A stretch of DNA of 64,000 nt from the human T2T-CHM13v2.0 reference genome, Homo sapiens. The stretch lies in NCBI RefSeq assembly GCF_009914755.1, contig NC_060948.1, one strand, 5' to 3'. This document shows positions 1 through 64,000 of this stretch, piece after piece. The notes beneath the pieces are model-generated. The model was given only the letters and a program-made list of their open reading frames with translations, was not told the origin of the DNA and did no database searches. The translations under genes and the position numbers were made by a program. The number at the start of each line of letters is the position of its first letter. Within the stretch, counting starts at the first letter, position 1.

Positions 1-207
1 CTGGGTTCAGGCGATTCTCCTGGCTCAGTCTCCCAAGTAGCTGGGACTACAGGTGCATACAATCATGCCTGGCTAATTTTTGTATTTTTAGTAGAGACGG
101 GGTTTTACCATGTTGTCCCGGCTGGTCTTGAACTCCTGACCTTGTGATCCACCCACCTTGGCCTCCCAAAGTGCTGGGATTATAGGCATGAGCCACTGAG
201 GCCAGCC
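1..207 (-). mobile_element. Alu SINE (AluS-like), cut by window edge
   Basis: Antisense Alu consensus (CCTCCCAAAGTGCTGGGATTATAGG, GTAGAGACGGGGTTT); inserted in the L1 that follows. Confidence 0.95.
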
Positions 208-2822
<2,615 letters not shown>

Positions 2823-2829
2823 AAATTTT

Positions 2830-4150
2830 AAAATATTTTCTTGTTGAATTGACCCTTTTATTATTATATAACATTTTTTGCCTCTTTGAATAGTTTTTTG
2901 CATGAAGTCTATTTTATCTGTTATTGTAGTCATTCCTGCTCTTTTTGGTTACTATTGCCTGAATTATCTTTTTTCATCATTTCACCTTCAGTATGTATGT
3001 CATTAGATCTAAGATAGATGACATATAGTTGGATTGTGTTTTCTTTTGTTGTTTTATAGCCAGTCATTAATAGTCTCCAATGTTACAATGTTATTTTCTT
3101 TCTTCTTCTTTTTTTTTTTTTTTTGAGACAGAGTCTCTCTTTCTTTTTTTTTTTTTTGAGATGGAGTCTTGCTCTATCACCCCACCTTGAGTGCAGTGGC
3201 ACAATCTCAGCTCACTGTAATGTCCTACTCCTGGGTTCAAGTGATTCTTGTGCCTCAGCCTCCTGAGGGGCTGGGATTACAGTTGTGTGCCACCACACCC
3301 AGCTAATTTTTATATTTTTAGTAGAGATTGGGTTTTGCTACTTTGGCCAGGCTAGTCTCCTGGCCTCAAATGATCCATCAGCCTCAACCTCCTAAAGTGC
3401 TAGGATTACAGGCCTGAGCCCCTGCACATGGACACTCCAATGTTATTTTTAGATTTCAATCTATTTACATTTAAATTAGATTATAATAGGGGAAGGACTT
3501 ACTATTGCCATTTTGTTAATTATTTTCTGTTTAGCTTTTTTGTTCCTGCTTACGTCTTAGTGCCTTCCTTTGTGTTTAGTTTTTTTTTTTTTTTTTTGGT
3601 AGTGATTCCTTGCTAATTTCTTTTGTGTATATTCTGGATATATTATGTTTACAATATTATCATTGCAATTAAATATCTTAAAGTTTATAACATTCTATTT
3701 TAAATTGATATAACTTAACTTCAATCACATATATGTGCCTCTTTAGCTGTAACCTCCATACTTGGTTATGTTTATTCATTAGCATAAATTTATCCTTACT
3801 TTTTCTTTTTTTATTTAAGAATTATGTGGGAAACTTTTATTTTTTACTCATTTTTGAAGGATAGTTTGCCAGTACAGTTTATTTGGTTGGCAGTTTTAAA
3901 ATGTCAGCACTTTAAATGTATCATCACACTGCCTTCTGGCCTGCAATGTTTCTGTTGAGAAATTACTGATAATCTGATAACTCTTCTTGATTTTACTTGG
4001 CATGGGTGCTGTAGTTTCTCAGCTGATCTTGAGAGCTCTCATAAAGATATTCTGGTCTGCAGTTTATTCTTAACTTGGTGTCTCAGTGGTGGAATGAGGG
4101 CCTGGAGAGTTCTAGTATACCATCTTATGGACATCATTCTTTGCTGTTAC
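2830..4150 (-). mobile_element. Ancient L1M fragments (interrupted by Alu)
   Basis: Degenerate L1 EN/ORF1-region motifs (TTGAATTGACCCTTTTATTATTATATAA; CACTGCCTTCTGGCCTGCAATGTTTCTGTTGAGAAAT). Confidence 0.65.
3095..3428 (-). mobile_element. Alu (AluS/J) with a second tiny Alu 3' end in its tail
   Basis: Alu consensus; two T-runs each followed by GAGA(C/T)(A/G)GAGTCT; CAATGTTATTTT on both flanks (TSD). Confidence 0.9.
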
Positions 4151-4344
4151 TTGAGATTTTAGGCAGGCATAATTCATTTGCCAATATTTTTCCTACCAAT
4201 AAGCCCAGCGATCTGATTTAATAAGTCCTTAAAGTTAAGGACTTTATTCTGATGCACTCTCAAGTTTGTGAATCTTTGCTAAAGAGCGCTTGAAGGAAGT
4301 TACAAAATAATTATGCAACGTATTGTGTTTTATGTGAAAAATTA

Positions 4345-4735
<391 letters not shown>

Positions 4736-5496
4736 TCATATTCATACTTTTATGTAAGCTTTTTACAGGGCAAGTTTTCATTCAATAAGTATACTTTTTA
4801 ATGCACATGTAAATAATGTGCATTTCATAAATCTTGTATGGTCTCCCATGAGTTAAATTCTTCAAAGGTAAATAAAATTCAGAAGCAGAGTCAGCAAGCA
4901 AAACTCAAAAGGCTGGAAAAGATGTGGCGTGAGTAACTGCATGAGTATTTTGTTTTTTAAAATTAACTGCCCCAGGGGTAGTTAATGTAAATCATGTTAG
5001 AAATACAGTTTTTCCATACTCAGTAGCTATTAGGTAGTCAAAATTAAGTTGGCCTCATGGATTTTGTTTTATTATACATATATTTTTGCTCATAAAATTT
5101 TGTTTAATATATTATTCCTGTTTTGTTTTGATATCTGCTTTTATTTCTAAATAAATTTCTACCTTATTTTAAGGTACGTGTTTGAATATTGGTAGACAAC
5201 AGATGACATGACATGTATATATATGTTTCTGTGTATGTATGTCCATATATATATGTTTGGGGATTCATGTATTCATGCATGGATATACACAAGAAATACA
5301 TACAGACAAAAGCTGCTTAATCCCCAATATACTACCAGCTGGAAATGTTGCAGCTCTTTGAGTAGCTTGGCATTTCTGCTACCAGTGAAGTATTATCACT
5401 GTTGCCTGGAGGTATGACATCTATACCTACTCAGATTTTAAAACCATTTTTGTATCCTATGAGGTTGAAATACTTTGTAAATTATTGAAGTTTGAG

Positions 5497-5725
5497 GTCA
5501 CAGGCTGGAGTACAGTGGAGTGATCACAGCTCACTGTAGCCTTGACCTCCCAGGTTCAAGAGATCCTCTCACCTCAGCCTAGCTGCTTATGTTGGCTAAT
5601 TTATTATTATTTTTAAGAATTTTTTTGTAGAAATGGGGGTCTCACTATGTTTCTCAGGCTGGTCTCAAGCTATCCTCCTGCCTCTGCCTTGCAAAGTGGT
5701 GGGATTACAGATGTGAGCCACCACA
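5497..5725 (-). mobile_element. AluJ, partial
   Basis: AluJ-type GATCACAGCTCACTGTAGCCTTGACCTCC and GGGGTCTCACTATGTT. Confidence 0.85.
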
Positions 5726-5759
5726 AAAGCTGTTTTTCTTTATTTTTATTTATTTTTTC

Positions 5760-7680
5760 CTGTCAACTGAAAGTCAGCTTATGGTAAATACATAGGTTTT
5801 TATTCTGTTCCCTTGGTCAGTGTGTCTGTTTATATGCTGTGTCATGCTGCTTTGATTAATATAGTTTGTAATATATTTTGGGTTCTTTTTTTGGTGTTTT
5901 CTCATTAAACTTTGTTTTAATGGTTCTCAAAATGCTGTGACAGATTTTTATTCAAGTTGTTTCAATTAAATAGTACTGGTTTTTAAACCCAGTAACTGAA
6001 AACTGCCATATGCAAAAAAAAAAAAAAAAAATTCAGTGACGAACAAACAACACTCTCCCTACCAGTGACCCATAATACACTCTACTTTCCTTCTCAAGTT
6101 TTATGATGCATTATTTTCATTAATGATTCTTTCATTATTAAACTTAAATGGCCAATTGAAACAAACAGTTCTGAGACTATTCTTCCACCACTGATTAAAA
6201 CTGGGGTAGCAGGTATTAAGGATAACATTCATTTAGCCTTCTGAGACTTTTGGGAAGAACTGAGGACCTTGCCAGCTCCAGCAGCCCTCTTGTCCACTGC
6301 TTTGATGATATACACATCAACTGTCTGTCTCATATCATGAACAGCAAAATGACCCAGAGGATAGTTAGAATAAGTCCACATTCACAGGGGCTTGTCAGGA
6401 ACCCTATCAAGAATGGCAGCATCGCCAGACTTCAATATATATAAGATCATATCATCAGTGAATAGAGATAGTTTCACTTATTTCTTTCCAATTTAGATGA
6501 CATTTATTTATTTTTACCTGATTGCTCTGGCTATCACTTCCCGTACTGTAGTGAATAAGAGTGGTGAGAGTAGACGTCCTTGTCTCATTCCTGATCTTTG
6601 GGGAAAAGCTTCTGAGTATAATGTGGCTGCAAGTTAGTAATATATATGGCCTTTATTGTGTTGAGTTACATTCCTAATTTGTTGAGATTTTTATTATAAA
6701 AAGATGTGGAATTTTGTCAAAGCCTGTCTGCATCTATTGAGATGATCATATGGTTTTGTCCTTCATTCTGTTAATGTTATATATTGCATATATTCATGTG
6801 TATATATTAAACCATTCTTGCATCCCAGGGATAAATCTCAATTGATCATGGCAAATGTTCTTTTAACATGCTGTCTTTTAGTCTGCTAGCATTTGTTTGA
6901 GACAGTTTGCATCTATGTTTATCAGGAATATTGGCCTATATTTTCTTTCCTTGTGATATTCTTGTTTGGCTTGGGTTTAGGGTAATTCTAGCCTTAGAAA
7001 ATAAGTTTGGAAGTATTGCATCTCCTTTAACTTTCTGGACGGGGTTGGCAAGGGATTGGCATTAGTTTTTCTTAAATTATGTGGTAGAATTCACCCAGAA
7101 GCCATCAAATCTTGGGATTTGCTTTGATGAAAGACTTTCTTGTTTTTTGAGACAGGGTCTTGCTCTGTCACCCACATTGGAGTGAAGTGGTGAGATCACT
7201 GCTCACCACAACCTTGATCATGGGAAAGTGTTTATTACTGATTCAGTTTCCTTACTAATAATTTGGTTTGTTCATTTTTTATTTCTTCATGTTCACCTTT
7301 GATAGGTTTTATATTTCTATGAATTTATTCATTTCTTCTATGTTACCTCATTGTTTGGTATAAAATTTTTGGTTTGTAATAGTTTCATAATCTTTGTACC
7401 TTTGTGATATAAGATGTAATGTCCCCTCTTATTTCTGGTTTTATTTATTTTAGTCTTCTTTCATTTTTTTCTTAGTGTAAAGATTTATCAAATTTGCTTA
7501 TTTTTCACTAAGTTAAATCTCAGTTTTGTTAATCTTTTAAAATGTTTTTCTAGTCCTATTTTATTTCTTTTCTCATCTTTCTGCTCTTCTGCTAACTTTT
7601 GGCTTAGATTGTTCTTTTCTAATTTCTTGAGGTAAAACAGTAGGTTCTTATTTGAGATCTTCCTTCTTTTATGATGCAGG
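5760..7680 (-). mobile_element. L1MA-type ORF2 fragment, antisense; hosts the EEF1A1 retrocopy and a small Alu piece (7142-7220)
   Basis: Colinear with antisense L1 ORF2 (CTGCATCTATTGAGATGATCATATGG; TTGCATCCCAGGGATAAATC). Confidence 0.85.
5886..6435 (-). pseudogene. EEF1A1: EEF1A1 processed pseudogene, 5'-truncated (last ~68 codons plus 3' UTR and degenerate A tail)
   Basis: Minus frame 6435-6229 gives [67 protein letters not shown], the eEF1A1 C-terminus with one internal stop; followed by the EEF1A1 3' UTR (CAGTGGTGGAAGAA..TCTCAGAACTGTTTGTTTCAATTGGCCATTTAAG). Symbol is the parent gene; pseudogene number unknown. Confidence 0.96.
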
Positions 7681-7689
7681 TTATCCTTC

Positions 7690-8335
7690 CTTACACATGA
7701 TCTAACAATTCCAGTTCTGGGTATTTATCCAAGGAAATTGAAATCAGCATGTGGAAGAGTTATCTGCACTTCCATGTTCACTGCAGTCATTATTCATAAT
7801 AGCCAAGATATAAAATCAACTTAAATGTCCATTAACAAATAAAGGAATACAGAAAATGTGGTGTATCTACACAAGGAAATACGATTAAGCCTTTAACAAA
7901 AGGAACTTCTGGCATTTGTGACAGCATAAATAAACCTACTAGCTATTATATTAAGAGAAATAAGGTAGGTACAGAAAGACAAATACTGCATATATTCACT
8001 TATATGTGGAAATATTAAAAATTGAACTTATCAAAGCAGAGAATATAATGGCCTTGGGGTAGGAGCATATAGGCAATGGGCAGACATTGGTCAAGGGCAC
8101 AAAGTATTACTTAGATAAGAGAAATAAGTAATACATTTTATACTATGATAACTGTAGTTAATAATAATGTATACCTTAAAATTGCTAAAAGTAGGTTTTA
8201 AATGTTCTCATAAAAAGAGTAAGTGTGTGAGGTAATGGATATGTTAATAAGCTTAATTTTTCTACAACATACACATGTATGAGAACGTCATTTTGTACTC
8301 CATTAATATACATTTATAACTTGTCAAGAAAAGCT
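7690..8335 (+). mobile_element. L1MA 3' end, sense
   Basis: ORF2 C-terminal region (CAATTCCAGTTCTGGGTATTTATCCAAGG) followed by L1MA-type 3' UTR. Confidence 0.85.
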
Positions 8336-8554
8336 TTATAGATCTACTGCAGAACAGTGTGAATACAGTTAACACTAGTGAACTGTAAACTTAGAAATTA
8401 GTAAAATGTTAAATTGTTTCCCACACTTACAAATACTACAAAGAATTTAATTTTTCTTTAATTATTCAGTGAGTGAAAACTTTCCTCAATTGGACTAGAA
8501 AGTTGGAATTATTTCTATGAAGTAGTTTTAGGTCCAGTAATGTTTAAATCCTGG

Positions 8555-10103
8555 TGTGTCCGGAATTGGTGGGTTCCTGGTCTCACTGACTTCAAGAATG
8601 AAGCCGCGGACCCTCAGTGTTATAGCTCTTAAGGTGGCGCATCTGGAGTCTGTCCCTTCTGATGTTCAGATGTGTTTGGAGTTTCTTCTTTCTGGTGGGT
8701 TTGTGGTCTCGCTGGCTCAGGAGTGAAGCTGCAGACCTCCGCGGTGAGTGTTACAGCTCTTAAGGTAGCGCCTCTGGAGTTGTTCCTTCCTCCCGGTGGG
8801 CTCTTGGTCTCGCTGGGCTCAGGAGTGAAGCTGCAGATCTTCGCGGTGAGTGTTACAGCTCATAAATGCAGTGTGGACCCGAAGAGTGAGCAGTAGCAAG
8901 CTTTATTGCAAAGAACGAAAAAACAAAGCTTCCACACAGTGGAGAGGGACCCTACCAGGTTGCCAATGCTGGCTCGCCAATGCTGGCTCGGGCAGCCTGC
9001 TTTTATTCTCTTATCTGGCCCCACCCGCATCCTGCTGATTGGTAGAGCCGAGTGGCCTGTTTTGTCAGGGTGCTGATTGGTGCGTTTACAATCCTTGAGC
9101 TAGAAACAGAGTGCTGATTGGTGTATTTATAATCCCTGAGCTAGATATAAAGGTTCTCCAAGGCCCCACCAGAGCCGCTAGATACAGAGTGTGGATTGGT
9201 GCACTCACAAACCTTGAGCTAAACACAGGGTGCTGATTGGTGTGTTTACAAACCTTGAGCTAGATACAGAGTGCCGATTGGTGTATTTACAATCCTTGAG
9301 CTAGATATAAAGGTTCTCAACGTCCTCACCAGAGCAGCTAGATACAGAGTGTCGATTGGTGCACTCACAAACCTTGAGCTAAACACAGGGTCCTGATTGG
9401 TGTATTTACAATCCCTGAGCTAGATATAAAGACTCTCCACGTCTCCACCAGACTCAGGAGCCCAGCTGGCTTCACCTAGTGGATCCCGCACCGGGGCTGC
9501 AGGTGGAGCTGCCTGCCAGTCCCGTGCCGTGCGCTCGCATTGCTCAGCCCTTGGGTGGTCGATGGGACTGGGTGCCGTGGAGCAGGGGGTGGTGCTCGTC
9601 CGGGAGGCTCTGGCCGCACAGGAGCTCATGGAGTGGGTGGGAGGCTCAGGCATGGCGGGCTGCAGGTCCCGAGCCCTGCCCCGCGGGAAGGCAGCTAAGG
9701 CCCGGTGAGAAATCGAGCGCAGCGCCGGTGGGCTGGCACTGCTGGGGGACCCAGTACACCCTCCGCAGCCACTGGCCCGGGTGCTAAGTTCCCCACTGCC
9801 CGGGGCCAGCAGGGCTGGCTGGCTGCTCCGAGTGCGGGGCCCACAAAGTCCATGCCCACCCGGAACTCCAGCTGGCACGCAAGCACCGCACGCAGCCCCG
9901 GTTCCCACTCGCGCCTCTCCCTCCACACCTCCCTGCAAGCTGAGGGAGTGGGCTCTGGCCTTGGCCAGCCCAGAAAGGGGCTCCCACAGTGCAGTGGGGG
10001 GACTGAAGGGCTCCTCAAATGCCACCAAAGTGGGAGCCCAGGCAGGGGAGGTGCCGAGAGCAAGTGAGGGCTCTGAGGACTGCCAGCGCGCTGTTACCTC
10101 TCA
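8555..10103 (-). mobile_element. Solo LTR12C (ERV9/HERV9 LTR), 1549 bp
   Basis: TG...CA termini (TGTGTCCGGAATTGGTGGG ... GTTACCTCTCA), 4-bp TSD CTGG at 8551-8554 and 10104-10107, U5 tandem repeats, GC/CpG-rich U3. Confidence 0.96.
8960..9430 (-). promoter_or_regulatory. LTR12C U3 enhancer repeats and promoter (NF-Y CCAAT array, AATAAA-type TATA box)
   Basis: Eight GATTGG (CCAATC on minus) motifs between ~9035 and 9400 in ~40-bp repeats with TAGATA motifs; TTTATT at 9002-9007 is the ERV9 TATA-like box on minus; LTR poly(A) signal at 8902-8907. Confidence 0.8.
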
Positions 10104-10555
10104 CTGGCACACAGGATTCTGCAGAGGTAGTTTAAACAGGGTTCAGTACAATGAAACCGTAAGGTGGTCGTGGATAGTTATAGCATGATGGGAGAAAATA
10201 ATCCTACATGTGCACACCTAGCCATATCAGCTGCCTTTTTTTTCTTGGTTCATTATTTTTTTCATACTCTTTTTTTTAGTTAGCAGCAGGCTTTTGATCA
10301 CTTTGGCATATTAGATTTGTGGATAGTATTCATTTGAAAATGTATAATGTGGGAAAAAGGTATAAACATGAATACTCTTCAGTATGTTGTTTTATAAATA
10401 TGAGAATTGAGGCTGCCAGTTAAAGTCACATAGTGGTTGATATTGTAGTAAAGCCACATTCTTTATTTCCCCCAACTTTGGACCTTCTCACCGATTATTT
10501 TTATCTGACACTTAGAAGCAAATTACTTTACGTCGACAATATTACACATGTATAC

Positions 10556-11554
10556 CGTGAAAGCTGTCAGATTAAAAATGGAGTCCCTAATGTTAAAAAA
10601 AAATTCCTAACAAATGGAGCCAGGAAAGGCCAGGAATATAGGTACTTGTATGCCTGATAGCAAAGAAGACTCTACAAAACTCTACAACCTTGCACAATGT
10701 CCATCACAAACTATTAGTCCATTTAAGTGGTCTTATTTAAACTAATTTCAAGCCCGTTTAAACTACTATGCAGAATTCTGGATACCAGGATTTAAAGGTT
10801 ATTGGACCAAGTGATTGTTAGTATCACTATTAGTCTGTTCTCATATTGCTATAAAGAAATGTCTGAGACTGGGTAATTTATAAAGAACAGAGGTTTAATT
10901 GGTTCACAGTTCTCCAGGCTGCACAGGAAGCATGGAAACATGTGCTTCTGGGGAGGCCTCAGGGAGCTTTAACTCATGGCAGAAGGCAAAGCAGATACAA
11001 GTGTCTCACATGGCTGGAGCAGGATCCAGAGAGAGAGGGGAAAGTGGCACACACTTTTAAACAACCATATCACAGGAGAGCTCACTATCAGAATGACAGC
11101 ACCAAAGGGGGATTGTGAGCAACTGCCCCCATGATCCAATCACCCCCAAAAAGGGCCCTTGCTTCAATACTGAAGATTTCAATTCAGTGTGAGATTTGGG
11201 TGGGAACACAGATCGGAACCATATCACAAACTTACAAAAAAAATTTCCACAAAAAAATTTCCACAAGACATCTGCCAACAACTGCCTATTCAACCTCAGA
11301 CTAGCATTATGTTTGTTACTTTTCTTTCTGACTTACCCACACACCTGTGTTACTGATCTTTGTAGCCAGGGATAGTTATTTCATAACAGTTATGTAATCC
11401 TCCTCATTTACTACTTTAAAGCTCCTTTGTCTTCCTTTACTGCTCTGAATGTGCACCTAGTTTACTATAGCTTGTGCATTGCTTGCAATTTTCCTTTTCC
11501 AAATAAACACCTTTTCTTTTAAAGAGTCTCTGTGTTTGTTTTTTTAGGTTTACA
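10556..11554 (+). mobile_element. ERV1/MER4-group solo LTR (LTR24-like), split by an MST insertion
   Basis: Starts GTGAAAGCTGTCAGATTAAAAATGGAGTC, has AATAAA, ends TTTAGGTTTACA; halves rejoin at CAAAC; subfamily name tentative. Confidence 0.7.
10828..11226 (-). mobile_element. MST (ERVL-MaLR) solo LTR
   Basis: TATTAGTCTGTTCTCATATTGCTATAAAGAAAT..CTGAGACTGGGTAATTTATAAAG ... AACCATATCA; 5-bp TSD CAAAC at 10707-10711 and 11227-11231. Confidence 0.92.
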
Positions 11555-11627
11555 CTACAATATGTTGCGTTTTAGATCATTGGTAAATAGTACACAGAAA
11601 TTCTGCAAAAAAGGAAAAGTTGAATTT

Positions 11628-11702
11628 GAACTCCTGGCTTCAAGTGATCCGTCTGCCTTGGCCTCCGAAAGTGCTGGGATTACAGTGTGAGCCACTGTGC
11701 CA
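11628..11702 (-). mobile_element. Alu left-arm fragment
   Basis: TGAACTCCTGGCTTCAAGTGATCCGTCTGCCTTGGCCTCC...GAGCCACTGTG. Confidence 0.85.
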
Positions 11703-11719
11703 GAGGTGCCTATCTAAAT

Positions 11720-13275
<1,556 letters not shown>

Positions 13276-14157
13276 GGCCCAATTTTCTTTCTAAGTAGAT
13301 TAATGATGAAAAATACCAGGCAATGGAATTATTTAGGAGGACTCTGCTGCTATAAGAGTTTCTTGTTACTTTGTTTCTGTTTCCTAGTACTGGCTGTTAG
13401 CTTTGAGACTGACTTTTGCACTCCAACAGTTAGAATTAGTCATAATGACTTTCTGGTATCAGCTAGACACTCACCTTTAGCCTCACTTAGGGTTTCCAAG
13501 ATGAATCTGTCCATAGGTTTAGATTCACTCCCTCTGCTTCCAACTTTGTTCTGCTGGACTCTTCTACTGTGAAGGTAAAGCTTGTTGTTTCTTGCTCATG
13601 AAGCAGGAAATATAAGAAAAACAAGTAAAAAGAAAAACAAGTCCTTCCCTGACCAGGCTGACTCACTCCAAAGTCCAGCTACAGCTGTGATAACATTACC
13701 TGCAAGGCCAGGTAGGGGCCCTGAAGAAATGGGTTCCAAAAACAGGGACAAGAGAAACAAGTTCTTATCAGTGTCTTCCTGAAATTCTCTACCCATGCCA
13801 TCATTCTTTGTTCTGCTTGTATAACTATTTTTGTAACTATTTCTGCAAGTTTGCAAGGATTTTGTAAGGTCCTGTTTTTCCCATCTGTGCAGGATGGCAA
13901 AGGTCACAAGACATGCCTGAGTTACAAGACCTGTCACAGTTTAACTGCGTTTGTTCTGCTTCTGTAAGCTTGCTTTCCCCACCCCACAAGTTTTGCACCA
14001 CAGGCCAACACCCTTTGGTCACATGAATAAAAGTCAAGCCCTTTCTTTGCTCATTGCTCAGCCTCTGGGTATTAATCTGCTGAGCTGGTGGCCACCTAAA
14101 TACAATCGTCCTGTTCCCCTCATTGGTCTCTCCGGTCTCCTGATTCCAGCCACATTT

Positions 14158-14175
14158 TGGTGAGCCAGCCAGGAG
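14158..14175 (+). promoter_or_regulatory. Primer-binding site complementary to tRNA-Arg(ACG)
   Basis: TGGTGAGCCAGCCAGGAG 3 nt after the LTR end; reverse complement CTCCTGGCTGGCTCACCA vs tRNA-Arg 3' end CTCCTGGCTGGCTCGCCA (one CpG transition). Confidence 0.88.
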
Positions 14176-14830
14176 TGAAGACGACAGGTTTGCTGTCTCC
14201 TTTGCCTGTGGGTCTGGGGCCCCAGCCTGGGGGAGACCCGTGACTCCAGGCATGCTATCAGGACAACTTCAACCCGAGGGGAGATCAGCTCTCCCGCAAC
14301 CTGGTGCCGCTCTCTGACAGCACAACAGAACCTAAGGGGCTACAGGATGATTCAAGGAACAGTGTGCTACAGGACCTCGGTAAGGTTTGGGCCCGAGGCA
14401 AGACCTGTCCCATGACAGAAGGGGAGCCTCATCACCTCCCAGGGTATACCTAGTAATATGACCCAGGATGCAAGAGTGGCTCGCAAATTTGGAAGAAACC
14501 TACACCCCAACCAACCCAGGACACAAAAGTGGCTTGCTAAGTCAGTTAAGAAACGAAACCGGGAGTGGGGAGGTGTGTGAATGTGTGTGAAACAGACGAT
14601 TCCAAAAGGAACCAACGTGGGGAATGGTGTGTGTGGAGCCACAGGTCTCTTAGCATAGACTGTATGCTAGGGAGGTGCCCCACAGTTTAGTGATTGTGGT
14701 GGTCTGGGTTTGGGACTCAAACCCTCCTTTAAAGCTTAGCAGTGTCTGAAATACTCCTGTGAGGGAGACAGTCTAATCGGTCTGAAGTGAAAGTAAAACA
14801 GTGAGTGAATTGTGCTGTAAATGGGAGGAA

Positions 14831-16401
14831 ATGGGAGGGAAGTTGTTGAAACCCACCCCATTAGAATGCATGTTAAACAACTTTAAGAAAGATTATGTGG
14901 GGGATTATGGGATCAAGTTGACCCCCAGAGGTTGAGAACTGTCTGTGAAATAGAGTGGTCCTCTTTCAGTATTGGATGGCCGGCCGAAGGAACTATAGAT
15001 GGGGAAATAATTGGCTGTGTATTTAAGGTGGTGACTGAGGTCGGAGGACAGCCTGGACTTCCAGGCCAATTTCCTTATATTGACTCACGGCTGAATATAA
15101 TTCAAACTCGACCTGTATGGCTAGAGCCCTGCCTGGCAGCTTATTGCAGAACACTGGTAGCTCGAGCTGAGCCAAAAGTGAAAGAGAATTCAGCTTTACT
15201 GTCAGCTACAAACAGAAAGGAAAAACCACAAGAAAAACCAGTTTTGCAGGAACCACCAGCGGAAATAGAAACCCCTCTCCCCTATGCACCAATCTATCCA
15301 CCTTTACCAAGCCTGGCCCAATAGCAGCCAGACTCAGATGATGATACACCTCAGGCTAACCCCAAAGTGTGAAATCTGAGCCCTTGCCCCAGGAGGTCAA
15401 GGAGGAAGGTCAAAATGATCAAGCAGGCCGCCTTTAATCTGGCTGCAAGAGCTTTGCAGATGCCTCTCTGAGAAACTTGGGGACCCATGTATTATGATGA
15501 ACAGGGCCAGGTCCAAGGGTGGGCAACCAACTTTCATTTATCACCCTTTTTCAACTATTGATCTCCTAAACTGGAAACACCATACTCCCTCCTACATGGA
15601 GAAGCCCCAAGCTCTCACAAAATCTGATGCAGTCTATTTTTGAGACACACAATCCAACTTGGCCAGACTGCAAACAGCTTTTCCTGATGCTGTTCAACAC
15701 CAAGGAATGCTGAAGGGTGACCTAGGTAGCCCACCAGTGGCTAGAAAACAATGCACTGGAAGGCACCCTTAATGTCCTGGCATATGCACAGGGCCAGTTC
15801 CCAGAAGCAGACCCGCACTGGGACCCAAACAAGGAAGCCCAACTACAGCAACTGCAGAGGTACCAAGAGGCACTCCTGCAAGTTTTGAGAAAAGGAGAGA
15901 AAAAGGCATTCAATATGGGAAACATTTCAGAGGTGCTTCAGAGAGCAGATGAAAGCTGTAGCCAGTTTTATGAGAGACTCTATGAGGCCTTCCAGCTTTG
16001 CAGTCCATTTGACCCTGAGGCTACTGAGAACCAGTGCATGGTAAACGCAGTGTTTGTAGGGCAAACCCAGGGAGACATCAGGCGAAAGCTGCAAAAGCTA
16101 GAGTGTTTCACTGGCATGAATGTCACTCAGGTTTTAGAAGTGGCCACCAAGGTGTACACTAACTGTGAGGAGGAGACTCAGGGAAAAGGCCAATTTGCTG
16201 GTGGCAGCACTTATGGAAAGGGGGGCGAATGTCCCAAGACGAAGTGGATGTAGGTGCGGACAAGGAAGAGGTCAAATCAGGCAAAGACCCGAGGATCAGG
16301 CAGCACTAGATAGGGACCAGTGTGTGGGGTGCAAGAAGAAAGGACACTGGAAGAATGAATGTCCAGAGGGTGATGAGGGAGAGGTGGAAGTAGGGGCCTA
16401 A
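14831..16401 (+). pseudogene. gag: Defective gammaretroviral gag (MA-CA-NC)
   Basis: MGGKLLKPTPLECML start, GWPAEGT (MA), QTQGDIRRKLQKLE (CA), single CCHC knuckle CVGCKKKGHWKNEC; many stops and frameshifts. Confidence 0.92.
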
Positions 16402-16551
16402 GGGGCCATAACTTTAAGCCTGCCACCATCCTGAATATATGGTGTTAACTCTTGATGTCCCACAGGTGGAAGAATGGAGGCTGTATGCAGAAGGGTTGTC
16501 AAAGCTGGGGCTAGATGAGCTGTATGGGTGCCTAGTAAAATTCGTAGAGTG

Positions 16552-17172
16552 TGGGCTGAAGATAATGCCCCTACCCTCGCTGTGAACCAGATACAAAAGA
16601 TAGTAGAACTAAAATCAGGAGAAACACTGGTTCGGTTTCGTTATTACCCACTTCCCTGAGAAGCAATACATGGCATTCAAGGGCATTTGAAGTGGCAATT
16701 AGAACACAGGATCTTGGCCCGATGACAGTCACTGTAGAACACTCTCCTTTTGCCAGTGCAGAAACTGGGGACTAATGAATATAGACTGGTGCAGGACCTA
16801 CCTGTTGCAAACCAAGCCCCTGAGGATTCAGGAAGTGGAAGCTACACATAGCTTACTGGCTGCAAAGCTAAGGAAAAGTGGAGCACATGAACTGGACACT
16901 CCAGCAGCTATTAAAGAAATATTGCCAAGAAACACATCTAAGATGGGATCAGATCCTGCCCATGGTCCTCCTCTGAATCAGGTGCACTTGCACCAAACTG
17001 GGTATTCGCCCTATGAGATCTTGTTCGGCCGGCCACTCCCAATCATAGGTCAAATTAAGGGTGATCTCTGTGAGCTAGGAGAATTGTCCTTAAGAAGGCA
17101 AATGCAGGCCTTAGGGAAAGCCATGCAAGAAGTCCATGGCTGGGTATGGGAAAGAACAGCCATAGGACTAAC
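16552..17172 (+). pseudogene. pol: Defective pol: RT N-terminus fused to integrase C-terminal part
   Basis: WAEDN...NTLLLPVQKLGTNEYRLVQDL (MLV-like RT start), then from ~16820 GKVEHMNWTL...TGYSPYEILFGRP (IN); protease, most of RT/RNaseH, env and PPT are absent. Confidence 0.9.
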
Positions 17173-18109
17173 AAGATCAGGGAGAAGAAAAACAAGTTCT
17201 TTTCAATCTCTCCCTGAAATTCTCTCCCCATGCCATCATTCTTTGTTCTGCTTGTATAACTATTTTTGTAACTACTTCTGCAAGTTTGCAAGGATTTTGT
17301 AAGGTCCTGTTTTTCCCATCTGTGCAGGATGGCAAAGGTCACAAGACATGCCTGAGTTACAAGACCTGTCACAGTTTGATTAACTGCGTTTGTTCTGCTT
17401 CTGTAAGCTTGCTTTCCCCACCCCACAAGTTTTGCACCACAGGCCAACACCCTTTGGTCTCATGAATAAAAGTCAAGCCCTTTCTTTGTTCATTGCTCAG
17501 CCTCTGGGTATTAATCTGCTGAGCTGGTGGCCACCTAAATACAATCGTCCTGTTCCCCTCACTGGTCTCTCCAGTGTCCTGATTCCCACAACAGTGTCCT
17601 GATTCCCACAACACTGACAATCAAGGCAACATAATGCTGTTGACTGAAGGCATGTCCTAATTATAAACCTTTATTGTCAGGGTATCCAACTATAAACCTT
17701 TATTGTCAGAGTATCCAACTGTTAAAAAACTTAAAAAATCCCAGGCAAACCAGGAAGAGCTGGCTTTCCTAGCCAGCTTGCACCATCTTATCCAAGTATC
17801 TGTTGCAATATGCTAGGAATTAATGAAAGTTTTTATGAAAATTTCTACATCTCCTTGGCCTGATATAAGATATCCCATTGATCCCTATTTCCCTCTGGAT
17901 CATGACTTTTCTCTAATTGGCCACTTATTGGGATGGGCAGGTGGTGGCCATTGGTCACTTAGTTTGGCTGCTCAGAATCTAAAATTCCCTATATTTCAGG
18001 AATTCCTCAAGTTATATGGCAGAGTGTATCACCTTTCTTTGTAGAACCTCAGCATACTAGGTTCCCTTACAATTGGAGTGGTGGTATCTAACCAGGCTCT
18101 GCCAATCAG

Positions 18110-18240
18110 TGCTTGTACTGGAGGCTGAATTGGAAATAGGGATACAGAGTCTGGAATTTCGAGAAAGTTGTGCTGGTGAGGATGGAGACAGCCAGCAGAG
18201 GCCTATCAGAGTTAGAGGGAACAGTGTGCCCAAAAGTTCT
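18110..18240 (+). mobile_element. Possible L2 fragment
   Basis: Weak match to L2 3' motif (GGATACAGAGTCTGGAATTTCGAGAAAGTTGTGCTGG). Confidence 0.35.
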
Positions 18241-18499
18241 AGAGTCAGCATCAGAACTCAGTGTCAGTGTTTGTAACATCGTGTGTCTGTAATGAGAGCA
18301 GGGACCACTAAACTAACTCTCTACAATTATTCTGGACATTGTTCCTGGTTACTTCACTTCCAGTCTTCATTCCCTCATCCTTCCAAAAGCTTATATTTTG
18401 TTACAGCCCCTCTGCTAAATCAAATAGAGTTGTTTTTTGTTATTTAGAAATGTATTCAATATATCCCCTTGACTAAGATATGGTCTCTACCTGCAACCA

Positions 18500-19450
18500 T
18501 GTGACATAGAAAAACTGGGTAATTTAAGAATTTAATAAATGGACTATTTACAAAAATGAGCAGATTTGTGGGAAACTAATGAGATATAATGCAACATCCA
18601 ATGTTAGGAACATTGGGGAGTACTCATCAGTTCAGACTACGGTGAAAGTGTTGGGAGGCTTTTTTGCTTCATTTCTCAGCATTCCCACATGGTCCACAAA
18701 CAATCCACCTTGACAGCTAGAGATGAAAGATAGGAAATGCCATTCTCCCCTTAGAAGCATGCCAATATCCTAAAGCCTTCCCCTTTCTGTCACAGGAGAC
18801 ATTGGCTTACTTTCCAGTGTTACCAACCTGGAGACCCTTTCCCCTCAACACTTAAGGAGTTTTGCTAGCATTTCATTGAAAAAGTTCTCCCTCTGGAGGG
18901 GAGGATGGGAAGATCATTAGTAGCCTTGATAAAAAAAACCAGTCCCCTAACTGAGGGTTTCTCTCCTGTAATGCAACCCACCACAAGCTAGGTGAATACT
19001 TGGGCCTCAGCATGATATGTGTGAATGGAGGTATTTTGTATGAACTTAAGAGATTGCTCAGGCTGCTGCTTTTTGCTGTAAACAGTAAACAATCTTTGTC
19101 TTTGACCAGGTCTCTAGTCTCTTTGGTCAGGATATGAATATAATCACCTTATCTGTTGTCAGGAAGGCAAAATCTCTTGTCCTCCACAGTTCCTGACTTC
19201 TCAGGATAAGCATAGCCAAGGAAGAAAACTGTACTGACAGGAGCTTACTCCCTTCACAAGAGAGGAGCCAAGGCAATAAATACCACCTGCCTTTTATCAC
19301 CTTCTAAACTGCCCATTGGCTGACTCCACCTGGAAACCAAAGGGAATGGGAGCACCTTACACAGTCCATAGAGGTCACTTTCTCAGGCACACAGCAAGGT
19401 AAAGATAGGAGGAGAATTGATGATGAGGAGCACAGTAAAGGCATTGAGCA
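18500..19450. mobile_element. Old ERVL LTRs: LTR33-like element with a nested LTR40-like element (~18649-19198)
   Basis: TTTAATAAATGGACTATTTACAAA and CCCATTGGCTGACTCCACCTGGAAACC (LTR33-like); TGTTGGGAG ... CACAGTTCCTGAC (LTR40-like). Confidence 0.55.
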
Positions 19451-19754
19451 CAGTGAATAGTTTTATGGTTTGTACATTGCTTCTCTTGAACTGCTGCTCA
19501 TGTTTCCCTTCATAAATGTGCTGTGTTAAATATTAATGTTTTTGTGTTTGTTGAGATTTTCTTTGCATACTTTACCTGGTCCATTATTTGCCAGTGTTCT
19601 ATAAATGTATTGACTAATGGTTTACTGATTTGTTTATATGTCTCAAAACAACTATAACAGTGGGTAATGAGAGCAGGGAGGGGGCACTGAGTAAAAGCAT
19701 GATGGAACCAAAATACTACACAATAACAATATACAGGAGAATTGGCATTGTTAT

Positions 19755-21299
19755 TGCTACAGGATTCTTAGGGTGTCACTTTACCAACCAGAAACCTCTG
19801 TGACTGGTGACGCATCTGCTTGGGTTTTTCTTGGGCCTGCTGGGCCCAAGTGAGCTTGTTCCACTCACTTGGTGAAGCAACCAGCCTGGATTCCATGTCT
19901 GCCAAGGGCAAGCCAGATGTGCAGCAATGAGAGGTCTGCAAGTGAGGTCTGGCCACTGTGCACTGCCAGGCATGCCAGCTGTGGTGAGGTGGGCAACTCC
20001 AAGTGCTAACATAGGTGCTAGCTCTGTGTGAGGCTGCAGCTGGACCAGGCATACTGCAAGTGGCTTCCACTATGGGTACCGGGTAATGCAGTTGTGCCCA
20101 GAAGCTTGGAAATGCTAGGAACCATAGAGCCTCAAAGGTGTCACAACCCTGGCTTGGGGAGGCCCTAGGTTTGGGCTCCCTGAAAGTCAACAACTCTTTT
20201 CTTCTTCTTGTCACTCACAAGGTGTCAAGTGGAGGGTATGTTTCAGCCTTGTTTGTGTTACAGCTCTTTCAGTCCCACCATTCTGTGGTCCTGAGCTCTG
20301 GTCCTGCATCCAGGAAGAATGACGTATGTGGAAAACTGGAGCGTGAGCAAGGCAAAGAGGGGGTTCATTGAGCAACAGAACAGCTCTCAGGAGACCTGCA
20401 GTGGGTAGCTCCTTTCTGCAGGCTGGTTGTCCCAATGAGTGTCCACCTTTCAGCAGAAAGGAGACCTGCAGTGGGTAGCTCCTTTCTGCAAGCAGGTTGT
20501 CCTGACAAGTCAAGGAGACCTGAATTGGGTCACTGCTTCCCACAGCTGGTAGTCCCACAGTCTGTGTAAGTCTGGCTGTCTGAGGTTTTTATGGACTTCA
20601 GAAGGCAGGAAGTGTGTGCTGACTCGTCCAAGGGCAGCCATGTGCAGGCCTGGAAAAAGCACCATAAGTTTTCACTCAGGGCCAAGGACTTCACCTGGAA
20701 CTGACAGCCTTCAGGATGGCTTGAAGCAGGGCCTCTCCAGGGAACCAACCCTTTATGCCCAGGAGCCATCTGCCTATTGTTGCCATCAACTTGGCATCCA
20801 TAGTGCCCAGGCTGTTCATGCCAAGCAGTGCTGGCAGGCCTGTGCCAAATGACCCTCAGCACCCCCTCAGCTCCACTCCTGTGGTCATGGGCGCCCAAAG
20901 TCTGGAGGGGGATGAGGCGGCAGGGGGCTGGTGTGTCAGCACCACCCTGAGCACGTGCAACCTCCTGGCTGGGTTGTGATAGCACCTGGGCTTGGCCACA
21001 ATGTTGCTCCACACTCGGAGCAACCAGGAGTTGAGAAAGGCCAGGCAGTGGCACCAAGCTCTTTCAAGCCTGCAGAGGCAAGGGGGCTTCCTGGGCTTCA
21101 AAAAGCACAGGGATACCAAGTCTGCAGCCACTGCTGGGCAGCTGCAGCTAAGCATGGGACTCCTGCCCCACCAACTTGGAAGGGGACAGGGCTCCTGCCT
21201 GTTCCCAGCTCCTGACGGCTCCTGAACATGCAGCCCTGGCCACGCCTCCCCTGCTGCAGCGTCCCCACAGTGGCTGCTCCAAACAGGTTGCCACCATCA
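19755..21299 (-). mobile_element. MER52-type solo LTR (ERV1), 1545 bp
   Basis: TG..CA termini, perfect 4-bp TSD TTAT (19751-19754, 21300-21303), internal GGAGACCTGCAGTGGGTAGCTCCT repeats; explains the GC-rich ORF cluster. Confidence 0.9.
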
Positions 21300-21303
21300 T
21301 TAT

Positions 21304-22035
21304 AAGTCAGAATGCTCTTGGCTGCAAGTATTACGGATCATAACTTGGCTGGGTGTGGTGCCTCATATCTATAATCTGCTTTGGGAGGCCAATGCAAGAG
21401 GATTGCTTGAGGACAGGAGCTTGAAACCAGCCTGGGCAACATATAATAGTAATACCCTGAGTCTATACACATATGAAAAATAAAAGCACACTCACACACT
21501 CAAAATGGAAGACATGGCTCAACAGACCAAACAATAAGAAAACTTTTAATAGGAACTCCAGATGTAGTTATCTTCAAGGTTAGTTGCATATTTGATGTTT
21601 GTTGAATCAACATATTGGGAACAATACATTTATAGCAGTTCCACATGTCTCATCCAAATTTGGCAATTGGGAGAAAAAAGATAAATAACATTTTCCTATG
21701 GCTTTCTCTTAAAGAAGAAGAAACTTTTTCTCACAGTCCTTCTGTAAGGCTGCTTATCGTGTATCAATGGCTAGTGTTGGATCACACAGCTTTTCCTGGA
21801 AATACTGTTAACATAACTAACCATTACCAACCCCAACAAGTTAATGACATTATGCATAACTAGGTTGACTCCCATAACAAGAGATGGAGTTAGCTTTTCC
21901 TTCAGAAAAGCAAAGCAAAACAAAATATACACACATGATATGCAGTGAAGGTGTTGGTACTTCAACAAATTTAAAGTATCTTTGGTACAAGGGATAAGTA
22001 TGTAGTGGGTAGGCAACCACTATCCTTCACTGCAG
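21304..22035 (-). mobile_element. Old MLT1 (MaLR) LTR remnant with a FLAM/Alu monomer (21347-21485, plus)
   Basis: GTCAGAATGCTCTTGGCTGCAAGTA and GGGTAGGCAACCA ends; FLAM motif GAGGATTGCTTGAGGACAGGAG. Confidence 0.55.
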
Positions 22036-22039
22036 AGAT

Positions 22040-22600
22040 TACAAGACTAAAACAGTGCTAAAGTATTATAATGAAAAAGGTTTGATTGCTTTTTTGTGTT
22101 TAAATTACATATAGGTGTTAAAGTATTAAGGGTAATCACCACAGGAATAGAGAGAAAATGCAAAATGTTCAAACAAGTAGAAGGGAAATATGGTACCAAA
22201 AAAACCCAAAACAAAATAAATGAACTTTCAAAACAAATTAAATAGCTGTTAGTAAAGCTGTCATAAAGGAAGTAAAGAAATAGCCTGATGAAAAGAAAAT
22301 ATGAAATAAAATATATAACATATTTTAATTATTTTAGCCAAATATTTTAATAATTGCAATGAATATAAGTAGACTACCTATTAAAGGCCAAAAATTATAA
22401 AATTAGATAAAATTCTAGCTATTCAATATTGGCAAGAAAAATACATAAATTAATGATACAAAAAAGCAGAAAGTAAAAAGATAGAAAATATACAGTAAAA
22501 ATATATTGGGCAGCCACTGCCAAAATATTTTTAATGAAAGACTTTAATGCAAAATAATTATTATATAATGACTAAAACAACAACTTCCAGTGTCATAAAT
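22040..22600 (+). mobile_element. Ancient L1ME-like fragment
   Basis: A-rich, degenerate EN-domain start (TAATTGCAATGAATATAAGTAGACTA...ATTAAAGG). Confidence 0.5.
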
Positions 22601-23539
22601 GGTAGCATGCTTACATACATAGCTGTACTTTGATTTGTCATAGTAAATGTTTTAGATGTTCAGTGTCATTATTGATTAGGAAAATAAAATTGTCTTATAA
22701 GTATTACAGTATTTTTTCAGTTTGTTTGTATGAACGTGGATCCAAATATGACTGGCACTATGTATGTTATATTTCTTAAGTTGCTCCTTCATCTTGTTTC
22801 TTCCTCACCTCTCTCCTGCTCCTTCCTCCTAGCTGGAGTTTATATGTTGAAGAAACAAAATAACTTGATGGGTATACTTTCCACAGTCTGGATTCTACCG
22901 ATTTTATCCCCAATGTGATGTTGAACTTGTTTCTCTGGTATTGGTATTTCCCAACAGCTATAATATAATCTGAAGGCTTTGATCAGATTCAGATTTGACA
23001 TCATGGCAAACACTATATCTTAAGTGGTAACATGCTTTTTTATGGAGGCACATTATATACCTAGCCATCTTGCTTGTGATTGTGGCAACTATTTGATGCT
23101 CAAAGCTAAGATTCAGTCAATTCTTCAAGGCTTGAAAATAGCGATATAGAATTTTATGATTCTTTATGATTTGCAATTCTTAATATTTTTTGAATGAGGA
23201 TTCTTGAATTCTCATTTTGTCATGGGCCCCAAAAATTAAGTAGCTGGTCCTGGGTATGGACATCATGTAGGAGATATGCGGAAAACAAAGACAGAAATCT
23301 AGATTTGTTTACAGTGTGGTTGGCCTAATGTTGGTTCCCACCAAAGGAATACAAACTAATATGAAAATTTCAGAACATTTCCTCTAGTTTCTTCCTCTAC
23401 ATATCTGGATTTGTTATATTGTTAAGTTTTTACTAGACGTTTTCCTATCACCTTAACAGTGTTTTTAAAAATCTTCATGTTAGTTTCCTGATATAAAATC
23501 CTTAAGTCAAGGATATTTATTAGTTTAGTATTTTATGGC

Positions 23540-25000
<1,461 letters not shown>

Positions 25001-25582
25001 CTTAGAAGACAAAAGGAGGCATAGTCTGGGCTGGATTGTCTCTGAGTCGTGCAAGGAACAGTCTTTGAGGTAGTAGAGTCTTCAGCAGCATATGCCAGGT
25101 TCTTATAATGAGTGACTGCAGGATGGTGTCAGCTACGACAGCTGTTTTAAGCTGCTGAAGTTCTGCTCTTTTATAGTCACAGCGTCCTCTGTGGAGGACT
25201 GACAGTGGAAGAGTGTGCTTGTTTATGTCCCCACATCTGGATGGATGCAAACCTAAACAAAAAAAACCCTTTGTTTATTAAACAAAACATCTTTGTTGAG
25301 AGAGTACCATATGAAATAGAAAATAAAGTCTTTTTTAAAAGGTGGAGTAAGTTATGTCAAGGGTGCTATACACAACCATGTAACTTAGATTCCCACAGTT
25401 TTCACACTAGAAGAGCTAGAATAATTTTGTTCAAATTTCTCTTTTTGCATTTGACTGCCAGGCCAAGAGATGTGTTGAACGGGCATTTTAATAGGCAAGA
25501 ACTTCAGCTGAATTTTCTGACCACTGATCCAGTGCTTTTTCCAGAATGCTACTCATCTGCCAAAACTGTATCCATTTTTCCT

Positions 25583-25877
25583 ATTTTTTTTTCTTGAGAG
25601 GCAGTCTCGCTCTGTTGCCCAGGCTGGAGTGCAGTGGCGCAATCTCGGCTCATTGACAGCTCTGCCTCCAGGGTTCACACCATTCTCCTGCCTCAGCCTC
25701 CCAAATAGCTGGGACTACAGGTGCCTGCCACCATACCCGGCTAATTTTTTTGTGTTTTTAGTAGAGATGGGGTTTCACCGTGTTAGCCAGGTTGGTCTTG
25801 ATCTCCTGAACTCATGATCCGCCCACCTCAGCCTCCCAAAGTGCTGGGATTACAGGCGTGAGCCACTGTTCCCGGCC
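25583..25877 (-). mobile_element. AluY
   Basis: GGGTTCACACCATTCTCC, TTTCACCGTGTTAGCCAGG. Confidence 0.93.
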
Positions 25878-26134
25878 AAAGCTATCTATTTTTAAGCACC
25901 TTGCCTCTGTTCATTTGCTTATTCATTCCTCCATTCATTCATTTGTTCATTCATTCAATACCTATTAGTTTGTTGACGTTTTCTGGGTCTGGTAGTTTAG
26001 AGAATGCTTGCTTTCCTCAGCTAAAAGTTTTTTCTTTTTTTTTTTTCCTCATTTTTCTCTTTTAGTCAGAAGATTTTTTCCTTGAAAGCATCGATGGTAA
26101 ACATCTGCACGTCAGAGAGTTTCTCAATAAGACT

Positions 26135-26728
26135 TGTAATCCAAAAACAATCTGAGAAACGTCTTAATTAATTTAGAAGTTTATTTTGCCAAGGTTAAGG
26201 ACATGCCTGTGACACCACCTTCAAATGTCCTGACAACATGTGCCAAAGGTAGTTGAGATACAATTTGCTTTTATCCATTTAGGAAGAAATGAGACATTAA
26301 TCAATACATGTAATATATATAGTGGTTTGGTTCAGAAAAGTAGGACCATTAGAAATCTGGGTTCCAGATTTTAAGTGGATTGAAAGATTTTCTTATTGTC
26401 AGTCATTTGAGTAAATATCTGCAATCAACAGAAAGAAATGTCTGGGCGATAATAAGGGATTGTGGATACCAAGGTTTGTCATGCAAATAGCCTCCAGGTA
26501 TCAGAGAGGCTTCAGAGAAAATAGATTGTAAATGTTTCCTGTCAAACTTAAAAGATCTGTTCTATCAGTACCAAGGTCTGTGTTGATGTTAATGGTAATG
26601 AGGCATGTGTGACTCCGCCTTCTCATTATGGCCTGAACTAGTTTTTCAGGTTATCTTTGGAATGTTTTTGGCTGAGAGGACGTGTATATTCAGATGGTTT
26701 GAGGCTTTATATTTTATTTTGTCTTACA
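26135..26728 (-). mobile_element. MER4A/B-type solo LTR
   Basis: AATTTAGAAGTTTATTTTGCCAAGGTTAAGGACATGCCTGTGACAC; CATTATGGCCTGAACTAGTTTTTCAGGTT. Confidence 0.8.
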
Positions 26729-27032
26729 AGCTCATTTCTGGATAGTCCTGTGCCATGTGTAGGTAGTGGTGCATGTGTGTGTGGGGGACAGGGGGCTGTT
26801 ACTAGAGGGTCAAAGAGAAGTTGTCTCAGTGAGGAATTTTAAGACCACCAAAAAGCCAATTGGGATGATGATGTTACAAATTGGTTAAATGAAACCCTGT
26901 CAAGTCATTGATTTACATACCTGCTGTCACTTTTTAATCATTTGTAGCTTTAGTAGTTGTACATTACTTAGAATTTTAACTACTACTATCCTTAACCCAT
27001 AGAGAAAACCTAAGAAACACAGTTTTTAACTA

Positions 27033-28212
27033 TGTGAACCCTGAATATCTGAGACAGGGCTCAGTTAATTTGGAAAACTTATTTTGCCAAGATTGTTCTG
27101 TTCCATTGGTCTATGTATCTGTTTTGGTACCAGTACCATGATGTTTTGCTTACTGTAGCCTTGTAGTATAGTTTGAAGTCAGGTAGTGTGATGCCTCTAG
27201 CTTTGTTCTTTTTGGTTAGGATTGTCTTGGCCATGTAGGCTCTTTTTTGGTTCCATATAAAATTTAAAGTAGTTTTTTCTAATTCTGTGAAGAAAGTCAA
27301 TGGTAGTTTGATGACAGCATTGAATCTATAAATAACTTTGGGCAGTAGGACCATTTTCTGCATCTATTGAGATAATCATGTGTTTTCTGTCATTGGTTCT
27401 GTTTATGTGACAGATTACATTTATTGATTTGCATATGTTGAACCAGCCTTGCATCCCAGGGATGAAGCTGACTTGATTGTGGTGCATAAACTTTTTCATG
27501 TGCTGCTGAATTTGGTTTGCCAGTATTTTATTGAGAATTTTCACATCAATGTTCATCATTCCTTGGTCATAGATATTGGCCTGAAATTTTCCTTTTTTGT
27601 TGTGTCTCTGCCAGATTTTGGCATCAGGATGATGCTGGCCTCATAAATAATTTTTCCATTGTTTGTGTCCTCTCATTTTCTTGAGCAGTGGTTTGTAGTT
27701 TTCCCTGAAGAGATTCTTCACATCCCTTATAAGTTGAATTCCCAGGTATTTTATTCCCTTTGCAGCCATTGTGAATGGGAGTTCACTCATGATTTTGTTC
27801 TCTGTTTGTCTATTATTGGTGTATAGGATTGGTTGTGATTTTTGCACTTTGGTTTTGTATTCTGAGACTTTGCTGAGGTTGCTTATCAGGTTAAAGAGAT
27901 TTTGGGCTGAGATGATGGAGTTTCTAAATATACAGTATGTCATCTGCAAACAGACACAATTTGACTTCCTCTTTTCCTAGCTGAGTACACTTTCTTTCTT
28001 TCTCTCGCCTGACTGCCCTGGCCAGAACTTCCAATACTATGTTGAAGAGGAGTGGTGAGAGAAGGCCTCCTTGTCTTGTGCCAGTTTTCAAAGGGAATGC
28101 TTCCAGTTTTTGCCCATTCATGGCTATGGATATGTGATAAATAGCTCTTATTATTTTGAGATACATTCCATCAATACCTAGTTTTTTGAGAGTTTTTTTT
28201 TTTTTAGCATGA
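27033..28212 (-). mobile_element. ~60-bp MER4A1 end joined to a rearranged L1PA ORF2 fragment
   Basis: TGTGAACCCTGAATATCTGAGACAGG, then L1 ORF2 peptides ([44 protein letters not shown]) in shuffled order. Confidence 0.9.
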
Positions 28213-28407
28213 AGGAGATTGTGTTTTTCAAAAGGTCAATGAAGTGTTATATTATCCTTGGCAAAAATTTTGTCAATAAGAGGAGAAACAGAGGGAACAC
28301 ATATAGTTGGCAGGGATTTTAAGAACAGAGAAATTCAGTAGATGGAGTAGCTATTATTGAGAGAATAGAGGCCTCACACAAATAAACATATATAGCCTAA
28401 ATATTAA

Positions 28408-29045
<638 letters not shown>

Positions 29046-30344
29046 ATTTTTTTTTCTTTTTAAATAGACTTCATGAAAAGTCTTTTTATCAGATTTTCGT
29101 TGAGCAAGTACCAAACATTCCTATTTGTTGGCTTTTTGTTTCTCAAGTTTACAGCAAGAAAGATTTTGGAGATGGAGCCAAATTTGTTTGTTACAGGTCT
29201 AGGATGATTACTTTTAAAAGGTGCTGGTAGTTGAAATGTTTTAATGAAATATTTTCTTCTTTCTGGGTATATGTTTCCAAATAACTTACAAGAAACGGTG
29301 TAAACAAATAACAATAAAAGTTTCCTATTACATTCTAAATATAAAGGAGAATTTTAAATCAAAGATATTAATGAAAAAAATGACTCAAAAGCAACACGAA
29401 TAAACATACATGAGGCCAAAACCCAAAAGCCCTTTATAGCATCAAAGAGGAAGCAAAAATTTTGCAGCCTTTCCAAGATCTATACCCCTACCACAGACTA
29501 CTTAAAGGAAACTTTCACTAGCTGCCAATAGTTGAAACCCACAACTATCTGGCAATTTTCTTGCAGGGTTTCAGCTTCTAAGCTGATCATGTACATACAA
29601 ATGCCCAGCATTTCTGGTGCCATACAGATGGAAGGTTAAAAGAGACAGTAGGTAAAATGAAAAGAAAAGGTGTTCATGTAGATGGCAAGCATAACACACG
29701 ATACCCCCTCAAAATCAAGAGTTACATAAATAATCCAAAATAAATAGTTCAAATCAGAATAAGTAGTTCTAACAGAAATGTTTTGCTCCTAAGCTAGCAG
29801 TATGCACTGGGGAAAGGAATTTTGTGGTTGATCTAAAGAACTTTAACTCTGCCTCAAACCGGATCTTAGCTGAAATGTTGCTTGGCTGCTTGGATATAAC
29901 ATTTGGATATATCTCTGGATATAACATCTCCCAGACATAAGATTTACATCTCCAAGGAACTGCAAAAGGTCAGGGGAAAGGGTGGAGTGCCTTTTATAAA
30001 TCCTGTAGGGAAGTTAAGCATGCAGTTTGAACATAAAAATGTTCTGGAGGACTTAAATGGGAAGTTTCTAAAAACAAAATAAAACTTATAGCCTATATAG
30101 TGACAAGACAAAGAAAAGACCACCTTTAGGCTCCAAAAGGCCTGAAAATGTGGAAAGATAAGTTTATGGGAAGAGTAAATCTGTCCCTCTATCCTCGATG
30201 CTTTTGTCTCTGAGCTGACAAGGAACATTAAGAGGCCTATCTTTAGATGGGAAAGGCAGCCAAGAGGACAGTAAGACCTTGTCTTTGTAAATTGCTGTCC
30301 TACTATCAGGTAGGCAGAGTGAGTGGAAGAATATCCTCCTACAT

Positions 30345-30530
<186 letters not shown>

Positions 30531-30578
30531 GATCTTCCTACTTTTTAACCTCCTCCAGCTCTGCACTCTTTAGGATTT

Positions 30579-31190
30579 TGATAAAGCTCCGATGAGTGGA
30601 GGAACACCAGGGTTCTTGCCTTGCTTAGAATTAGGTAAGACAACACGGACACATGTGGACAGATTTTAAGGAGTAGGGAGTTTAACAGGGAAGAAAGAAG
30701 GGGGAAGAAAAAAAGAAGCAGCTCCCTTGTAGAGAGAGAGAGGTAGGAGGATCCAAAGCTGAGAGAGGAAACCCCGCTTTCAGGTAATGTTAGCCAGCTA
30801 AATTAGATGGCTGGAGGAGGCGGTGTCTGATTCGCACAAGGCTCAGGGTATTGGTTTGACCAGGCATGTCTTTCACGTAGCCCGAGAGAAAACTGGCCAC
30901 CCTAGCCTTTTAAATATGCAAATGCAGAGTGCCCTCGTGTTCCACACACCTGGAGATATGTGGGGGTGGCTATGCTGCCAGGCACGTGTTGGGGAAAGAG
31001 CAAGAGGACAAAGGTGGGAATCGCCATGTTGAGTGAACCCAGTTTCTAACGCTGGCATTTGCATATTAAAGGTTGACAGCCTAGGTCTAAGACCCAGGGT
31101 TTTCATGCTAGACAAGAGCTGCGAAAAATCTTCCAAGGACCCCGTTTTTTCCTCTCTGCCTAAAATAATTTCTTAATAACTCTTACCACA
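30579..31190 (-). mobile_element. LTR9-type solo LTR (ERV1, HUERS-P3 group), 612 bp
   Basis: TG..CA termini, perfect 4-bp TSD ATTT (30575-30578, 31191-31194); two perfect octamer motifs. Confidence 0.82.
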
Positions 31191-31701
31191 ATTTTAGACG
31201 GAACATTTTTGTTTTCTTCACAGGCATCTTCCTAAATTAAGGGTAATGTAAATTTGAACTCAGCCCTGCTCAGTTGTTGTCATTAATTTTTTCACTTAGG
31301 CTTGGTATAGATATACAGATTTTCTCATTAATTTGGTTTGTTGGAAGGCAGATTTTTTTTTTTTACCACAGGCCATCATTTTGTAGAAAATGTTGCTCCT
31401 AACTATAAGGAGCACTGGTTCCAGGTGTTAGGTTCAGTCCTTTCCCATTGCAAAAAATCAAGGCCAACTCTCTCATTTATTTTTTTTTCTGGTTTTAAAA
31501 CAAACTTTTTCCAATCACGCATGCAAATAAATTACTTTGAGCATTTCAAAAGACCTTCATTTAGGCTGTAGCTGCTTATGACCATCCCAGGTTACGTGGG
31601 CTTATTTTTCCAGATATTATTGATGACACCCCGTTTTTGTTGTACATAAAACCAGCTGCTTTTATAAAAGAAGATTGCCCATCAAAAGAATACACAGATC
31701 T

Positions 31702-32111
<410 letters not shown>

Positions 32112-33799
32112 TTATGCAAGTCACTCAGCCAAGGTGTTACCCAAGAGTCATTAATTTGTCTTATACATCTTGGAATTTCTCATCCCCTTGCAGTGGCTGA
32201 GTTGCTAAGTTGCCAGGTGACCAATCCTAATATACACCTTCTGGCTATGCTGAAACTCTCTGAAAGTCCTTTTTTTGCAAGGTCTCTGAGACTGCTACAT
32301 ATCATGGACAGCTGTCCAAACACCTCTGTAATACGTCTAGTCACTTAGAGCACCCAGTTGGATTTGGAGGGAGCAAGTGTCTCTTAACTCTGGAGTGAGA
32401 GAACTCATCTTCATGTACCTTTTGATTTGAAACTATCAGTAATTGGTTACAGATGAAAATGCAAGTCCACATTACAAACAGTAGGTCGCAGCTGCAATTT
32501 TAAATACACACAATGTAATTCTGGGCCAAAAGAAGTGAAACCATTGGTGGTACACTGCCAATAGCCTGACACAGATTTCTTCCTGAAGACAATGGCAGAG
32601 AAGGCAGTTCTCTGTAGAGTTGTTTTCCTGCTGTGACCTGCGCTTCTGTTCTTGAGGCAGAGAAGGCTGTTTTGATTTCTGTTTTTGTTTTTTTCTCCTG
32701 AAACTTGAAACTCCTACCCATGGCCAGAGATAGGCTAGATGAATTCTGCAAAGGGAGAGTTGGAAAGAACAGCTCAAACAGTTTGATCTCAACCAAGGGG
32801 TACAGAGATTTGAATTGTGGAGGACTAACCCCTTACATTAGCAGAAGAATGTAAGGTCTTCTGCCTGCCTAGATGTTGGGTCCACAGTGCTGACTCCTGG
32901 ATGAGTGTTGGATGGTCAGAGGAGTGGACTCTGAACCCTGCTTACTGTACTCTAAATATCAAACTAAAGGAAAAAGCTGAGGGATGAAACATACTTTGAA
33001 AATGTCTATTTGATACAAGATGTGGAAAAGTTGCTGGAAAACACAGAACCTAGTAAACTTAGATAGGAGCACCAAAGTTTTGTTAACATGGGTATGTGAT
33101 AAACAAATTCGTAAAGGCAAAAAGTGGACAGCAAGTGGCCTATAACAAAGTTGTTTGTTATGAATTGTCATTGGATTACAGAAATAGCATTGATTAGCAA
33201 TTGGCTACATATTGTTAAGCTGTAGTTCGTTGGTTGTAGTGTCCAATATGTGGCATTGGTTGATGGTTTTTTAGCTAACGTGTGGCCATAATACTTGTAG
33301 CATCTATACAGCAAGCAGCTTCAAGAGATGACTACTTATCTTAAGGTGGGAAGTGGGATGTGGGTGCTACCTATGGGAGGCTTGCATTCCTTAGATAAAA
33401 GTTTATTTTCTTAGTTTGTTGCATAGCTTCTCAGTCTAAGGTGGTCTTCCAGAGTTTGGGACTCCAGTGTTAGACAGCCCCTGCCATGGGTCTTACCCTG
33501 TGCTTGTTTCCTCTCCATGAGGCCTTACCATGCTGTTTTTGCCTGTGGGTTTCTCCCTATTAGCGTTCATTGACTCTGTGATTGAGGTGTTCAAATGCTA
33601 GGTGCTCTAAGCACTTATGTAGATGTTTCATTGAGAGCCTACAAAGGCTGCATTAGCTGTACAGTATCATATGATGAAACTGACGCCAAGGGAGGTTGAC
33701 TTAGTAGCCTCATTTCCCATAGCCAATGAGGGACAGCATGTCTTTGACTCCAATGTTGAGCACTGGTCCCTGCCTGTTCTAGATTCTCCATTGGCTTGG

Positions 33800-35057
33800 T
33801 TTTCCAAATTGCTTACACTCTGCTTGACTCTTTCAGAGACACTAATGTGTCATACATTTGGTCTCTTTACATAATCCCATATTTCTTAGAGGTTTCATTA
33901 ATTTCTTTCTTTCTTTTTTTTCTCTGTTATTCTCTGAATGTCTTATTTCAGAAAAATACACTTCAAGCACTGAGAGTCTTTTCTCATCTTGGCCAGTTCT
34001 GCTGTTAATACGTGCAGTTGAATGATGAAATTCTTGTAAAGGTTTTTCAGCCCTATCAGGCTGGTTACGTTTTTTTCTATGCTAAGTATTTTGTCTGTCA
34101 GCTCCTGTTATCATTTATTTGTGGTTCTTAGCTTCCTTTAATTGGGTTATGCATAGTCCTGCATCTCAATGATTTTGGTCTCTGTCTCTATTAGGAATTC
34201 TGTTCCTGTCATTTTAGTTATCTCCGCCTGGTTCAGATCCCTTGCTGGTTCCCAGCTTCCTCCCCACTTCAGCTCAGCTTCTGTGTTTTCCCTCCATGCA
34301 CTCTCAGTGCCTCCCTCTGAAGACCTGGTAGGAGTATGCCAGGCATCCTGGTACCAGACCAAACTAAGTGTTGGGCTGCTTATTCTCACAGCCCAATAAA
34401 GAGACACAAATGAACTGAGAAAGGAGGGAGTTCATTTCTGTAATTGGGTACAGAGAGGAGGCCTGGAAAATATTGCCAGACCAACTCAAAATTAAGTTTT
34501 CCAGAGCTTATATACCTTCTCAGGTATATGTGTTTGTGTAAGTGTGCATTCATCTAAAGATATAAGTGATTAATTTCTTCTAATCTGTAACTAAAGTCCA
34601 AACTTTGAAGACCCTTCTCAGGAGCTTCAGTAAATTTATTCAATCTAGATGGATCCGGGTGCTGAGGTGATTACCCTTATCTTGTCTCCCGCTAAATCAT
34701 GGCGGCTTGGGGAGTTCTTTCAGATCTCCAATAAAACTTGTTTACGGAGGGCTAGGGAGTTTCTTCACACCAACAGTAAAACGTGTTTAATTCTAAACTC
34801 GTCCCATTAAGAATTCCTTTGTTATCTTATCATGCTTCAAGGCCTAGGAAAAGCCTGGGCAAAACTCTTAGTGGGCTTTTGTTACATTCTAGGCTTTGGA
34901 TAAGAGCACTTGCTCTTATTATTTAGCTTAACCACTCAGTGCTGAAACAGTTGTTACAGGGGCCTGTCTGTTCAGCTGTTAGTGACCTACTCTGCAACAA
35001 TCCTGGTCCCTCAGTGGCAGCTGTTTCACTTGACTGCCTCTGTTTGTCCATCTTGCT
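33800..35057 (-). mobile_element. L1PB/L1M 5' UTR and ORF1 fragments, split by an LTR
   Basis: TTTGGTCTCTTTACATAATCCCATATTTCTTAGAGG (ORF1), CCATCTTGC 5' end motif near 35050. Confidence 0.7.
34349..34999 (-). mobile_element. ERV1 solo LTR (LTR10C-like, HERV-I group; name tentative), 651 bp
   Basis: TG..CA termini and perfect 4-bp TSD ATCC (34345-34348, 35000-35003). Confidence 0.8.
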
Positions 35058-35069
35058 TGAATCTTGCAG

Positions 35070-37720
35070 TAACTTTTGAAATCTAGAATTGTGAGTCTTC
35101 TTACTTCCCCCTCCTGTAGTGTTACATGTAATTTCACATCAATTATAAAATCAGATTACCAATTTATTGAAAGTAACTCTTGAAGTCTAGAATTGTGAGT
35201 CTGTTAATAATGTTTGGTAATTTTCATACATTTTAAAACTTACAGTACAATGTTAAATAGAAGCTGTGTAAGCAGTATTCTTGTCTTGTTCTTTATCTTT
35301 TGGAAATGTATGCAGGCTTTCACTGTTAAGTGTGATGTTACTTGTGGGTTTTTGCAGATGTCTTTTATCAGTTTGAAGAAGTTTACTTCCATTCATATTT
35401 TTATCACAAATATTATTGGACTTTATCAGATCTTTTTCTCTCCTATCCTTGAGATAATCATGTGATTTTTGTGTTTTGTTCTATTGATGTGATGTGTAAC
35501 ATTAATATTTTTTGAATGATTAGCCAAACTTGCTTGCCCAAGATAAATCCCTGTTTGTCATGGTGGTTAATATGTATGTTGCTGCATTCAGTTTGCTGAT
35601 ATTTTGTTGAATTTTTTTGTTTTTCATTCCATAGTTAACACACTGTACTGTAGTTTTCTTATCATTTTTTTTTTTTTTTTTTGAGATGGAGTCTCCCTCT
35701 GTCACCAGGCTGGAGTGCACTGGCGCGATCTCGACTCACTGCAACCTCTCTGCCTCCTGGGTTCAAGCGATTTTCCTGCCTTAGCCTCCCAAATAACTGG
35801 GACTATAGGCATGTGCCACCAAGACCGGCTAATTTGTTGTATTTTTTTTTTAGTAGAGATGGGGTTTCACTGTATTAGCCAGGATGGTCTTGATCTCCTC
35901 ACCTCGTGATCTGCCCACCTTCGCCTCCCAAAGTGCTGGGATTACAGGCATGAGCCGCTGCGCCCAGCCCCTTTTATATTTTTGTATGGTTTTGACATCA
36001 GGGTAAATAAGAGGAATTGGAAAATGTTTCTTTTCTTTTTGCAGAGTTTATGAATAAGTTATTATTATCATCATTATTTACAGAGTGTTGCTCTGTTGCC
36101 CATGCTGGAGTGCAGTGGCATGATCTCGGCTCCCGGCAATATTCACCTCCTAGATTCAAGCAATTCTCCTGCCTCAGCCTCCTAAGTAGCTGGGATTAAA
36201 GGTGCTCATGACCATGCCTGGCAAATTTTTGTATTTTTAATAGAGATGGGGTTTTACCATGTTGGTAGGCTGGTCTCAAACTGCTGGCCTCAAGTGATCT
36301 GCTGCCTAGGCCTCTCAAAGTCTGGGATTACAGGCGTGAGCCGCTGCACTTGGCCAAATTCATATTAGTTCTTCATTGAAGATTCAGTAACATTCATGGA
36401 TAAAACTTTCTGACCTTAGGATTTTTCTTGTGGGCATTGAATCACTGTCCTCACTTGTTATAGGTCTAGTGAGATTCCTGTTTATTCTTGAATTAGTTTC
36501 AGTAGTTTGTTTCTAAGAATTCATCCACTTCATCTAAATAATCTAAACTTTTGATACACCCACAATGTTCATATTATTCGCTTATGTAAGGTTAGTAGTA
36601 ATTATTTTTCTTTTATTTCAGATTCTAGTAATTTTAGTGTTCTCTTTTTTTTAGTTAAACTAGCTAATGGCTTACCAATTTTGTTCCTCTTTTGAAAGAA
36701 CCAGCTTTTGGTTTCATTAGGTTTCTTTATTGCTTTTCATTATCTATTTCCTCAATTTCCACTCTAATTTTTATTACTTCCTTTCTTCTGCATGCTTTTA
36801 GTTTATTCTGTTCCTTCTCCCCCCACTATCTTATAGTAGTAAATTCAATTGAATTGATTTTTTTCTTCTTTCTTAAAAAGGCAGTTACAAGTGTAAATTT
36901 ATATCTTTTATCATTACTTTTGCTGCATTGCATGAATCTGTGGTATGTTTTGTGTTTGTTTTAATTTATTTCAAAGTACTTTCTGATTTCTCTTTTGACT
37001 TCTTTTTGGAAGTCAATCCTGCAAACTTTTGGATTGTGTTTTAAATTTCTATATATTTGTGAGTTTCCCCCAACTTTTCCCGTTACTGATTTCATTTCAT
37101 TGTGTTTGGAGAACTCACGTTATGTTATTTCCATTTAACCTTACTTATGATTGCTTTGTGGCCTAGCTGTCATCTATACCAGAGAATGCTTAAGGTATAC
37201 ATGCGAAGGATATATATTTAGTTGTTTTTTAGGATGGCATATGTGTCAATATAGTACAGTTGACTTACAGTGTTGTACCAGTCTTCTGTTTTCTTGTTGG
37301 TCCTATCTGTTATTGAAAGAGTGGTTTTGAAGTCTCCCGTTATTATTGTTTAATTGTATAGTTCTGTCTTAAATTTTGCATTTTTACCTTATTTATTTTT
37401 GTACTGTGTTAAGTGCATACGTGTTTATAATTATTATATTTTTCTTTGGGCTTCTCTAATTTCTTAACAATTTCCCCTGTTATATATAATGATGTTTTTG
37501 TTTTAGATGCCTTTTTTTGTCTTATATTAGTTATAGCCAGTTCATCTTTATTGTGGTTGCTATTTGCATGATACATATTTTTTTCATTATTTTACTTGAA
37601 GTATATATGTTTTTGAATTTAAATTGTGTCTCTTCTCTCATGTCTTTTGTTCTTCTATTTTTGCTATTTTATTTTGTATTGAAATAATATTTTCTAATAA
37701 AGAATTTTAATTGTATTATT
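35070..37720 (-). mobile_element. Old L1M ORF2 fragment with two nested Alus (35664-35970 AluSc-like; 36060-36356 AluS)
   Basis: Colinear antisense ORF2 motifs (TTGAAAGAACCAGCTTTTGGTTTCATT; TTGAAGTCTCCCGTTATTATTG). Confidence 0.8.
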
Positions 37721-38225
37721 TTTCTTTCCTTTTTTTGATTGCTTTGAAAGGCAGCATTTATTTATGTGGCTATGTTCTGAGAACTATGAAACAAATAATT
37801 TCATTATATTGTATCACAATTCATACCATTTTTCCTGTATTTATGATAGGAAAATATGACATGAAGCATGGTGTATACTTAATGTCTCATTTGTTTTACA
37901 AACTAAGAAGTGACAAAGGAAATTAACCCCCAAAATTACAGACATTAGAGGTCTACTCTGCTGCTTATTGTCACATGGTAACTACTTGTGTAGAATCATA
38001 TGGAGTTTTAAAATCTTTTATTTGTTTATTTATTATTATAGGGTACATGTGCACAACATGCAGGTTTGATACATAGGTATACGTGTGCCATGTTGGTTTG
38101 TTGTACCCATGAACTCATCATTTATGTTAGGTATTTCTCCTAATGCTGTACCTTCCCCAGCCTCCGACCCTTGACAGGCCCCAGTGTGTGATGTTCTCTG
38201 CCCTGTGTCCAAGTGTTCTCATTGT

Positions 38226-42050
<3,825 letters not shown>

Positions 42051-42113
42051 TATGACGTTCGCTGGTTATTTTGCTCATTAGTTAATGCAGTTTCTTCCTA
42101 GCCTCGATGGTCT

Positions 42114-43129
42114 TTACAGTTTGGCATGTTTTTGCAGTGGCTGGTACCAGTTGTTCCTTTCCATGTTTAGTGCTTCCTTCAGGAGCTCTTTTAGGGCAGG
42201 CCTGCTGGTGACAAAATCTCTCAGCATTTGCTTGTCTGTAAAGGATTTTATTTCTCTTTCACTTATGAGCTTAGTTTGGCTGGATATGAAATTCTGGGTT
42301 GAAAATTCCTTTCTTTAAGAACGTTGAATATTGGCCCCCACTCTGTTCTGACTTGTAGAGTTTCTGCCGAGAGATCAGCTGTTAGTCTGAGGGGCTTTGC
42401 TTTGTGGGTAACCTGACCTTTCTCTCTGGCTGCCCTTAACCTTTTTTCCTTCATTTCAACTTTGGTGAATCTGACAATTATGTGTCTTGGAGTTGCTCTT
42501 CTCGAGGAGTATCTTTGTGGTGTTCTCTGTATTTCCTGAATTTGAATGTTGGCCTGCCTTGCTAGATTGGGGAAGTTCTCCTGGATAATATCCTGTAGAG
42601 TGTTTTCCAACTTGGTTCCATTCTCCCTGTCACTTTCAGATACACCAATCAGACATAGATTTGGTCTTTTCACATAGTCCCATATTTCTTGGAGGCTTTG
42701 TTTGTTTCTTTTTATTCCTTTTTCTCTAAACTTCTCTTCTCTCTTCATTTCATTCATTTGATTTTCCATTACTGATACCTTTTCTTCCAGTTGATCAAAT
42801 CAGCTACTGAGGCTTGTGCTTTCATCACGTAGGTCTTGTGCCATGGGTTTCAGCTCCCTCAGGTCCTTTAAGGACTTCTCTGCATTGGTTATTCTAGTTA
42901 GCCATTCATCTAATGTTTTTTCAAGGTTTTTAACTTCTTTGCCATGGGTTTGAACTTCCTCCTTTAGCTCAGAGAAGTTTGATCATCTGAAGCCTTCTTC
43001 TGTTAACTCGTTAAAGTCATTCTCCATCCAGCTTTGTTCCGTTGCTGGTGAGGAGCTGTGTTCCTTTGGAGGAGGAGTGGCGCTCTGATTTTTAGAATTT
43101 TCAGTTTTTCTGTTCTGATTTTTCCCCAC
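42114..43129 (-). pseudogene. L1 ORF1, start codon mutated to GTG and disrupted
   Basis: GKNQNRKTENSK..., QSLQEIWDYVKRPNL, RATPRHIIVRF, FQPRISYPAKLS in separate ORFs. Confidence 0.93.
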
Positions 43130-43258
43130 CTTTGCAGTTTTATCTACCTTTGGTCTTTGATGATGGTGACGTACAGATGCCATTTTGGTGTGGATGTCCT
43201 TTCATTATGTTAGTTTTCCTTCTAACAGTCAGGACCCTTAGCCACAGGTATGTTGGAG

Positions 43259-43386
43259 TTTGCCAGAGGTCCACTCCAGACGCTGTTTGCCTGGGTATCA
43301 GCAGTGGAGGCTGCAGAACAGCGATTATTGGTGAACAGCAAATGTTGCTGCCTGATCATTCCTCCGGAAATTTTGTCTCAGAGGAG
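43259..43386 (-). promoter_or_regulatory. L1 5' UTR ~129-bp segment bound by ZNF93 (present in L1PA4-6, deleted in younger L1s)
   Basis: Sequence between GTTGGAG and TACCTGGCCGTG, which are adjacent in L1HS, is retained here; binding inferred from family knowledge. Confidence 0.75.
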
Positions 43387-44157
43387 TACCTGGCCGTGTA
43401 AGGTGTCAGTCTGCCCCTACTTGGGGGTGCCTTCCAGTTAGGCTACTCAGGGGTCAGGGACCCAGTTGAGAAGGCCGTCTGTCTGTTCTCATATCTCAAG
43501 CTGCATGTTGGGAGAACCACTACTCTCTTCCAAGCTGTCAGACAGGGCCATTTAAGTCTGCAGAGGTTTCTGCTGCCTTTTGTTTGGCTATGCCCTGCCC
43601 CCAGAGGTGGAGTCTACAGAGGCAGGCAGGCCTCCTTGAGCTGTGGTGGGCTCCACCCAGTTCGAGCTTCCCAGCCACTTTGTTTACCTACTCAAGCCTT
43701 GGCAATGGTGGGCCCCCCTCCTGCAGCCTTGCTGCTGCCTTGCAGTTTGATCTCAGACTGCTGTGCTAGCAATGAGTGAGGCTCCGTGGGCATAGGACCC
43801 TCTGAACAAGGTGCAGGATCTAATCTCCTGGTGTGCCATTTGCTTAGATCATCAGAAAAGCGCAGTATTAGGGTGGGAGTGACCCGATTTTCCAGGTGCT
43901 GTCTGTTACCCCTTTCTTTGGCTAGAAAAGGGAATTCCCTGACCTCTTATGCTTCCTGGGTGAGGCGATGCCTCGCCCTTCTTTGGTTCATGCTTGGTGC
44001 ACTGCACCCACTGTCCTGCACCCATTGTCCGACAATCCCCAATGAGATGAACCTGGTACCTCAGTTGGAAATGCAGAAATCATTCATCTTTTGGGTCGCT
44101 CACACTGGGAGCTGTAGACTGGAGCTGTTCCCAATCGGCCATCTTGGCTAGACTCCC

Positions 44158-46330
44158 GTAACTCATTATTTTAAGCTAGGAAAAACTTAACCCTGTTTTT
44201 ATAGACTAACTAATAAGCTAAAAGAAAATTCATAAAAATTCAACACTGTAACTTCATCTATCCGCTTCATAACTTGTTATTGTTTCTATTTATATCTTGG
44301 GCTAAATCTTGAGAAATTGTTTTAGTTATAATTTTTGAATTATTTGTCTTTTAGTCTTTGTGCTTTAAGTGTAGTTTACCCCCTGCAACTACAGCATTAT
44401 ACTATTCTGTGTTTTTTTTTGTACTTACTGTCTCTAATGAGCTTTGTTTCTGTAGATGACTTCTTATTGCTCTTTCGTGGCGTTTTGTTTCTGATTGAAG
44501 AACTGCTGTATTAGCATTTTTTATAGGACAGGTCTGGTGTTGATGCACTCTGCCAGCTTTCATTAATCTGGTAATTTCTTTATTTCTTCTTCATGTTTGA
44601 AGGATACCTTTGTCTGATATACTATTCTAGGATAAAAGTTTTTTTACTTGAACACATTAAATATCTCATGCGCCTCTCATGGCCTATAAGGTTTCCACTG
44701 AAAAGTCTGCTGCCAGAGGTATTGGAGCTACATTGTATGTTATTTGTTTCTAATCTCTTGTTGTTTTTAGGATCCTTTCTTTATCCTTGACCTTTGGGAG
44801 TTTGGTTATTAAATGCCTACAAGTAGTCTTCTTTGCATTAAATTTGCTTGATGTTATATAACTTTCTTGTAGTTGGATATTAATATCTTTCTCTAGGTTT
44901 GCAAAGTTCTCTATTATTAACCTTTTGAATAAACTTTCCACTCCCTCTCTGTCTCCTCTTTTTAAGGCTAACAAGGCTTAGATTTGACTTTTTGAGATTG
45001 TTTTTTCCTAGATCTTGTTGGCATGCTTCATTATTTTTTATTCTTTTGTCTTCATTTACTGTGTATTTTCAAGTAGCCTGTCTTCAAGTTTATAATTTTT
45101 TCTTTCATTTGATCATTTCTCCTGGTAAGAGACTTTGATGCATCTTTCAGTATGTCAGTTATAGTTTCAACTTCATAGTTTCTGTTTGATGCTTTTTAAT
45201 TATTTCAGTCTCTTTGTTAAATGTTACCTGATATAATTCTATATTTCTTTTCTGTTATCTTTAATTTCTTTAAATTTCCTCAAAATGGCTATTTTGAATT
45301 CCATGTCTGAAAGGTCACATATCTCTGTTTTTTTCAGGTGTGATCCTTGTGGCCTTATATTATTAGTTCATTTGGTGAGTTCATATTTTCCTGGTTCATC
45401 TTGATTTGTCTGTGTCTGGGCATTGAAGAGTTAGGTATTTATTGCAGTCTGGACTTGTTTGTGTTTGTCCTTCTTGGGAAGGGTTTCCAGGTATTCAAAA
45501 GTTCTTTGGGTTCGGGATCTAAGCCATATTTGTGTTAGACACAACCCCGTGCTCAGTAATGCTGTTGTTGGTGCAGACTCACAGAGGTCCTACTACCTTG
45601 ATGATGTTGGATAAGATCCAGAAAAATTATCTCAGTTACCAGCAGAAACTCTTGTGCTCTTTCTTTACTTTCTCCCAAATAAATGGAGTCCCTCTCTCTA
45701 TGCTGAGCCACCTATTGTTGGGGGTGGGGTGACACCACTTCTCTGTGGCCACTGCCACTGAGAGTGATCTGGGTCAGACCTGAAGCCAGCACAGCACTGA
45801 GTCTCACCTAAGTCCTGCTGTAACTGCTACTTTGTTTCTGTCTGTGTTCACTCAAGGCCCTAGGCCTCTACAATCTTTAGGTGGCAAAGCCAGTCATGCT
45901 TATATCCTTCCCTAAAGGGCAACGAATTCCTCCTGGCTCCTGGTGGGTCCGGAGATGCCATGCAGGAGCCAGGGACTGGAGTAAGAAAGCTTACATGCCA
46001 ACCTTGCATTCTCCTCTACTGTAGCTGAACTGGCCCTCAAACCATAGCACATTCTTTCTCACTCTTCCCTGTGCTTTCCATAGGCAGAGGTTCTTCATTC
46101 CATGGCTAACATCATCACAGCTCTTGGATCTCCAGTAAGCTTGTGATGAATGCTGCCAGGTCTGCAACTTACTCTTCAGGGAAGAGGGCTCCCTTGTGGC
46201 CCAGGGCAGGTCCAGAAATGCTAAGAGCCATGACCCAGAATTGGAAACACCAACAGCCCAGCTTGGTGCTCTACACCACTGTGCCAAGCTATTACCTAAG
46301 CTGCAAGAAAAAGTCCCCTTTACTTTTCCC
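44158..46330 (-). mobile_element. L1MA/L1M2-type inter-ORF, ORF1 and 5' UTR fragment
   Basis: Minus ORF 44750-44974 GVESLFKRLIIENFANLEKDINIQLQE...KLPKVKDKERILK is L1 ORF1. Confidence 0.88.
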
Positions 46331-46527
46331 TCCCCTCCCCTCCACTCACTTCCCTCCTTCCTTCCTTCCTTCCTTCCTTCCTTCCTTCCTTCCTTCCTTC
46401 CTTCCTTCCTTCCTTTCTCTTTCCCTCCCTCCCTCCTTTCTCTCTCTCTTTCTTTCCTTGTTTCTTCTTTCTCTCTCTCTCTTTCTTCCTTTCTTCTTTT
46501 CATTTCTTCTTTTCTTCTTTCTTTCTT
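46328..46527. repeat. (CCTT)n/(CT)n polypyrimidine microsatellite from an Alu tail, followed by an Alu right arm (46520-46662, minus)
   Basis: Run of CCTT units then CT/TTC repeats; source of the spurious RKEG/PSFL ORFs. Confidence 0.95.
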
Positions 46528-48302
46528 GACAGAGGGTTGCTCTGTTGCCCAGGCTGAATGCAGTGGCATCATCTCAGCTCACGGCAACCTCTGCATCTTG
46601 GGTTCAAGTGATTCTCCTGCCTCAGCCTCTCAGGTAGCTGATATTATAGGCATGCACCACCATATAGTATGATGTACACTTGAACCATTGAGTGAATGGC
46701 TATTAATAACTCCTAAATGAATGGGGAGAAATTATGTTTTCCCACTTTACATCACAAGAGAATATAAATTATCCCATGTGATGGAAATGCAGACTTTGAA
46801 ATCCAGCAAATATTTGGTAAGCTAGCACTAAATTTAGAGCTCAGATGCCAACAAAGACTCAGAAAATCCATGTATTTTATCAGTTGTTTTCCAAAAACTG
46901 ATAGTGACACATACTTTTAACGTAGCTAAATGATAATTGTGTAACAAAAAAACTCTATTAATAATTTTTAAATTACAATACTTCCAAAAGTACATATGTC
47001 TGAAACCCAAGGTGGACTTATAATATAGGAGTTGTTCAAACAGGATTTGTTGATTCTGATGAAGGCAGTAGCACATAAAATACAAATACTACTGTCATTC
47101 TTTAGTAAGTGCATATAATTACAAGAAGGTATCCTAGATTATTCTTTCTATTTTTGTCAACATGACATATACATTATAACATTTTGGAAGTTTGTTATAT
47201 AGGGAGGGGATGATTTGGTTTCTGGTGACTTGGCTTTTAATGGTGAAATTAATAAAACATCAATCTTGGATTAACCTTGTTTTAGTCCCTTTATGCTGCT
47301 TCAACAAAATACCACAGAATGGGTAATCTATAAACAAAAATTGATTGTTCACAGTTTTAGAGGGTGGAAGTCCAAGGTCAAGGTGCTAGAAATTTGGTCT
47401 CTGTGTCAAAGATGGTATCTTGTTGCTGGATCATGGCCAAGAAGCCCCAAATCCCCCATTCCAAACCCTCAAAACTTTATTCAAGCCAGCTAATAAGCCT
47501 ACCAATCTGTCTTAAAGTTATTGACACTTCCCCAAAAATAAATAAAAGGAGACTCAGAGAAGAAAAGGCAAAAGATAATTTTCAAAAAGCACATGGATAT
47601 GTGTTTCCCAAGCAGTATGCAATAAAATAGCTATTTGTTATAATTTCCACATGGTAATTGCAGTCACACAACTGAGTATATACACATATTAACAAGATTG
47701 TCCCACTGTACTTAGTTGTCTCATCACCATTATCAAAAGGAATGCCCTTGAGACTCCATATGTATCAATATGTCAAACTACTGTTAGTCAAAAACAAACT
47801 TATCAAACCTACATAAAGTAAGACCAGTAAAGTAAAAGAAAGGGGATGTAGCAGAAGGAGATGAGGAGGAAAAGGTTCTTAAGTTCGTATCTATAGTAAC
47901 ATCCTGTTTTCCTATGGCTAATCTTTTTACTTACATTGTTGAAAAATTAACATATTCACATGGGTCAAAAATAAAAAGATAAAAGTCTGCCATTCCTATC
48001 CCTAACTTCACAGTCTCCATAACAATCTACAAACATTTTTTTACCAGTTCCTTAACTGTCCTACTATACTTTATGCATCTGTAAGCAAGTCTGAATGTAG
48101 TTTCTTATTTCCTGTTCATGCATTACACATAAGATTAGACTTACACTCCTAAATTAAGCAAGCAGGTCATATTACACACTTGCACATTACCTGACTGGCC
48201 CCCCGCATTGGGTTTTCTTCTCTCTCTCCTCTTGACCAGTAGCCATCAGGCAAAGTTTGTGTTATGCATGCCAATAATAAAAATCATATTTAGCTGGTTT
48301 AA

Positions 48303-48716
48303 ATATGGTTTGAATATGGTCAGTTCTTCCCACCAAAACTCTTGGAAATTTGAACCCCAGTGTTGGAGGTGGGACATAATGGGAAAGGTTTGGGTCATGA
48401 CAATAGATCCCTTATGAATGGTTTGGTCCTGTTCTTGCAGTTGTAAGTTCTTACCCTTGTTTCACAAGATTAGTTTTTTGTAGAAACAGATTTGTTAAGC
48501 TGAAACACTCCTTGGGATTTGCCTCTTTACACTCCCTGTTTGACCTCTACAATCTCATAATGCTGCACAAAGCCCTCTTCTGAAGCTGAGATACCAGAGC
48601 AAGCCTTCATGAACAGCCTGCGGAACCATGAGCCAAAAAACCCCCACACCTATTTTCTTAACAAACTACCCAGTCTAGAGTATTCTTTTATGACAGTATT
48701 AAGTGGATGAAGACAG
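48303..48716 (+). mobile_element. MST/MLT1A-type MaLR LTR
   Basis: ATATGGTTTGAATAT..CCCACCAAAACTC..CCCCAGTGTTGGAGGTGGG ... AACTACCCAGTCT..TATTCTTTTAT. Confidence 0.8.
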
Positions 48717-48952
48717 ATGTGTAGAGTACAGCTTACTTTGTTTAATCCTTAACACAACCCCTTAATGCACTCAATTTTTATATGAATAAACTGAAAGTCA
48801 AAGAGTTTACAAAACTTGCCCAAGATGTGCTGCTAAATGAGGACCAGCTGGTCTATAGGACTGACAGCATGTTTGAAAATATAAAAATATGAGTCTTTGT
48901 ACAACTTGCAGGGAAATAGGTAATAAATGAATAAAGTTTATCAGTTTTAATA

Positions 48953-49266
48953 TTTCTTTTTCTTTTCTTTTTTTTTTTTTTTGAGATGGAGTCTTGCTCT
49001 GTCACCCAGGCTGGAGTGCAGTGGCACAATCTCAGCTCATTGAAACATCCACCTCCCAGGTTCAGGTGATTCTTTTTCCTTCAGCCTCCTGAGTAGCTCA
49101 GATTATGGATGTCTGCCCCCATGCGTGGCTAATTTTTTTTGTATTTTTAGTAGATATGGTGTTTTACATGTTGGCCAGGCTGGTTTTTGAACTCCTGACT
49201 TCAAGTGATCCATCTGCCTCAGACTCTGAAAGTGCTGGGATTATAGGTGTGACCCACCCCAACTGT
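48953..49266 (-). mobile_element. AluS
   Basis: T tail plus two-arm antisense Alu. Confidence 0.92.
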
Positions 49267-49384
49267 CTAGTATTAGTTTCTAGCACCCGTTTTTTTTAAC
49301 TTCAGCACCTCCAAAGTCACATTTCTGCTAGCTTTGGGTACAAAATGGTTCTCACTCTTGGTTATATATTGAAATCTCCAGGAC

Positions 49385-50525
49385 AGCATAAGATACACAG
49401 ACACTGGGGCCTACTTCAGAATGCAGGGTGAGAGGAGAGTGACGGTAAAAAACTGTCTATTGGTTCCTACACTGATTACCTAAATGATGAAAAAATCTGT
49501 ACACCAAAACACTGAAACACCCAATTTACCTATTTAACAAACCTATACTTGGACCCATAAAGCTAAAATAAAAGTGAAAAAAATGGCAAGCAACAGGCAT
49601 ATGAAAAGGTGCTCAACATGATTGATCACCAGAGAAATACAAATCAAAACTACAGTAAGATATCATCTCGCCCTGGTTAAAATATATCCAAAAGACAGGC
49701 AATAACAAACACTGGCAAGGATGTGTAGAAAAGAGAATCCTTGTACACTGTTGGTGGGAATGTAAGTTAGTGCATCCACTATGGAGAACACTTTGGAGGT
49801 TTCTCAGAAACCTAAAAATAGAGCACCATATACTACAGCAATCCTACTGCTGGGTATATACCCAAAGAATGGAAATCAGTATATTGAAGAGTATCTGCAT
49901 CCCTGCATCCGTATGTTTTTCACAGCACTATTACAATGGCCAAGATTTGGAAGCAACCTAAGAGTTCATCAGCAAATGAATGAATAAAGAAAAGCTGGTA
50001 CATATACACAGTGGAATATTATTCAGCTATTAAAGAGAATGAGATCCAGTCATTTGCACTAAAGTCAATGGAACTGGAGATCATTCTGTTAAGTGAAATA
50101 AGCCAGGCACAGAAAGGCAAAATTTATATGTTCTTATTCATTTGTGGGAGCTAACAATCAAAACAATTCAACTCATGGAGGGAGTAAAATGATGGTTACC
50201 AGAGGCTGGGAGGGGTAGTAGAGAGCTTGTGTGGTGGGGAGTTGTGGATGATTAATTGATTAAAAAATTTAGAAAGAATGAATAAGACCTAGAGCTTGCT
50301 AACACAAGGTGACTATAGTCAAAAATAATTTAATCATACATTTTGCAACAACCAAGAGTGTAATTGAATTGTTCTTAACAAATGGATAAATGCTTTAAGT
50401 AATGAATACTCCATTTATCCTGATTTGATAATTATGCTTTGCATGCCTGCATCAAACCGTCTCATGTACTCCATAAATATATATATCTACTATGCACCCA
50501 CAAAAATTAAAGGTAAAGTTCTTTT
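49385..50525 (+). mobile_element. Old L1PA 3' tip (49385-49583) abutting an L1MA 3' end (49584-50525)
   Basis: AGACACTGGGGCCTACTTCAGA..AATCTGTACACCAAA; CAAGATTTGGAAGCAACCTAAG, GAAAGAATGAATAAGACCTAG. Confidence 0.85.
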
Positions 50526-50637
50526 AAAAGAAGCATTTTTATTCCTACTTCATCACAAGGCAGCTTTACACTAAATTATGTTATTTAATAAATAAATAAA
50601 TACGTATTTATTATGCAATTTATATTAACTTTTATGG

Positions 50638-52344
50638 TGACAGAGCAGGAGCATTGCCATCATGGACAAACCTCTCATTCTAAAGTTCATCTTAATAAAA
50701 AACCATCTAAATCCAAAGGGCATCAGCCTTATAGCTAAGGTCAACATGACCATAAACCACAAATAACATCTCCAACCAGAAACATTCCAAACTCCTCCCC
50801 ATCCAGAGACATGTTAGCCCCTACGTAAGCCTCCTCCATCCAGGAAGATGCCAGCCTCGAGTTAAACCCCTCTGGGCTGGTAAGATGTCTGCCCCAAGAA
50901 AACCTCCCCTCCTCCCAGAGAGATTCCAACCCCACCATAAACTTCTCCACACACATAAACATTCCAAGCTTCTAAGCTCCCCCACCCTAAAACCAATATA
51001 TACCCTTAGTGTGTAACAGAAAGGGCTGCTGATTGAAATTGGCCAGGGGCACCTCTCAGGTTTTAACTAAAGAAAACCTGTCTTTGGGTCTTGCTCTGTT
51101 GCCCAGGCTGGAGTGCAGTGCACGATCACAATTCACTGCAGCCTTAACCTCCTGGGCTAAAGTGACCCTCCTGCCTCAGCCTCCCAAGTAGCTGGGACTA
51201 CAGTCATGGGGCACCACCATGACTGGCTAATTTTTCTTTTTTAGCAATTTTTTGCAGAGATAGAATCTCATTATTTTGCCCAGGATGGTCTCACACTCCT
51301 GGCTTCAAGTGATCCTCCCACCTCTGCCTCCTAAATCCCAGTTTGTGCTGGGATTACAAACATGAGCTTGTAATCAGACAATACTTGTGCTGAGACAATA
51401 TAGGACCAGAAGGCCTGCACCTGATCTTCTGATCTTATATTCTCTTAGCACAGCTATTGTTTGATTTCTGTGTTACAGGTAACTAACATGTTGATGTTGC
51501 CCGTTGCTGTTAGTTCAGCCCCTCTAGGAAGCAGATACTGTGATGGAATTAGGAGTACAAGAAATTTATTGGGGGCTAATGGCTGTGACAGAAGAAGGTA
51601 GAGGAAACAGGACTGGGCAACAAAATTCTTCACACCTCCATGCAGATTAGACACTTGTGAAAGGAAAGAAAGAGAAGCAGAACTGGGCAACAGGAGCTTC
51701 AGACCATGCTGTGGATCTGCATAAGTCTCTGCCAATGCAACAAGGAGCTCTGGAACAAAGACTACTCATTAGAGGAGTCTCATGCTGGGCAGACAGGGCC
51801 ACACCCGAGCACTCCCAGCTTGTACGATATTGGCCTGGGGGCTACCCAGGAAGAGATGGGCCTCAGATCAAAAATATGGCATATCTAGAAGATGCTGCAG
51901 CTAGAGGCTGTCGGCCAACTATACTCCTTGCAGCTCAACAGTGAATTTCTCTCTTAAAGGGAGATCTTCGCAGCACACCTCTGCAGCTGTCATGTGATCC
52001 AAATCTCTTATTCCATGCTAGCTTTCACTATAGAATAGTGGCCAGAGAGTTTGATACCTGCTTTCTGAGCCTCCCTGACAACTGGAATGACTATGTGACA
52101 CAGTTCTGGCTAGTGGGGATTCTGAGAAGCTAACTGGATAAAAAGACAAAGTCTTATGCGAAGAAAGCACACACTCACACACACACCAGTTATTTGTTTT
52201 CTAAATTTGAATGTAGTCTTGATACCTGGAGGGGCAGCCATCTTGCAGGCAAGAGGCGATAAGCAAAAGTGCTGAAGGATATAGTTCCTTGATAACATTA
52301 ATGAGACTGCTCTCTTCTTGGTAAATAAATAATATGTTATTAAC

Positions 52345-52375
<31 letters not shown>

Positions 52376-52433
52376 CTGTCTTTGACTGCCAAGCTGTGTT
52401 TCGTGTTTCTTTCCTCTTTCTTCAAATTTTACA
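50638..52433 (+). mobile_element. LTR19A-like solo LTR (~498 bp), split by a 1.28-kb retroposed insert
   Basis: TGACAGAGCAGGAGCATTGCCATC start, ..TTTTACA end, 5-bp TSD TATGG (50633-50637, 52434-52438); halves 50638-51086 and 52385-52433. Confidence 0.85.
51087..52366 (+). other. L1-mediated retrocopy of a non-coding RNA 3' end: antisense AluJ (51087-51367), unique spacer, LTR16-like (~51505-51995), MLT1 (~52040-52344), poly(A)
   Basis: Perfect 18-bp TSD AAAGAAAACCTGTCTTTG (51069-51086, 52367-52384), AATAAA 52324-52329, A16 tail from 52345. Confidence 0.9.
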
Positions 52434-52661
52434 TATGGTTATTCTATTAATTATTTGGTTTTGGAAAAAACATTCTAATCACCTTTTTTTTTCTCCTCAT
52501 GATGGGTGGTTTTTGGAAGTAAAAATTAAAATATGGTCTAATACTAAATGAAAGATAGAACCAAAGTGAAAACTCAGAAACAAGAAGAAGAAGATGCTAG
52601 AGAAAATGAAAATTGTAGCACACTATTTCTATTCAAGAATAAGTGGATACTATTGGAGTGA

Positions 52662-52954
52662 TTTTTTTTTTTTTGAGGTGGAGTGTTACTCCATCACCCA
52701 GGCTGGAGTGCAGGGGACGATATGGGCTCATTACAACTTCTGCCTCCTGGGTTCAAGTGATTCTTCTGCCCTAGCTTCCTGAATAACTGGGATTACAGGT
52801 GGTGCCACCATGCCCAGCTAATTTTTGTATTTTTAGAAGAGACAAGGTTTCACCATGTTGGCCAGGCTAGTCTTGAACTCCTGACCTCAAGCGATCCTCC
52901 CATCTTGGTCACTTAAAGTGCTGTGATGACAGGTGTGAGCCACTGCTCCTGGCC
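52662..52954 (-). mobile_element. Alu (AluS/Jb)
   Basis: Antisense two-arm Alu; approximate TSD G(A/G)GTGATTTTT. Confidence 0.92.
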
Positions 52955-53824
52955 TATAAGGGTGATTTTTAAAGTAACTATTGCTATGAAATTCTGTTGT
53001 AAGGCAATGTTGCATCATCTCCAATCAACGTTAATAATACAGAATTTCTAAAATACCTGTAAGTATTATCCAAAGCAAATGAACTGGAACATTATAGTCT
53101 TGAAATCACAGGTGTCATTGCTATTTCGAGGTTGGTCTTGATGCTGAGATTTCAGAGACTCAAAGAATTGGCCCATCAGCAGTCATATGGCTGACATCTC
53201 TGTTACCTTTCTTCTGTTCAGTGGCATTTCTAACCATGGACTATAAGCTAGATTAGAGTTAGATTTCTTGTTTTTGTTGTTGTTGTTGTTGTTGGGCTGG
53301 CTGCACCTGCAAGTTAAGTTTCACTTATCCTTTTAGTTTTGGTTGGTTCCACTATCCATTCAAATTTGCCTTATTTGGTGTTCATACTGAGCACACAGTG
53401 GTCTGTTGACTCTCAGCAACTGCTCTTCAGTATGTTTAAAGTGTCCATCCCTTCAAACAAAACTGTCTCCTACCCCTTCCATCATTCTGGAATATGTTTT
53501 AGAATTCTCTCATTATTCTGATTATGTTGTTTTTGCCTGCATTGGAGCTGTAAATTTGTCATTATCGTCATTGACTGAATTGTATACAACTATTTATATT
53601 GTTTTAAAATTTGGAGTTTTTGGCAGGGAGGAAAGGAATGGTAGACCCATATCATAGTATTTACCAGTAGTAATCAGATAAAATCCTGAGGTGGTACCAC
53701 AGAGTTGTTCACATTTTTGTATTAATTTAGGATGTGTGCATGTAAATAAAGCATCCTAACCTGCTGCTTTTCCATCCTAGCTGTATGTAAATTAGTCTGG
53801 GGAGCGTTAGATTTGTATTTGTAT

Positions 53825-54130
53825 GTATAGTTGGTCTTCTTTAGTCTCAGGTTCTGCATCTGATTCGACTAGCTGTGGATTGAATATATTTAAAAACTCT
53901 CACAACTATAGAAAATAATACAAATTTTAAAACCAATACAGTATAACAATTATGATATCATATTTATACTGTATTAGATATTGTACATAGTCTAGAGATG
54001 ATTTAAATATGCATGTAAAGTGCATAGGTTACATGGGAATACTATAGCATTTTATATCAGGGACTTGAGTATGTACAATTTTTAGTTTTGCAGAAGGCTG
54101 ATTCTGCAGTCTTCCTAGTGGTGATGTAAA
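53825..54130. mobile_element. Tigger4/Zombi-like DNA transposon MITE
   Basis: ATACAGTATAACAA.., TCTAGAGATGATTTAAA, CATTTTATATCAGGGACTTGAG. Confidence 0.75.
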
Positions 54131-54434
54131 GATTAGAGGAACGTTTGCAAAGGGCACAAAGTATGTTCTCTGAAGGAACTGAATCTCGGTCAGCACTCAC
54201 ACTCAGGATGGACTTTGCCCAGTGCACATGGGCTACGACAAGAATGCACTTGACTTTTTTGGCACTGCATACATTTCAGTGCTCACAGTTAAGAGACTCA
54301 GTGCGGGTGGTAATGGCCATCCAGGTACTTGAGGATCCAGAAATTTTTGCCAGAACGGTGGGCCCATGAGAGCAAGAAGAACTGGAATTTGTGTGCTTAT
54401 GGCAATATTCTCTGCTTGATCTCACATACTGGGA

Positions 54435-54865
54435 AGTAAAATTTATAGAGACAGAAAGTGGAGTAGAGATTACCATGGTTTGAGAGTAAGGATGGAGGAA
54501 TTATTTCTTAATGCATAAAAAGCTTTAGTTTGGTATGTGAAACTTTTAAAAATAGTTGGTTACATTACACTGTTAATATATTTAATGCCAATGAATTGTA
54601 ACATTTCAAAATTAGCCTAGACCACATAGTGAGATCCTGTCTCAAAAAAAAAATTAGTTGGATGTGATGATGCATAGCTGTGTTCCTTGCTACTTGACAG
54701 GCTGAGGTGGGAGGATCATTTGTGTCCAGGACTTTGAGGTTGCAGTCAGTGATGACTGAACCACTGCACTCCAGCCTGAGGAACAGAATGAAGACCCTGT
54801 CTCTAGAAAAAAAAATGGAAGTTGTATATTTTGTTATGCATATTTTGCCACAATTAAAAATAATT
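54435..54865 (+). mobile_element. L1M 3' tip with nested AluJ/FRAM (54614-54815)
   Basis: AAATTTATAGAGACAGAAAGTGGA; GGCTGAGGTGGGAGGATCATTTG. Confidence 0.75.
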
Positions 54866-54964
54866 AGAAGTGCTTTTTTTTGTTCTTGTGTACTTTTTTT
54901 GGTTGTCAGACCTTTGAATTTGAGATGGCTATGTGTTTACATGCTGATATAAGAAGTGATACAG

Positions 54965-56330
54965 AGAGACAATCTACACTTTATCCAGTTTTCTTCAATG
55001 GTAACTTCTTGCAGAAGTACAGTATCATGTCAAAACCAGCATACAGACATTGATACAAAGTATGAACCAGTTCTATCACCACAGATATCCTTTATGTTGC
55101 CTTTTTAAGGTTACATCCACTGTCATTCCAATTGCAACTTCCTAACTCCTAGTAGCCACTATCTAGTTCATCATTTTTATAGTTATTTCATTTTTAGAAT
55201 TTTGTATGATGGGAATCTACATAGTATGCATATAATTGACTTTATTCACTTAGTATAATTCCCTGAAGATTCATTCATGTTGTGTGATTTACTAACTTGC
55301 TCCTTTTTATTGCTAATTAGTATTCCATTGTTTACATGTACCTGTTGTTTAGCTACTCACTTTGATAGATATTTAGGTTGTTTAAATTGTTCTGCTATTA
55401 TTAATAAAGGTGCTGTGAGCATTCTTGAACAAATATTTTTTGTGTTAAAATATGTTCTCATTTCTATGGCATAAATGCACCAAAATACATATGACTGCTG
55501 GGTAGTATGGTAGTTATATGCTTAGTTTGACAAGAAATTGCCAAAGTATATTATACTTTAGTGTGGCTCTACCATTATTCATTCCCCCTGGCAATGATTA
55601 ATACTTATTTCCTCTGCATTGTCAGCAACATTTGGTCTTGTTACTATTTTTTATTTTAGTTATTGTTGTAATAATGTTATTATGGCTGTAATTTGCATTT
55701 CTTTCTTGGTTAATGAGGCTGAATATTGTTACATTTCTTTTTTTTGTGTTTTTTTGTTTTAGCTTTTTCTATTTCATTTTTTTGTAACATCTTTTCACAT
55801 TTTTTGCCATTTATATATGCCTTTGATTAAATATGTTTTTAATGGCTTTTTCCAATTTTTGAATTGGATTTAGTTTTAAAACTGTTGAGTTTTGGCAGTT
55901 CTTTATATACTTTGGTTAATAGTTGTATATTAGGCTTGCGAAGCTATACTCCTAGTCTGTATCTTATCTCTTCATCTTCTTAATAAGGTCTTTTGCAGAG
56001 ACAAAGTTTTTGATTTTGCTATGTTTCACTTTATTGATTTTTTTTTCCTTTATGGCTCATGCTTTGGTCTCAAATAAAAATATCCCTGTATATCTGTAAA
56101 TTTGCAAGAATATCTTCTATCTTCTTTTTCTACAGGTTTTATGATTTTGTAGTCCACATTTGAGTCCATGATTTAAGATTTTTTTAATGTGAGGTGTGAT
56201 ATTTAGGTAGAGATTTTCTTTTCCTTTTACTTGTGATATCTATGCTCATTTGCTCCAGTACCTTTCTCCATTGAATTGCTTTTGTCAGAAATCAGTTTGG
56301 CCCACTTGTGCGAAACTACTTCTGGTGTAT
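54965..56330 (-). mobile_element. L1MB/MC 3' fragment
   Basis: CACTTAGTATAATTCCCTGAAGATTCATTCATGTTGT; TAATTTGCATTTCTTT; TTTTGCAGAGACAAAGTTTT. Confidence 0.75.
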
Positions 56331-57957
56331 AATTTGTTTTTAAGAGAAGGGGAAGTTTCTCATAACTGCCTGAATCAGGAGTCAGACCCTGTAGTCAGTG
56401 AGGAACAAGCTGTGCACTGCAGGGAAAGCCCCTTACTCTCTTTGTCCTCAAATTTCTTTTAGTTAAAATGAGGCAAATATAGTCTCTCAAAAATATCTTC
56501 CGTTTATGTCCCTGAACTGTAAGAAGAAGTTCCTTGGCATTTTGTTTGGGCTGGCCAGAGTTGGGGTTGGGGCTTTCTTATGGGACTAATGATGGGTCTG
56601 GCCCCCAGATATTTTGACGGGAGTTGTTTCTCACACTCCTGATCTGAGGAGTTAAGAAAACAATTCTTGTGACTCAATATTGTGCTAAATGACAGAGTTC
56701 CTGCACCAGTTCCCATTATTTTATGAGTGGCTTCTTCTATCCTGAGGATGTTTTGAGTCCAGCCTAGTAACACTTGGACTGCCCCAAACATTCATTTGAC
56801 ACACCCATGTGTAGGGCAGAAGACATCACATTCCATGTCTTCTTGATGCCACGTAGCTGGGAAACCATTAAGGTCACAGAAATGGGCAGAAATTGTTATA
56901 AAGTGAGCACTTTCACCACAGTCCCTCTTGTGATGGTGGTAGCTGAGATGATGGCCAAGTTCCTGGGCAGTAAGCTCCTGGCAGAGTCAAGAAGGACTGT
57001 CCTGGGCCAGTGCTCACTCAGGCCCCCTTTTTCCTGCCCTGCTCAGACAGCAGTCTCCCTTCTGCCCACACATCGGTCTCTCTCCGTGCTATTCCCTGCA
57101 GCCTCTTTTGACAAAGCAGATCTGCTGATGACAAGCCCTGCCTCACATTCCCGGTGGTGGCTTATCAGGGTGGCTCACACATTTTTCAGGAGGCTTCGTT
57201 TTGCCAAACCCATTCTCACCCCACCTGGATGGGGCTAGGGCAGGTCCCAGTCCATCTGGGACTGGCCCATCATGGCTCAAGCATCCTCCACTCCTTCCAT
57301 CCCCAGGGAGGAGGTTTGACGGGGACTTCTTCTCCTGTTGTACCTTCAACCCACTCTGCTGAAACCAACCCATCTGCATGAGCTGCACTTATTTACCTGG
57401 TGGCTCTTCCCCTGTACTAGCAACCTTGGGAACAGGGTCCCTGAAACTGGAGCTTCCAGACTGGTAGCATTTTGCCTATTTATGAGGCAGCATCTTGGAT
57501 ATACATATATGCACATTTTTTCCAGGGAGGAGATGGATAGCTTGTTTCAGATTCCCAAAGAGATTCAAGACCTAAAAAGAACTGCTGCCCATGGCACCTA
57601 TTCTCTGCATCCTTTCCTGGTGCATAATTAATATGCACAGGTCAGATAGTACTTGTCATTTCTGCCCATGATTTTGTCCATAGTTTCAGTTGGTGACATG
57701 TGCAGCAATGCACCTATACATCTTCTCATGCCCCAAAGAAAATGAGTTAACTGACTGTGAAAGTTGTTTATTTTTTGTTGTTTTTTTCAGGGGTGATACT
57801 TAATGCAAAATAAGGTAGGTGATAAAATACTTTTGCTCTTATCTTAGAAGATGAGTGGGGTACTTTCTACATCTGGGCTCCAATAGAAAAGGAGGAACTT
57901 AATTTTGCAGTATTTGAAAACCTCAAGTTGAGATTACAGAACTCAAAAGATTGTGTT

Positions 57958-58480
57958 GCTTTTCTGCTTCCCTTCTTCCCTCCCTCCCTCCCTTCCTTCC
58001 TTCTCTCTTTCTTTTCTCTTTCTTTCTTGCTTTCTTTTCTTTCCTTTTCTCTATTTCTTACTCTCTCTCTCTTTCTGTCTGTCTCTGTTTCTCTTTGTCT
58101 TTCTCTCTTTCTCTTTCTTCCTTCCTTCCTTCCTTCCTTCCTTCCTTCCTTCCTTCCTTCCTTTCTTTCCTTCTTTCTTTCTTTCTTTTCCTTCTTTCCT
58201 TCTTTCTTTCTTTTTGGTAGGAGAGGGGAATGCGATCTCTCTTTGTCACCCATGCTGGCATGCAGTGGCCAGATCATAGCTCACTCCAGCCTGGACTCAA
58301 ACAATCCTCTCACTTCAGCCTCTCAAAGTACTTGAGGCGCAAGTGCATGCCAGCTAATTATTTTGTAGAGACAGGAGTCACTCTGTTGCCCAGGCTGGTC
58401 TCAAACTTCTTGGGACCAGCAATTCTGCCTCAGCCTCCCAAAGTGCAGGAATTGCAGGTGTGAGCCATTATATATGTCCT
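57958..58480 (-). repeat. ~255-bp polypyrimidine microsatellite ((CCTT)n, (CT)n, (CTTT)n) forming the tail of a degenerate AluJ (~58205-58480)
   Basis: Directly visible repeats; AluJ motif GATCATAGCTCACTCCAGCC. Confidence 0.9.
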
Positions 58481-61066
<2,586 letters not shown>

Positions 61067-61070
61067 GTCC

Positions 61071-64000
<2,930 letters not shown>

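What the first reader, a model, noticed from the sequence alone, without database searches (positions are those of the whole stretch)
51069..52384. Hidden 1.28-kb retrocopy of a non-coding, repeat-mosaic RNA (orphan transduction or lncRNA/3' UTR processed copy)
Seen: an LTR19A-like LTR is split by an insert flanked by a perfect 18-bp direct repeat AAAGAAAACCTGTCTTTG. The insert ends in AATAAA, 15 nt, then A16-GAAAGA. The nick site reads 5'-CTTT/AG on the minus strand, resembling an L1 endonuclease site. The cargo has no L1 or sense Alu body. It holds a tail-less antisense AluJ, unique sequence, an LTR16-like LTR and an MLT1 LTR cut just after its own poly(A) signal. Known: TSD, poly(A) and EN site are the marks of L1 target-primed reverse transcription. 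LTR16 and MLT1 are much older than primate ERV1 LTRs, so they cannot have inserted here on their own. Inference: a Pol II transcript elsewhere, ending at an exapted MLT1 poly(A) site and expressed in the germline, was retroposed here. Repeat annotation would show only unrelated pieces and miss the event. The perfect TSD and clean tail suggest it is fairly young.
Basis: partly seen in the sequence, partly recalled or inferred. Interest (0 to 1): 0.8.

Follow-up and report, generated by a model that had tools for sequence, protein, structure and literature searches.

The report
Old non-coding retrocopy inside Y-chromosome LTR
A 1.28-kb stretch on the human Y chromosome is a reverse-transcribed copy of the tail end of a non-coding RNA made just downstream of the cyclin G2 gene on chromosome 4; it is a real but ordinary and fairly old event, and no function is evident.

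Summary
A solo LTR is split by a 1,280-bp insert (window 51087-52366) flanked by a perfect 18-bp duplication. The insert ends in AATAAA, 15 nt, A16-GAAAGA, and the inferred nick site is CTTT/AG.

The genome holds exactly one full-length paralog, T2T chr4:80,521,977-80,523,200. It is colinear with the insert and its homology stops exactly at the duplication and at the tail. There the antisense Alu keeps its T-tract, and the sequence runs on past the cleavage site into a GU/U-rich element.

In 20 of 20 paralogous LTR copies found by both flank searches, the 18-mer occurs once with the flanks abutting. It is therefore a true target-site duplication.

The source lies 15.3 kb past the CCNG2 stop codon on the same strand. 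No sense L1 lies within 50 kb upstream, so an orphan transduction is disfavoured. No intron was removed.

Substitution divergence is 7.7% (K2P 0.082), which suggests roughly 20-40 My, not "fairly young".

A second 126-bp copy on chr2 ends at the same cleavage site.

Names such as LTR19A, LTR16 and MLT1 could not be tested.

Verdict: a new member of a known kind, of low interest.

The parts
50633..50637 (.). TATGG, left copy of the host LTR's own 5-bp target-site duplication
   Evidence: Read. The LTR edges were set by 11 paralogs.
50638..51086 (.). 5' part of a 498-bp solo LTR that begins with TG. Its last 18 nt are the retrocopy's left duplication copy.
   Evidence: 39 paralogous loci at 80-92% identity; homology starts at 50637-50644 in 11 of 11 fetched loci.
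51069..51086 (+). Left copy of the 18-bp target-site duplication of the retrocopy
   Evidence: repeat family D8. It is single-copy in the paralogous LTRs.
51087..52366 (+). The retrocopy: body 51087-52344 plus tail 52345-52366
   Evidence: It is colinear with chr4:80,521,977-80,523,200, and homology stops at both edges.
51087..51367 (-). Antisense Alu body without its T-tract. It starts right after the GAGACAG of the parent Alu.
   Evidence: Alu matches to query 1-281. (the parent keeps its T-tract).
51507..51960 (.). Old dispersed repeat, family not determined
   Evidence: 21 weak paralogs at 66-93% identity; 6 more matches over its 3' part.
51961..52344 (+). 3'-terminal stretch with no dispersed paralogs. 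It carries AATAAA at 52324-52329.
   Evidence: the only matches are chrY, chr4 and a chr2 fragment. Read.
52345..52366 (+). Poly(A) tail, A16 then GAAAGA
   Evidence: It is absent from the parent.
52367..52384 (+). Right copy of the 18-bp target-site duplication
52385..52433 (.). 3' part of the solo LTR, ending in CA
   Evidence: right-flank homology runs to 52417-52433 in 10 of 11 fetched loci.
52434..52438 (.). TATGG, right copy of the LTR's own duplication

Best explanation
An L1 endonuclease/reverse transcriptase acting in trans nicked the minus strand of a solo LTR on the Y chromosome at 5'-CTTT/AG. It primed on the poly(A) tail of a cellular Pol II transcript and copied its last 1.26 kb into DNA, leaving an 18-bp target-site duplication.

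The template was made on chromosome 4, on the same strand as CCNG2. It lies 15.3 kb beyond the CCNG2 stop codon and about 11 kb beyond an AATAAA that fits the gene's usual end as I recall it. The transcript was cleaved and polyadenylated at an AATAAA / CA / GU-rich site at T2T chr4:80,523,200. The copied segment is unspliced, non-coding and made mostly of older repeats.

Shown here: the duplication, the tail, the parent locus, the exact ends of homology and the order LTR first, then retrocopy. Inferred: L1 as the enzyme source, germline or early-embryo expression of the parent RNA, and an age of roughly 20-40 million years. Whether the parent RNA was an independent non-coding RNA or a CCNG2 read-through or alternative last exon stays open. 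The copy shows no sign of function.
For: 1. The 18/18 direct repeat occurs only at the two edges of the insert (2 matches, 0.03 expected).
2. There is one full-length paralog in the whole genome, chr4:80,521,978-80,523,197, covering query 1-1258. By blastn the homology runs from window 51086 to 52347 and no further, although 1.5 kb of flank was offered on each side.
3. The parent keeps the Alu T-tract upstream. Past TTAACAAA it continues into TGTTCTTATGGTTT...TTGTTTTGGTTTTTGTT, where the Y copy has A16.
4. 20 paralogous LTR loci were hit by both flank searches. In all 20 the two matches overlap by the 17-18 nt of the single 18-mer. A blastn check showed the same in 10 of 11 fetched loci; the eleventh had no right-flank match.
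5. The LTR has its own TG..CA ends and a TATGG duplication outside the insert.
6. A second fragment, chr2:200,730,184-200,730,309, is 126 bp and 88% identical to the parent. It ends at the same cleavage site and is followed by AACAACAAAACA.
7. The neighbouring gene is cyclin G2. Two ORFs hit Cyclin_N, the best database hits are named cyclin-G2, and its exons map to chr4:80,499,327-80,506,715 on the plus strand.
Against: - No intron was removed within the copied 1.22 kb, so 'processed' cannot be shown by splicing.
- The nick site matches the L1 consensus TTTT/AA, as I recall it, at only 4 of 6 positions.
- I had no annotation or expression data for the chr4 locus, so the parent transcript is inferred only from its retrocopies and its poly(A)-site signals.
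- The chr2 fragment has no clear duplication or clean tail.
- In the Alu part, polarised against 33 unselected Alus, more differences fall on the chr4 lineage (11, one of them an alignment-edge gap column) than on the Y lineage (4), with 5 ambiguous. That is the opposite of a faster Y. In the last 126 bp, with chr2 as outgroup, it is 5 on the Y lineage against 2 on chr4 (counted by eye).
Confidence: 0.9

Rival explanations
1. Sub-hypothesis on the parent: the template was a CCNG2 isoform whose alternative last exon begins at the Alu-derived acceptor (T-tract, GAGACAG|G) at chr4:80,521,977. Alternatively it was a long CCNG2 read-through transcript.
For: The source is on the same strand as CCNG2 and 15.3 kb past its stop codon, and no CpG island lies between them. 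The Y copy starts exactly after the AG of GAGACAG, preceded in the parent by a 29-nt pyrimidine-rich tract. This is the 'proximal AG' position that antisense Alus use as a 3' splice site (Lev-Maor 2003, as described in a passage of PMC7275561).
Against: A spliced template should have carried upstream exon sequence into the copy unless reverse transcription stopped exactly at the junction. More than 20 AATAAA/ATTAAA signals lie between the gene and the source. No paper holds CCNG2 together with 'retrocopy'. The single paper with CCNG2 and 'exonization' concerns a microRNA.
Confidence: 0.3
2. Orphan 3' transduction: an L1 (or SVA) upstream of the chr4 segment read through into it. The copy was then 5'-truncated within the transduced part.
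For: The structure (duplication, tail, no L1 body in the insert) is what an orphan transduction looks like (one search found no L1 in the cargo).
Against: No sense-strand L1 lies in the 50 kb upstream of the source. blastn with a near full-length L1 from the window found only one antisense 291-bp piece at the far end. tblastn with that L1's ORF1, EN and RT pieces found only that same antisense piece. Pfam on 99 plus-strand ORFs of 60 aa or more, covering the 30 kb upstream of the source, the source itself and ~9 kb beyond, gave no RT or endonuclease hit. SVA was not tested directly. As I recall, SVA is confined to apes and younger than this event.
Confidence: 0.04
3. DNA-level event: a duplicated chr4 fragment was captured during break repair on the Y.
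For: The segment is colinear with genomic DNA and no intron was lost.
Against: The copy ends precisely 15 nt after AATAAA, at a CA followed in the parent by a GU/U-rich element. It then carries an A16 tail that the parent lacks. It also has an 18-bp duplication at an A-rich nick site.
Confidence: 0.02

Closest known systems
L1-mediated processed retrocopies (processed pseudogenes), including UTR-only and 5'-truncated ones
   Same: It has a target-site duplication, a poly(A) tail placed at the parent's cleavage site, an A-rich nick site and a single distant parent locus. Protein-based pipelines miss UTR-derived copies (passage in PMC2584115).
   Different: The parent segment is not part of any gene model I could see. 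It lies about 11 kb beyond the usual CCNG2 end, no exon junction is present, and the cargo is mostly older repeats, so repeat annotation would break it into unrelated pieces.
Orphan L1 3' transductions
   Same: Unique non-L1 sequence with a tail and a duplication and no L1 body.
   Different: No sense L1 lies upstream of the source within 50 kb.
Alu exonization through the antisense-Alu proximal AG acceptor
   Same: In the parent, the copy's first base follows T-tract-GAGACAG, the classical acceptor position.
   Different: No evidence here that this site is spliced. It may be a chance truncation point.

Membership tests
L1-mediated (TPRT) retrocopy | Direct target-site duplication of about 7-20 bp flanking the insert, single-copy in the empty site | tested here: met
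   18/18 repeat. The 18-mer is single with abutting flanks in 20 of 20 paralogous LTRs found by both flank searches and in 10 of 11 fetched loci. An orthologous empty site was not available.
L1-mediated (TPRT) retrocopy | Untemplated poly(A) tail at the 3' end, placed 10-30 nt after a poly(A) signal of the parent | tested here: met
   AATAAA, 15 nt, then A16-GAAAGA. The parent continues with GU/U-rich sequence instead.
L1-mediated (TPRT) retrocopy | Nick site resembling 5'-TTTT/AA (consensus recalled) | tested here: inconclusive
   The site is 5'-CTTT/AG, matching 4 of 6 positions.
L1-mediated (TPRT) retrocopy | A parent locus elsewhere whose homology ends at the duplication and at the tail | tested here: met
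   chr4:80,521,977-80,523,200 is the only full-length match in the genome.
Processed (spliced) pseudogene | Loss of the parent's introns | tested here: not met
   The copy is colinear with genomic DNA over 1.22 kb. The only gaps are 9 small indels, and the largest (28 bp) is extra in the copy.
Orphan L1 3' transduction | Source segment lies directly downstream of a full-length sense L1 | tested here: not met
   No sense L1 in the 50 kb upstream.
Solo ERV LTR (host of the insertion) | TG..CA ends, short flanking duplication, many dispersed paralogs of the same length | tested here: met
   498 bp, TG..CA ends, TATGG duplication, 39 paralogous loci. The name LTR19A was not testable.
MLT1 / LTR16 / AluJ assignments of the cargo | Match to the family consensus | not testable with these tools
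   No repeat library was available. The Alu and an old dispersed repeat are supported by paralogs, but the last 385 bp has none. A same-orientation pair of the old repeat 6.4 kb apart on chrX gave no retroviral Pfam hit in 61 flanking ORFs.

The most novel reading that the evidence does not exclude
The two retrocopies (chrY and chr2) would be fossils of an unannotated, germline-expressed, polyadenylated RNA downstream of CCNG2. Its terminal exon would start at an Alu-derived acceptor. The Y copy begins at exactly that exon boundary, which would mean the template was an RNA species whose 5' end lay at the 3' splice site, rather than a randomly truncated cDNA.
Probability: 0.1. Interest if true: 0.4.

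Novelty: new member of a known kind. Interest (0 to 1): 0.25.

Why it matters
The practical value is small.

- It shows that repeat-mosaic, non-coding retrocopies can be recovered from sequence alone, although they are invisible to protein-based pseudogene searches and are split into pieces by repeat annotation.
- Together with the chr2 fragment, the event records that a poly(A) site about 12 kb beyond the usual CCNG2 end was used in the germline tens of millions of years ago.
- It gives a datable marker on the male-specific Y.
- It places a sense-oriented poly(A) signal inside intron 1 of LINC00278. There is no evidence that the signal is used.

Tried and rejected
- Earlier findings of this scan were not open to the session.
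- A search with 10 kb of the CCNG2 3' region, looking for a CCNG2 processed pseudogene that would mark the mRNA end, returned only common repeats (39 of 16,883 candidates scored). It is uninformative.
- Rfam gave 0 matches at gathering score over 50400-53100.
- The first polarisation of Alu differences used the eight Alus that best matched the Y copy. It gave 1 on the Y lineage, 9 on chr4 and 6 ambiguous. I rejected it as biased by that selection and repeated it with 33 unselected Alus.
- I tried to show that the middle repeat is an LTR, using a same-orientation pair on chrX. None of 61 ORFs had a Pfam family.
- Literature: 'CCNG2' with 'retrocopy' gave 0 papers. 'CCNG2' with 'exonization' gave 1 paper, which was irrelevant. 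'CCNG2' with 'alternative polyadenylation' and 'distal' gave 4 papers, seen as a listing only, and none was evidently about an extended 3' end.
- A duplication for the chr2 fragment: the only shared word was a 10-mer, AAAAAAGAAT, about 55 nt beyond the tail remnant. That is not convincing. The adjacent Alu has its own duplication.

Full report
**Observation.** The 18-mer AAAGAAAACCTGTCTTTG occurs at window 51069-51086 and 52367-52384 and nowhere else in the 64 kb, even with two mismatches allowed. The chance expectation is 0.03, and 0 of 100 shuffles gave two or more matches. Between the two copies lie 1,280 bases. These end in AATAAA (52324-52329), 15 nt, A16 (52345-52360) and GAAAGA. The plus strand reads AACT|AAAG at the left edge, so the first-strand nick would be 5'-CTTT/AG on the minus strand. 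That resembles the L1 endonuclease consensus TTTT/AA, as I recall it, but is not identical to it.

**The host is a real, single LTR.**
- The left flank (50640-51086) has 39 paralogous loci at 80-92% identity.
- The right flank matches the same family for only 51-78 nt.
- Twenty loci appear in both searches. In all 20 the two matches overlap by the 17-18 nt of the 18-mer, so the 18-mer is present once and the flanks abut.
- A blastn check on the 11 fetched loci L019-L029 showed the same in 10. L028 had no right-flank match.
- Homology begins at 50637-50644 in 11 of 11 loci and ends by 52433.
- The LTR is therefore 498 bp. It starts with TG, ends with CA, and is flanked by its own 5-bp duplication TATGG at 50633-50637 and 52434-52438.

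It is part of the LTR, but it occurs there once, so its doubling around the insert is a target-site duplication. I had no orthologous empty site from another primate. The paralogs serve as a stand-in.

**The parent locus.** I searched the whole genome (T2T-CHM13; the window is contig 24, 2,666,001-2,730,000) with the insert body. The search returned the insert itself, one full-length match at contig 4 (length 193,574,945, i.e. chr4) 80,521,978-80,523,197 covering query 1-1258, and 49 further rows that all lie within query 1-281, which is the Alu (40 of 8,198 candidates scored).

When 1.5 kb of flank was offered on each side, the chr4 homology ran from window 51086 to 52347 and no further. The other segments were Alu-to-Alu matches. 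The alignment and the parent sequence show three things:
- The parent Alu keeps its T-rich tract (TTTTGTTTTGTTTTTATTTTTT) and GAGACAG upstream of the first copied base.
- The parent continues past TTAACAAA into TGTTCTTATGGTTTAATCTATTGTTTTGGTTTTTGTT. This is a GU/U-rich stretch of the kind found downstream of genuine cleavage sites. The Y copy has its A-tail there instead.
- No intron-sized gap exists. The nine indels are 1-6 bp plus one of 28 bp, and the 28-bp one is extra in the Y copy.

So chr4 is the parent, chrY is the copy, and the intermediate was a polyadenylated RNA.

**A second copy.** A search with the parent's 3' part (851 nt, reaching 277 nt past the cleavage site) scored all nine candidates. 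Besides chr4 and chrY there was chr2:200,730,184-200,730,309, 126 bp at 88% identity. It ends at the cleavage site and is followed by AACAACAAAACA. I found no convincing duplication for it, and a neighbouring Alu has its own. I read it as a second, older and severely truncated retrocopy of the same RNA end, with moderate confidence.

**What the parent is.**
- Two plus-strand ORFs upstream hit Pfam Cyclin_N.
- The better of these ORFs finds proteins named cyclin-G2 in many vertebrates (68 of 135 candidates at E of 1e-5 or better).
- Four of those proteins map the coding exons to chr4:80,499,327-80,506,715 on the plus strand.
- A CpG island lies at chr4:80,497,378-80,499,178, and none lies between the gene and the source.
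- The source starts 15.3 kb after the stop codon. It is 11.1 kb after an AATAAA at chr4:80,510,830, which fits the annotated gene end as I recall it.
- The 50 kb upstream holds no sense-strand L1. blastn with a near full-length L1 from the window found one antisense 291-bp piece at the far end. tblastn with that L1's ORF pieces found the same antisense piece only (those pieces were defined by Pfam).
- None of the 99 plus-strand ORFs of 60 aa or more, covering the 30 kb upstream of the source, the source itself and ~9 kb beyond, had a reverse-transcriptase or endonuclease domain. The three ORFs inside the source had no family at all.

An orphan L1 transduction is therefore disfavoured. Whether the RNA was an independent non-coding transcript or a CCNG2 read-through or alternative last exon cannot be settled with these tools.

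**An unexplained detail.** The first copied base follows exactly the AG of T-tract-GAGACAG in the parent's antisense Alu. This is the position of the 'proximal AG' acceptor used when antisense Alus become exons (Lev-Maor et al. 2003, as summarised in a passage of PMC7275561). A random 5' truncation would rarely land there. On the other hand, a spliced template should have carried upstream exon sequence into the copy. Only one base (G) of microhomology is shared with the target. I leave this open. It is the basis of the novel reading, which I rate at about 0.1.

**Age.**
- Over 1,217 aligned sites there are 67 transitions and 27 transversions, which is 7.7% and K2P 0.082. The 89% reported by BLAST counts gap columns.
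- With per-lineage rates of about 1-2.5 x 10^-9 per site per year (recalled values), this gives about 19-41 My.
- That places the event near or before the split of apes and Old World monkeys. It is not 'fairly young'.
- An intact 18-bp pair is not unusual at this age. The probability is 0.10-0.33 for 6-12% divergence between the two copies.
- Pairwise identity among the LTR paralogs is 80-92%, which is consistent with the LTR being older than its insert.
- Polarising the differences gave mixed results. In the Alu part, against 33 unselected Alus, 11 fall on the chr4 lineage (one is an alignment-edge gap column), 4 on the Y lineage and 5 are ambiguous. In the last 126 bp, with chr2 as outgroup, 5 fall on the Y lineage and 2 on chr4 (counted by eye). 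These numbers are small, and I draw no conclusion from them.

**Cargo composition.**
- The antisense Alu is supported.
- An old dispersed repeat at about 51507-51960 is supported by 21 weak paralogs and 6 more.
- The stretch 51368-51506 and the last ~385 bp had no dispersed paralogs.
- Family names could not be tested.
- The cargo has no L1 similarity and no Rfam family.

**Comparison with what is known.** This is an L1-type retrocopy of a non-coding transcript end. Such copies are a known kind, and protein-based pipelines are known to miss UTR-derived copies (passages of PMC2584115; reviews seen only as listings). RefSeq lists nothing at this place, according to the gene table supplied with the finding. 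No paper in the library holds CCNG2 together with 'retrocopy'. I judge it a new member of a known kind with no sign of function. It sits in sense orientation in intron 1 of LINC00278.

Noticed in passing
L044 (chr2:200,730,184-200,730,309, minus strand): A 126-bp fragment 88% identical to the last 126 nt of the chr4 parent. It ends at the same cleavage site and is followed by a decayed A-rich stretch. It is probably a second, older, severely truncated retrocopy of the same RNA.
   Followed up: partly
window 51087 / L002:1500: The 5' end of the Y copy falls exactly after the AG of T-tract-GAGACAG in the parent's antisense Alu. This is the classical Alu-exon acceptor position.
   Followed up: partly
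window 38578-42799, minus strand: A near full-length L1. Its ORF pieces hit L1 ORF1 domains (42266-42799), endonuclease (41593-42081) and reverse transcriptase (39434-40279).
   Followed up: partly
window 15726-16250, plus strand: An ORF hits retroviral Gag_p30 (E 1.4e-20). This is an ERV internal region about 1.3 kb downstream of the first exon of LINC00278 (14158-14379).
   Followed up: no
L019, L020 (chrY:14,007,289-14,007,735 minus strand; chrY:13,996,319-13,996,764 plus strand): The two closest paralogs of the host LTR (92% and 89%) are also on the Y. They lie 11 kb apart in opposite orientation.
   Followed up: no
window 51087-51367 versus L002:1501-1783: In the Alu part, more differences fall on the autosomal parent than on the Y copy (11 against 4, with 5 ambiguous). 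This is the opposite of the usual faster Y. The numbers are small, and Alu-Alu gene conversion on the Y could mimic it.
   Followed up: partly
L013:4505-4865 (chr4:80,498,482-80,498,842): The N-terminal extensions of predicted longer cyclin-G2 isoforms of macaque (393 aa) and gibbon (437 aa) map into the CCNG2 CpG island upstream of the usual start codon.
   Followed up: no
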